This document shows positions 1-64,000 of a stretch of 64,000 nt of DNA, piece after piece. Location: positions 245,895 through 309,894 of the forward strand of contig NW_005434591.1 in assembly GCF_000315625.1 (NCBI RefSeq). The letters run 5' to 3'. The notes below the pieces were generated by a model. The model did not search any database. It saw only the letters and a list, made by a program, of their open reading frames with translations, and was not told the origin of the DNA. The DNA is from Guillardia theta CCMP2712 (taxonomy: Eukaryota > Protista > Cryptophyta). The number at the start of each line of letters is the position of its first letter. Positions within the stretch are counted from its first letter, which is position 1. The position numbers and the translations under genes are program-made.

Positions 1-674
1 ATGGTTTCCATGGCGATGATGTTGAGACGCACGATCTGGAACTGAATGCACCCTGTCAAGATGGAGTCCAGCGCGTAGTGCGAGTGCGCGTACATGAAGG
101 AGATGTGAATGCAGTCCTGTACCCCCACGTCCATCTTGATGGGAGGGTTGTTGTCATCGGTGGGTATCTTGTCGCTCAGGAGCTGCACAGCGAAGTCCTG
201 CTCGTGCATGATATCGCCCCTGAAGCCACGTCTGATCACGATCCGCAGGAAGTATCGGATGTAACCGAAGTGACCATAGTAAGAGTCGTAGGGCTTCTGC
301 ACGGCACCGAAGTTGAAATCGAACTTGTGCTCCCCGGGCTCCAGGCGACCGAGGGGGGCAACATCCCTGGACAAGAAGAGGAATTGATCCTTCTCGATGT
401 AATCGAACTCTGGGTTTTCAATAATCTCTGATCGTCCGATGAGCTCCAAAGATATCCCTTCGTGATCAAGGTACCTTCCTTCCTTTACCGAAATCAAGAG
501 ATTGCCGGCAACCTCCTCGCTCTCTCCCATGACAGGGCAGGTTAATTCGTTGTTCTCATAGTTCACGTTGACAAACTCTCTCTGCTCTTGATCCTTCAGC
601 TTGATGTCCAAAGTCCAGGACGATTCGAGCACACCTTGCACGAATGAGCTGACCTGATTGGCAAAAGCCAACAT
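1..674 (-). CDS. VPS26: Retromer subunit VPS26-like protein, 5' part; runs off the window
   Basis: Minus-strand frame open from the ATG at 674 to base 1; absent from the ORF track because it has no stop in the window. Translation includes LDHEGISLELIGR, FDFNFGAVQKPYDSYYG..IRYFLRIVIRR and NPPIKMDVGVQDCIHISFMY, matching conserved VPS26 blocks. Confidence 0.9.
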   Translation of the reverse strand, partial: MLAFANQVSSFVQGVLESSWTLDIKLKDQEQREFVNVNYENNELTCPVMGESEEVAGNLLISVKEGRYLDHEGISLELIGRSEIIENPEFDYIEKDQFLFLSRDVAPLGRLEPGEHKFDFNFGAVQKPYDSYYGHFGYIRYFLRIVIRRGFRGDIMHEQDFAVQLLSDKIPTDDNNPPIKMDVGVQDCIHISFMYAHSHYALDSILTGCIQFQIVRLNIIAMET

Positions 675-1168
675 GACGGCGAGGAGACAGAGGTCGAACA
701 GTCAGAAGTGATGCTCTTCAAGGCCCTCTCTGCTCTGTCGCGATGTCAATGTATGACTGTGTAGTGGTTGCTTGCCCTTCACGCTCTTGCTCCTCCTCCT
801 GCCTCCTCCTCCGACCCTCTCATGCTCGCATCTTCATCCTGTGACGAAGCGCAGGGAACTTGAAAGGGGGGTGGTCGTTATGACGGGGTCATAAATGGTG
901 GGGTGGGGTTGTGGACTTGTATAGATAATCTGGAAGGAATTGAGTAATTTATGAGGGGTGGGGGTCAGGTATGTTGTTGAAATGAATGGCAGGGGTGGGG
1001 TGGGGTAGATCGGCATTGGACGATTCCAGGATCATGCCGTACATTTTATTAGGAGGAAGTGAGAGCAGGAGGAAGGGCAGGGAGAGTAAGGGAGTAAGGG
1101 GAGAACCAGGAGGTTGATGATGACGACATGGAGGAGGACGATGATTAGGATGTGAACGATGATATGGA

Positions 1169-1203
<35 letters not shown>

Positions 1204-1511
1204 TGGAGAGGGTGGAGGAAGAACTTGGAGGGCGAGGAGAAGTAAAGACAACCAAAGCTCCTAGGGATTTCGAGGCGACAAGAAAAAGAGAGATGAAGTT
1301 TAGGGTTTAGCCAAAGGTAGAAGCGAAGCTTGCATGATGTACTCTCCCATGAAGAAAAACTGTGTTCCATAGTTGCCAGAATGGAAGAGCGTTGAAGGAT
1401 TTCAGCAGATGAAAATCTTTACGATGATAAGGAGTCGTTTGAGATATTGCTGTGAGAATAGAGAGATACACGAAAGATGCTTCATGCTGCTCCTGACCTT
1501 GTGTTGTTCAG

Positions 1512-4500
1512 ATGGAGCTGGATGAGTTCTGCCAGGATGACTTCGACGTCAAGCGCTGGGTCAACGAGCAAGTACGCTCCAGCACCGCCCTTGCAGAGGC
1601 CGCAGGGCACGTGAAAGGGTCGAATGTAGATGATCACCTGGCAACCCTCGTGGTGAAGCTTCAGCTGCTGAGCCAGTCGACGAACAAGTCCATAGATGAC
1701 TCGGCTGTCAAGCTTCTCTCAGAGCTACCCAAGGTTGAGGACCTGACTTGTCAAGCCTCGCACCTGACTTGCCTCCTCCAGGCCATGATAGATATACAGC
1801 GAGTGGGGAGCGATGCCGAGCTGCTGGCACATCAGATGGCACAGGTGAGGTCTGCGCCCTCGTCTGCTGGGGTTGACGCTTGCTGTCAAGGTGCTCGACA
1901 AGGTGTCGGAGGTCGAGAGGAGCGGGCAGCAGACAGTCGCGGCCTTGGCTACCTTGGATGCGATCAAGACGAGGATGGAGGTGAGGGCATGAAGGAGGTG
2001 TGAAGGATCGCTGATGACGAGGACAGGAATGCGCTCATGCGCTGGGAGAGGCTGACAATTTGACGAGGACGCTCGCGCAGATTGAGCCTCTCTTTCAGGT
2101 GGAACGAGTTCGCAGCTTCCTCCCGGGAGTGACTTGCGTACATGATGCGGCAGGTGGATGAGCTGAAGCAGATCGCTGCTCGACTGGGCAGTCTCAGACG
2201 AAGCTTGCAAGCCATGGGGAACCTGGAAGAGTTCAGTGAGGTCGGAAAGCTAAAACATGTCTGCTTCGCCCTCGCTGTTGTATGCCAGGAGGCATCTTGT
2301 TTCTTGCGATGTTTTGAATGATGATCGACGTGGTTGTTTGTCTGAGTGGTCGTTTCTTGCTCACAACAGGCAGCCAACACGCTGAAGTCTTACGAGGATC
2401 GACTAGAGAAGGTCAGTACATGATGCCAGGGGGTTTTCAGCAAGACAATGACTGTCAGCGGACAGCGTATGAGCTCGAAGCTAAAGGAGGGGATCGAGCA
2501 GCTGGACGTCCAGGTGCTGCCTGCTGTTTCCTCCGACTGAGATTGTCTCTGACCGATATTTGACAGGCCACGAAGGACTGTCTCGAGATTTACGATCAGA
2601 TGCAGGTGGTTGCTGGGTATCCTGTTGGGGAGGTGCTGGCGATAATCTGAGGTGGCAGAGGAGGGATATTCTGATCACCCGATACGTTCAAGCTCGCAAG
2701 CCCCATCTGATCAAGGTCCTCAAGAGAGATTGGCAGGGACTGTTGGTGATGTTCAATCAGATCTATTCGACCTTCTCCGAGTCAAAGTCTGTGGAGTACC
2801 TTTCTCGTCTGTCCACTCTGAAAGAGGTAAGAGACTGGCGAAGGGTTTGAGTGCTGTTCTTGCTGATTTGGTCTTAGGATTTCGAGAAAGCTCTGCAGAC
2901 GGAGATGGATTGGTGTATCCAAGTATCCTGAGTCGCCTTCCACATTGGTTCTTTACGATTGTGTTAGGTGTTTCCAGACAGTGCTATCTTTGTCTCCTGT
3001 GAGTTTCTCTTGTTATCTGAGCATTTTGATCTGAATATTCTCCAGCTCTTTGGATTGATTTTATCAAGACCATCTCGACCCCATTTCAAAACTCAATGTC
3101 AGAAGTGAGTGAATGGATTGTTATCTGCCGGTGAGAGAGGCGTTTGAATTTAACTTGGATTTCAGGAGTTCTTCGAAGCAAGCAAGACAAACGAAAATTT
3201 CCACACAGTCAAGGTCGGAGAATCAAGCTTTTTTGTAGCTTTGTTCTGAAGAGCACATTTTCAGAACATCTTGGTCGAAATTTCGAACATTGCGATCACT
3301 GTTGGAGATTTGCTTTCAAGGAACAAACTGCAAGAGGTACAAGTGAGGGTAAACATCACATGTTAACCACAATGATGCAGACTGATGTCAGCCAAGCGAT
3401 CATAACGACCATGTCTTTGATTGAACGCGTTCAGAAGGATTATCCAGCAAAGGAGGTGAGGACTGAGAGCTTGCTGGTGAAAGTGACATGTTGTCAAGGC
3501 AAAGAGACTGGAGAAAGAATTCGAGATGACAAAGAGAAGTTTGAAGGTGAACACATTAGCACAACACATTAGCACAACACATTAGCACAACACATTAGCA
3601 CAACAACAGAGCAAAATTCGACATGGGGGAGGAGGATATGAATGACCTTGACCTTGACCTTGACATTGACATTGATGATGCTGGAAGAGGAGGTGGTGGT
3701 GTTGATGGTGGAGATGGAGAAGAAGTAGATGGAGGAGGAGGATTAGATAGAGATGGAGATGATTCATTCATTTCAGGAGATGCACACCTTCGGGGAGAGT
3801 TTGGATCTCTTTGAGACCGTCACGTCCAAGTCCTTCGCTTCCCTGAGGTTCGAATTCCTTGCCATGTTGCGATCGCTGACAGAGACGAGCAGAGCAGCAG
3901 GGGAGCATTCGATCGAGTTCACTGGGGGGGCAGAAGCTGTGACGACGGCTCGCATGGTCGATGAAGGTAAGACGCCCCCTCCCTCCTCCCTCCTGCATTG
4001 ATCTCCTTATTCTCCTTCCATTCTTCAATCCCTTCCTCGTTCTGGTACTCCCTCTCTTCGGCCTCTACCCTCCCCATCTTCCCCCTCCCCCTCCCTCTCT
4101 CTCCCTCGCTCTCTTTCCCTCCCCCTCTCCCCCCGCTCCTTCCCTCCCTCTCCCTCTCCCCCCTCGCTATCTTCTCATCTTTTCCCCCTCCTCCCCCCTC
4201 CTCCATCTCACCCTTCTCGCGCAGCATTCGGCAGCTTTCTGCAGGCGTTGGGGGCAGGGGTTGAGCGTCTGCGGGAGATCGCGAAGCTGGACGAGGCGCG
4301 GAAGGGAGGGGAGGTGAAGGCGAAGAGCAGCAGCGACAAGGAGGGAGGAGAGAACGACGAGATGCGATTGGTTGATGAGGCCGACTCGGATATGCTGGAC
4401 CTTGTCGATGGCAATGAGAAAGATTGGACGTTCCTGCAGGTTATTCTTGTCTTTGATGATGATGATACTAATGATGATGATCATGTTGTTCGGGAGGTGG

Positions 4501-6606
4501 TAGTGAGTTTGTTAATGATGATCGTGTTTGTATCAGGGTGCCATTTCTCTTCTGTCTTTGGCCGACGCGCTTCCCAAACAGCTGCAGGAGCTTGATGATC
4601 GTATCAAAGGTTGTTCATTTTGTTATGATGATGATCTTGTTCAACTCACTTTCTGCTTCAAGAACTCGTTTGCAGATTCGGACAGCAGCTGTTTGAACCC
4701 GTAAGCATCTGCATGTGCACTCATTGTTCTCCTTGCCTGACCTACCACCAAGACAACCATCAAGTCTGCAATGCAGTCGCCGCCCGTCCGCTACATCTTG
4801 TCAGGTAGGACAGCGCGGTTGAGAAGCTCATTCCTGACTTCATCGACTGATTTGACTCGTTGTCGTTCATCTGAGCTGAGTTTGACTGCAGATGCTCAAC
4901 GGCTCCCGGCTCTCGAGAAGCTGATCGCCAAGTCCAAGGTAAGCTGGGAACCTCCTGGGAGTGTTGCGTGACTAGTCATGCAGACGAAAGATTTCATCTG
5001 TCTTGTCAGGAGCCCGTCGATGTTGCAGTCGCATCGTGCTAAGGTGAAGAAGTGATGGTGGTGGTAATAAAGTTTGGTTGAGATTGATTGCAGGTTGAAC
5101 TTCTTCTACAAGACACGGTTGGCTTGTTGTTGTTTGATTTGACATTGACCTCAATGACCTGCTCGTGCTTGTCTTGCTGTCTCTGACTTGTTCGCTTCTC
5201 AGGCGTTGAGCTTTGTTCGCCGCCAACTGATCAACGTCGCTAAGTTGCAAGTGAGAGACCGATGGGAAAAGCAGGAGGAGAGAAGGATTGAAGGAGCAAG
5301 GCAGAGGGAGGAAGACAGGGAGGGGAGGGAGAAGACAGAGGGGAGGGGAGGGAGGGGAGGGAGGGGAGGGAGGGGAGGGGAGGGAGAGGACAGAGGGGAG
5401 GGGAGGGAGGGGAGTGTGAGGGGAGGGAGGGGAGGGGAGGGAGCAAGGGATTGTGATGAGACGTTTCAGGTGTGGGGTGAGAACAAAAAGAAAGGTCACC
5501 TCCCGTCCTTCTCCTCCTCTCCTCTCCCGCACGTCACCAACATCGCCGAGCATCTCTTCTCGTGAGTTAACTCCTCCTGTTGCAGCCTCCCCTTTCCCCC
5601 CCCTGGTTTGCCTTATCCTCTTCTGCCATCTCCTCTCTCCTCCTCCCTNNNNNNNNNNNNNNNNNNNNNNNNNNNNNNNNNNNNNNNNNNNNNNNNNNNN
5701 NNNNNNNNNNNNNNNNNNNNNNNNNNNNNNNNNNNNNNNNNNNNNNNNNNNNACTCCTCCTGGTCCTCCTCCTCCTCCCTCCCTCCCTCCTCCCTCCCTC
5801 CCTTCCCCCTCCTCCCTCCCTTCCTTCCCCCTCCTCCCTCCCTCCTCCCTCCTCTCGCACTTTCTTCTGACTGGTACTTCAGCTTGCCGGAGCAGCTCGA
5901 CCCTGCGGCGCACGACGAGGTCCCCTGCTCCACTTCAGCTGCTCTCCAGCTCACTCAGCCGCAGAACGTGGACGAAGGAAGCTCCGAGCACAAGTTCATG
6001 CAGAAGTGGCTCTCGAGGATCACCGGGGAGGTCAGCTCGAGGTCAGCTGGGGTCGGAGTTTGACATCCTTGAAGGTTGTGAGCCTCTACGTGGAGAAGAT
6101 TCTCGAGATACCCGCGCTCTCACCTTCAGGTCGCGTCCAGCTGGGCACAGACATCCAGTACATCTCTTCCATCCTCGACACTCTCGGGGCACCAGGTCTC
6201 TCCCACCACCGCCCTCCTCCCTCTCCTCCCCCCTCCTCCCTCCTTCTCAATCCTCCCTCCTACCTCCTCCTCCACTTCTTCCTTCTCTTCTTTCCTCGTT
6301 TGCTCTTCTGTCTGCACCTGCTTCCTCCTCCCTCCTCCTCCATCTTCCTCTTCTCTTCGCACGCTCCTGCTTCCCCTGCCTTCATCATCTCCTCCCCTCG
6401 TCTTATCCTCTTCCTCTCGCTCCTCCTTCCCTCCATCTCTCTGACGCTCGAGGTCGCCAGGTCTCGAGAGGCTGGAGCAGCTCCGCAAGCTAGTGGAGGC
6501 AGCCGACTCGGAGTTCGCACAGGCTTGTCTGACGGTCCCAGCGCTCGATCGCAACGTCGTGGACAAGGTTGCGCGGCAGCGAATGGCAGGAGGAAGCGCG
6601 AAGTAG
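1512..6606 (+). CDS. COG7: Conserved oligomeric Golgi complex subunit 7 (many short introns, spans an N-gap)
   Basis: N-terminus MELDEFCQDDFDVKRWVN..DDHLATLVVKLQLL and C-terminal blocks LPSFSSSPLPHVTNIAEHLFSLPEQLDP and WLSRITGE..YVEKILEIPALSPSGRVQLGTDIQYISSILDTLG match COG7. First intron 1734-1781; last exon ends at TAG 6604-6606. Internal exon boundaries were not all resolved. Confidence 0.9.
3551..3605. repeat. 13-bp tandem repeat (ACACATTAGCACA) x4, probably in a COG7 intron
   Basis: Read directly from the sequence. Confidence 0.9.
5649..5752. other. Assembly gap (N run) in a pyrimidine-rich COG7 intron
   Basis: Run of n characters. Confidence 1.
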
Positions 6607-6756
6607 AGAAGGAGGGTGAGGCGTGCGAAGAAATCTTTATGTACAGTTGATTGCAACAAGTCAAACTCACTCAATCCTCTCCTCCTCCTCCTCCTCCTCC
6701 TCCTCCTCCTCCTCCTCTTCCTCTTTTCTCGCTTCTCGTCTACTTTACATGAGCGG

Positions 6757-9700
6757 TCAGGTGGGATGCATGATCACCACAACTCCCGTGCTGTACTCTA
6801 CCGCCTTCCCTCCTCCTCCTCCGCTGCCCTTCACCTCCTCCACTTTCTTCTTCGACCTCATCCGCGAGTAGAAGCTGACAGCAGCCACCACCACCAGCCC
6901 AGCTGGGACCGCGCAGGCCACGTAGATGACTGTCTTGCTCGAGCTGCTCCTGCCGTCCTCAGCCCCTGGCGGTCCAACTTGAGCGCCGACTCCAGCTGAA
7001 GCTCCAGCTGAAGTTGAGGAGGGTTGGGGCTTGGGGGTTTCAACCAGGGTCTCGATGACCTTGACAGGAGCTGCTTCAACCCGCACGTAGTTGACGCTGA
7101 ATCCGGAGGTTGTCAAAGTCGCTCTCAGCTGGTCCTGAGCTGAGCTCGTCAGGATCCGCGAGCTCGTCTGCTCGTCCGTCTTGATCCGGAAGGAGACGGT
7201 GAGGGGTCGCGACTCCTGCCGCCTGCCGGACGAGGAAACGCCTGACACCTGTACGTTGGCTGAGCTGACGGCCAGCCCGGCACCCACGGCCGAGACGAAG
7301 TCCAGCTGACGGGCAAGGAAGGCGTTCTTGGAGCTGTTCATACCTGCAGACATGCTCAGCAGCATGTAGCTCGTCTGCCCTGCCCCTCCTGAGGACAAGG
7401 AGGCGAGAGTCGCGTTGGTCTCGGCTGAGCATACTCGATCCGCCATGTCTGTGCATGCTGACACCTCCACCTCTCCAGCAGCGCAGGGGGAGCATGCCGT
7501 GCAGGAGGAGGAACCGGGGGCCGCGGAGAAAGAGGCAGGCGGGCAGGGAGAGCAGCCTGAGGTTTCCATGAAGCTCCCGGAGGGGCAGACGCATGCCGAA
7601 CTCGAGCTGCTGCCCAGCTCAGAGGTGGCGCCGGGAGGACAAGCTGAACACTCTTGCGAGCCCGGGCTGGTCTTGTACTTGCCGCCCTCGCACTTGGAGC
7701 AGCTGCCGCTGCCAGTGTAGCCGGGGTCACAGAGACAGTCGGCGATGGTGAAGCTGGAGGCAGGAGCATGCGAGTTGGCCGGGCAAGGAGAACATCGGGT
7801 GTTGTCGAAGAGAGCGCAAGCAGCCTCGACGTAGTGGTCAGCTGGGCAGGCGGAGCAGGCGAGGCAGTAGCACTTGCCAGGCTGGAAGAACGGGACGTCC
7901 TTGATGGTGTAGGTGCCGATCTTGCACTGCAGCTTGCAAGGGTTGCATAGCGTGTCCTTGCTCGGCGTGCAGTTGGCAACGAAAGCAGCTTCGGGGGGGC
8001 ATACGCTGCACTGCGAGCATGAGGAGGAGGCGTAGGAGGAGGCGAAGTTGAAGCCAACGCAAGGAGAGCAGCTGTCAGACCCCTGGGTCGACTTGTACGT
8101 GCCGGGTTCGCAGGAGACGCATTCCTCCCCGTTTACGCCGGTGAAGCCCGCGTTGCAGGTGCAGTTGGAGCCCGAGGTCGCTCCCTCCTTCTCCGTCGTC
8201 GCATTGGGAGGACACGCCTGACATGCCGTCGCTCCCAACGAGTCCGAGAAAGTCCCGAGGCTGCAGTCGGTGCAGGAGCCATTGCCGGGAAGCCCCTTGC
8301 TCTTGCCAGCAGCACATGCTGAGCAGGCAGTCCGGCTTGTTTCGTTCCCTCCTGCAGACGCGTCAGTCAGTCACGCACCTCTCCGCTCCTCCTCTCACCT
8401 CCGACTGTCTGCACCTCGTACCCAGCATCGCAAGAGCAGGCGGAAAGAGAGGAGCTGCCGGCGGGAGAGAAGGAATTCACAGGACACGGCAAGCACGAGC
8501 TCATGTTCGTGGAGGATGTTTGTGGGTTGTAAGTGCCTGCTGGGCACTGCTGGCATGAAGTCAGTCCGTCACTCTTGTACGTTCCTGCTAAGCAGCCGAC
8601 GCATTCTCGTTCGGCCAGCTGGAAGCCCTCGTTGCACAGACATCCGTCAGCAGAGGTGGTCGACTCCGAGGAGTAGGAGTTGGGTCGGCAGGAGAAGCAG
8701 GCAGTCGCTCCTCGCGAGTCCATGTAGGTGTCAGCTGGGCAAGGAGAGCAGGTGCTCTCCAGTATCGAAGCCTTGTACTTGCCGATCTCGCAGAGTTCAC
8801 ATCCTTGGGTGGATATGTAGAAGCCCAAGCCACACACGCAGTCAGACAAGGACGAGCTTCCTCTCCCGCTTGTCGTCGTGTTGCCAGGACATACCGAGCA
8901 GGCCGTGCTTCCTGTTTGGATAGCGTACTTTCCCAGCTCGCAGAGCGTGCACACGCTGCTGCCCGTCCTGTTCGTGTACTGTCCTGCTTCGCAAGCAGAG
9001 CAGACGCCAACAGACAGCAAGTAGAAACCAGCGTTGCAGAAGCAGCCGTTGAGAGAGGACGCGCCGCTGTTGGACCACATGCCTGCAGGACACGTGGAGC
9101 AGAATGATGACCCTGTCAACTCCATATAGCTCCCAGCTGGACAAGGCGAGCAGGACCCGCTCCCGTCAAGGTTCTTGTACCTGCCAGCTGGACAGGCTTG
9201 ACAGGGACCCCCGTTCGCCCCAGTGTACCCTCGATTGCACGTGCAATTGAGTCTGCTGGAGCTGCCCGATGGGGCGAAGGAGTTGGCAGGGCAGAGATCG
9301 CAGGAGGAGGAGCCGGAGACGTTGGCAAACGAGCCTGACGAACAGACTTCGCAGGTGGTGGCAGAGGGGGAAGCAGAGAAATATCCCAGCTGACAGGCGA
9401 GGCACCGCTCTCCGTCTTGGGCGCGATAGAACCCTGGCTGACAAGCCTCACACAGACTGTCATTGAATCGCTCGTACCCTGCGTTGCACGTGCAGTTCAT
9501 GATTGAGATGCTCATTGCTGGCGAGAAAGAGTCTGAAGGACAGGCAAGGCAATCCAACGATGCCACGAAATCTTTGTAGGTACCGGCTGAACACCCGACA
9601 CAAGACATGGTGCCGTTCGACCCGAAGCCTTTGATGCAGCTGCAGTCGTAGCTTCCTGCTGCTGATGTGCTTGCATAAGGGCAGCTAATGCAGGTCTTGT

Positions 9701-11015
9701 TGCTGGTAGCAGTTGTAGCTTTGCTGTACTTGCCGGCTTCACAATCGACACACCCGATGCTTCGGTTTTCGACGCCATACTTGCCTGCCGGACAGGCGTC
9801 GCACTGCGACTCGTTGCGAACGTAACCGATGTCGCAGAGACAGTTGTCGAGCTCAGAACTTCCATTCGGGGCCTTGGAGTTGGACGGGCAGGGATGGAGC
9901 AGACAAGTCTCAAGAGACCTGACGCCTGACTCGGTGCTGTATGTATTGGCGGGGCAGAGCTTACAGACGCCCGGTCCTATCGCATCCTTGTACGATCCAG
10001 GAGGACAAGGGACACAGCCGCTAGTCAGGTTGGCGTAATACCCGAGGTCGCAGATGCTGCAGTCATTGCCGTAGTAACCCACGTCACACTCGCACTTACC
10101 CCATCCCTCCATGGAATACGAATGAGTCTGACAGCTGACGCAGACCGTCGCAGCTCGAGACGCTGCGAAGGTGCCAGGGGAACAAGCAGAGCAGGTTGAT
10201 GCAGCAGGAGAAGAGATGTAACCAGGATCGCAGTCCAGACAAGAGGAACTGTGAGACATGTTGGAAAACTTTCCAGCCTGACAAGGAAGACAGGTGGCAA
10301 GTCCAACAGAATCTTTGTAGTAACCAGGTTCACAGGGGTTGCATGACAGGTCTGAACCATTCCCATCGGTCAAACGGACCATGTTCACGAAGCGTACAGT
10401 CAAGGACTCGTAGTGGTACGGAGGCGTCATGAAGTTCGACCAGCCGATCCCGTCCTTCATGCTGGTCATCTGTGACGTGGCCTTCTCCACCCCATTGATG
10501 TTGACCTTGAGAGTCGCAAAATCATCACTTGGCCCGTAGACCCATACGTCAGCCTCTTGGCTAGTTCGCTGAGGGTACAGGACCACTGACATCCCGTCCA
10601 CTCCCATGGCAGAGAAGTTGGAGCTGATCGACACCCCGACGTCTGCTGGATACGCCCTGCCCCCCCCGCACGCACAGCAGACTGTGTTGGCAGTGCCGCC
10701 ATCCCCTGAAAGGTCATTGCCGAAATTGATGCAGTTGGAAGGATTCCTCCGGTAATCGGCGCAGCTCAACCCTCCGATGTCAGTCCAGCCTGCCGGGCTG
10801 TCCCTGCATGCCGCGTCCAAGGAGCTCAGGTTCCACAGGAAGCTCCTAGTGCCGACCCACTCATACCCTTGAGCACACGAGCAAGCAGCCATGCCACCGA
10901 CGGTGACTGGAGCAATGTCTCCTGAGTCAACGCAGGTTAGATTGTCTCCCTTGGCACTTGCAGGTCCAGCCAGCCAGAGGACGAGGAGAAGGTGAAGTTG
11001 AAAGTTGGTCATCAT
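6757..11015 (-). CDS. Type I membrane cysteine-rich surface protein, about 1400 aa, with ephrin-receptor-like/TNFR-like CxxC repeats
   Basis: ORFs 8367..11015 and 6757..8238 join through a 47-nt intron (8352-8398, GTGAG...CTGAC...CAG). Signal peptide MMTNFQLHLLLVLWLAGPASA, dozens of C-x-x-C-x-x-G-(Y/F/T) repeats, a Cys-free juxtamembrane domain, a TM helix (VIYVACAVPAGLVVVAAVSFY) and a short basic tail. Confidence 0.85.
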
Positions 11016-11718
11016 AGCAGGGTATCAGTCTTAAATGGCAATGGAAGCGATCTTGATATCAGAACCTGCCTGTCTCCCTGCTGTCTCGACCTCGTTTCCT
11101 GCTTCCTTGTTCGGCTCTTCTCCCCTCCTCAGGGTTTCTTCGCTTTCTATCTTGACTTGGCCCTTCCTTCTTCCTCCTCTTCCTCCACCCCTTCACCCTC
11201 TACCTTGGTCCTTCCCTATCGCTTCTCGCCGCTGCGCCATCAAACCCAAGAGACATCTGCAGGAGGTCAAAGTGTCTGGGCCCCGGGCCCGGGCCCCCGG
11301 GCCGGGGCCTGACCAGAGAGGTTTCTGGTCCGACCGTTGGAAACTCAGCGGCATTTGCAGTCTGACTGAAGTCAATCAGGATGTTCGCCGGACTGACTCT
11401 ACCTCTGTAGGAGAGGCTACTGATGCTCTATGCTACAAACAGAATCGATGGTCTCAGGCCTGACAGTAGTAGAGTCAGCACAGCAGAGTCAGCCTCGTAC
11501 TGACATACTGAGCCTCGGATCGATAGAGCTCAGTTCAGTGACTGAGATTCCGACAAGGATGATACGTGAGGCTGTTTGAAAGTTAGAGACATGAAGCACA
11601 AGTCCTCAAAACACTGGTATGATTTTACTGTGGAATGAATATCATGAAAGAAACAGAGCTTGGCGAGGAGCCGGGAGTGAGTGTTTACATGGACGGTAAT
11701 ACGCTGACATATTTCTGT

Positions 11719-14700
11719 TTAAGAAACACAACAACAGCAATCATTTACAACGTCATTATCTGCAAAGGTATACAATCAGCAGACCATCATTGCGAGTAAA
11801 AGATTTGAATTTTACCTGGAGCATGGTTTTCCTGTTCATCAACGTTGGTATGATGATTTGATGGATCTTCATTCGAATCTGCTGTCGCCAACATTGGGCT
11901 AGGCTGCAAGCAACTTGTCTGAGAGCATCTGACACCATTGACGCTCATATCAATGCAAGAATCATCATCCTTGCTTTCATTCCGGCAGGCTAAGGCCAAC
12001 AACTCTGGAGTCAAAATCACTTGATCTTCGGTCTTGACCGGACGGTTTATTTTGACGATGACAGCTTTCTGAATCAAGCTGTCTTGGAGGTGCGACAATT
12101 GAATGTCAACGTCTTCGGGTACAACGCTACTGGCTTGTGATTCTTCAGTGATGAACGCCAAGGAACCTGTTTCAGGCTTCCAGAGCAAGATGGATTGAAG
12201 ATATCTTTGAATCTGGTTTGCTGCAATTGACTTATCAAATCTCTCTGTTGGTATGTCAAGCCGTGCTTCAGCATCTGCCCCAAACTTTTCTTCAAATGAC
12301 ACCCTCGCCTTTGAATTATTTCCATTCAGAAATCGAAAAGAACCCACGCAATTGAAGTCTTTTCCTTTCTCGTCGTGAAGGGCATGTAGACCAGTCAGTC
12401 TCAGAACTGCTTGTCCGTAGATAACAGTTGCAAAGTCCTCACATTCAGCGCATCGTCCTACCAGCACACCAGCAGCGGTCAAGCTCATGATGGTAGCGAT
12501 GCCTCCTGTAGCGACGGAAAGAGCAACCATACCAGCTCCAGCAGCAATGCCTCCTACAATGGCAGTCGTGGTCCAGGTAGCTGTGTTGTCACTTCTCTTC
12601 TCTTCCCAGAAATCTTTCCACTTGGATTTCTTGGGGCCGAGCAAGCGAGCAACGAGGTCGCTTTCATTGACGTAGCACCTCGTTGCACGTGAGAGCTGCG
12701 GCAGGACTCGACTAGTCGACATGTCGCGACAAAAGACGGTCAGAGGAGATCCGAGCTGAACGACCTCGAAAGCTTGGAAGAAGTGCTTACATTCGTTCTT
12801 CCCCAACATCATCAACCGAGCCACCATCGCAAAGCAACCTCCGATGGCATGTCCCGAGAAAACAAACCTCTTGATGTCATGAGAAACACTGACTGAAAGA
12901 AGCTTCGCTACAAAGTCCTCGTAAATCTGTTTCATTCCTTGGTAGATCAAAGTCGAAACTTGAACATTGACATCTTCCTCCAATCGAGTCTTCTCCATCA
13001 GCTGTCCGATTCGCTGCGACTTCAAATCGCCAAAAGACGACTTTAAAAACGAAATGACCTTGTCTGCGGTCAGAGATTGAAAATCTTCTTTTTTCTCTAT
13101 GATTTGAAAGAAAACCAGGAAATCGTCAGCTCCGACAGTGAAGATGACATGACATGTTCCAACATTATCCTTGATGAACACAATTGAAGGAATCAAAGCA
13201 CTTGACTGCTTTGTCGTCGCTCCTACGGCTGAATGCGACGTGAGCACTTCGAACTTGACACGGTGATTCACAAGTGATGCCAAAAGACCATTTTGCAAAG
13301 ATTGCACAGGAATCAAACAACAATAGCTATTGAAGCAACACAAATTCAACTTGGCAGCACAAGAGTCCGTCTCATGCTTCAAAGAATTCAAGTTCTTCTT
13401 GAGCTCAGAAATGTTTCTTCTCATGGACTTTTCGTTTGCAATCAATTGAAAATCTTCAATGTAACATTGAAGATTTTCAAAAATTGGTTTGAAAACTTCT
13501 TTGATTTCAGCACTTGGCAAAATATTGATAATTGCATCTCGGAGCAAGTCAGCAATCATCCGCTTTTTGGTGTGCTGGGCGTACAGGTCGAATAAAGTCT
13601 CAACGCTTTCAAGTCTCACTGCCATTGTTGACCTCTCCATGCCATGCGCTAATCGTGAAAGAACAGAGAGAACTTTACAGCTCCTCAATAGCAGCACACG
13701 ATCACTGATGTGTTTCAGTCCACACGCAATCGAATACAAGAGGAAGGTGCTTGGCAGGTACTTGAGCATCATATCAAGATTTACGGAAGTACACCTGACA
13801 AGTTCTTTCAAGGCATTCGACCTCGAGGTCTCGTCTTCAGCATGATTCGAATCATGTAATAGTCTTCGCATTGACAAGATACCAGAAATCTGATCATCGC
13901 AGCAAAGGGTGATATCATTCCTTAGGCTCGAGTTACAAGGATCAAGAGCAAGGATTCGAAGCAAGAACGATTCACTCCTGTAGAGAGTGTTGATGTCAAG
14001 ATTCTCATCACTCAACTTTTGAAAGTCTTCAACCATCAATGAGCAGGCTACCAAGTCCTGAAAATTTCCTTCTGTCTGAAAGTTGATTGCCAACTTCTTC
14101 GATTCCTCTGCCAAGTCATCTGGGATATCAGGTCCCATGAGCCAATACGCTCGTCCAATGCTCTCAGCAAAGTGTCCCATGATCTGCAACGGCCTTGGAG
14201 TCGAATCTTTTATATCCTCCTCCTTCAAGGCCCGTTTGTCCAGCAGGAAGGCAAAGTAAATCAGTTCTACTTGAAAAGACCGAAGCATTCCCAATGTATA
14301 CCGCTGCAAACGAACGAGCAAAGTGGACTTGTCTGCGATGTTGCTGCACTCACCACTCTTGAAGTATGAAGCAAGCAATGAACGATACTCTTTAAACAAC
14401 GATTCGTTCATGTATTTGTTTGCCTTGAACTGCAATTGCCTCAAATTGTTCAAAGCTGTGGGATCCGCTGGATTCTTGTCCAGTATGATAGACATCACTG
14501 TCAAGCATCCAGCCTCGAGTTCTCGTAATGGACTTAAAGCCATATCATTTTCCAGTCTTTCTAATCTTTTTTTGAGTTTCTCATAGTTATCTTCAATTTT
14601 TGCCATGTCGTTTCTCAATTCCTGAAGATTGTTGTACACTGAAGGAAAAATGGTGAAAACTTTTGCCGAGTCCATATACAATTCGGATTTGAGAGTGGCT

Positions 14701-15671
14701 TTGAGAACACTGCACAAATGGAACATCAGCTCTGCCCAATAGTTCATTTCTCGAACACCATTGCTGGCATTCATGATCAAACAGATCCAATAATGCTTGC
14801 ATAGGTGCATCGGTACAAGTCTTCTTACAAGTTCATAGAGTCTATTTGTCCAACCAATCGTTTTAGTTACGACGAGTATCTTCGACATCTTAGCCACCAT
14901 TGTCGGACAACCTCCGTATACCTGTTCTTGTCCCTCGTGTTGAAACTTCCAACTGATGAACCATCCAAGAACATTTGGGATGATATCTCCCGAGCAAACG
15001 CATCGAAGGTTGTCAGGTAAGTTCGAGTCGCATAAGCTCACGAACTCACTGTCACCAACATGTGGTTTGCCGAATGATCTCACAAACACTTGATCTTTCT
15101 GAACCAAACCGTGCACAACCAAATCAAGTCCGGCCAACGTCGCCAACGCCCCACCCAGTGAATGCCCGCAAAGAATGACCTGAGAATACTTGCTCGCAGA
15201 TTCTAACACCTCTGTTTGATACATTGAATCATTCCTGATATCAAGATAGCATTTTAGAAACCCTTTATGTACCCGAGGCGAGCTGCTGCCGCTCGTTTTG
15301 AAGCCCCCAATGCTCGAAAGGAGTATCAATGAACATGAGATGTCATCCAAGAAATTCTTCAAGGTCGCTGTGCCTCTGAAAGCAACAACAAGGCACTCTT
15401 TCTCATCCTCAGGATTGGTAATCTTCCATATGACTATCTGAGTCCCCCTTCGCTCTAAGATCAGAGGCTTTGCTGAATAGCGAGGCCGTCCAGCAAACAA
15501 CAGCTCGTCGTCGTCGTCGTCGCCGCCGCCGCCGTCTTCTTCTCCCAGCAATACTTGTTTCGTCCAGTAGGCTGAGAATGCAGCACGAGCACAGTCTAGG
15601 ATAGGAACAGCGCATGGACTCGTCTCCATCTTCCCCGTCATTGTTTCCGTATCGTCGTCGGTTGGACCCAT
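11719..15671 (-). CDS. Class-3 lipase + helical region + degenerate second lipase-like domain, ending in CCCCVS
   Basis: 1303-aa ORF. Domain 1: VVAFRGT, VHKGF, GHSLGG (about 15150-15167), FGKPHVGD, DIIP, H..KHY. Domain 2: FSGHAIGG (about 12837-12854), LGSPL, YVNESDLVARLL. First ATG at 15671. A 56-nt intron (11760-11815) gives the last exon DNDVVNDCCCCVS* with TAA at 11719-11721. Confidence 0.85.
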
Positions 15672-15846
15672 TACGGCAACCAGCTGTGATCCTATCACCC
15701 CCCTCTATTCCCCACCCAACCCCCCTCCTCTGGTACTACTAACCCCCCTTACGTCTGACCACCCTTCTAATTCCGACCTCATCACCCACCCCCCTGACCA
15801 GGTCCCACTGAAGAAGTCCGAGACATAAAACTTTATAAAAGGGTAC

Positions 15847-16084
15847 CTCGCCGTCAAGTTCCCGCTCACTCCGGACTAGCTCCTGGTACAAATGTTTTAG
15901 TCAAAGGCATTTTTAAAAAACATGTCAGGGTCAAGCCTCCTCGACTCTCTTGACTGTCCTCGTACTAATTTTTAACTTAACTTTGATTCTTATACTTTAG
16001 TCAACGTGCCCCGGCTCCTTGCCTCTTCCGGGCCTCCGGCCGGGCTCACCAGGGCCCGAGCCGCCTCAGGGCCTTCTACTCAAA
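15847..16084. repeat. Degenerate copy of the intergenic inverted-repeat element
   Basis: CTGTCCTCGTACTAATTTTTAACTTAACTTTGA at 15954-15986 and a partial inverted end TACTCAAA at 16077-16084. Upstream blocks CTCGCCGTC, AGTTCCCGC and ATGTCAGG.TCAAGCC are shared with the 26.9-kb copy. Confidence 0.65.
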
Positions 16085-16308
16085 AAAGCTCCGTGGTGCG
16101 GTTTCTTGTCCGTTGACCGAATGGTTGAGGTTTGATGGGCGGTTGCGCCATGAGGGTGAGGGTGGGAAGAGAGGGAGAAGAAGATGCGCAGAGGGCGGAG
16201 GAGAGGAGGAGGAGAGAAGCAAGGGAAGGAGAGAAGGAACAAGTCTCAAGGCTTTGAAAGAAGGACAAGTAAGAGAGTCGGATATTTCAAGAAACCTTCA
16301 ACGGAGCG

Positions 16309-18316
16309 ATGGAAGAATCGAAGACGTCCGAAGGTCTGATCAAGAATGCAGGAGGACTGACGGGAACAACTCCTAGAGAGATGGTGCGAGAGGACGGCAC
16401 ATCAGACTTTGCCGGAGTGATCGGAGCCTGGAGGACTCTCATGAAAGTGATAGCTGATGAAGAGGCCAAGGAAGAGAAGGGGGAACAGGAGGAGGCCAGC
16501 TCAAAGTTCTCGAGCTCGCTAGCGACACTCTTTCAACTTCAATGTGACCTGATCGAGAGCCTTGAAGGCAACGCAGCTCCGGCAGAGCTGGAGACCGTGA
16601 TGAAGCGGATAGCTTCGACGTCCTCAGCTCTAGAGCATCGTATGTCCCGAGAGACCGCACAAGGGCAGCGAGATCAAGGCAGCATGTTTCACTATGAGAG
16701 AGTGATAGGAGGAGCTATCCTCGCAGGGATCTCTTGGTTGTACTCGGAGGACCCCTCCTACGAGCTCACCAGCGCCATATTCTCCTTGCCTTTCCTCGTC
16801 CAACAGCACAAGTTTGACTCCCTGCCTGCCCCTGCCCCCGAGGCCCTGAAGTTGCTCAGAAATCTCCTCTGCGTGTGGAGAGACTTTGCCAAGCTGAGGT
16901 TCCCCAAAGGCCTCGAGCTGCAGGCCCGGATGCACACGCAAGTACCAGAAACACAAAAGCAGGACACGGCTGAGAGGGGAGAGGGGAGGAGGAGGGAGAG
17001 GAGAGGGAGAGGGAGGGAGAGGGAGAGGGGAGAGGGAGAGGGAGAGGGAGAGGGAGAGGGAGAGGGAGAGGGAGAGGGAGAGGGAGAGGGAGAAAGCAGC
17101 AGCATTGCAACCAGCTGATGTTGATGCTCCGCAAGAATCGGAAGGGTTTGCAATCCCCATGGACGATGCTGACAGAGACAGTCGAGAGCTAGTGACGACA
17201 CTGCCGAATGCCAGACTGACGTCTTTGTCAAGTAACGAAGAAGAGGGAGGAAAGGTGATAGACGACGCAACATCGTTGGTAGGGGGACAGGACGGAAGTC
17301 GTGAGAAGGGAGATGTGCATGAAGTAATGCCGGTGGAACCAGAGAGGATTGAAGAGTTTGACGTGTCGACAAGAGAAAAGTCAGAGGAGGAAGAGAGTCA
17401 AGAAACGAGCGAAGGAGCACCAAAGATGGATGGGAGTGAAACGATGATGCAGCAAGAGGAAATCAGAAGTTCAGTTGGAGGGCAAAAGGAGGGGGAGCAA
17501 CAGGACACGTCGAATTTCAAACCAGCAGGCGAGGCATCGAGGGAGGGAGATGAAGGATCATACCAGAAGGAGGAGGAGAATATCCCAGGGGATGAAAAAT
17601 CAGGGAGAGAAAGCGGGGAAGTCTTGCAGGAGGAAGAAGAGAGTGAGAGGTTGGAAGGAGGTGGGGGGGAGACTAGACCTGTGCTTCCGAGGGACACACA
17701 AGACGAGATGGCAGATGTTCACAACCAACTCGATGATGAGTCTGGATGGAATCAACATATCGCTGGAGGAGGAGGAGAAGGAGAGAGAGAAGGAGAAGGA
17801 GGAGAGCAAGGAGGAAGAAGAGAAGAGGAACGAGGAGGAGAGGACGAAGGAGTGGAACGAGGAGGAGAGGGAGGAGAAGTGGAGCACGAGACTTTGCAGG
17901 CCATCGCTCCAGACATCGTCGTGGCACTGAATTCGATCGTCGAGCTGATCGAGGACATGGAGCTTGACCAGGATGGAGTCTTCGACCTCTTGGACCACAA
18001 CCGAGACGGCAGGATCACCGTCGACGACCTTGTCTGCGTCTCCGACTGCCATCACCTCGACCTTCATCCGGACCATGTCGCCCAGTTCTACGAGTGGATG
18101 AGACTAGGCGCTGAAAGCATCGATAGAGATGTATGGGCGGATGTGCTGCTGAGAGTCGACAGACTTCATCGACTTGCTCAGCAGGAGCAGGAGCAGGAGC
18201 AGGTGCAGGTGCAGGTGCAGGTGCAAGTGCAGGAGCAGGAGCAGGAGCAGGAGCTTGAGCAGGAGCAGGAGCAGGTGCAGGTGCAGGTGCAGGTGCAGGA
18301 GCTTGAGCAGGAGCTT

Positions 18317-18388
<72 letters not shown>

Positions 18389-18551
18389 AAGCAGGAGCAG
18401 GAGGATCCAACGATTAGATTTATTGGCTTGGAGGCAAACCTGAAGGATTCAAACCCCCTGGTTGCACATGCAATTTTGAATGTAGTTGGCAGCGAAGACA
18501 AGCAGGAGGAAGAGGACGCGACTATGAACTCCAGAGGAGAGGAGGAAGAGA

Positions 18552-18602
<51 letters not shown>

Positions 18603-19128
18603 AGAGACAGAGGGGTTTAGAGCTACAAACTGAGACAGAAGGGGATGGGTTGAGAGCCACCGCGGAAAAGGAGGAAGCAACGGGGGCGAGTCTGCAAGGA
18701 GAGGAGAGAGGGGAGGAGAGAGAGTCGATAAGCGAGGATGGAGGGTTGATAGGGGAAGGGGATGAAGACGGAAAGACTGAAGTCGTGAGAGAAGGAGAAA
18801 AAAAGGTGGAGGCGACTACACAGGACGAGGAGGAGAAAGCTGGGGAGACAGAAGCGGAAACGAGTGTCGAAATGCCTCGAGAACTCAAGGGGCAAGAGGA
18901 GGGGCAAGAGGAGGGGCAAGAGGAGGGGCAAGGGAGGGAGCAGCAGGAGGGGGAAGGGGAGGATCAGCTCCAGGAAATCAGTCAAGAAACTAGCACGGAA
19001 ACCACGAGCGGCCTTTGGGACAAGGACGGAGAAGCAGAAGAGAGGAAGGAGGAAGTGATGAACTTGAAAGAGACGAGAGAAGGATTGAGCAATGGCGAAG
19101 AGAAAGTCGAAGTGGTAGAGACAGTCAC

Positions 19129-19181
<53 letters not shown>

Positions 19182-22100
19182 TGAAAGAAGACGTAGATAT
19201 GCGTGATAACGATCAATCTGGTCAAAGTCAGCAAGAAGAAGAGAAAATGCTGAGAAGTGCAGTTGAAGAGGAGGGGAGAGAAGAAATCTTCATGAGCGGG
19301 CAGATAGACCGAGAGAATGCAAGTCAGTCGATGCAGGAAGCAGAAGTGACAAGGGGAGAAGAGGAGGGAGGGGGCGGAGATCAGTCGGCAGAGGCGAAGG
19401 AGGCAGAAGAAGGGAAAGAGGAGAATGGAGGAAAGGAGGAGAAGCAGGTAGTCGAAAATCAGTTGGAGACTAGCGGACAGGTATCGATGGTAGAGAAAGA
19501 GGATGAAGAAAGAGCAGATGAAGGTTGGAGGACGGGGGGGGGAGGAGGAGAAGGGGAGAAGGAGGAGGGAAAACAGCGGAAGGAAGCTGAAGAAAGGAGG
19601 GAGAGAGAGCCAGGAAGTGAAGAAACTTGTGATGAGGATCTTGGAAGAAGTGAAGTAGAACTACAGACAGGAAAGATTGAAATGACAGGAGGAAGAAGCA
19701 GAGAGGAATCGAAGGAGGGCGGAGGAAAGGAGGAGACCAATGAAGGAATGGAAGATACGGGAGAGAAAAATGACGGGGAAGATGTAGAGGGAGAGAGTAA
19801 TGAGGAGAAAACGCCAGAGCAGACAGAAAGGATGGAAGAGAAGGAGGAGAAGGCAAGAGGGAAAGTGGATGAGAGGGAGACGAAGGAGGAAGAGGAACAA
19901 GAAAAGGGTACAGGGTTAGACAGACAACAGGTAGCAATAAGTTCAGAGGAGGGCGAGACTGAGGAAAGAAGAGTTGAAGGGTCGGCGGAGATGGGAGAAG
20001 CGAGAGGAGAAGACAAGATAGAGGGGAAAGAAGATGAGAAAGAAGCAGTGTCACTCGTTGAGGTGGGAGGAGAAACAAATGGTGATGTGAAGGAGGAGGA
20101 GGAGGAAAAGGAGAAGAAACGTGAAGCAGACAGCCAGGAGCAAGAAAAAGGTTTGGAGGCTGCACAACACAAAGAGGTAAAAAGAGGAGGAGAAGAGACA
20201 AGGGGTGGAGAGGAGTTTGTGGGGAGGAATGTGCAGAGGAGGAGGAGGAGGAGGAGGAGGAGAAGGAGGAGGAGGGGGGGGTGGGGGGAAAAATAACGGA
20301 AGTTAATGAGCAGACGAAGGAAGTGTCCCTTGTATTCCCAGAGGATGAATTGAGAAAGTCGCCTCCTCCGAGCAAGGAGAAGAAAGGTGAAGAACTGACT
20401 CCTCCTCCTCCTCCTCCTCATCCTCCTCCTCCTCCTCCTCCTCCTCCTCCTCCCTCTCCTCCTCCCTCTCCTCCTCCCTCTCCTCCTCCTCTTCCTCCTC
20501 CTCTTCCTCCTCCTCTTCCTCCTCCTCTTCCTCCTTCTGCTCCTTCTCTTCTTCCTCCTCCTCCTCCTCCTCCCTCTCCTCCTCCTTTCTGTTGTCTAAT
20601 TCTCCTCCTCCTCCTTGTCTCTCTCACACTCTTCACCCGTAAATCCTCGGATTATCACCATCATCATCATCATCTGCTGCTGCTGCTCGCCTCCCTCCCT
20701 CCCCTCCCCTCCCCTCCCCTCCTTCTTCTCCTCCTCCTTCTCTCCCTCCTCCTTGAAGGCTAACCTTCCTCACTCTTTTCTGCTCCAGCACGCGACAAGC
20801 CCTTGCTCGTCAGTCTCCTCCACAACTTCGATGGCACTAGAGCTCCCAACAGCCCGCGGTCTCTGCGAGCCTGCGAGCAGGAGGGTATCCTACCTCACGA
20901 GCTCGTCCTCAAGCCTCTCGCCGCCTTCAGGGACTTCTCCTCCCCTCCTCGCGTCCACAAGATCCGCTACGAGAGCCATGAGAGGAGGAGAAAGGAGCGA
21001 CTGCAGGTCGTGCTGGCAGCAGCTCAAGCGATCCGCGACGGAGTGCAGGAGGAGAGGAGAGAGGAGCGAGGAAACAAGACCCAGGAATTGGAGATCAGGC
21101 TGGGCCAGGAGCACGAGGAGGGACAGGAGGAGGGGAAGGAAGAGGAGCGTGAGGAGGAGGAGGAGGAGGAGGAGCGAGGTGGGAGTGAGCTGGACCTCTC
21201 AGTCTCTTCCATCAGCAGAGGCAGCACAACCTCCACCACCTCTCGCTCTGCTCTCGACCGGACGGCGCACCTGCAGAAGCTGATCGCCGAGCTGAGAAAG
21301 CGAGCCGAGAACGAGTTTCAGCTGGAGATGTACAAGAGGAGAGCGCAGAACGAGAAGGAGGTGCAGGCGATACTGCAGGCTGAGACGAGGAGGAGGAGCC
21401 TTGAGTTGTCGATCCAGAACAAGATTGACGCGCAGAACAGGAAGGAGGAGGAGCGGAAGGAGGAGGAGCGAGCAAGAGTAGCAGAGCTGCGGAGGCTCGA
21501 GGCTGAGCGGCAGATGGCGAAGTTTAGGAGGCAGCAAGAGGAGGAGGAGAGTCTGAAGCGGAAGCAGGCAGAGATGGAGGAGCAGGAGAAGATGAGGAGG
21601 GAGAAGGAGAGGCAGGAGATGGAGGCGCAGGAGGAGGAGAGTCGAAGGAAGAAGGAGGAGAAAGAGAGGATACGGGAGGAGAAGGCTGAGAGGAGGAGGA
21701 GAGCAGCCCAGCGTGCGGAGGAGGAGAAGAGGAGGAGGATGGAGGAGGTGGAGGTAAAGACGCAGGTCAGGGTAGAGACACTGCAGAAAATGAAGGAGGA
21801 GAAGGTGGAGATGCTGGCGCTGCAGGAGAAGAGAAAGCAGCAGAGGAAGGAGGCGGCGCAACAGAATCTTGAGAAGATGGCGCAAGAGAAGGAGGCGAGT
21901 CTGATCAGAAAGAGCGAGCACCTTGAGAAACTTCAGTCGCTCCAGGCAGAGAGGAGGAGGCAGATCATGGAGGACCTGATGCGGATGAGCGAGAGGAAGG
22001 AGACGAAGCGGCAGCACGCGAAGGAGAAGGCGGAGACGGAGCTGAAGGAGAGGATCACCAAGATTAGGGAGAAAGAGGAAGAGACCTGTCGTCGGCTGGA

Positions 22101-22213
22101 GGAGAAGAACAAAGAGAGGACGGAGCAAGAGATCCAACGGGCCCTGGAGTCTGAGGTGAGCAGAACTCAGGAAGATCAGAAGAGTAGGGGAAGCAGAGGA
22201 GGACGAGGACGAG

Positions 22214-22249
<36 letters not shown>

Positions 22250-23579
22250 GAATGAGCAGTGGAGGGGAAGGAGGTTGGCGAAGGGAGGCGAAGAGAGTGA
22301 GGTTTGCCCAGCTCTAGTTATGGAGGAAGAGACTTGGGGAGGAAGGGGAGNNNNNNNNNNNNNNNNNNNNNNNNNNNNNNNNNNNNNNNNNNNNNNNNNN
22401 NNNNNNNNNNNNNNNNNNNNNNNNNNNNNNNNNNNNNNNNNNNNNNNNNNAGGAGGAGGAGGAGGAGATAACACGGGCGCAGATGGAGGTCGTGGAGCGG
22501 AGTAAAAGGATCGCCGAGTTTCAGAGGAAAGAGAGGATCAGGCAGATGGAGGAGGAGAAGGCTGTGGCTGAAGAGATGCAGAAAGTGAAGGAAAACATCA
22601 TGCAGCAGAAGAGAAAGTTGAAGATTGAGCTTGAAATGGTGAGAGCCTCCTCCTCCTCTCCTCCTCTCCTCCTCTCCTCCTCTCCTCCTCTCCTCCTCCT
22701 CCTCCTGGTCTGCCGTCCCCCGTGCTCTGCTTTCCTCACTCATATTAAAATCTCACGAAGGGAAGACAAAACTTGCTCAACACATTTGTCTATCAAGGAA
22801 AGGAGGAGCTGAGAAACTTTCCACCACCCTTCCCTCCCTTGCCTCTAAATCCGTCTCCTTCCTCCCCCACGCTCCTCCCTCCCCCCGCCTCCTCTCCGCC
22901 TCTCCTCGTCCGACCGCCAGGAAAGTCCAGCATGCGCTCAGCAGCTCTCAAGACCGTCAGGTCGACGATACTGCCCGGCAGCTGCAGCAGAAATCCAAAG
23001 AGGACGACAAGCAAGATTCGGAGAAGCTGGAGAAGCTGGTGGAGGAGGAGGAGAAAGAGGAGCAGGAGGCGCAGAAGAAGTTGGAGGAGGAGCTTCACGA
23101 GAAAAGAGCGGAGAAAAGGGAGGAAGAAGAAGCGAAGGGAGTGAAGGAGAGCGAGCGAGCGAGCGAAATAGGGGATGCGGGAAGCGAGGTCAGAGATGAG
23201 AGGAGGGAGGAGGAGGAGGGAGAGGACAGAGGGGTAGACAGGGAGGTCGACTGGCAGGGAGAGGAGGAGGTTGAATTTGATGCAAACAAGCATGGAGAGC
23301 GGACAAAGAAAGAATGGGAGGAGGACGAAACCAAGAATCTCAGCACGTCGGAGCGGCAAAAAGTGGATGGCCCACAGCATGAGGGAATCCCAGTCGGACA
23401 GGAGGAGGAACAGGAGGAGCAGGAGGAGACATCCAACAAAGCAGCAGCTCGTGGAGAGGCAGCGGATCTCAAGGAAGAGCAGCAGCAGCAGCGTGAAACG
23501 GAAGAAAGAAGCAAAATGGAGGACGCAAGGAAACCTTCTCCTGTGCAGACCGCAACATTACTACGCCAGGAGAAGGAGG

Positions 23580-23667
<88 letters not shown>

Positions 23668-24173
23668 GCAGAAGCAGCAGGTAGTGGTAGTGGAGAGACG
23701 GAAAGCTGAGGAGGAAGGGGATTTTCCACCCTCGAAGGGACCTCAGTCGCCTCCTCCTGATCAGACGGTAAGGCCCCTGCACAAGATCACGAGGTACGTT
23801 TCTTCCTCCTCCTCTCCCCTCCCTCACGGTCTTGTCAGAGATGAGCTCTACTCTGTTATTGCCGTCCTCCGACCAGAGCAAGCTGAGGTACAGATGGAGG
23901 GCGCGAGAGAGTGGCGGAAGAAGAGGACAGAGAAGTGGTGCTACGGCTAGGAGGAGGAGGAGGAGGAGGAGGAGGAGGAGGAGGATCAAGGAGGAGCAGG
24001 AGGAGGAGGATCAAGGAGGAGCAGGAGGAGGAGGAGGAGGATCAAGGAGGAGGAGGAGGATCGAGGAGGAGGAGGAGGAGGATCGAGGAGGAGGAGGAGG
24101 AGGAGGAGGTTGAAGGATTTTTGTTTTGCTGCAGGACGTCATTGCGCGGATGGTTATGATGAAGAAGCGATGA
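16309..24173 (+). CDS. Very large Glu/Gln-rich protein with an EF-hand and a CCDC177/DUF4659-like coiled-coil region (multi-exon; model uncertain, could be two genes)
   Basis: Consecutive ORFs at 16309, 17105, 20281, 20803, 22483 and 23039. EF-hand loop DHNRDGRITVDDL at about 17990-18030. NSPRSLRACEQEGILPHEL..YESHERRRKERL resembles the CCDC177-family SPRSL.AC motif. Intron 20387-20788 joins in frame. Probable last exon DVIARMVMMKKR* ends at 24173. Two frame changes lie inside simple repeats. Confidence 0.6.
22351..22450. other. Assembly gap (100 N)
   Basis: Run of n characters. Confidence 1.
23582..23662 (+). repeat. Coding (CAG)n polyglutamine tract
   Basis: Uninterrupted CAG run, in frame with ORF 23039..23950. 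Confidence 0.9.
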
Positions 24174-24701
24174 AAGGTAGAAGAAGCATGGAAACATAGG
24201 GATAGCAATCTTGAAAGCAACAAACAGATGAAAAAGCAGAATGTAAGTGTATATATAGGGAACAACAGACAAGAAAACATGAATCAGCATCGATATCAGA
24301 CAAACAATACAAAAAGATGCAGCAGGAGCGATTTGGCTCTTGCCACAGGAAGCTGAGAACAATTTCATTTTCCAAGAAGGAATAAATCTTTCATATCTTC
24401 ATGACTACATCCCTTCGTTTCTCTTCTCTGATCTTCTCTTCTTATTTTCTGCTTTCTTCCTTCGGTTGCAACCTATCATTTCTGGACTTGATTCTCGTTA
24501 GACATGCATGCTTCAATCTCTGGGCACTAACAGCACATTTTACCTCACAAACCTTTCATTCAAAGCAAATCGCTCATAAATAACTTACGTCGATTCCTCT
24601 CCACCTCTCCCTCTCAACTTTCCCTCCCACTCCCCTCCGCTCCCCCACAATTTCCCGCTTCTCTCTCCTGCTCTTCCCTCTCCTCTCCTCTCCTCCTCTT
24701 C

Positions 24702-26034
24702 TCAGTCTCGGTATCTCCTTTCGCCATAGTCATTAGAGAATCGATTTGAACTCGACGCTTCCGACATCCCATAAGAGTTCCGCGCCCGGTCGCGCTCGTA
24801 GCTCCTCCTAAATCCTCGTCCTCGTCCTCTCCCTCCCCTCCCCCTCCCTCCGCGGCTCAGGTTGTCTGTCCTGCTCATCAGCTCTTCGCCGCAGCAAATC
24901 CTCTCGTGTCTCTCCAGCCATTTCTGGTACACGAACGATCTCCCGCAGCGCTGGCACTTGAACGTCGGCTTGTCGAAAGCTCCTCGGCCCGTCGAGAACG
25001 CTGCGAGTACATCGAGACTGCAAGGCGTCTCGTGCTTTCCCTCCTGCCCGTCTTCGTCCCAGCTCCGGCTCCTCTTGGAGCTCGCAAGGGGCTCCTCCTT
25101 CCTCCTCCTCTCCTGCATTCGATGAGGTCCATCATGCTCAGTTACGGGCTCGTCGCAGTGAACGCTGAAGTGATCGTAAATCTCGGGAAAGCTCATCATT
25201 CCGTCGTCGTGATCCTGCTGCAGCCTGTCTGCTGTCCCGTGACTGCTCAGAGCAGCATGCCCGTCATGCAGGTTGTGCATGGAGTGACTCTCGTGTCCAT
25301 TCCCCACATCATCGCTGTCCTTGCGCCAGCTTTTCATCATCTGGCTCATAAAGTTGGGGTCGCCCCCAGCACCTCCGCTGCTCCTCCTCCTGTCGAACGG
25401 CTGTGGATGATGCTCATCAGTCGGCGACAAGTTGCGATGCATGCCAGGCCCTCCGCCCCGGGGGTGTGCGGAGGGCTGAGAGGACGCGGATCTCTGACCG
25501 GACGAGCTTGTACGGGAGCCTTTGGATCGCCGAGAGTGTTTGTGATGTCCTCGGGGCGGCTGCACATCATCACAGTGGTTTCCGTTCTCAAGGTGCTTGG
25601 CTTCAGCCTCCTTCTGCCTTTGAAGCTTCTTCTTCAAGGCGAACAAGAAGGCCTTGACATTGATCTTGTGCTGAATGAAATGATCGACATGCTCATCGTG
25701 GCTCTTCCTGGCGTTGAGCAGGGAGCTTGTTTCTGCCTGATTCAGAGTCTTGTCGATCAAACTCTCTGCCACGGGATCCACATGCCCAGGAATCATCCAC
25801 TGCAACACAAACTTCTCCTCCTGTGAAGCTCGTTTGACTATAAGGAAGAACCTGAATGTTCAAATCAGTGTCATGTGTCAACCATGTGCCAGCAGCTCAC
25901 CCAGGAGGCAGCACAGGCTCTTGGCTGTGGATATCAAGAGTCTCTGTAGCGCATACACACTGAGCATGTCCACACATCTTGATACTTGCCTTGGATTCGT
26001 CGTCCATCCCTGGTTGCCATAGTATCGCTTCCAT
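24702..26034 (-). CDS. Single C2H2/C2HC zinc-finger protein with an RGG tail
   Basis: FKCQRCGRSFVYQKWLERHERIC followed by RGGRGRGGRGRGRG. The upstream exon from ATG 26034 (MEAILWQPG...) joins in frame through a 49-nt intron at 25852-25900. Confidence 0.75.
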
Positions 26035-27006
26035 CGCGATTGTTGTATTACGTCAGCTTATATTATCCCATGCCGCCAAACAGCCCAACGCCGTGAAAGT
26101 GCTCGGTCATATCAGACAAAGGAGATCCATCTCTCTGCTGCTGAAGACAGCAATGATCCTCAAGTCCTATTGGACCTGTAACAATGAGCTCAAATCATGG
26201 TTGGAAATCTAGTCAGTGAGTGCTTGCAAAAACAGTCAACAACTCGCTCATCTGGATTGAATGTCCTTTGATACTCACGACAAACAGTGAGATAGAAATG
26301 AACCATGTGTGAATTCAACACAAGATCTGCAAAATCCTACATCTAACTCCTTGCTCGCCCCCCTTCGCCTCTGCTCAAGTCCAGTAGAATCTTTAAAGCA
26401 CGAAGCCTTCGCCTCCTGCTCCAACCCAGACCAACACAGCTTCTTTTCTCACACCAGATGTCTTACAATCTGTTCTCTTGCTCCTATCTCTGCTAGTCCT
26501 GCCTTTATTTGCCCCACATCTTCCTCCTCTCCCCTCTTCCTCCCCTCCGCCTTCCCCGCCATTTTTTCCATCTCCCTGCATCAACCCACCCCCGCCCTTC
26601 ATCGAGAAACGTGGGGTGTTCAAGGGGTCCATAGAGCTCCCAGTAGGATAATTTACTCAAGTTATGTAAATTCCAGCCTGCCTCAGCCGCTCAGGCTGCC
26701 ATCCCTTGCAGTGCGGTCACAATCCGGCCGGGGCCGCACGGATGATCGGCGCCGCCCTGACCGTGACTGGCCGGGCAGGCCCAGCAGCGTGGCCCGGCCC
26801 GCCCGGGCGGCGGCCGGGCGTCCAGTTCCGATCAGATTAGAAATTGATTAACGCATCCGGTCCAGGATCTTTCGGGATGAGTCAAGGAGGGTTCCGGTTT
26901 GGTTGAAGTTTGGTTGAACTTGTGGGTCTCGCCGTCTTTTCTTTCCGAGTTCAGTTCCCGCCGTATGACCCAATGTCAGGATCAAGCCAGCAGGCTCTAA
27001 GTTCAC

Positions 27007-27181
27007 CTGATTGTGCTCGTACAGTGATTTTTTAACTTAACTTTGAGTAAAGAAGACCGTACTCCGGCCCGGGAGGCCACTGTGCGCGCGGAAGCACTTC
27101 CGCAGCGGCGGCTGAGAGTCGACCGTCAGTGGTACTACTTTTACTCAAAGTTAAGTTAAACATCAGTACGAGGGCAATCAG
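27007..27181. repeat. MITE-like element: about 42-bp imperfect inverted repeats with a perfect 21-bp core around an 88-bp GC-rich spacer
   Basis: TTTAACTTAACTTTGAGTAAA (27031-27051) is the exact reverse complement of TTTACTCAAAGTTAAGTTAAA (27140-27160). The outer parts CTGATTG..CTCGTAC / GTACGAG..CAATCAG also pair. Confidence 0.85.
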
Positions 27182-27647
27182 TACCAGTAGGCCCGGTACA
27201 CTAGGATAGCCGGCCGGGTCACCGTAGGCCCCGAGGCCCCGTGACTGCACGCATGCCCCCGCGAAAAATGCTTCGGTCATCAAACCAGGCCAGATGCTGC
27301 TGCAGGATAGGAGGATGAGAGGAGAGGAGGGGGAGGGAGGAGGAGGACCGTAAAGAGAAACCCTGTGACCATGGTTGACGAGAAGGAGGGTGGGAGAAAG
27401 TAAGACCGAGGAGACTGACTCTCGAGACGTTGGGTGTGCAACAAAGCATGCCGAGCCGTATGGTCACAATGAGGAGATGAAGGTGGATGGATGATCTTGT
27501 ACATGGTCATATCAGACGGAGAGAGAAAGAATCTTGTGGGTGCAGAAGCATCGTGATGCTTGTTGGAGGAGGTTGAGAGTGAGAATGGGACAGCGCTGTT
27601 TCGCAGTCCATTTCTGTCATGGCTGACTTGCTTGCAGGGTTGCAACC

Positions 27648-28871
27648 ATGAATGGTCCTAGTTTGTCGCTGCCACTTTCTGTCTCCACACCGAGGAAGCA
27701 GCATCAATCCCTCAAGGCGATGAGGAGTGCGGTGAAGGATATGCAGGCCAGGCTCTCTGCTCCAAGACTCAACTACTCGTGGAACGAGGACGGAAATCCG
27801 CTGCAAGCATCGGCAGGCTGGAGGAGGAGGACGATAGGAACAGTCCCCAAGAGCGGCGGAGAGGGTGAGTGGGACGAAGTGGATGAGACGGAGTACCGAA
27901 GAGGAAAGATCAGAGAAACGATCAGAAGGGACTGGGACGATGAATCGCCTTCCCCTCCTCGCTCAAATGTCTTTCATCGCAAACGGTTCCTGCATCCTCG
28001 AAGTTGTGGTGTTGAGCAGCTGGCACTGGAACACTCCATGCTCGGGGACGGCAACGGCTGTTCTCCTCTCCAGGGTCTTGGCGATGCTCGTGAACTTGAA
28101 CTCGAAGCTGTTGCGGGGACAACAGCAGCAGCCATCCTGAGAGAGTGCGAGCACTTGTTTGGTCTCATCGACGAGATGAAGCTCGACATCGATGCATCGA
28201 AGGAGCAAGAGCGCAAGAGCTTCGGGCACAGGGCGACACAGACAAGTGAAGTTGAAAGAGAGGAGGTCAGAAGTGAGGAGGTTGCAGTTCAAGAGCAGGA
28301 CAAGATCTTAGGTGACATGCAGGAGATGCGGGAGGCATACGAGCAGTTGCATGTCCTGCTCGAGCACCACGAGGAGCAGCTGATGGAGCTTCAGCATGCC
28401 CAACACAACTTCCTCAACCAAATCGCCCAGCTGCAGCAGCAAGCTGAGAGCGACAAGTCACGGTTGCTGCACGCGCAGGAGGCGATGAAGGTGCTGCTGA
28501 TGCTGGTGGACGAGACGTGCGAGGAGGGGCTGGCGATCTCTAAGAGTTTGCACATGGATGAACGAGCCGACCTGCAGCCTCCCGCCCTCCTCCTCTGCTC
28601 CACCGTGGAGGCCGCGCTGACAGTGTTGAGAGACATGACGGAGGAGCAAGAGGAGCTGGAGCTGACGGCCTCGCGGGGACTGGAGATGATCTCGTTTGCG
28701 CGGAGGATACACGCCCAGCGGCTGCAGGTGCTCTCGCGCATGTTCTGCTCCTGGCTGGCAGAGACGAGGCGGGCTCATGCTCGTCGGCTGCCGTTTGAGC
28801 GGCTGATCAGACTGCCGGACATCGAGATCATTCACACAGGTGCAGGACGTGACAACCAGGACGGCAGCTGA
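27648..28871 (+). CDS. Uncharacterised coiled-coil protein, 407 aa
   Basis: Long ORF with coding-like codon use and a heptad-rich E/Q/L C-terminal half. No family recognised. Confidence 0.65.
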   Translation: MNGPSLSLPLSVSTPRKQHQSLKAMRSAVKDMQARLSAPRLNYSWNEDGNPLQASAGWRRRTIGTVPKSGGEGEWDEVDETEYRRGKIRETIRRDWDDESPSPPRSNVFHRKRFLHPRSCGVEQLALEHSMLGDGNGCSPLQGLGDARELELEAVAGTTAAAILRECEHLFGLIDEMKLDIDASKEQERKSFGHRATQTSEVEREEVRSEEVAVQEQDKILGDMQEMREAYEQLHVLLEHHEEQLMELQHAQHNFLNQIAQLQQQAESDKSRLLHAQEAMKVLLMLVDETCEEGLAISKSLHMDERADLQPPALLLCSTVEAALTVLRDMTEEQEELELTASRGLEMISFARRIHAQRLQVLSRMFCSWLAETRRAHARRLPFERLIRLPDIEIIHTGAGRDNQDGS

Positions 28872-29000
28872 CCGTAACGAGTCAATCGAGCTTATCCCTC
28901 ACTTTCATTCCATTGTTTATCCCATCCTTACTCCAACTACGACAGACAGACGGGCTAACGGCCGATGTCAAACTCGTTGCTCCTCTGGTCCTTGATGAGC

Positions 29001-31002
29001 TCACGATGCGCCTGGAAGAGAGTCACAGGCAGCACGGAAAGGAGAGCATAGCTCCTGACCTCCCTCCGTCGAGACATCCATCGCATCTACACGCGCGTCA
29101 AGCATCTTACAGTCAACGTTATCGGGGTACCTGGAGCTTCTGCTGGAGGGTCTGATGGAGCCTCTGCCGGAGCCTGTGCTGGAGCGTCTGCTGGAGGAGC
29201 TTCTGCCGGAGCTTCTGCCGGAGGAGCATCGGCTTGAGGGGCTTCTGCCGAGTCATTTGCTGCCGCTCCCGCAAGTTCCTGAGGTTCTTTAGGCTCGGCA
29301 GCAAGAGCTGCAGTCACATTCGTCGCTTCCGGCTGCGGGGGTTTCCTTACAAACATGGCATCAGCATTGAAATGATACCTGAACTGCATTCCGATCTAAA
29401 CTCTTGAGTTTCTTCAAGAGTGTAGCTGTTGACATGAGTAAGAGAAAAAGGTGTGGTTTTCCCATCAAACTACTTCACCTGTCTTTCGACGTTTGACTTG
29501 TTCGAGCCGTTGATTCTCTTCTTCACACTTTCAACATGTCAAGCTTTGCTCAGTCATCGGGCAAGGGGACACCTTCTCCTTAGCTGATCGTTTATCCTTT
29601 GCCTCGTCGGAGTCTTTGCTTGCCTGCTCCTTCTCCTTCTCCCCTGATGGAGCTGCTTCTGTGTCTGTCGCTGCTGCAGTTGAATTCACCGACGATGATC
29701 CAGCAGCAGAAGCAGCAGCTACTGCTGCAGGTGTGGGCGTTCTAGCAGGGGGCTGCGCAGCTGAGTAGAACACAGTGAGCTTGGGAGCAGAGAGAGGACG
29801 ACACGACGACTCACTGTCCTTCTTCGCGTACTGCCAGCAACAACCGTCAGTCTCATGTTACACAACCCAACAAGTCATCACTCACCGCGCTTGCGTTTGC
29901 AAGAATCTGAGCTTTGGTCTACACGGCGCCCACGTCAGAAACAAATACACTTGGCATGATTGAGGTTCCAACCTGACTTGCCTTCTGAAGAGATTCTCCC
30001 GCATCCTTCAGCTGCTTGGAGGCATTGGAAATAAGAGCTTGAGCTTTCATTCGACATTCCCTTCAAGTTCGAGCGAGTCAGGAAAGATTTCTCAAAGTTC
30101 GAACTCTCAATGTACTTGAGCTGTTTCGCTTCTTCCCGACGTTTTTCTACCTAAGAAAACTCTCTTACGATGCTAACACATCCCATGAGAAAGGTACCTG
30201 AGCGCGCAGTGTTGTGATCAACGCCTGTCTTGCCTGATATGGCCGAAATCGGGAGAGGGTGAGATGCATCGCTCCGATGATGCTTTCAATCTTTCCTCGC
30301 TGCGAGAACAAACAGGAGGATGAAATCTTAGCTTGTCATCAGCCCCAGCACACACTCAGTTTACCTGCTCGTCTATCTCTCGAATTTTCTTCTGATCTTC
30401 TTCAGAGCGGCAGAGCGTTGGGCGTTCTGCATGCAAACTGATCAGCCATGTCCCAAAGGACTCGGAGTAACTCTCACCGATCATGAGCTTCAAAAGGTTC
30501 AAATATTCGTCTGCAATAGAGAGCAGTCAATAAAGTCAAGATACCACCAAGGAAGACAGCAAGCTGCAAGTCTGCGGCCAAAACACAGCAAGGCAATAGC
30601 GAGGGTTCACTATCAACCTGGAAGTGCCCTATTCAACAGCCTCATGATGGCAATCGGCGACTGCGATTCGCTGTCTGAGATGCCCAGCTCCAACCCCTGC
30701 CATCAAGTCACATGTACTAGCACGGCGATGGCGAGAGACCTTCTCGGCAAGAGCAGCATGGGGCTGTTGTGGCGCGAAAGAAGTATCGTACAAGGTTCCG
30801 AACATGACGTAAGGCCCTGGCAGCTAGCGTCAGTTGAACCTCTCCCTTGAGGACCCCCAGAAGGGTCCAGCCAAGGTGGTCCACCTTCTATGGGCGGAGG
30901 AGGCGCGGGGCATTGAAACTCCTTGTTCGAATGAGGCTCGAACTCCTCGTAAAACTTGGGAGGAGGAGGAAAAGGAGCAACGGCAGCGTTTGTTTGCGAC
31001 AT
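29001..31002 (-). CDS. MED7: Mediator complex subunit 7 with a long Ala/Pro/Glu-rich C-terminal extension (multi-exon)
   Basis: N-terminus MSQTNAAVAPFPPPPKFYEEF..APPPP and internal KIESIIGAMH..SRFRPYQARQALITTLRAQ (about 30200-30300) match MED7. The 3' exons splice to a TGA at 29001-29003 (3' end less certain). Confidence 0.8.
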
Positions 31003-31569
31003 GGCCCGCAATCAAGAGGTCTCGACGAGCACAGCCCCGATGTCGTCCCACTGAAAAGTTTCCAGTTTCCCCCGATCGATCAAGAGCGCAACGTGAAACC
31101 TGCAGGTTGAACTCATCAGCTGATTCCAGGAAACGCTTGTTCTTCGCTGGTCCACACGCTCCCTTTCTGCCTACGACGTCTGTAATGAAAGGAAAGAAAT
31201 GTCCTTGATCGCTTTTCCAACTATCTGACCATCAATGACACCGCATGATGGAATACACCGGCACTTCAGTATCTTCCTTTGTCGCTATCTGCTGCCTTAA
31301 ACATACGAGCAGAACTGATGCTGATGTACAAGGATTGTTAAACTCTACATTCATACCCGCTGACCTCAATACCCTGAATCCCCACATGAAACAACCCGTC
31401 ATGTCTTCTCTCATGTGACATCAACACCTGACGTGTTCTTTCTACTTCTGATCCTGCTGCTCCTCGTCATTCTTCCCATCCTTCTTCTCGTCCTCGACCT
31501 CGACCTCCTCCTGCTCCTTCCCGCAGAAGCTTTGAAGGGCAGCATTTGCAGGACTTGTGGGTATGAGCG

Positions 31570-31840
31570 GGGATGCGGTCACTGCTTTTGTCAGGCAGGG
31601 TGGGTGAGAGTAACGTGCAGGGTGGGGGTGAAGGTTCAGGTAAAAAAGGGTGGTAGGGTGTATGATTCATTTCATAGGTAGGGTACAAAGTATGAATTGG
31701 TAGGGTAATTTGCACATATTTCACCCGGTGGGTAAATTATTTTGGTGGGGTGAAATTCGATGATGGAGGTCATCATTCAGGTGGTAGGGGTCAATAAGCA
31801 GGGGGTGGGGTATTGATAGGGGGTAGGGTAGGGGTAGAAC
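31570..31840. promoter_or_regulatory. GGGGTA/TACCCC-rich putative bidirectional promoter (MED7/SF3A1)
   Basis: Dense GGGGT/GGGTA words directly upstream of the SF3A1 ATG. The same clusters recur upstream of most genes in the window. Confidence 0.55.
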
Positions 31841-31859
31841 CACGAGCCGCGGCAGCAGA

Positions 31860-34171
31860 ATGCCGGACGCGAGCATGGGCGGTATGGCGGGAGAAGGAGG
31901 AGGAGGAGATACAGGACCAGAATCCTCCATCAAGACGATCGGGATCATTGTTCCTCCTCCTGACATGAAGAGCATCGTCGACAAGACAGCTTCTTTCGTC
32001 GCCAAGAACGGTCCCCAGTTCGAGCAGAGGATCTTGAACAATGAGCGCAATACCACCAAGTTTGCCTTCCTTCAGTCGACGTCTCCTTACTATCCCTACT
32101 ATCAGAAGAAGCTCGCAGAAGCGCGAGAGTCCTCGGGCCCAGCCGCACCAGAAGTGGCTTCGTCGAAGCCGGAGGACAATCAGGCGGAAGGTGCTGGAGA
32201 CAAGAAGGAAGTTTCCGTGACCATTGAGGCCAAGGCCACCATAGAGAAGAAGCAGAAACGGCCTCTCAAGGAGCCTCCTCCTGATGCTTACACCGTGAAA
32301 CCTCCTGACGGTTTGACCATCCCAAGTCTTGACCTTGACATTATCAAGCTCACGGCCCAGTACGTTGCGCTGAATGGCCGCTCGTTCTTGAATGGCCTGC
32401 TGACGCGAGAGAGCAGAAACCCGCAGTTTGACTTCTTGAAGGGGCATCACTACTTGTTCTCTTACTTCACGGGGCTGGTGGAGGCCTACACCAAGGTCGT
32501 GAACCCGCCGGAGGGAATCATCGAGAAGCTGGAAAAGGACGCTGAAGACCATGTGGACGTGCTTGAGCGAGCATTCCAGAAGCTAGACTGGGAGGCCCAC
32601 GTGGAGAAGCAGAGGCAGATGACTGAAGACCAGGCGAAGAGAGAGCGAGAGATCGCGGCGACAATCGACTGGCATGACTTCAAGGTGGTTGAAATGATTG
32701 ATTTCAAGGACAGCGAAGACGCCGACCTCCCCCCTCCTCTCTCCGAATCCGAACTGAGGGCACTCCGCCTGCGGGCCCACACAGCAATCGAGCCTGTGAA
32801 GGAGAAGGTGGTGGAGGAGCAGGCGGACATGGAGATGGATGAAGGAGGAGACATGGACATGGAGGAAGACACCTCAGTTGCTCAACCTCCGCCAGAAGAG
32901 AAACCAGAACAAGAAATCCTTCAACAAGACCTGGATGGACCAATGAAGATCGTGAAGAACTACTCCAAGCCAGCGCCGTCTGCGGATGGAGGAAAGGGCT
33001 CTTCTGCCTACATGATCTCTCCCATCACAGGCCAACAAGTGCCGGTTGCACAAATGGCGGAGCATATGCGTATCGCCTTGTTGGATCCCAAGTGGAAGGA
33101 GAAGAGTGGTATCGTCAAGCCTGGAGAGAAGGAAGACACCCTCGCTGCTCACGTGGAGGTTGGGCAGAGTTTGGCAAAGATGGCAGCTAAGCGTAAGGAC
33201 ATCTTCGGAACAGACGAGGAGGTGTTTGGAGACTCGAAGAAGAAGGGCGACGGCAAGGTAAATTTCTCCCCTCCTCATCCTCCTTGTTTGATGGGCTTTC
33301 TGTGCAGGGAGATGGAGCAGCTCAAAACCAAGCCAAACAGCAGGCAGCTGCTAGAGCAGCGATGGAGGCGCAGCAACTCATGCAGCAGAGACAAGAGGCG
33401 GAGAAGAATGTCGCAGACATCATTAAGCGTGCGGAAGAGAAGGTTGCCGGCGCTATCGGAGCTGCGCCCCCAAGGCCAGACATGTCGCAGGCCAGCCAAG
33501 CTCCTCCTCCGCCTCCGGTGTCCTCGATGCCACCGCAGCAACCTCCTCCTCCTCCTCAACATGCACCTCCCATGCACGCTATGCCTCACGGCGGTCCTCC
33601 TCCAGGCATGCCTGGACCGGGAGGAATGATGCCTGGGCCGGGAGGGATGATGATGATGCGACCAGGAGGCCCTCCAGTTCCTGGCCCACCAGGTGGCATG
33701 ATGTACGGGATGCAAGGGATGCCGCCCGGTATGCCGCCCGGTATGCCACCCGGTATGCCGCCCGGCATGATGGGGATGCCACCTGGAGCGCCGGGAATGA
33801 TGCCGGGAATGCCGGCTGAGTCAGATCCCAAGCGAGCCAAGGCTGAGGCAAACCTCTATCCGGAGCACACGTGGGCTGCCAACCACCCGAACCCGATCAC
33901 GGTCAAGGTGCTGGTTCCTAAGGAGGAGGTAAACTCCAAGTTCAACTTCAACGGTCAGACTGTCATGCTCAACAGCATCGCAACAAACTGCACCATCAAG
34001 GATCTCAAGGACAAACTCACCAGCTACCTGGGCGGGCTACCGGCGAACAAGATGAAGTTGAGCACTGTGAAGATCGGCGTGCTGAAGGACAACATGTCCA
34101 TCGCGTATTACAACTTCCTCGAGGGAGAGAACCTGATGGTCGGCATGAAGGAACGTGGAGGTCGCAAGTAG
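31860..34171 (+). CDS. SF3A1: Splicing factor 3A subunit 1 (Prp21)
   Basis: Two SURP modules (IVDKTASFVAKNGPQFE; IIKLTAQYVALNGRSF), IDWHDF, SPITGQ..HMRIALLDPKWKE, a Pro/Met/Gly-rich linker and a C-terminal ubiquitin-like domain ending KERGGRK. Intron 33258-33307. Confidence 0.95.
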
Positions 34172-34692
34172 AAGTACCAGGTTTGTGTGTTCAGCATCAG
34201 CTATTCGAGCTTGCAGGCTGCAATGGCTGGGGTTGGAGGGATTTTCTTGACCTTGCCAACACTCACCTTGCTATCACTCCTCTTACGTATTCTAGTCATC
34301 TTGCAAGGCCCTCTATTTCCTTTAGATCTGTAAATCGTCAATTGAACCCTTTACTCATTCTTCGAATGTCGCACGCCGATGCCACTGGACTCGATCACCG
34401 ATTAGTGACGGTACCAGGCTAGCATGCCGTAGCACCGGATCATTCCGGTGCGTGACGGCGATGCGCCCAACCGTGCCGTACCGTCTACGGTAGTACGGTA
34501 CCGCCGTACTGCCGTAGTGAGGCTTCCTAAACCGTGACGGTGACCGTGAGTTTGTCACTGATCATCAGGATCAGCAGCTCACCGTAGTGACGCCGGGCCC
34601 GGGTGGCGAAGTTCCCGGACTGGGACTCAGGCTCCGGGAAGCCTTCAGTTGCGGCCGGGCCCCGGGCCGACTACCCGGGCATACGGTACTCG

Positions 34693-34723
34693 GACCGTAC
34701 AGTGATCCGATCACTGTACGGTC
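34693..34723. repeat. Perfect 31-bp palindrome inside a GC-rich island
   Basis: GACCGTACAGTGATC-C-GATCACTGTACGGTC: 15-bp arms with a 1-nt centre. Confidence 0.95.
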
Positions 34724-35853
34724 ATGGCCCTGAGTCCTACGGAGCCTGTCACGGTCCGATCGGCGGCGCCAGGCCCGGGCCTCGGACTGAGGCCCGGCGG
34801 CCGCCCCGGGATGTGTACTTGAAAGCCTTGAAGTGTGTAGTCACTGACGTCAGTTGGTTGTTCGACTGTCGGGATCGCTCAGCCTCAACTTGTTCTCAAC
34901 TTCCGATATTTGAATTAAAACACTTTTATTTTGTTCCGTTGTCTTTTCAAAGTTTCCACGCCTATTACCCTACCACCCCTCTGAGATGACCCACCCCCAT
35001 GGTGTAGAAACCCCAGATCTATACGTATATCCTCACTTGAAGGGTAGGGGTGAAGGGTTATGGGACCCTACTGGAATACCGTTAGCAGAGCAAGGTGTGG
35101 AAGGGCAGCATGCAGAGCGAAGATTCGGAAGGGGGAGGGAGCATGGCAGGGCGACGGGGGAGGGAGAGGAGGAGCGAAGGATGTACAAGTAGAGGAAGGA
35201 GGTGTGAGAGAAGGAGGGAGGGAGGGAGGGAGGGAGCCGGGGAGGGAGGTGGGGAGAGAGAAAGAGATGGGACTCAAGCAGGATCGGGAGGGATGCGAGA
35301 GGAGGGATACAAAGAACTTGAGGAAGAATGTAGATGCGGGATAGAAGGCAAGGGAGGAGATAAGATAAGAAGAAGTTGCACAGCAGAGGACAGAGGATGG
35401 AACAGACGAGAACAAACGATGAGAAGGAAAGCGATGATGTACAAGAGATAGAATGAGATGTAGCGCTCTAGGAGGAAGTACAACTGTAGGGATCGGCATT
35501 CAAGCAGAAACAGTGAGAGAGGATGAGGATCTAGTAGGAAGCATACGGTCAGAAGGTTCTTACTGTTGGTCGATTGTCGAAGATGAGAACAACTCATGTA
35601 TTCTCCAATCGATACATAGGACGAAATAAATGGTGTAGAAACAAGGAGACAGTTCAAATCATTGAATGCTGGACGTGCTCTTGAACTGAGGGGGCTCGAT
35701 GATAGTCCTGTTGTCTTTCTCCCGTCCCTTGTCTCTCCAAAGTCTTTCTTGAGCCAAAGGTTAGAGAAAGAGGTCATGTACAATAAGTGCCATTGTAGGA
35801 CCTGTGACAGAAGTGACGATGAGAGACGCGAGGGCGCGTGGTGGCGACTCACG

Positions 35854-38209
35854 ATGATGTTGATGCAGATGACGCCGAACGGAGATGGGTCGGTAGTTAT
35901 CGCAGGGTTGGGCTTGAGGCTCTCGTCGACCCCAACTGATCCCCACCAGTCCCACCCCAAGTGCTCGAGTGCGGAGGAGGGGAGGTGCTTCGTCACTGAG
36001 CTCGTGGCGGGGGGAGCGGCTGAGCGATCCAACTTGCTCAAAGTCAACGACGAGATCCTCCATGTCGACCATGTGCCCGCCCTGGGGAGGAGCGTGGTAG
36101 GAGTCTTGCCTGCCCTCCTCCTCCTCCTCCTCCTCCTCCTCCTCCTCCTCCTCCTCCTTGCCTCCTTGTGAACTTTTTGACAGATTGAGATCAAGAACTC
36201 CATCCTCGGGGTGCCCGGGACTTCCGTTCTCATCGGGATTAGGTCTTCGTCCTTCGACCGCATGACTTCGTGTCCTAACTGATCGTGCGAGCAGGAGGAA
36301 CAAAGAAGACTTCCAGCTCAGCTTCGTGCGAGGGCACACCAACAGCAAGCATGTGCGACGTTTTCGATGGCTCTCCTTGCCCTCACTTGCTTTGCAGGGC
36401 GAGAAAGAAGCCTCCGGGACCCCCACTTCGCACCCTCCCAGCTCTGGGAATGCCACCCGACCCACGCCCAAGGCTCTTTTCCGCAGCCCAGGTGAGAAAG
36501 TTGAGGAGGAAGAGGAGGAGAGAGGATGGTTGAAGGGCAGGGAGGAGGAGGAGGAGGAGGAGGACCATGACGAGATGGATCAGGTCTCATGCAGAAGGAG
36601 CAAAGCAGCTTCTCTCCCGTCAAGTCTTCGCTCCTGGATGCTGTGCGATCGGGGGAGATGGACCAGGTGGCGAGGTTGGCGTCAGAAATCGCGAGGCTGG
36701 CGCAGCAGGGGAAGATGAACCAGGTCCGCGACCTCGTCCTCTCCGAGCAGGCAGACGCTCGGGACTTCACCTTCTCCCCCAAGTCCATCAGTGTGGCCCA
36801 GTCCTTCTCTCCCGGAAGCTTTGATACCTGCCAGGTCTGTCAAACAATCCCCGCTCCTCCTCCTCCTCCTCCTCCTCCTCCTCCTCCTCCTCCTCTCACC
36901 TCGTCTACACCAGGTGCCCACCCTCCTCTTCGACGGCGAGAGCCCGATGCCTACCAGCAAGGAGTCCTTCGAGGTGCGGAGGGCGAGGGAGATGGTGCAG
37001 CTCATCGAGCCCCTCATGGACCATACCGCCAACAACACGCAGCCTCCTCCCGTCGACCGCGAGATGCTGAAGAACCTCGTGCTCGACGTGGCCGAGGCTG
37101 CAGCTAACATCCAGCTGAAGGAGCCGCGGATGCTCGAGATCCCGGCCCCCTGCTACGTGCTGGGGGACATCCACGGGAACCTGCTGGACTTGACCTTCTT
37201 CCGTAGGATCCTCTGGCCGGCAGGCCCGGAGGCGCAGGGTGCGGACTTTCTGTTCCTCGGGGACTTTGTGGACCGGGGGGCGGACAGCTTGCCGGTGGTG
37301 GCGTACATGATGGCGCAGAAGGTACTGAACCCGAGGAAGTGGTGGATGATAAGGGGGAACCACGAGACTCGGGAGGTGAACGGCAACATCAAGACGTACA
37401 GGGAGGGCTCGTTCCTCCACCAGTGCCTGAGGATCTTCGGAGACGCGGACGGACGGACGGTGTGGGAGAGCGTTAACTGCTTCTTCGACACCCTCCCCCT
37501 CGCCGCCCGCGTCGCCAACCGAGTCTTCTGCGTTCATGGTGGCATCCCCAAGGAGCTCTGCCAGCCCGGGGCGAGCCTGGAGATGGTGAACGAGACGCCC
37601 AACCCCCTCAAGCTCGTCCGGCGCGGCGACATGGTCCACTCCATGCTGTGGTCGGACCCGGTGCCGCCCGACCGGGAGACGGCGGTGGAGGTACAGCAGC
37701 AGCTGGACAGCCAGGGGTTCGGGCTGTCGTCACGAGGATGCTCGTGCTTCGGGGAGAAGACGCTCGATATCTTCATGGAGCAGCACCGGGTGAGCTACGT
37801 GTTCCGAGGACACGAGGCGCAGCAGCACGGCATCGGGCTGTCGAGGAGCACGCGGCTATGCACTATCTTCTCAACGAGCAAGGATCACTTCGCTCCCGAG
37901 GTCAAGACAACCTGCGGGTGCGTGCTTGTCAACAGGGATGGGATCCTTCCGATCGTGCGCGGGCAGCCGCAGCAGCCGAAGGGGAGCAAGACGTTGGGCA
38001 TGCGGCAGGGGAGGCTGCCGCTACAGCAGATCGACGGGAACACTAACAGGAACAAGATGGGAGTGAAGTTGGAGGAGCTGGAAAAAAGTAAGGAAGATGC
38101 TAGATTGTTTGTGTGTTGACGTTGTTTGTTATTCTTTGAATCATCATAAAGCTTTAAAGTTGTTGTTGGTCACTTTTCTGCTGCAGGTTACGTCGGCGAG
38201 CTGGTTTGA
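35854..38209 (+). CDS. PPP-family Ser/Thr protein phosphatase with an N-terminal PDZ domain (multi-exon)
   Basis: Catalytic motifs GDIHG, GDFVDRG, RGNHE, HGG, WSDP and RGHE in ORF 36791..38119. Upstream exons give GLGLRL..FVTELVAGGAAERSNLLKVNDEILHVD..IKNSILGVPGTSVLIGIRR (PDZ). Start approximate. The stop is either 38119 (unspliced) or 38209 through intron 38088-38186. Confidence 0.85.
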
Positions 38210-39428
38210 AGCTGAGGGAGAAATCTAGCAGTTGTTCTTTTGTTGTTGTAAATACATCATATGAAACACTTCGAATTTCTTTCCGATGCCTCACTTCTCC
38301 TCTCGTTCAACTTTCCTTGATCCTCCTCCTCTTCCTCCTCCTCCTCCTCTCGTTCATCTTGGATGTTCTCTCCTCGTATGCTCGCACCACTCTCATAAGG
38401 TCCCTTGCACCAGTTGACCTTGTGATGGTACACGAGCCTCTACCTCCATGTTTCCCTTGCTGCATTCAAAACGTTTTCACGGCAAACTTGTAATGATGTC
38501 CTCAACTCTACCGTCTGTCTCCTTCCCTCCTTCCCTCCTTCCCTCCTTCCCTCCTTCCCTCCTTCCCTTCGTTCCTCTTCTCTTACCTGCCTGCCTGCCT
38601 GCCTGCCTGCCTCCCTCCCTCCCTCGCTCCCCTCCCCCTTTCATCTCTACTGTAGCACCGCGTTGCTACCAGGATGCCGCCCAGGCAGTAGATGATGAAT
38701 TTATTGACCGGAGAATAGGGAATAGGGAAGAGGGGGAGGGGGAGGGACCGGGAGGATGGAGGGGAGGGAAGGGAGGAGAGCAAATGGATAGCGTATCACA
38801 TGGTTTCCGTAGGTAAGACAGTGTGAGAGAAAGGAATGAAGAGCGTGGGGGAGAAGGAGGACACAGGAAGGGAGGAGTTGAAGCCAAGGATGTAGAGGAG
38901 CAAGTTATTGTCTCTTTGTACACATGAACAGCTGAGAGTTTTAGCATGCATGTGGGATCAGGGACAGGTCAGACTTGCATGACGGTGAGAGAAAAGTTCC
39001 AATGAGACCGAGTACATAGCAGAGGATGATGAGGGGCAAGATTAAGAGAAAGATGATGAAGAGAAAGATTAAGGTGATACAAATGAATCTGAAAGAGGTA
39101 AAACATGCATTCTCTCTCACTACCCATCTTCCTCTCCCTCCCTCTCCCTATGTCCCTCACACATTACATACACATGTTTGATCGAAGATCAGTCTTGTCA
39201 GAGGTTGCATCCTGTAAACTTATTTGAGAACAAGAGAGAGGCATTTCAATCATGGTCTATGTCAACAACAGTGTCAAGTTCTCATACAAGTTTACTTCAA
39301 AACATCATCACCGCCATCATCTCAACCACTTCAAACATACTACATCATCCTCAATTCTATCTCTTTGTTCTTCACTTTAATCTGATCGGTTCAGCTCTTG
39401 ACCAAGAAAGCTTGAATCTTGTATCCTC

Positions 39429-39757
39429 ATGCCTTCTGCGTGGAGTCAGACGCAGCAATTCTTCCATCTGCTCCTCGCCTTCGCATTCATCATCGTCCTC
39501 TCCCAGGTCTCCACGGCCTGCAGCGTCTGGTGCCTGACAGGAGGAGCAGGTTGCCGGAGCAGTGGTTGCCGTCCTTGTTGCGTTTGTGGGGATGGTGGTA
39601 TGGATGTAAGTGAAGTCGCTCCCTGACGGCTCCCTGACGGCTGTCAAGGTATCGCATCCTCGATCACGACGATCAGTACTACGTTGAGACGGGCAAGCGC
39701 GTGACCGACCGCGACTATGGAGACGTTCGCAGCGAAGCCGAGAGGAGGAAACTCTAA
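39429..39757 (+). CDS. 80-aa small membrane protein (3 exons)
   Basis: Removing two 43-nt introns (39507-39549 and 39606-39648, both with CTGAC) gives MPSAWSQTQQFFHLLLAFAFIIVLSQVAGAVVAVLVAFVGMVVWMYRILDHDDQYYVETGKRVTDRDYGDVRSEAERRKL*. Confidence 0.7.
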
Positions 39758-39986
39758 TGGTTACTCCTGCTGCAGCGAACGCTCTGGGGGTAACAGGTGG
39801 TGCAATGAGATCCGAGGAGGAGGTTTGCGGTGGGAGTGCGGAGGAGGAAACAAGCAAACACGTCGATATTCTTTGTGATCGAATGGAAGACGAAAGAAAG
39901 AATCAAACACAAACCAAGTCAACAAAAACTCTTCTCATCCCCACATTAGCAACTGATCGCCAGAGGCTCCGGTAGGTCTCTCGACC

Positions 39987-40964
39987 TCAGTGCATGATGC
40001 CTCGAATGTCTGTCTCAGTCAGAGGACGGTCGTACACCCGGAAGTCATCGACGAGGCCCTTGAGGTAGTTTGTGCTCCATTCCTTCACCTTTAGCATGTT
40101 GTTGATCGCTCCTGGCGTGTCCTGTACCTTCCTGGCGTCCAACCCTCCCGACCACTCAACACCTCGCACGCTGTTGCCCTGCTGGTCGTACCTCACAGTC
40201 CGCTTGCCGAGGAAGGAGAGCTCTTTGCTACAGCTCCCGGCGTCGGCGAGCATGAGGACTCTGGACCCGTCCAGGTACATCACGACGGTATCCCCCGCAA
40301 ACACAAAGGCGAGGTGGTGCCAGGATAGGTGATCCCAGCCTTTGAGCGAGTTTCCCGCGTACCCGTCAGGCAAAGCAAGGTGCCAATGACCGCACCAGTA
40401 TCCTCCCCAGTGAGCAGGGCCGATACGTCCCATGACGAACGCGCTTCCTCCTACCAGGCTGAGGTCCCAGCCCCTCGAGCTGTCTCTCGACCCGTACTCC
40501 TTGTACCACATGGCCACCGTCCCATCGTGAATCTGCACGGGGTCGAACCTGACGGCACTGCCGCACGTGGCTGACTGAGTGATGTACTTGCTGAGCATCT
40601 CAATCCGCTTCTGATTGCTGTAGAAGCAGTCTGTCTTCTGCCCTGGCGCAAGTGAGTTGTATGACTTGACTGCATCCGTGTACTCGCAGTCATCGCGGTA
40701 GGTGCTCGTGTCTCGTGGGCAGGATGCGGCGAAGTAAACTGCAAGGCCAACGGCTCCTTGCTGTCCTGACCTCGGACAGGAAGCGCCTGAAAGTCGGCAG
40801 TCAGCATTCTTGTTGTGGCTCGAGGAATCCTGGAAGGAACTCTGACCCCCGGTTTCATCGAACTTCAAGTGGATCAGGAGTTCTTGACACTCTGCTCCTG
40901 CTACCAGCATGAGGAAGAGGCAGAGAGGGAACTTCAACACGGCCAACGACATGTTGTTGTTCAA
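39987..40964 (-). CDS. Secreted LamG/concanavalin A-like lectin-fold protein
   Basis: Signal peptide, then HLKFDETGGQSSFQDSS, WHHLAFVF..MYLDG and GLVDDFRVYDRPLTETDI, which are typical LamG-like jellyroll motifs. Intronless. Confidence 0.85.
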   Translation of the reverse strand: MNNNMSLAVLKFPLCLFLMLVAGAECQELLIHLKFDETGGQSSFQDSSSHNKNADCRLSGASCPRSGQQGAVGLAVYFAASCPRDTSTYRDDCEYTDAVKSYNSLAPGQKTDCFYSNQKRIEMLSKYITQSATCGSAVRFDPVQIHDGTVAMWYKEYGSRDSSRGWDLSLVGGSAFVMGRIGPAHWGGYWCGHWHLALPDGYAGNSLKGWDHLSWHHLAFVFAGDTVVMYLDGSRVLMLADAGSCSKELSFLGKRTVRYDQQGNSVRGVEWSGGLDARKVQDTPGAINNMLKVKEWSTNYLKGLVDDFRVYDRPLTETDIRGIMH

Positions 40965-41351
40965 GTTGATGAATTCTCACGAGGAATCGATGTTGCTGTT
41001 GCTGTTGCTGTTGCCGTTCTTGTCGCCAGACTTGTTGTTCCTCTTGTTCCTCTTGTTCCTCTTGTTCCTCTTGTCCTCTTGTTCTCCTCGTACGGTCTCT
41101 TCTTCTCCTCTTCCCCTCCTCTCTCTCTCTGAGCCCAGTCCCTTCTGCCCTCCTCGTCAGTCCCCGTCGTCTCCGTCCGTTGAGGATGACAGCCAACCAT
41201 CACTACCCCACCACCTCCCATGCTTACCACCCCTCCTCTCACCACCCCTCCATATCCCCACCAAATGAGCAGGGGTCCCATTCGCCGAATCGGGAGCGGC
41301 AAGGCAGGTCGAGCTAGAGAGCAGGAGCAAGGTGAAGACTAGCCGCCGACG

Positions 41352-41570
41352 ATGTGGAGCTTGCTGTGGAGTTGGGAGGAGGCACATGACCCGTTGGCGG
41401 GACCCTATGGCTACTCCAATGGTCCTGGAACGGGCTCAGTGATCGCTCCTCCTTCACTCCTCAATGGCTCGCAGCAACGGTCTCAATACTCGTCTCAGCA
41501 GGCATCACAAGACAACGGAGCATGTCGTGAGGGCGACGACCGTTACGGATGTTTCACTGGCGATTATTGA
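41352..41570 (+). CDS. Possible 72-aa small protein
   Basis: ATG-to-stop ORF (MWSLLWSWEEAHDPLAGPYGY...) just downstream of a TACCCC/ACCCC cluster. No family recognised. Confidence 0.35.
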   Translation: MWSLLWSWEEAHDPLAGPYGYSNGPGTGSVIAPPSLLNGSQQRSQYSSQQASQDNGACREGDDRYGCFTGDY

Positions 41571-41765
41571 GGCTCACGACGGAGAAGCATGGATCACATT
41601 TGAATCCAGCACAGCATGCATGTAGAAGAACTTCGAGATAATCTGCGTCTTGTGTTTGACTTGGTGCTGATTGCACTGCACATACACACATTGCAGCAGT
41701 ATCCGAGAACAGTAGAGGACATAGGTTTGTGATGACAGTACAGTAGATACGTCGTTTAATAAACA

Positions 41766-43019
41766 TTAATTTCCATACACAGGCACCGCGGTCGATACAC
41801 CATCATATTTGGCTGTAGCTGTCATCGTTGATGCCGGCTTTTGCACATCTGTTGAGTAGCCAATAGTATCGAGCCCATACCTGATACATATGAGAATGCA
41901 CCCATGTCGAAAGCTACAAGGCATACCTCTTCACAAAGCTAGCAAACCAGATGTTGTTTGCCTTGAAGTCTGCCAACAGCGCGTGAGCATTTCAACCTCC
42001 ACAACAAGATGCCACCTGTCACTGACTTCAACACTGCAAGCTCCTGTGCCTTCTCCATGGTAGAGGACATGGTCATAGGAGGTCTCAAGTGAGGGTTTGC
42101 AGCTGCGAGGTCTTTCAACCACTTGTGAAGCTCATCTTCGATCTGCCATCGAGTCAGACGGACACAGATTCAGAATCCGCAGGTTGCAACACATACCGCT
42201 GGGAACTTGGGCAAATGCGCTTTTGTGAGTTTTAAGTCCAGTCCGAGATCTCTTGCTTTCTTCAACTTGTTGAGGTAATTAGGTTTCATCATCTGCGAGA
42301 TGTATGATCTGCAGCAGCCCAACATGTCCATAGCCTCTTTCGCAGTGATTTCCTTCACGAGAGTCAAACAGGCCTCAATCTGTGATATCCTCTCACGATA
42401 CCTTGCTCTCGAGCTTCAAGGCTACTTCCAGGCGTTCTCCAAGGGATATTCTCTTTTCTTTTTCCCTTCTCCTGCTACACCATGAGCTACCAAAAAACGA
42501 TCACATCGATGCATCAATTACGCTTGCTTAGCTCGCATTCCAGCTGAAACTGCAGCTCTCGCCCCAGGAGCACGCTTTCCGAATCTACATGTTGCAATCA
42601 TTGAGGGAGTTGAGACTGCACGGAGCTCACCGTCGGTCGATCTTCTTGTTCGCCTCTTCAGCTGAGACGTCTCTCGTAAGAGTTACTGTAGTTCCTCCTC
42701 CCGTGGTCAGAGTCACAGTGGACCCCGTTGGTCCGATGAGTTTCGCGGCGACGAGGGTTGCATCAAGGCCTTCCACTGAATCGTCATCAATCTTAGCAAC
42801 CACGTCACCGATCTGCAATTCTGTCTGTGCTGCGCTCTTGTCCTCCTTGATTCCAGTTATTGTCAGCTTTCCTTCCATGTTGGGCCAAAGCATGAGGCCT
42901 ACTGTACTTTGATCCTCAGCAAGAGGAGGTAACGGCTTTGGCGGAGGAGGCATGGGAGCAGCAGCATGGAGGCCAGCAGCATGCCAATCAGCTCTCATGA
43001 ACTGATGTGGAGGAGGCAT
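41766..43019 (-). CDS. PDZ domain fused to a CENP-B/pogo-type tandem helix-turn-helix DNA-binding module (321 aa, 7 exons)
   Basis: Introns 42585-42630, 42475-42521, 42353-42401, 42143-42196, 41970-42015 and 41881-41926 (46-54 nt, all GT-AG) leave a 966-nt frame. It reads as a PDZ (VGLML..ITGIKEDKSAAQTELQIGDVVAKIDD..LIGPTGSTVTLT), then KRISLGERLEVALKLESKEITAKEAMDMLGCCRSYISQMM, then PKFPAIEDELHKWL..TMEKAQELA..DFKANNIWFASFVKRYGL. Confidence 0.8.
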
Positions 43020-44039
43020 GATTGCGGTGTTGGATGGTATAGAACACCAGAAGAAGTGATTGGCGGTCCTGATATGACAGTCTGTGACACGGTTGACAGG
43101 TGCATCGTTTCACTCTCGCTGGCCTGCGAGGAAGCAGCTTTCCACAGAGACATTTGTGCTAATTCCTAATGGACGCTGACTTGATATAGGCCAAAGAAGA
43201 CGATTGGATGAGATAGGACACAATCCAGGCGAAGAAATAAGCAGTCCTGTCGAGAGAGAAAGATAGATGTCTGCATAACAAACAGTGAATAATGATAACA
43301 AAACAATGATCAGTTCAAGAAGAGGCCTCGATGTAACAGATCACTACTATGCATTAAAAGTCGAGTACATCGACATCTACCCTACCAGGAGAATGCTTTG
43401 AAAAAGCAACAATTTCATCGAACGAATACAAGAGTAGCCTCAAAATTCATAATTAGATGCTTGCTATGCCATGATTCGTGATGGAGAGAAACGATCTCAG
43501 AAGTCAGTGAGTGGAGATCTGATGGTGAACGACAAAAAATCTTCCCATGGTTTGAAAATTCACCAACAATCAGATCATTTGCAAAAGAAATGGTGAAAAT
43601 CGAACAAAACAAATATGGACACTGCATCAATGAAGAAAGGAAGGAATGCTATTTGACCAAAGCATGCTGGAACGAGGAATGAGAGGAGAGAGAGAGAGAT
43701 GAACAAAGTGATACGAAGACAGACTGGTGGAGCAGATGATGGAAGTGAATGTAAGGAACAGATCATGAACATAATTTCACAACAGAAAGAATCAGATTCC
43801 GCCGTAGACGCGCGGCATTGCCGGGGGGCGCAGGAGAAACCATGTTGATACAGAACCACCTTTCTCCGGACCCCTCACCCCCTTGATGAGCGTTTTACTT
43901 CCCATTCTTCGATTAGGTACGATGATTGCTTGATTAACATATAATCGTACATAGAGAATCGTAGACCTTGGTAGCCATAAGAACAAGCCTTGTCACCTTT
44001 TAGTTATGGGGTGGTATATTGCAGTGGGTGGGGTGGTGA

Positions 44040-44640
44040 TGCTTGTTGGATTTGAATATTATAACATTGTACTAGGAGTGGGTCAATTATGTACGATTCC
44101 CTATTGTCATACAGAAATAATACTGGTACTAAAAAGAGTTATATTTGTTACTGTGAAGGTTGTAACTGTTAGTTTATGGTATTACCAGTGTGATACCTTT
44201 TCAATAGTTGATTTAATCAGATACAAAAATAATACCATTATCAACAAGTTGTATAAAATTGGTACTGATTATTGTACATAAATTATCTGTCACTCGTAAT
44301 ATCAGTACAAACTAATAACTTTTCTCGATTCTTTGGGTACAAAGTGTTTGTGACTAAAACAATATAAAACAATTTAATCTGTTTACTGACCCATCATGTT
44401 ACTACCACAGCTCACACAACTAACTACCAATCGGTATCGTTATCCTACTGTTTTTGATTGAGTCACTTCTATCTCGATACACATTTATATCAATTTATTG
44501 AAGCTTTTGTATATGAATTTCACTTCGCTTCAGTACTACACTTTCTTCTGTCGTACAGAGTTGAGTTGAAAAATTGCTCACACCAAAATCAATTTTTATA
44601 TTCCCTTACGAATATATTGGTCAAATTAAATAATTTTCAC
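44040..44640. other. AT-rich non-coding block abutting a GC-rich island
   Basis: Visibly much lower GC than the surroundings, with repeated GTAC words and no convincing ORF. Confidence 0.7.
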
Positions 44641-45115
44641 CGGATCAGCAATGCACGATGATCCGCCGATCAAGGATGACGCGATGATCCTGGGCCCAAA
44701 CTTTGAAGCCGGTTCCGAAACTTGGCGGCCGCTATCCCGGAAGCCTTCGCCGAGCGCCCAGCGGCCGTGTTGGAAGCCTGCCAGGAAGGTCCCGGGTACC
44801 GTCACTGGGCTCACTGCTCAGCGGTACGGTACTACGGTACGGTACGCCGGTCCGATCCGACCCGTCACGGCCCCGGAGTCGCCGGAGTGACTGCCGGGAC
44901 CGTACTTTACTCTCGGATCCCACTGAGGCTCGGAGGTCTGTGAGCCTGGGCTCATCTCGAGCAGGCGAAATAAATAGAAAATCTGGTTTGGCAAGTTGAG
45001 AAAAAGCCAACTAGTAAGCCTGAAGTTGATGACCGCCCAAACTTGAAGTGAACTCCATGGTGAGTTGACGAATACTTTTTATTCGGTAAAACACCGACTT
45101 AATTATTGATTCAAG

Positions 45116-46618
45116 TTAAAATGTACACACGCGCTCCAATCCTTCAAGCGGCGGACTTCCCTTTGGTTTGCAACCTTGTTCGCTCGAGTTTGCCCCAGAG
45201 AACAAAACTTTTCTCTTCTCCCACAAGTATCGGAGCACGCTGTTTTTGTGCTTGGTCGGTGTGGCTGCTGACTGTTGGTTTGGCTGCTTTGTACCTCTGC
45301 TATCGACCTGCTCCTCCGCATGGTTGTTGCTGACATCTCTGTTATCTTGATCGCTCTGATTGGACTCCGTCCTATGATTCATGTGCATGCCCCTGTGGTT
45401 GATACTTTCTGTAATCATGTAGGCCAGCTTCTCAGAATACTCCTTGTCCCCGTATTCTGATTCCCGTTTGCTGATGTCAGCGTTGAAACCCCCAATCCTC
45501 TTCCGGCCCATCTCATGCAGTATGTCCTGAATGTCTTCCAAGAAATTCTGCTGAGGGCCAATCACACTGCCCGGCCGACAGATTCTCACCCAAGCAATGG
45601 CTTCCGCTGCTGTGAAGGTGTAATGCTTCATGATGTAAATAGCGATTAAAGTTCCCGTCCTTCCTAATCCTGCAAGACAATGCACAGCAATGGTCTTGTT
45701 TGTGTTTTCCGCTATCCTAAGGAATCGGTCAATCACCTGTGCAGGAGGTATGGTACAGTCTGGAAACACGAGGTCGTGGTGTTCGAACCCTCCTTTCAGA
45801 AATTCTTCCTTGGGATACTCAGCGGAATTCAATCGCACGATTGTGCTGACGTCATGGCATCGGAAAACTTCGAAGTAGTCTGAAGGGATGAAGCACAACG
45901 CATCGTTGCTCGTCCGCTTCCCCCTCGGCCCTCGAAACGCCAAGAACTTGCCGGGAACCACCTCATGCATGTCTCCATTGCAGGGGTCCTCGTAATAGAA
46001 GTACTCTTCCTTGTGAAACTCAGCAGGCTTGTAAAGTCCTGCCGCAACGGCTTTGATCAAAGCGGACCAGCAGTCTTCCAACTTGAGGTCATAGGTACTC
46101 TTGACCCATGTAGCATCGCGATAAGGTCGCAGAACCCCCCGTGGCAAACCAGAGAAAATGTGCATTACGTCAAGAACAGAAGCACCCATGTTAAGGACAA
46201 GAAATGCTCCCAAAAGATATACTGCATTTGTCACATGCTCTTTCTCCATGGCTGAGTAAAAGACGATCTTTTTCTTCTCGTAGGCCTTGTCAGATAGCAA
46301 GGTCATCAAGATGTCACAGAAATGGTGGGTTGTTCCCAGATTGAAAGGACCAAAATCAGCGCAAAATGGTGCATATCGCAGTTTCTTGTTCATCGTGAAG
46401 TACTTGTACTCTTCATCCGACACAGGGCTTGAACGCAGGCACGTAAAGTACAGTCTACCTTCAAGGACAGGCATCAATGTTGAGAAAGGATCCGCTGCAC
46501 AATTTGAGAGGAAGAATGGGACTTCATTCTGTTCGTTCAGGAAGAGGAGTATACTCTTGCTAGCAACGGGAGTAGCGGCTGACGAAAGCGCATCCTCCAT
46601 TGCCCCCCCTTCACGCAT
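45116..46618 (-). CDS. CDC14: Cdc14-family dual-specificity phosphatase (intronless, 500 aa)
   Basis: N-terminal DSPn block (YAPFCADFGPFNLG, PYRDA), VPGKFLAFRGP, catalytic VHCLAGLGRTGTLI and WVRICRPGSVIGPQQNFL. Confidence 0.93.
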   Translation of the reverse strand: MREGGAMEDALSSAATPVASKSILLFLNEQNEVPFFLSNCAADPFSTLMPVLEGRLYFTCLRSSPVSDEEYKYFTMNKKLRYAPFCADFGPFNLGTTHHFCDILMTLLSDKAYEKKKIVFYSAMEKEHVTNAVYLLGAFLVLNMGASVLDVMHIFSGLPRGVLRPYRDATWVKSTYDLKLEDCWSALIKAVAAGLYKPAEFHKEEYFYYEDPCNGDMHEVVPGKFLAFRGPRGKRTSNDALCFIPSDYFEVFRCHDVSTIVRLNSAEYPKEEFLKGGFEHHDLVFPDCTIPPAQVIDRFLRIAENTNKTIAVHCLAGLGRTGTLIAIYIMKHYTFTAAEAIAWVRICRPGSVIGPQQNFLEDIQDILHEMGRKRIGGFNADISKRESEYGDKEYSEKLAYMITESINHRGMHMNHRTESNQSDQDNRDVSNNHAEEQVDSRGTKQPNQQSAATPTKHKNSVLRYLWEKRKVLFSGANSSEQGCKPKGSPPLEGLERVCTF

Positions 46619-46629
46619 GTTCGTAACCT

Positions 46630-47125
46630 GTACCTACGCTGAACCCCCACCCTCTTTTAATGAACCCCCCGAATGATCTCATCACCCGCCTAGAAGTAGC
46701 TGGTCCCCTTCGTCTATAACCCCTACCCCCTATTGATCACCCTTACCCAGTACACTCTACCGGTAGTCATTCCCACTCCTATATCAACATGATTTTTCTT
46801 CCCGTGCTCCCCCTTTTGTGTACCACCACCACCCATGGTTGGTTCGTAGAGTACCCACCCCTATCATGGGACTGTTGCAAGGGCTACCTGTTGATTGTGT
46901 GCTCTGCCTAACTCCCTACAAATTCACCCCCAAAAGGGGGTAGTCAGTATACAGTAGGGTGGGGTGGGTGAATATTACAATCCCCCACCCAATCCCTGAA
47001 ATTAACAGGACTTGACCCCACCACCACAAACAATAATAATTAACTAACTACCCCACCCCTTCATACACTTTCTACCACCCCACAGGGTCCTAACTCGGAC
47101 AACAATCTCGAGTACCCCCACCCCT
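46630..47125. promoter_or_regulatory. TACCCC-rich putative promoter of CDC14
   Basis: Dense ACCCC/TACCC/GGGGT words immediately upstream of the ATG at 46618. Confidence 0.5.
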
Positions 47126-47225
47126 CCGCCAAGAGCACGCAGTACGTCTCTGTGGCTGCAGTAGTACAGGCTCGTGGCCCTTTGCCAGTACGTACCGGCC
47201 GAGTCAAAACCTCGCATTTAGAAAC

Positions 47226-47490
47226 TTTACTTAAAGTTAAGTTAATTATAGTATTGAATCAGCTCAAAATTGAACTTAAGTTTGAGTAAAAAATGTACCG
47301 GATTAGGAGAGCCTTCAGTGACCTCAACTAGGCTTAAAATCTCCGGGTCACACGGGATGATGCCGCATGAGTCAAGTGAAGGCCCTTTACCTTCTTGAGA
47401 ACCCTCTTCGCCCGTGCAGTGAGCCAGTGGACACAGCGCCTTTACTCAAACTCCTGTTAAGTTAAACTTGAAAGATCAGTACAGGACAAG
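47226..47490. repeat. Cluster of three copies of the inverted-repeat core motif
   Basis: TTTACTTAAAGTTAAGTTAA (47226-47245, minus), TTGAACTTAAGTTTGAGTAAA (47270-47290, plus) and an interrupted TTTACTCAAA..GTTAAGTTAAA..ATCAGTAC.GGAC (47441-47490, minus). Confidence 0.75.
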
Positions 47491-47499
47491 CCAACCGGC

Positions 47500-47990
47500 A
47501 CCGTCACGCCCAGTCATGTACGACCGTGGCAGACAGCCTGTCCGACACCGGGACCGTGACGAGCGCCGCCGGTACCGGTCGGGCGCCGCCCGGTCACGAC
47601 TCGGAGGAGTCCGATCCGATCACTGCGGCAGTGCGGCGGAGCCGTAACTGGCACGTACCGGGACGCCGGGCTGCAGTGTCCGTCACGTGACTCGGCGCCG
47701 GTACGCGGGCGGCCGCCGCCGACAGGCCGCTGACTCCCGCGGCGGCGCCGCGGCGATCAGCGGCGGCGGCGGCCGTCCGATCATCCGACGGTCGGTCAGG
47801 CCAGCCTGGCAGTGCTCGGCGCGGCGGCCCGGGGCCCGGGTCACGGACCGTCCGGGCCGCGCCCGGCCCGCCCGGCCGCGCGGCGCGGGCCCGGCTGCCG
47901 GGGCCCGGCGTTACTGCCCTGGCCGCCCGTCGGAGACGCGCGGGCCGGCGGCGGCCCGGCCGGTTCGCGGCCCGGCCCGGCGCACGGTTA
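47500..47990. other. Extremely GC-rich, micro-palindrome-dense non-coding island
   Basis: Nearly all G/C in places, packed with CCGG, GGCC, CCCGGG, GCGGCCGC, GTCACG and TCCGATC. Similar islands occur elsewhere in the window. Confidence 0.8.
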
Positions 47991-48095
47991 CTGAGGGACT
48001 AGACCGGACCCAAGGACCCCTACCCACAACTTTGGAAGGAAAGTTTCTATTGGTGACCCCTACCCCCACGACAGGGTTCGGGCGGCTCTTCAGCC

Positions 48096-49455
48096 ATGGC
48101 GGAAGCGAACGTCAAGTCGTCCGAGCAGGAGGCGGCGCCGAGCATGAAAATGAAGATAATGCTGCTGACAGTGATGGCAATCATGTTTGCAGCCATCGCC
48201 GTCCGCGAAAGGGGATACGTGACGGTAAGTGTTGGGGGAGAAGCAAAGTGAAAGGGAGCCAACCACTGATATATCATCACAGGTGGAGGAGCTCATTGAA
48301 CTTGCTGGATCCAAGGATGCCATGGTGAAGACTGGACTGGTGCAAAGTGGGGCAGGTTTGCAGTTCGTCACTCCCTCCTGGGACGTTTCGAGCTCTTCGA
48401 AGGACGCAAGACTAGCTGATCAGATCGCTAAATGGTCAGGTTCGAAGACCAAATTCAAGCCAGCGTCTGGTACGCAGAAGTTGACTCAGGTAGATGACAA
48501 GGCTACTAGCCAGAACATGCTGAAGAAGGAGTTGAGATCTGCGGAGAACACCCTCCGCCTCTCTGACTTCTTGAGCGGTGTCCCCACGGCCAAGGTAGCG
48601 AAGCAGATCGAAGCTCTTGACAGCCACATGGACCCCAAGGATGTGACAGGATGGAAGAAGCGCCTCCCTGATGCAGAGAACAAGAAGCAGGAGGCGAAGA
48701 AGGTTGCGAAGATAATTGAATCTCGCAAGAAGAAGCTCGAAAACGAGCTGACGACTACCAAGGGCCTAGATAGCGATAGAGCAAAGAAGATTCGCAACCA
48801 GCTGCAGCTGCTCTTGGCGAAGAGGGCTGCCTTGAAGAAGATGATCTCGTCTCAGTCGGGTTCGGATCTTCCTCACAGGATCTGGACCTCCAAGAACGTG
48901 AAGGATGGCGATGCTGACGATGACATGATCAGCCGTCTTGCAAGGAAGTCGGACAAGAGCTCGACTTACGCTCGATGGCTCAAACATGCGGAGAGTCCTC
49001 ACAAGCCTAAGCCGATCAAGCACACACTCCATCACCAGAACTTTCCCCGGATTACTGCGGGAGGATACCTTGAGTGGGGTAAATCCGATGCTCACAAGCA
49101 TCAGGGGGCCGTCGGAGCGCATGCTGTAGAGAAGGCCAGGACTCAGTCCCTTGCTAGCACGGATGCCTCAGACAAGTAAGAGCTGCAGTCTCACTGTCTG
49201 ATAGCTGATGGGTGTGCAGGAAAGACACGAAGCATCACACTGAGAAGAAGCAGGCTGCCTTGAAGAAAGCTTCTGTTGACTACTCCGATCTCCTCAAGGA
49301 TGCCACGGTAGATCCAGCCACCGACACGTGGCAGAGCATCCAGCAGCGAGCAGCGTACAAGGTATGACGTCGGCTCCTTCCTCTGCTCATCTCAAGCCTC
49401 TTGCCAGGTGTCGCGATGGATGGGTGGGGGATACGTCCCGGTGTATGGCCGTTAA
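48096..49455 (+). CDS. Uncharacterised Lys-rich protein with an N-terminal signal anchor (4 exons)
   Basis: Exon 1 MAEANVKSSEQEAAPSMKMKIMLLTVMAIMFAAIAVRERGYVT joins ORF 48229..49179 through intron 48225-48282. Two further short introns lead to VSRWMGGGYVPVYGR* (TAA 49453-49455). Confidence 0.75.
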
Positions 49456-49514
49456 CGAGACGAAAGAATACTTGTTTATTGATGTGTAAGAATATACAGC
49501 TTAGCCCCTCAAGA

Positions 49515-51310
49515 TCACAAGAGAATCCTTTTTATGCACAGCAAGAACTTCTGCTGGAAAACTGTTCGAACAGTCAAACTCTTGAGATAGAGGCTTCATC
49601 AGCTGACCTTCATCGGAAAATCTGGTGACGGAGTTCTGAGTGACAGATTCATGTCGTCAGAGCAGAAGGTCGACATCTAATTCAAATCACTCACCCTTGC
49701 GTTCCCTTGAATCTCTGCAAGCTCGCTAGACGGAAGCCCCAAAACCTTGACAGCAAATCAGGAACAAATGAACACACACGTGCGGTCAAGCAAGTGACTG
49801 CAGAAGAAGGGGCAACGTGCTTGCCTTCCTCATATGCTCTGCATACTCCTCCTCTGTGGATGCTAAGAAACCAGTCGGCGAGCCCTGGTAAGGGATTACA
49901 ATGTCCGCCTTCGGACCACCTGCGTCACGTCTCATCCCTGCTCCTCTGTTGCCCCTGTCCGACCTGTGTCGTGCGCGATTGGGATCACTCCCGATGCCAT
50001 GAATTCCACTATGTTGATGCCGAAGTGCTCGTTCCACATGGTGTGCAGGCCAGCCTGGGAGAGGGTGAGGGAGCGCTTCCTGTGGTGCGGGAGGCAAGCA
50101 GGGTACCTTCGCCCTCCTCAGCCATCTGTCCTTGAGCTCGGGCCATGGCACGTTTGTCAAGACCTTGAGAGAGTGTCAGCTGAGGTGTCAGCTGGGCAGC
50201 CTGTGGTACTCACTGAGACATGGTCAGAAAGCTCGAGATCCGAGACGTGCTGGCGCAGATCCCTCACTCGCCGCTCGTCCTGTCCGAATCTCAACGCTCT
50301 CCCCTTGCTCCATCCTCCTACTGGCTTACCTCGGCGTTCCTGCAGCTCCCGATGATGGCTAGGTGCACGTCTCTGACCCCGAGCTTCAGCAGGTGTTGGA
50401 TGGACTTGAGCTGCAGCAAGTGGTTCTTCTCCGGCCTGAACTGACCCAGGGAGATCACGAGGTCCTCACGGCCCCCAAAGGCGATCCCTTGCAGCTTGTC
50501 CGTGTTGCATGGCGGATAGACGATGTCGGGGAGCACCTTCCAGATGCTCTGCACGTGGCCCTTGGTCCAGGTTGAGTTGCACATGGTAACTTCAGCGCAT
50601 CTCCCGCAAAAACCATAGACCAAGGCAAACATCTTGTAGTAGAGCAGCTTGAGGGAGGAGAGGAGGGCGGAGTTTGAGATAACCCTTCTATTGTTGTAAG
50701 AGGCTTCTCTCCTCGAGACCAAGGACAGCATGTCGCAGCTGATCGTCGGGTAGTGCACGTAGCATCCAACACGACAGCCGAAGAGAAAGCGTGCGACAGG
50801 GTAGGTGAAAGCTCCTCCCATGGTATCCACAAACACTCCAGGATTCAACCTTACGAGGCACTCGATGCTCAGCAAGGCTCCTCCGACGCTTTGACCCAGC
50901 AGAGTGAGCACGGGATACATCCGAGCTTCCAGGAGCACTCTGCAGGAGATATACACGATCTGCACACGCTCTCCATGCAGCTCGAATCCAAACCTCTCCT
51001 TGGCTTTCGCAAGTATCTCCTCCTTGCTCGCTCGATCCCCCGTGTATACCGCAATCAGCCTTTTGCTGTCCTCTCTCAGTAGCGCCTGAATGGCACACCA
51101 CAGCACTCGCTCTCCTCCCCCTCCATCGTTGCAGTAAGGATGAAAGAACCCTGTGAATAGTCAGTCGATCGCAGCGCTCGAATGGAGACGGGGGAGAGCA
51201 GGAAGAAGTCACCTATCACGTTCCTCTTCCTTCTTGACCTCATCAAGATAGCCATTGCAATCATCAACACGATCATCATCATCAGAACTGCCACTACAAA
51301 TGACAGCATG

Positions 51311-51341
<31 letters not shown>

Positions 51342-51342
51342 T
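49515..51342 (-). CDS. ALG11: GDP-Man:Man3GlcNAc2-PP-dolichol alpha-1,2-mannosyltransferase
   Basis: N-terminal [70 protein letters not shown] and RFSDEVF. Multi-exon. Confidence 0.95.
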
Positions 51343-51354
51343 GGATGGCTCCAA

Positions 51355-51760
51355 TCCCCCCGAAACCATTAGCATACCCTCATCCCCAACTTCGGACATA
51401 CCCACCCCCCTGCTCACTCCCATCCCACCCCCCGTTGGTTTGCATACCCTACTCTGACTACCCCCACCCATATTTTGTACCATCAGCAGTTATTGTAAAA
51501 GAAAATCACCACCACCACCCATACATTTATCACAGGGTGCTGGTGGTAACCCTACCATATGAATTTACCACAACTCTGTATCTAATATACCCCCTCTTTA
51601 TTACCAGCATACTTCCAGCTCCTACTCCTCCACTGGTACCCTTGGACACAATACACTACCCGTGTTCAATTTACCTCACCCGTACCTCATGTACCCCTAC
51701 CCCCATGAAATCCACTTCCACCCACCCCAAACACTCATGTATCTGACTAGAAGTACCCCA
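51355..51760. promoter_or_regulatory. TACCCC-rich putative bidirectional promoter (ALG11 / GH fusion)
   Basis: The roughly 440-bp divergent gap is filled with TACCC/ACCCC words. Confidence 0.55.
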
Positions 51761-51785
51761 TTCCATACGATTCCACCTGCAGCCC

Positions 51786-54700
51786 ATGCAGGGGACTTTC
51801 ATGCCCCCGCAAGCTCCGGAAGCGGCGACGCGCTCGCTGCATGGCCGCGTCCTCTGCGGCTACCAGGGCTGGTTTTGTGCGGAGAACGACCCTTCCTCCT
51901 GTGGTTGGAGGTTCGTGCTCCCTGCCCTGTCTTTCCCTCGCCTCTTCCTCTCGAATCTTACGACGCCCCCGTTGTGTGCAGGCATTGGTTTCATGCCGGA
52001 GAGCTCGCGCCTGCGTTCGATCTATGGCCTGACACTACCGAGCTGGGTGAAGGAGAGCTTTATTCGATTCCCTTTCAGAATGACAAGGGAGCCGATGCCA
52101 AGGTGTTCTCGAGTTGCAATCCAGGTACAGCTGTGGAAAGTTCTGGTGTGCTTGGCCGGAGAGGCGCGGAAATGACGATTTTTGCAACAGCGACAGTCGA
52201 TCGACACTTTCAGTGGATGCAAGAAAACTCGATCGATGGCGTCTTCTTGCAGCGATTCATCAGCGAGTTGAGCATTCCTAGTTTGAAACGATGTCGGGAT
52301 ACGGTTTCAGTACTGGTTGGCAAGAGTTGTGAAAAGTATGGAAGAGTGTTTGCAATCATGTACGACGTGTCGGGATCAAGGTCCGAGACTGTTTGCTCCG
52401 AGATCATGTCAGATTGGTCGATGTTGGCGAAAGAATTCACTTCTTCTAGCTCATATTTGCACCACAACGGGAAGCCAGTGTTGGGACTTTGGGGTGAGCT
52501 GCCTATGATTGTTTGACGCTCAATCTGATGAACGGGGTATTGCAGGATTCGGGTTCTCAGATCGACCAGACCCTGTGAGTCTTGTTCTCCTCGCAAGCAT
52601 GAAAGTTGATCTGATCTTATTCCTTGACTCCAGGGGGTGAGCCAGCTAGTCAAGTTAATCAACGACCTGAAACAGAGCGCGTACGTGGTTGGGGGCTGCC
52701 CGACATATTGGAGGCAAGGGATCAACGATAGCTTGGAGGGATACCATGATGTGTATAGGATGTTCGATTGTTTATCACCATGGACTGTAGGGAGGTATGT
52801 TCACCGGACTGAAGTGACGGACTACTATCAGACCTTATTCAAGGAGGATGTAGCGTTTTGCGAAGAGAACAACATCTGTATCGCACCAGTAGCGTGGCCT
52901 GGGTTTTCAGAGATGAACTTGAAAAGGACGGAAAGCTCATGTAACGTCGTTCCGAGGCAAGCCGGGGCTTTCTTGTGGGAGCAGTTCCGAGCCTCAGTGA
53001 AATTCAACCCACTGTTTGTGTATGTTGCGATGTTTGACGAGCTGGATGAGGGCACAGCTATCTTCAAGGTCTCGGAGAGATCCGTAATACTAGATAGAGG
53101 GCTCGTTCATCCTGACGTGCCGAATCAGTTGTACAGGTTCCTCGGGCTGGATGCGGATGGAGTTTCCCTTCCTTCGGACTGGTACATGAGGCTTGTGGGC
53201 AGGTTTACGCAATGCTTCTCGGAGATGTGCATCTCTCCAGACAAGGAGAGTTCTCTGAATCACTTGCACGAGATCCAAGGGATTGACATGCCAGAAAGAG
53301 TGCGGCTGTACCTCAAGGGGCTCATAGAACAACAGAATTTGGAGTACGATCGAGCTCGACAGGAAGTGAGAGAATGTTACAGGAAGATTCTTATGAGAGA
53401 GGGAGACCCCGAAGGAGTCTCTCACTATACTCAGTGTCTTCTAAGAGGAGTTGTCATCTCACAGATCGAGCAGTGGATGTATGACAGCCCTGAGCGAAAG
53501 CTGCTTGAGTTTCGTACAAGTCGGAGGATCGTGGAAGAGCAGAACTACGCTCGTCCCCACGAGGGGGTGCTTTCGTATGTGCTCCCCAGACCCGCAGTCG
53601 CAAAATGTCTTCCTGGTGTCGGTCTGAGCTTCAGCAAAGCAACCAAGATAGTGATTGCTGAGTGCCTTGGCGGTAGCATCGAGAGCTCGGAAGATCAGCT
53701 CTTGACTGTCTATGAAGCAGCGAGCACGGGTTCAAGCTTGCTGGGGGGTCTTGAGATCTGCGAGAACGAAGCGCCGGATGCGAAAGGAGCAATTTACTTC
53801 CTTCCCATCCAGGAGTTTGAGATGAAGAAGTTGCCCGCGAGCGAGGAGTGTTACATCCTCAAGGTGTACAATAACAGGTGTGAGATCCATGGGAGGAGTG
53901 GGATGTCGTATCTCTACGGTCTAGTCACCTTGTTGCAAATGCTGCTTGCTCTACGAGGCCCCGAGGAAGCAGCTCTGAAGATTGAGCGAATGGAAGATAA
54001 CGAGTTTCTTGAGCTTCCTGCCCTGGAAATCTACGACGCTCCTGAGTTCACTTGGCGAGGAACAATGCTGGACTCCTCGAGGCACTTCCTGCCGGTCGAT
54101 TTTGTCTTCAAACACATCGATGCGATGCTCTTGTACAAGCTCAACAGGTTGCACTGGCACTTGACTGACGATCAAGCATGGCGGCTGGAAATAAGGGCAT
54201 TCCCCGAGCTGGTACATCAGGCACCGTTATACCTGCAACCGTCTGCCGACAAGAGGGGATACTACACTCAAGAAGAAGTTCAGTCCCTCGTGCGATATGC
54301 CCGATGCAGAGGAATCTTGGTGATCCCGGAAATCGAGTTCCCTGGGCATTCCCTTGCGTTGCTGACCGCTTATCCTCAGTACTGCTGCCTGGACAAGCCG
54401 CTAGAGGCTGTGGGAGCGCGATGGGGGGTGCATGAGGACGTGTTCTGCATTGGAGGAATGGAGTGGATCTCGTTCATGGAGAAGATCTTGGACGAAGTTT
54501 TCGATCTCTTTCCTGGGAGTTTCATCCACGTCGGAGGCGACGAGGTCCCACACACCCGTTGGAACCACTGCCCCAAGTGCCAGAGGATGATCAAGGAGCT
54601 GAACTTGAATGGAGCGAATGGACTGAAACAGTACGGGATGCACAAGCTGCTGGAGCTGATAGAACGGAGAGGAAGGATACCCATCGGCTGGGATGAGATT

Positions 54701-55735
54701 CTTGATGACTTCGAGAATCTGTGGGGCATCCGCGACCGGATGATGGTGCAGGCATGGAGGGGAAGAGGAGCCGTGGAGAAGTCCATCATGCACGACTGTC
54801 TCACCATCTCCTCACCGACAGAGCATTGCTACTTTGACTATGACATCTCCATCACTGACCTCCGATCTGTACATTGCTTTCAACCGAACCCATTGATTGA
54901 GAACCTTCCCAGTGAAGAAGCTTGTCACCTGTACAAGAAGTTTCCTCGCTACTGTCTGGACGGCACGAGGAGGAGCGTGGTTGGAGCTGAGTGTGCCATG
55001 TGGACGGAGTTTACTGCCTTGCCCATAGACGTGGAGCAGAAGCTCTGGCCGAGGACGCTTGCCTTCGCTGAAGTCGTCTGGAGCGGAGGGGTTGGCCACA
55101 GCTCGTGCATGGGAGGGCAGCGATGGGAGTCATTTGAAGATTTCTTTGCAAGGGCGAAGCTTCACATTCAGGGGCTGAAGAACAGCTTTGTCGTCGGCAG
55201 CAGCTTCCCAGCTGGGTGGAGTGAAAGTGGGTTGCCGCCAGACCTGAACTCTATCGTCCCATGTATCCCTGGAGCGAAGATCTGCTCCTCGTTGGACCCC
55301 TACAAGCATCATCACCTCCCTTTCGCTATCGATGGCAACCCGGAGACGTACTTCTGGAGCAACCGCGGAGTGCAAGAGGGGGACGAGATCTTGGTCACGT
55401 TCGATCATCCTGTCACTGACTGCATCGTCGTTGTCGTCAGAACAGGCTACTTCGGGAGGGATATCCTCTACCACGCGGTGCTGGAGTACATGTCGACTGA
55501 AGATTCTTGCTTCCAGCCTGGCCCCTCCTTCGTTCATGGCAGCGCTTGCCTGATTGTGCCCAACAAGTGCCCGTTGACCGCCATCCGCGTTCGCGCGACA
55601 GGATCGCAGGAGGAATGGTTGATAGTTTCTGAAATCACTTGTGAGACTATCATGTGGGAACGAAGCCGGTGGAGCGGCGAGGTTGCTGTAACGTCTGTGA
55701 GTTCGCTGCCACTGCAAGAGCCTTTGCGCCTGTGA
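51786..55735 (+). CDS. Multidomain glycoside hydrolase: GH99/GH71-like + DUF4214-like + GH20 beta-N-acetylhexosaminidase + F5/8C (CBM32)-like
   Basis: Spliced N-terminal part: VLCGYQGWF, DGVFLQRF, MYDVSG, YLHHNGKPVLGLWGFGF, SPWTVGRY, YVAMFDELDEGTAIFK. GH20 motifs in the same ORF: WRGTMLDSSRHF, LHWHLTDDQ, IPEIEFPGH, HVGGDEV, GAECAMWTE, LWPR. C-terminal AIDGNPETYFWS. First intron 51911-51981. Confidence 0.88.
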
Positions 55736-57972
55736 CTGACCTCAGGACGGGGATCTTGGCATGACGGTGAACGCGAGCGTATGGACCTCGTTTGCAACTC
55801 AGAACCTTCAGAGCATCGGGCTGGTACGTTCCGTGTCTTGCGCATGCAGCGGCGGGTGTGATGGTTTGAAAGGCGTTCAACGAGAACTTGGATGAGTTCT
55901 GTTGGAGTTCTCGAGCGATCGTTGCGGGGGATTGCATAACGGCTGTCGTGTCTGCGCGGGAGGGGCTGTCCCTGAAATCGATCTCCGTTGTCACTGGGCG
56001 TCAGGTAGTGAGCTCTCCTCTCGTGAACTTGAACTTGAATCTCCTTGCTCTGAAAGCTTCCTGACTTGTCGGCAGGGAAGGAGCAACCCGGAGGAGCCGG
56101 GGGGTCAGGATCTCCTTGAAGAAGGGGTCCTTGAGATCTCAGAGGTACCGCCTCGCCTTCCTCCCTCCCTCCCTTGACGTTGCTGGCAGACTTCGCCATG
56201 GGACGGGGCAGCAAGAAGGGAAGACTGCGAGTGGTTGAAACTGTCGGAGTTCCGTAACGGATGTGCCGAGGTTGGCCGCTGGTTCCGATACCCTTGCTGC
56301 TTCCTTGACTTTCCTCAGGGCAAAATCCCAGCTGGCTTTCAGCTCGCCTCCTTCCAGATACGCTGCACCAGCAACCAGATGAATTGGCTGAAAATCCGCC
56401 GCATCCAGCTGGTGGGAGGGACGTGAAGGTGAAACTTTCATGTCAGAGCAGAGTACTGAAAGCTGGGAAGCTCGACGGCACCACCAGGAGGAGTAAGGGC
56501 CGGGCAGTCGCGTGTGATCACAACGATCAAACGCAGGACTAGTCGCTGGTTGTCTGAGAGCACAGCAGCCTGTTTCAGTTGCGGAACTTGTGAACTGCTT
56601 GCGTTGCGATTGCGTCCATCCCAACATAGAGTCGCTGCCGCACAGGGAAGCAGAACTTCGAAGCAGTTCCGGTTTGTGATTGTAGGTTGGAAGTGAACAT
56701 ATGGATAGAAATGAAGCATGCTAGCAAGTTGCATGTGTGAACGTGTTTCTCACAGTCGCGGTGTTGTCACTGTTGATGTTCATTGATGGGCGTTGAGTCG
56801 GAGGCAGGCTGCGAGGAACCTGAGTAGGCGGCCAAATCGTCTACTAGGCTCCTGGCAACAGCGACCAGCCATGTTGAAAGCGATCCGGGAAGGGCCTTTC
56901 CTTACAAGTTAGTGACATGACAGTGTCACGGAGGCTGGCGCGGCACTACAAGTTGAAACTTAGGCTCGGGGTGCCGGCCCCGGGCCGCCCCCCCCCCCCG
57001 TCACAGTGCCGCCTCAGTGGGCCCTCAGTGAGCCGCCGTCACGCCGGGTGCCATCTGGTCAGCCTCCGAGTGGTGCCGCAGTGCCATGATCGGCCGCCCC
57101 GCCGGCCCCCTCGGGCCCCGAGAGACGGCCATTGCCCGCCCGGGGGCCCCGGCCCGGTGACTCCGGGAGGCCGCAAGTTCAGTAAATCCGATAAGTAGTA
57201 GTTTGTTTGACCGTAATGAAAAGTATTTGACCACGGGTGCCTTACAGCCTCTTTGGGTTGGTGGTAGATCGGTGAACATGTAGGTGGGGTCAGGATATCA
57301 CCCCTCAAGATTAGATACATTTATCGGAAATTAGGGGGTTACTAGCCTCATAGGGGTATACTATAGGGGGTAGGGTAGGACAATAAACGTGTTCTGCGTA
57401 AAAACCAGCCTGGTCAGTAAAGGGGGGGAGGGGAACATGACTCCTCCATTTGTACCAAGAATATTTACTTATCTTTATACACCCGTTCTTTTTACGTATC
57501 AAAAGAGGGTAAAGGGGGTAGGGGTGATAAGGAACGAGAAGATCCCGAAATCCTGAAATGCTTTGGGGGCAGGGCGGGACTGCGGGGAAGAGAATGGGAG
57601 GGGCGGGGGCGGGGGAGGGTATACTAGTGGAGGCGGAGAAATGGTCAAGAGAGGTCCAAGGAGAACATGGAACGAGGAGGAGGACAGGCTGGGAGAGCGG
57701 AACGAGAGGGAGGTGACAAGGAAGTGAAGGAGGAGGAGAAATTTGAAGCAGGACGTAATGCTGTTTACAAGAAGTAAGAAGATGTAGAAAACAGTTCAAA
57801 AGTAGAAAGAATTGGATCAATTCTTGATTTGTGCATGTTGTCCCATCATGACATGTCACAATCCGGTTTAATAGGTGTCTTACTTGTGTTTTAGGTGAAT
57901 CTTTCCTCTTACGAAAGATTTTGACCTGGATGGTTATAATCTAAGGATAGCAAGAAGTGAAGATTGCAAGCC

Positions 57973-59652
57973 ATGGCTGGGCATGTTGAGATCCAGCAAC
58001 CTCATGATCCTGCACATCAGCCACCTTCCAAGTTTGAACCCGCGGCAACGCATAGCGCGGCCGCGAGCATGCGGGACGATGAAGTGTATGTGGTAGTGAA
58101 CGTCCCCGACAGCTCTTGCCCGGCCTGCATCCAGCCCTCAAATCATGACAGAGGTGGCGGGATGAAGGAAGCTGATGATGCTTCTTCGAAGCACAAGCTC
58201 ATGCCTGACGATTTGTCGAAGCGAGATAGAAGCCAGGACACCCTCGAATCTTGCGACCCAGATGGAGCAGACTCAGAGGAGCAGGAGGGGGAGGCCAAGA
58301 GCTGCTGGGAGACGGTGAAGCCCTTCATCGGGGCTGGTTCTATGGTAGCTGTCGGCTACATGGATCCAGGCAACTGGGCGACAGACTTGCAGGCGGGCTC
58401 GTCGTACAACTACAGTATTCTTTTCGTGGTGCTGCTGTCTTCTCTTCTGGCGATGTTCCTGCAGTCCATGGCTTTGCGATTGGGCTTGGTGAGCGGCATG
58501 GATCTTGCTTCGGTGAGCCTCTCGATCTCACTGCACCCTCGTGCTCGGCTGATCGACATGTGCAGGCATGTAGAAAGAAGTTCTCCAGGTATGTTCACAT
58601 CCTCCTTGGGGTATCGGCTCAGGTCGCCATCTGCGCGACGGACCTTGCGGAGGTCATTGGCTCTGCGATCGCCTTCAAACTTCTCTTCGGGCTGCCTCTC
58701 TTCGCCGGGGTGCTCATCACTGGTCTCGACGTGCTCGTCCTGCTCGCCTTTGGACAGAACCGAGTGATCATCATGGAGATCATTATCATCGTCATGATCC
58801 TGACCATGGCAGTTTGCTTCTCCATCGAGCTCTACTATAGCAAACCGGACGGCGTTGAGCTTCTAAAAGGGATGTTCGTACCTACTGCGGACCTTGTGAC
58901 AGACTCGGGGATGCTGTACGCCAGCATCGGCATCTTGGGGTCCATTGTGATGCCCCACAACTTCTATCTTCACAGCTTCCTCGTGTGCCCCAGGGAGGGG
59001 CCGATACAGACCGGCCGCTCTTTGAAGAGATCGCTCCGTTTCGCTACTCTGGATTGCAACCTGTCTCTCATCGTTGCTTTCCTGATCAACGTGTGCATCT
59101 TGGTTCTCGCTGCGTCTGCCTTCCACCGGGCCGGCTACCGAGATGTCGCCGACCTCGAGCAGGCATCCTCGTTGATCGGCAACGTGGTCGGGGAGCGAGC
59201 GGCGTCGACTCTCTTCGGTCTCGCGCTTCTCCTCAGCGGGCAGCAGAGCACAGTCACGGGAACGATCGCCGGGCAAGTGGTGATGGAAGGGTTCTTCGAC
59301 CTCAAGGTTCACTCTGCCTACATCCGCATCGGGACGAGGCTGACGGCCATCCTGCCGGCTGTCATTACTATCCTCGTTGCTGGCAACGCCATGATAAACC
59401 CGCTGCTTGTCATCAGCCAGGTGAGGCTCTGCTAGCTGCTCGACTTTGACTGCTCCCTGACTCCTCCTGCAGGTCATTCTGTCGATGCAGCTGCCCTTCG
59501 CTCTCATCCCTCTCGTCATCCTGACAGGGGACAGAAACATCATGGGGAGTTTTGTCAACTCACGGCTGGTGCACATCGCAGCCTGGATCATCTCTCTCTT
59601 CATTGTGGGCCTTAACTTCAAGCTTGTTGTTGACTCGATCATGAACAAGTGA
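57973..59652 (+). CDS. NRAMP/MntH-family divalent metal (Mn/Fe) transporter
   Basis: [52 protein letters not shown] and [16 protein letters not shown]. Two short introns; stop TGA at 59650-59652. Confidence 0.95.
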
Positions 59653-59867
59653 CCTCTTCCTCTATCCCGCCTTCTCCTTGCCCTCCTCTATCGCATGAAG
59701 ATGTTGGAGTGTGAATGAGTTCAAACCGACTTGCACCTGTTGTGGAATGCCCAAGTCGATCTTGGTTTGCAGGCGTCGTGACAGTGCATGGAGAGTGAAG
59801 TCAGCGTTTTGGGGCAGCGAGTGGGCAAGAAACTAGTTTCTGATGTTGCTAGCAACGCGAAGAAAAT

Positions 59868-59913
59868 TGAGACTAGTTCTTGCCGCGCTCTGAGACTAGT
59901 TCTTGCCGCGCTC
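59868..59913. repeat. 23-bp tandem duplication (TGAGACTAGTTCTTGCCGCGCTC x2)
   Basis: Read directly. It overlaps the predicted stop of the small minus-strand gene. Confidence 0.9.
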
Positions 59914-60171
59914 TGCATTCAGATGAAGCCTCGTAGGTTTCCATTCGCGATTCCTTGCAGTAATCTCCGCATGGTTGATCTCTTCCTCCCTCTTTGCTCT
60001 GCATCCAGCGTAGTCAGAAGATTTTCACGCAGTAAACTCCGAAGCATACATTCCGAAGAGATCTTGGAGCAGTTCGGTCTTGTTTTTGTTGAGTTTTGTT
60101 GTAGTAGTCAGTCGAATGGGAGTCAGGTCGCAGGGCTTGAATGATGGCAATGTTGACTGAATTGTGCACAT
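59896..60171 (-). CDS. Putative 74-aa small protein (2 coding exons)
   Basis: Removing the 51-nt intron 59999-60049 (GTATGC..CTGAC..GCAG) gives MCTIQSTLPSFKPCDLTPIRLTTTTKLNKNKTELLQDLFGIAKREEEINHAEITARNREWKPTRLHLNAERGKN*. It lies downstream of an otherwise orphan TACCCC cluster. Confidence 0.5.
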
Positions 60172-61369
60172 CTGACAATGAAAATTCTTGAGTCAACAAT
60201 CCTCAACCCCTTGTTTCAAGCTCTACACCTCTACTCCCGTGTCTCTGTCCTCATATACGTGTCCCTTCTCCTCCCCTCCACCCCTCCTCCCCTCCTCCCC
60301 TCCCTACTTCCCACTATCGGGTAATTCTGCTTCTCATGCTTGTTTGCAAACGCTCTGCTTCTGCTCTTCGTTGCTACAATGAACACTACCCCCTTTCTTC
60401 TCTTCTGTTACTTTCTTTCAATCACATTCTTCTTCCCTCTCTTCTACTCTCATCTGCCATCTCGTCTCCCCCACTATCGCCGCTCCACTCTCCCTTCCTC
60501 TCCCCTCGTTACCACACCCCTCCTCCTCTCCCCATTCTTCTCCCTGAGCTCCTACACACCTCCTCTCCTCCTCTCCTCCTCTCCTCCTCTTACCGAGCTC
60601 TCCAGCATCGCCGCTGCAATAAGCAACTTGATCTGCATCTTCACCGCAAACTTGGCTGTCGACAAGAGCCCCATCACTTGTTGCACCCTACCCCCTCAAT
60701 CATTTACCATCCAATGGACCCCTCTTTCCCTGATTGTCCTGGTACCCACCTCATCTGTTGAGCCTCTTTTCTGTCATGGATACCCCTACAAAACAACTTT
60801 GATAGTACCCTACCCCTCTTCTAGACTACCCCCTGGTTCCTGACCCCACAAATATTTGGAAGCCACCCACCGTTCGTCATGGTTCGCCCGACAATACGAC
60901 CGTTCGGTAACCCCCACCCCCTCAATCATCATTCAAGAGTGGGTAAGGGTGTAAACAATCGGGGGTGAGGGTCATTACCCCACTGAGAAATATTGGGGTT
61001 ATGATCGCTATATGGATGGGTCAAAGAACTTCAAATGGGGGTAGTATGCAATGGGGTAGTCAATCGGGGCTGGTTTGAGAGACATCATGCAAGGCGAGCA
61101 AGGACGAGGGGAATGGAGGAGACAGGAGGACTGAGATGGGCAGAGGGAGCGGGAGCGGGAGCGGGAGAGGGAGCGGGAGCGGGAGAGGGAGAGGGATAAG
61201 GTTGTGAGATGAGAATGTTGAACAGGGCTCGTGAACTCCACATGCATGTTTCAACGAAAGATAGGAGATTCGAATGTCAATGACGCAGTTTCATTCGGCC
61301 AGCCGCTCAACATGTCGAAAAACACCTAAGAGTTCCAAAAGAGAGATTCCATGCTGTCACCAATACCAT

Positions 61370-62514
61370 CATTCTTCCTGGGAGGTCTCTTGTTGCTGCT
61401 GACGACCTGAGAAGGAGTTGTAATTGGAGTGGAACCTTAAAAACTGAAGCCTCGAACCTGCCGTTTGCGAGCTCCACTGGAACTTCTTTCTATACTTCTT
61501 CCTCGTGATATCCCGTACCTTTGGTGAGTGTCAGGTCATGCTCAGGGAAGAGGTGGAAGATGAAAACCAGGAATGGCCGTTTGCCTTCATCAATTCGCTG
61601 CTTCTGCTCTTGGTTGAACCTGGGATGGGTCGTGAGGGAGGGGAGTGAGAGGAGCAAGGCATCACTTCTTCTTGAGCTCGTATCGTTTCAGCTGACCTGA
61701 CACCTCTCCTAGTCTCTGCGGAGAAGATCAGGACAGAGCAGATGACGGATGCAGCTAATGGAAGGAGCAAGGGTTGACTTCGATAGGTGACCATTCCAAC
61801 GATGAGGGTGGTTGTGGTGATGATTGTGATTGAGGAGGTGAAAGTGGTGGTGATGATGGTGCTGGTAGTGATGATGGCTATGGCAGTGATGATGGCGATG
61901 AGGAGGAATCTCAGGTTAACAAGCTCTGCACCTGAGTTAGTTCTCTTTGTCTGAATTGAAGTTCCTCGAGCTCTTCAGGCAGCATACGCTTCGAGATCTT
62001 CTTTGCTTTCTGTCACAATACAGTCACACGAGCATGTCTGGCAGAGAGTCTTTGTTAGCATACTCACATCTTCTTCAAGCTTCTTCTTGAGCTCCTCAAG
62101 CTCAGCCTCGATCTCGTTCTTCTGGTCTTGTGCCCTATCGAACTTCAGCCTCCCTCCCTCCTCGTCTTGCCTTCCCGTCCTCTCTCACCTGTAGATCTTC
62201 TCCTTGAGATGCAGCGGTCGCTGGTCTGCGAGCATGTCGAGATCGACCTCACGGGGCGGCGGCTTGATGCCGTACATGTCGTTGTATCTGCTGATTAACT
62301 TCTGCCTTGCCAGCTCGTTCGGGTCCTTCTTTCCTTTCTTCTTCCGAGCTCCCGCCCTGCTGGCACGCACGTTGCCCCCTCTGTTCCCTCCTCGCAGGGT
62401 TCTCATCGCCATTGGGGGGCTGATGGGATTGAACCCGCCAGAGAACGCGGGAAATGTCTCAGTGGTGAGGGCGAGAGCGAGGAGGAGCCGGAGGAAAGGA
62501 CGCGCAAGTTTCAT
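61370..62514 (-). CDS. Uncharacterised signal-peptide protein with an LRGG motif and a basic coiled-coil body (multi-exon; 3' end uncertain)
   Basis: MKLARPFLRLLLALALTTETFPA..MRTLRGG. Downstream exons AQDQKNEIEAELEELKKKLEED and KAKKISKRMLPEELEELQFRQRELTQ are bounded by canonical short introns. Confidence 0.6.
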
Positions 62515-63265
62515 GTCTCTTCCCCACAGCTCGAGCAAGTATCTTGGTTCATTCAAACATCCCGCAGGAAATCTCGAGGATGTTTCAATCTCCTTCCTTT
62601 CCCATCAGCCGCCTCCTCGACCAGCTGCTGGCCTTGATGACGCTCCTGCTCTGGCTCTATCCCGCACTTGCTCCATCACACACACCCCTCGTCACTCTAT
62701 CTCCCCCTCTTCTCATCCTCTCCACCACATCCTCCTGCAGATCCTCTCTTGCTCTCTTGTCCTCTCCTCCTCTCCTCCTCCTCCTCTCCTCCTTCATCTC
62801 CCAGTCACCAGTCCTCCTGGGATACCTTCCTTCATAGCGACCGCCTCCATTCCGCACCACCCTACCTAGGTTTCCCCATCATTGTTCACCCCATTATTAA
62901 CCTACTAGTACCCCTTATTTCAGGGGTGGTGTTGCCAAGGATCGATACCAGTACCCCCTCTTTTTGTATGTAACCCCGTCACTCCGCCACCTCAGCCAAA
63001 CATGCGCTACACATTGCGAGCCATAGTCAATGATTTCCACAGCCTCCTCCTCCTCCTCCTCTTCCTCCTCCTCGCTCTCCTTCCCCTCTCTCCTTCATCG
63101 ACTTCTCTCTACTGCTTCCCCTGCCTCCCGCTTTCCCTCGCTTTCTCCCGCTAGCATCCCGACATCGTAGCCTGATGTGATTCTTCTCTTTTCCCTTGCC
63201 TGTTGATTCATGACTGCTGCGGTGTGTATTTCGTTCTCACAAGTCCATCAGGGACTTGAATATCG

Positions 63266-63420
63266 TGATATCAGCTCAACTCCTATATCTCCTGTATGAT
63301 ATCAGCTCAACTCCTATATCTCCTGTATGATATCAGCTCAACTCCTATATCTCCTGTATGATATCAGCTCAACTCCTATATCTCCTGTATGATATCAGCT
63401 CAACTCCTATATCTCCTGTA
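63266..63420. repeat. Perfect 31-bp minisatellite x5 (TGATATCAGCTCAACTCCTATATCTCCTGTA)
   Basis: Five identical head-to-tail copies with no spacers. Confidence 0.95.
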
Positions 63421-63742
63421 TTCTTGTGCAATCATGCCAGTCTTGTCGTAGATAGCTTCGTAGATGCGGCCAGCCTACATCCGTTGTGCTGCACGTCTCA
63501 CTTGCAAACATCAGTATCATCATGAGCGATCATGGTTTCTTCCATTTCATCCGAGCAATCCATTCATCCCCTCTAAGTCTTGATGGTCTTGCAGGTTCTT
63601 GAAAGCCCATGGCCATCGGCATTGTCGAACGATGAAGTACGCTCCATTGCTTGCCTGTGACGATCGCTCGACCAGTGAAGCCCAGAGATCTTTCTGATCT
63701 TACCAACTTCGGGTGTCGAAACAAGAGCAACAGGCAGGCACA

Positions 63743-64000
63743 ATGACTATCAACACTCTTTTAACACATGCGAACTCTGCTGGGTTCTTCAACTCCAAGG
63801 GCAAGATGCTAAAGGCAGTCCTGTTCACCAAGAAATCTGAAACCCCCAACTTGTGGCTGCGAGTAGCAGATGCGTTGTCGTCCAAGTATGACTTCGGGGA
63901 GGTGAGAATGGATGAGGATGCGATTCTGTGCAAGTTTGGACTCTCTGCCGAAGTCCTCCCGAAGATCATCGCAGTGAGGGTGGTGGAGGAGGGGAAGGCG
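63743..64000 (+). CDS. Non-catalytic thioredoxin-like (PDI b-type) domain protein, partial
   Basis: Frame open to the window end: MTINTLLTHANSAGFF..KAVLFTKKSETPNLWLRVADALSSKYDFGEVRMDEDAILCKFGLSAEVLPKIIAV. Confidence 0.6.
   Translation, partial: MTINTLLTHANSAGFFNSKGKMLKAVLFTKKSETPNLWLRVADALSSKYDFGEVRMDEDAILCKFGLSAEVLPKIIAVRVVEEGKA

What the first reader, a model, noticed from the sequence alone, without database searches (positions are those of the whole stretch)
41766..43019. Hidden 7-exon gene fusing a PDZ domain to a domesticated CENP-B/pogo DNA-binding module
Seen: the ORF track shows only fragments, but six canonical 46-54 nt introns give one 321-aa frame reading Pro-rich leader, PDZ, basic linker, HTH1, HTH2, short tail. 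Established: the pattern KR..L.ERL..A.K / P.IED.L.KW / EKAQELA / FKA...WF..F.KR.GL is the psq-type plus Tc5/CENP-B HTH pair that pogo transposases use to bind their terminal inverted repeats. There is no DDE domain, no TIRs were seen around the gene, and it is intron-rich, so it looks like an old domestication. Inference: a transcription or chromatin factor that recruits partners through their C-terminal peptides. I do not know this architecture from characterised proteins. The fusion depends on intron 42475-42521, whose GTAATT donor removes an in-frame TAA, so retaining it would give a PDZ-only isoform.
Basis: partly seen in the sequence, partly recalled or inferred. Interest (0 to 1): 0.75.

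Follow-up and report, generated by a model that had tools for sequence, protein, structure and literature searches.

The report
PDZ fused to pogo-derived DNA-binding domain
This is a real, expressed gene of the alga Guillardia theta that joins a PDZ protein-binding domain to a DNA-binding module derived from a pogo transposase; it is already in public databases as a hypothetical protein, so the unusual and unstudied part is the domain combination.

Summary
Two transcript-derived ORFs (P0024 from MMETSP, P0040 from JGI) contain every window exon at 100% identity in the predicted order.

- The intron 2 acceptor is the CAG 3 nt downstream, so intron 2 is 42472-42521 and the protein has one Arg fewer.
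- The protein starts 45 codons upstream at ATG 43153 (365 aa). The assembly lacks one base at 43022/43023, which hides this.
- The gene is not hidden. It is GUITHDRAFT_144180 / UniProt L1IR60, "HTH CENPB-type domain-containing protein". That 299-aa model wrongly skips exon 2.

Domains:
- PDZ and HTH_Tnp_Tc5 both pass Pfam cut-offs.
- The C-terminal half aligns over the whole CENP-B DNA-binding domain (1HLV, Z 9.6).
- It also aligns to the N-terminus of a pogo-like transposase of the same genome (hhalign E 1e-10).
- There is no DDE domain and there are no TIRs.

Orthologues with the same architecture occur in Hanusia, Geminigera and environmental contigs, where the ORF is intronless. All 15 exon differences to close relatives are synonymous.

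The module border lies inside exon 1, not at intron 2.

The function, a DNA-bound adaptor, is inferred. The scan has separately noted CENP-B-HTH+PB1 fusions in this genome.

Verdict: a new variant of a known kind, of moderate interest.

The parts
43020..43153 (-). N-terminal extension of the coding region (MSLWKAASSQ...TPQ-I). In this assembly it is out of frame with the rest because one base is missing at 43022/43023.
   Evidence: The 43-aa translation of 43153..43025 equals residues 1-43 of transcript ORF P0024. L028 and L029 carry an extra A or G here. Orthologues P0028 and P0041 also start MSLWKAAP.
42631..43019 (-). It holds an invariant Pro-rich motif PMPPPPKPLPPL (about 42921-42956), the PDZ domain (about 42660-42905), and the first residues (KKIDR) of the conserved basic arm of the HTH module.
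   Evidence: Pfam PDZ scores 28.2 bits against a cut-off of 23.2. PDZ-less paralogues align from EEANKKIDRR onward.
42585..42630 (-). Intron 1, 46 nt, GTGAGC..TAG, phase 2. It splits the conserved motif K[IV]D[KR]R|[FY]GKR.
   Evidence: It is spliced out in P0024 and P0040. The C245 paralogue has an intron at the same position and phase (L024 4958..4912).
42522..42584 (-). Exon 2, 63 nt (FGKRAPGARAAVSAGMRAKQ). It is part of the basic arm and is skipped in the public 299-aa model.
   Evidence: It is present in P0024, P0040, P0039 and all orthologues and PDZ-less paralogues. It shows 0 of 63 mismatches to L028 and L029.
42472..42521 (-). Intron 2, 50 nt, GTAATT..CAG.
42402..42471 (-). Exon 3 (RREKEKRISLGERLEVALKLESK). 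It holds the end of the basic arm and the first helix of HTH1.
   Evidence: AF2 helix 206-217. It is 65% identical to the paralogue's exon.
42353..42401 (-). Intron 3, 49 nt, phase 0.
   Evidence: The position is shared with the C245 paralogue (LENK|EITPKEA).
42197..42352 (-). Exon 4. It holds the rest of HTH1 (EITAKEAMDMLGCCRSYISQMMK), the linker, and the start of HTH2.
   Evidence: It has 13 relatives in 1.84 billion representatives. It is 35-39% identical to the HTH1 region of intronless G. theta Tc5 ORFs. AF2 pLDDT is 76-87.
42143..42196 (-). Intron 4, 54 nt, phase 0.
   Evidence: It shows 12% mismatches and a 4-nt indel against L028 and L029. The position is shared with the paralogue (FPQ|MEEE).
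42016..42142 (-). Exon 5 (IEDELHKWLKDL...EKAQELAVLKSVT). It is the first part of HTH2, of Tc5/CENP-B type.
   Evidence: Pfam HTH_Tnp_Tc5 covers 269-332 of P0024. hhalign to the pogo-like ORF is.
41970..42015 (-). Intron 5, 46 nt, GTGGCA..CAG, phase 1.
   Evidence: The position and phase are shared with the paralogue (G|EFKA).
41927..41969 (-). Exon 6 (FKANNIWFASFVK), the recognition-helix region of HTH2.
   Evidence: It is 69% identical to the paralogue. The FKA..W...F.KR motif is shared with Tc5 ORFs.
41881..41926 (-). Intron 6, 46 nt, phase 2.
   Evidence: The position is shared with the paralogue (VK|R|YGL).
41766..41880 (-). Exon 7. It holds the end of HTH2 (YGLD), a 33-residue poorly conserved tail, and the stop TAA at 41766-41768. 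No DDE domain follows.
   Evidence: Pfam finds no DDE_1.

Best explanation
Shown:
- This is a single expressed nuclear gene of Guillardia theta CCMP2712 (GUITHDRAFT_144180).
- Its mRNA joins seven coding blocks into a 365-aa protein.
- The protein runs, in order: a conserved N-terminus (MSLWKAA...); an invariant proline-rich motif; one PDZ domain; a conserved basic arm (K-I-D-R-R-F-G-K-R ... R-R-E-K-E-K-R); and a bipartite CENP-B-type DNA-binding domain of two helix-turn-helix units, the second being Pfam HTH_Tnp_Tc5. The protein ends there.
- The DNA-binding half is homologous to the N-terminal DNA-binding region of pogo-like transposases, of which this genome keeps two with a DDE_1 domain.
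- The protein itself has no catalytic domain and no terminal inverted repeats.
- It has orthologues of the same architecture in Hanusia, Geminigera and unnamed environmental relatives, and it evolves under purifying selection.

Inferred:
- It is a host gene built from a domesticated transposase DNA-binding module.
- The two HTH units and the basic arm probably bind a specific DNA site, as CENP-B does on its box.
- The PDZ domain and the proline-rich motif probably hold protein partners at that site, so the protein would act as a DNA-anchored adaptor in transcription or chromatin regulation.
- The border between the PDZ and HTH modules lies within exon 1. A sister family carries the same HTH module behind a different N-terminus. 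The architecture therefore arose by swapping the N-terminal module, not by splicing two genes together at intron 2.
For: - Frame and introns.
- Transcript ORFs P0024 and P0040 contain all exons at 100% identity.
- Public annotation and organism.
- On P0001 and P0024, PDZ scores 26/25.8 bits (cut-off 23.2) and HTH_Tnp_Tc5 scores 28.5/27.9 bits (cut-off 22.2). All 10 of 10 orthologues match both families.
- The AF2 model has pLDDT 76-87 in the HTH region.
- The top Foldseek PDB hit is 1hlv_A, the CENP-B(1-129)-DNA complex, at E 6.6e-4.
- VIA gives Z 9.6 with 128 of 131 residues aligned, model residues 192-330. The next Z is 5.4.
- hhalign to the G. theta ORF L002:1162-3009:+ (DDE_1 79 bits plus Tc5) gives probability 97% and E 1.1e-10. 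Residues 185-334 align with residues 27-178 of that ORF.
- Exons differ at 0.6% and introns at 5.2% from relatives. The counts are 6 and 9 synonymous codon differences and 0 non-synonymous.
- Their taxonomy is.
- P0058 and P0045 are uninterrupted ORFs on 15-34 kb eukaryotic contigs.
- COG7 lies nearby both in L030 and in the window.
- There are no TIRs. The genome has only two DDE_1 loci.
Against: - HTH1 reaches no Pfam cut-off. The best hits are HTH_23 at 13.6 bits and HTH_17 at 15.9 bits.
- A sequence profile finds no CENP-B chain in the PDB.
- The AF2 model is poor overall (mean pLDDT 54.8) and weak in the PDZ (about 50-65). PDZ structural matches reach only Z about 5.
- The rmsd to 1HLV is 11.8 A, so only the two units match, not their mutual orientation.
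- The carboxylate-binding loop reads G-L-M-L (G-I-M-I in orthologues), not the usual G-L-G-F. Peptide binding is therefore not assured.
- No DNA target, partner or localisation is known.
- Named orthologues come from one family only, Geminigeraceae.
Confidence: 0.65

Rival explanations
1. There are two neighbouring genes: a PDZ-only gene ending at the TGA at the intron 1 donor, and a separate HTH gene. The single frame would then be an artefact of the reader's choice of introns.
For: The exon 1 ORF ends in TGA exactly at the donor. A prokaryote-style gene call on related genomic DNA gives a 189-aa PDZ-only product, P0029. PDZ-only and HTH-only paralogues exist in the genome.
Against: Two spliced transcript ORFs carry both halves. 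Hanusia and Geminigera transcripts do the same. Orthologues on environmental contigs encode both halves in one uninterrupted ORF. The conserved motif KIDRR|FGKR spans intron 1. No in-frame ATG lies upstream of exon 2 within intron 1.
Confidence: 0.02
2. The public 299-aa model is the main product. Exon 2 would be skipped, with one 159-nt intron from 42472 to 42630.
For: It is the deposited model. Skipping removes 66 nt and keeps the frame, so a minor isoform is possible.
Against: Both transcript ORFs and all orthologues and paralogues contain the exon 2 peptide. Exon 2 has 0 of 63 differences to relatives, while its flanking introns differ. A 159-nt intron is three times longer than any other intron in the gene.
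Confidence: 0.05
3. It is a decayed or still mobile pogo-type transposon fragment, not a host gene.
For: The DNA-binding half is homologous to that of pogo-like transposases. The genome holds at least 26 Tc5-type HTH loci.
Against: There is no DDE_1 domain and no flanking inverted repeats beyond 14-18 nt imperfect pairs. The locus is unique, with one paralogue at 65-73% identity. It has six spliceosomal introns, orthologues in other genera, and only synonymous change.
Confidence: 0.02
4. The protein is the same, but its role is in genome defence or centromere and heterochromatin function, not gene regulation. It would bind repeats or ends of pogo-like elements and recruit silencing or structural factors through the PDZ. 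CENP-B and the fission-yeast CENP-B homologues act on repeats and retrotransposons in this way (established knowledge of those proteins).
For: It shares the DNA-binding fold with CENP-B. The module originally recognises transposon ends. Pogo-like ORFs persist in the genome.
Against: No repeat family or centromere sequence is tied to it. Only two DDE_1 loci exist, so there are few elements to police. The many DDE-less HTH-pair ORFs with varied partner domains look more like a transcription-factor family.
Confidence: 0.2
5. The PDZ does not capture C-terminal peptides of partners. Instead it mediates self-association, or it binds an internal motif such as the protein's own invariant proline-rich stretch, and so regulates or dimerises the DNA-binding domain.
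For: The loop is G-L-M-L, not G-L-G-F. The position that is His in class I PDZ domains is an invariant Ala (alignment to the PDLIM5 PDZ). The motif PMPPPPKPLPPL directly before the PDZ is invariant in all 10 sequences. The C-terminal tails of orthologues are not conserved and do not end in a hydrophobic residue.
Against: Nothing has been tested directly. Many PDZ domains with variant loops still bind C-termini (general knowledge of the family).
Confidence: 0.15

Closest known systems
CENP-B DNA-binding domain (human CENP-B residues 1-129, PDB 1HLV)
   Same: Both have a bipartite DNA-binding domain of two helix-turn-helix units behind an N-terminal arm. The model aligns over 128 of 131 residues at Z 9.6. 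The second unit is Pfam HTH_Tnp_Tc5. Both derive from pogo-type transposases (PMC7386202 and PMC10027918 for CENP-B).
   Different: CENP-B keeps a transposase-derived central domain and a C-terminal dimerisation domain (established knowledge) and has no PDZ. This protein ends 33 residues after HTH2 and carries an N-terminal PDZ. Identity is only about 19-22%, and HTH1 does not reach the CENP-B_N cut-off.
Pogo/Tigger-type transposases, here the G. theta ORFs at G000:C3:179 kb (L002:1162-3009:+) and C16:415 kb (L001:241-1932:-)
   Same: The N-terminal HTH pair is homologous at 31% identity over 146 columns, E 1.1e-10. Shared motifs are PxFPA(L/I)ED.L..W and FKA..W(F)..F..R.GL.
   Different: The transposase ORFs carry DDE_1 at 79-89 bits. 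This gene has none, and it has introns, orthologues and a PDZ.
Other domesticated pogo genes with added domains (POGK with KRAB, POGZ with zinc fingers, Jerky/TIGD, fission-yeast Abp1/Cbh1/Cbh2)
   Same: They follow the same principle, in which a pogo-derived DNA-binding module is recruited into a host protein, sometimes fused to a protein-interaction or effector domain (PMC7386202; general knowledge).
   Different: Those proteins mostly retain the DDE-derived region. None is described with a PDZ. Full-text searches found no paper combining PDZ with HTH_Tnp_Tc5 or CENP-B domestication.
PDZ-less sister family in cryptophytes (G. theta C245 gene = UniRef A0A7S4P233/P0035; P0014, P0019, Hanusia P0008)
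   Same: The basic arm plus HTH pair is the same, at 58-62% identity and hhalign E 2e-65. All six introns of the window gene are shared in position and phase with the C245 gene.
   Different: Its N-terminus is a different conserved region (VDALHP...QALNQ) with no PDZ. The C245 gene has at least five extra introns.
G. theta CENP-B-HTH + PB1 ORFs (G000:C146, L004:829-2172:+)
   Same: A DDE-less CENP-B-type HTH pair is joined to a protein-interaction domain in the same genome. hhalign to A1 gives E 6.9e-9.
   Different: The partner domain is PB1 and lies C-terminal to the HTH pair. Those ORFs are intronless and multi-copy on one contig.
PDZ-only gene of G. theta at G000:C3:810 kb and its relatives (P0030-P0038)
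   Same: The PDZ, including the following TRDVSAEEANK stretch, is 57-58% identical.
   Different: It continues into a Pro/Ala-rich repeat tail, with no HTH within 7 kb downstream.

Membership tests
PDZ domain (Pfam PF00595) | Sequence match above the curated cut-off | tested here: met
   Exon 1 alone scores 28.2 bits against 23.2. P0001 scores 26 and P0024 scores 25.8. All 10 of 10 orthologues match. The PDB profile search hits the PDLIM5 PDZ at E 1.6e-5.
PDZ domain (Pfam PF00595) | PDZ fold (beta-sandwich with two helices) and a carboxylate-binding loop of G-L-G-F type | tested here: inconclusive
   The AF2 strands and helix follow the PDZ order, but pLDDT is only about 50-65. Z is about 5 to PDZ domains of the CtpA, CtpB and Prc proteases. 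The loop reads G-L-M-L or G-I-M-I.
HTH_Tnp_Tc5 / HTH CENPB-type (Pfam PF03221) | Sequence match above the curated cut-off | tested here: met
   P0001 scores 28.5 bits and P0024 scores 27.9 bits against 22.2. All 10 of 10 orthologues match. Exon by exon, and in the six-frame genome scan, the locus is missed because two introns split the domain.
CENP-B_N / HTH_psq first helix-turn-helix (Pfam PF04218, PF05225) | Sequence match above the curated cut-off for HTH1 | tested here: not met
   There is no hit to PF04218 or PF05225. The only hits are HTH_23 at 13.6 bits and HTH_17 at 15.9 bits. Related intronless ORFs of the genome score 14-25 bits on CENP-B_N.
CENP-B-type bipartite DNA-binding domain | Two consecutive three-helix HTH units that can be superposed on CENP-B 1-129 | tested here: met
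   Foldseek ranks 1hlv_A first at E 6.6e-4 with 129 columns. VIA gives Z 9.6 and 128 of 131 aligned, well above the next row at 5.4. The rmsd of 11.8 A shows that the relative orientation of the two units is not reproduced.
pogo/Tc1-mariner transposase | DDE_1 catalytic domain after the HTH pair | tested here: not met
   No DDE_1 is found in P0001, P0024 or any orthologue. The protein ends 33 residues after HTH2. The genome-wide DDE_1 scan hits only C16 and C3.
pogo/Tc1-mariner transposon | Terminal inverted repeats flanking the ORF, and multiple copies | tested here: not met
   Only 14-18 nt imperfect inverted pairs occur in 39500-45500, and none brackets the gene. The exons have one self-match and one diverged paralogue in 87 Mb.
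Domesticated transposase-derived host gene | Orthologues in other species, purifying selection, expression, and loss of mobility features | tested here: met
   Codon differences are 15 synonymous and 0 non-synonymous. There is no DDE or TIR. COG7 lies in the neighbourhood in both genomes.
Sequence-specific DNA-binding transcription or chromatin factor | Demonstrated DNA binding and nuclear localisation | not testable with these tools
   This needs DAP-seq, SELEX, ChIP and localisation experiments.

The most novel reading that the evidence does not exclude
Cryptophytes of the Guillardia group may have turned one pogo-derived CENP-B-type DNA-binding module into a lineage-specific family of regulators by pairing it with different protein-interaction domains. 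The pairings seen here are PDZ in this gene, PB1 on contig C146, and an unrelated conserved N-terminus in the sister family. In the PDZ member, a PDZ domain would work in the nucleus and tether partners to specific DNA sites through their C-terminal peptides. That mode of recruitment is not described for any characterised DNA-binding protein.
Probability: 0.3. Interest if true: 0.55.

Novelty: new variant of a known kind. Interest (0 to 1): 0.4.

Why it matters
Transposase DNA-binding domains are a recurrent source of new regulators. The known examples come mostly from animals, fungi and plants. Here the same process is seen in a cryptophyte alga, with an unusual partner domain.

PDZ domains normally organise membrane and cytoplasmic signalling complexes. 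A conserved PDZ joined to a sequence-specific DNA-binding domain would be a new way of bringing proteins to DNA.

There are also three practical results:
- The public gene model lacks a conserved exon.
- The reference assembly lacks one base, which hides the true start.
- Geminigeraceae share the family, which gives a clean set of sequences for experiments.

Tried and rejected
1. Exon-by-exon Pfam scans found the PDZ, but nothing significant for the HTH exons. The six-frame PF03221 scan of the genome missed the locus. Both misses arise because introns split the domains, and they are not evidence of absence.

2. The PDB sequence-profile search returned only PDZ chains and no CENP-B. The link to CENP-B needed the structure comparison.

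3. I looked for a PDZ, or a remnant of one, in the C245 paralogue (GLSIKPEVMVGVYGNSI...). tblastn gave only chance-level hits. Pfam found nothing in P0008 or P0014. hhalign to the family starts only at EEANKKIDRR. Its upstream exons instead match the N-terminus of P0014. I rejected the remnant idea.

4. I looked for HTH exons downstream of the C3 PDZ paralogue and found none within 7 kb.

5. The TIR search found nothing convincing.

6. Literature searches for this architecture or for this gene found nothing specific. One look-up failed on a search term that was too short.

7. The joined step was left out. My own spliced model was never given to any search or folding tool. The exons were searched one by one by reference. 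All full-length tests used the public proteins P0001, P0024 and P0040 by id. The joined sequence was built only inside scripts, to check length and frame and to count codon changes.

8. No contig looked human.

9. I did not build a tree of the HTH family and did not run a second structure prediction for the PDZ.
Full report
**The observation**

The feature lies on the minus strand. The six GT-AG introns measure 46, 47, 49, 54, 46 and 46 nt.

**The genome**

The window is G000:C83:245895-309894 of an 87.1-Mb assembly in 669 contigs. The self-hit of exon 4 in the representative library is EKX38587.1 / XP_005825567.1, GUITHDRAFT_144180 of Guillardia theta CCMP2712. It is also UniRef100_L1IR60, named "HTH CENPB-type domain-containing protein". 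The gene is therefore not hidden.

The public model has 299 aa.

**Searching the spliced model**

I did not hand my own joined model to any search or folding tool. That step is left out. The full-length tests were made on public proteins that carry ids.

**Transcript evidence**

The word search with P0001 returned P0024, an MMETSP transcript ORF marked complete, 365 aa. Every exon translation of the window is found in it at 100% identity and in the predicted order: N-terminal extension 1-43, exon 1 46-174, exon 2 176-195, exon 3 197-219, exon 4 220-271, exon 5 272-313, exon 6 315-327 and exon 7 329-365.

P0040 is a second ORF, from a 1690-nt JGI contig. It has the same spliced sequence from MEGKL to the end, including exon 2. 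All six introns are thus confirmed at the RNA level.

- The mRNA reads KQARREKEK, so the intron 2 acceptor is the CAG at 42474-42472 of a TAG-CAG tandem. Intron 2 is 42472-42521 (50 nt), and there is one Arg fewer.
- The ORF starts at ATG 43153 (MSLWKAASSQ...) and runs through ...TPQ-I-MPPPHQ. The window is one base short at 43022/43023 (CCGCA-ATCATG).

Two metagenome contigs of a close relative (L028 and L029, 95-96% identical over 2.3-3.2 kb) read CCGCAAATCATG and CCGCAGATCATG. Orthologues also begin MSLWKAAP. The reference assembly most likely lacks one base, and that explains why the public model starts at 43019.

**Selection**

Against L028, the exons differ at 6 of 963 positions (0.6%). 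The introns differ at 15 of 287 positions (5.2%) and carry a 4-nt indel in intron 4. Exon 2 has no differences, while both flanking introns do.

In the spliced frame, all 6 codon differences to L028 and all 9 to L029 are synonymous.

**Domains**

- Exon 1 alone passes Pfam PDZ, at 28.2 bits against a cut-off of 23.2.
- The HTH exons give nothing significant on their own.
- The six-frame PF03221 scan of the genome finds 26 places but not this one, because introns split the domains.
- On the full-length public proteins, HTH_Tnp_Tc5 passes at 28.5 and 27.9 bits against 22.2, together with PDZ. All ten aligned orthologues match both families.
- HTH1 reaches no Pfam cut-off. The best hit is HTH_23 at 13.6 bits.

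An AlphaFold2 model of P0024 built on the ten-sequence alignment A1 is weak overall (pLDDT 54.8), but it reaches 76-87 in the HTH region.
- Foldseek against the PDB puts 1hlv_A, CENP-B(1-129) bound to the CENP-B box, first at E 6.6e-4.
- VIA-align gives Z 9.6 with 128 of 131 residues aligned, covering model residues 192-330. The next row scores 5.4.
- The rmsd of 11.8 A shows that the two units match but their orientation does not.
- The PDZ part (85-167) matches PDZ domains of C-terminal processing proteases at Z about 5, on a low-confidence stretch.

**Origin of the DNA-binding half**

G. theta has exactly two DDE_1 loci, on C16 and C3. They lie in open frames of 564 and 616 aa that also carry HTH_Tnp_Tc5.

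hhalign of A1 against the C3 ORF gives probability 97% and E 1.1e-10 at 31% identity. P0024 residues 185-334 align with residues 27-178 of that ORF, which is its N-terminal region before DDE_1. Shared motifs include P(K/L)FPA(I/L)ED.L..W and FKA..WF.SF..R.GL.

Most other Tc5 loci are short intronless ORFs without DDE. Exon 4 is 35-39% identical to the region just upstream of their Tc5 domain.

One of these ORFs, on C146, combines CENP-B_N (25 bits), Tc5 and PB1 (28 bits). Earlier notes of this scan describe the same kind of ORF.

The window gene has no DDE_1, no TIR-like repeats around it, and only one diverged paralogue.

**Where the fusion lies**

A sister family without PDZ shares the HTH pair and the basic arm. 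Its members are P0002/P0014, P0003, P0004/P0005/P0018/P0019, Hanusia P0008, and the G. theta C245 gene with its transcript P0035.

hhalign of A1 to P0014 starts at P0024 residue 166, EEANKKIDRR (E 2e-65). The motif K[IV]D[KR]R-[FY]GKR is common to both families, and in the window gene it spans intron 1.

In the C245 gene there is an intron at the same place and phase (L024 4958..4912, 47 nt). The other five introns of the window gene are also shared in position and phase. The paralogue has at least five more introns.

The border between the modules is therefore inside exon 1, about 15 nt before its end. It is not at intron 2.

The paralogue's N-terminus matches that of P0014 (VDALHP...QALNQ) and is not a PDZ remnant.

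The closest PDZ elsewhere in the genome is on C3, at 57% identity through TRDVSAEEANK. It continues into a Pro/Ala-rich tail without any HTH.

**Conservation**

Proteins with PDZ plus Tc5 at 57-63% identity form four clusters: P0025, P0026, P0027 and P0028, with up to 31 members each. Named members are Hanusia phi (P0039, 96% identical) and Geminigera cryophila (P0041). Together with Guillardia, all are Geminigeraceae.

In the alignment, the proline-rich motif PMPPPPKPLPPL, much of the PDZ, the basic arm and both HTH units are invariant or nearly so. The N-terminal region and the tail vary.

P0058 (350 aa) and P0045 (396 aa) are single uninterrupted ORFs on environmental contigs of 15-34 kb. 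The neighbouring genes on those contigs are split by introns. This is independent genomic proof of the fused reading frame. It also shows that richness in introns is not a good age marker here.

A COG7 gene lies 2.5 kb from the orthologue in L030 and 36 kb from the gene in the window. The gaps between its matched segments are about 37-50 nt, which fits short introns as the norm in this genome.

**How it probably works**

The following is shown: the gene, its splicing, its domains, its homology to the pogo DNA-binding region, its loss of catalytic and mobility features, and its conservation.

The following is inferred:
- The basic arm and the two HTH units bind a specific DNA sequence, in the manner of CENP-B.
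- The PDZ, perhaps with the invariant proline-rich motif, holds partner proteins.
- The protein therefore acts as a DNA-anchored adaptor in transcription or chromatin control.

Cautions on the PDZ:
- Its loop is G-L-M-L and not G-L-G-F.
- The position that is His in class I PDZ domains is an invariant Ala.
- The protein's own tails are not conserved.

Self-association or internal-motif binding therefore remains open. A role at repeats or transposon ends, as for CENP-B and its yeast relatives, is the main functional rival.

**Novelty**

Domesticated pogo-derived DNA-binding proteins are well known (PMC7386202, PMC10027918). I found no paper on a PDZ fusion or on this gene.

The protein itself is already in public databases with an automatic name. 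I class it as a new variant of a known kind, of moderate interest.

Noticed in passing
window 43022-43023 (minus-strand gene): The assembly is one base short (CCGCA-ATCATG). The G. theta transcript ORF reads P-Q-I-M, and two related genomic contigs read CCGCA[A/G]ATCATG. This separates a conserved 45-codon N-terminal extension (ATG 43153) from the annotated start.
   Followed up: yes
window 42472-42630: The public model XP_005825567.1 / L1IR60 (299 aa) treats this whole stretch as one intron. It therefore drops the conserved 63-nt exon 2 (42522-42584), which two transcripts and all relatives contain.
   Followed up: yes
L004:829-2172:+ (G000:C146:117-118 kb; similar hits at C146:80733 and C146:107283): An intronless 448-aa ORF combines CENP-B_N (25 bits), HTH_Tnp_Tc5 (39.7 bits) and a PB1 domain (28.1 bits). 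This is a second fusion of the same DNA-binding module with an interaction domain, and there are at least three Tc5 hits of this kind on one contig.
   Followed up: partly
L024 about 3450-5330, minus strand (G000:C245:39.4-41.3 kb): An expressed PDZ-less paralogue (transcript P0035 = UniRef A0A7S4P233) shares all six introns of the window gene and has at least five more. Its N-terminus (GGDSSVDALHP...SILQALNQ) matches that of P0014 from another transcriptome.
   Followed up: partly
G000:C16:415412-415975 and G000:C3:179694-180239: These are the only two DDE_1 matches in the 87-Mb genome. Both lie in long open frames (564 and 616 aa) with a Tc5 HTH. In contrast, at least 26 Tc5 HTH loci exist, most of them in short DDE-less ORFs.
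   Followed up: partly
L025 about 6650-8210, minus strand (G000:C3:809.6-811.2 kb): A PDZ-only paralogue is 57-58% identical in the PDZ. It is followed by a tail of KPAPAA-type Pro/Ala repeats, and one intron splits the PDZ.
   Followed up: partly
L030, L031 and L032 at 6001-7053; L033 at 1336-2526: Orthologues of the PDZ-HTH gene are intronless on environmental eukaryotic contigs, although the neighbouring genes there (GPDH, COG7) are fragmented by introns. This suggests complete intron loss in those lineages, or intron gain in Guillardia before the paralogues split.
   Followed up: partly
L028:1330-1899 and L029:518-1087: In the close relative, the intron 1 donor is GTTAGC and not GTGAGC. 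That removes the in-frame TGA, so a prokaryote-style gene caller reads 16 codons into the intron and reports a 189-aa PDZ-only product (P0029).
   Followed up: yes
window 40800-41400: A low-complexity stretch has long overlapping ORFs on both strands (QEEQEEQEE / LLFLLFLL, Pro- and Ser-rich). It lies just beyond the 3' end of the gene and probably belongs to the convergent plus-strand neighbour that ends near 41570.
   Followed up: no
window 1518-6200, plus strand: A COG7 homologue is split into many short matched segments with gaps of about 37-50 nt. The same gene lies 2.5 kb from the PDZ-HTH orthologue in L030.
   Followed up: no
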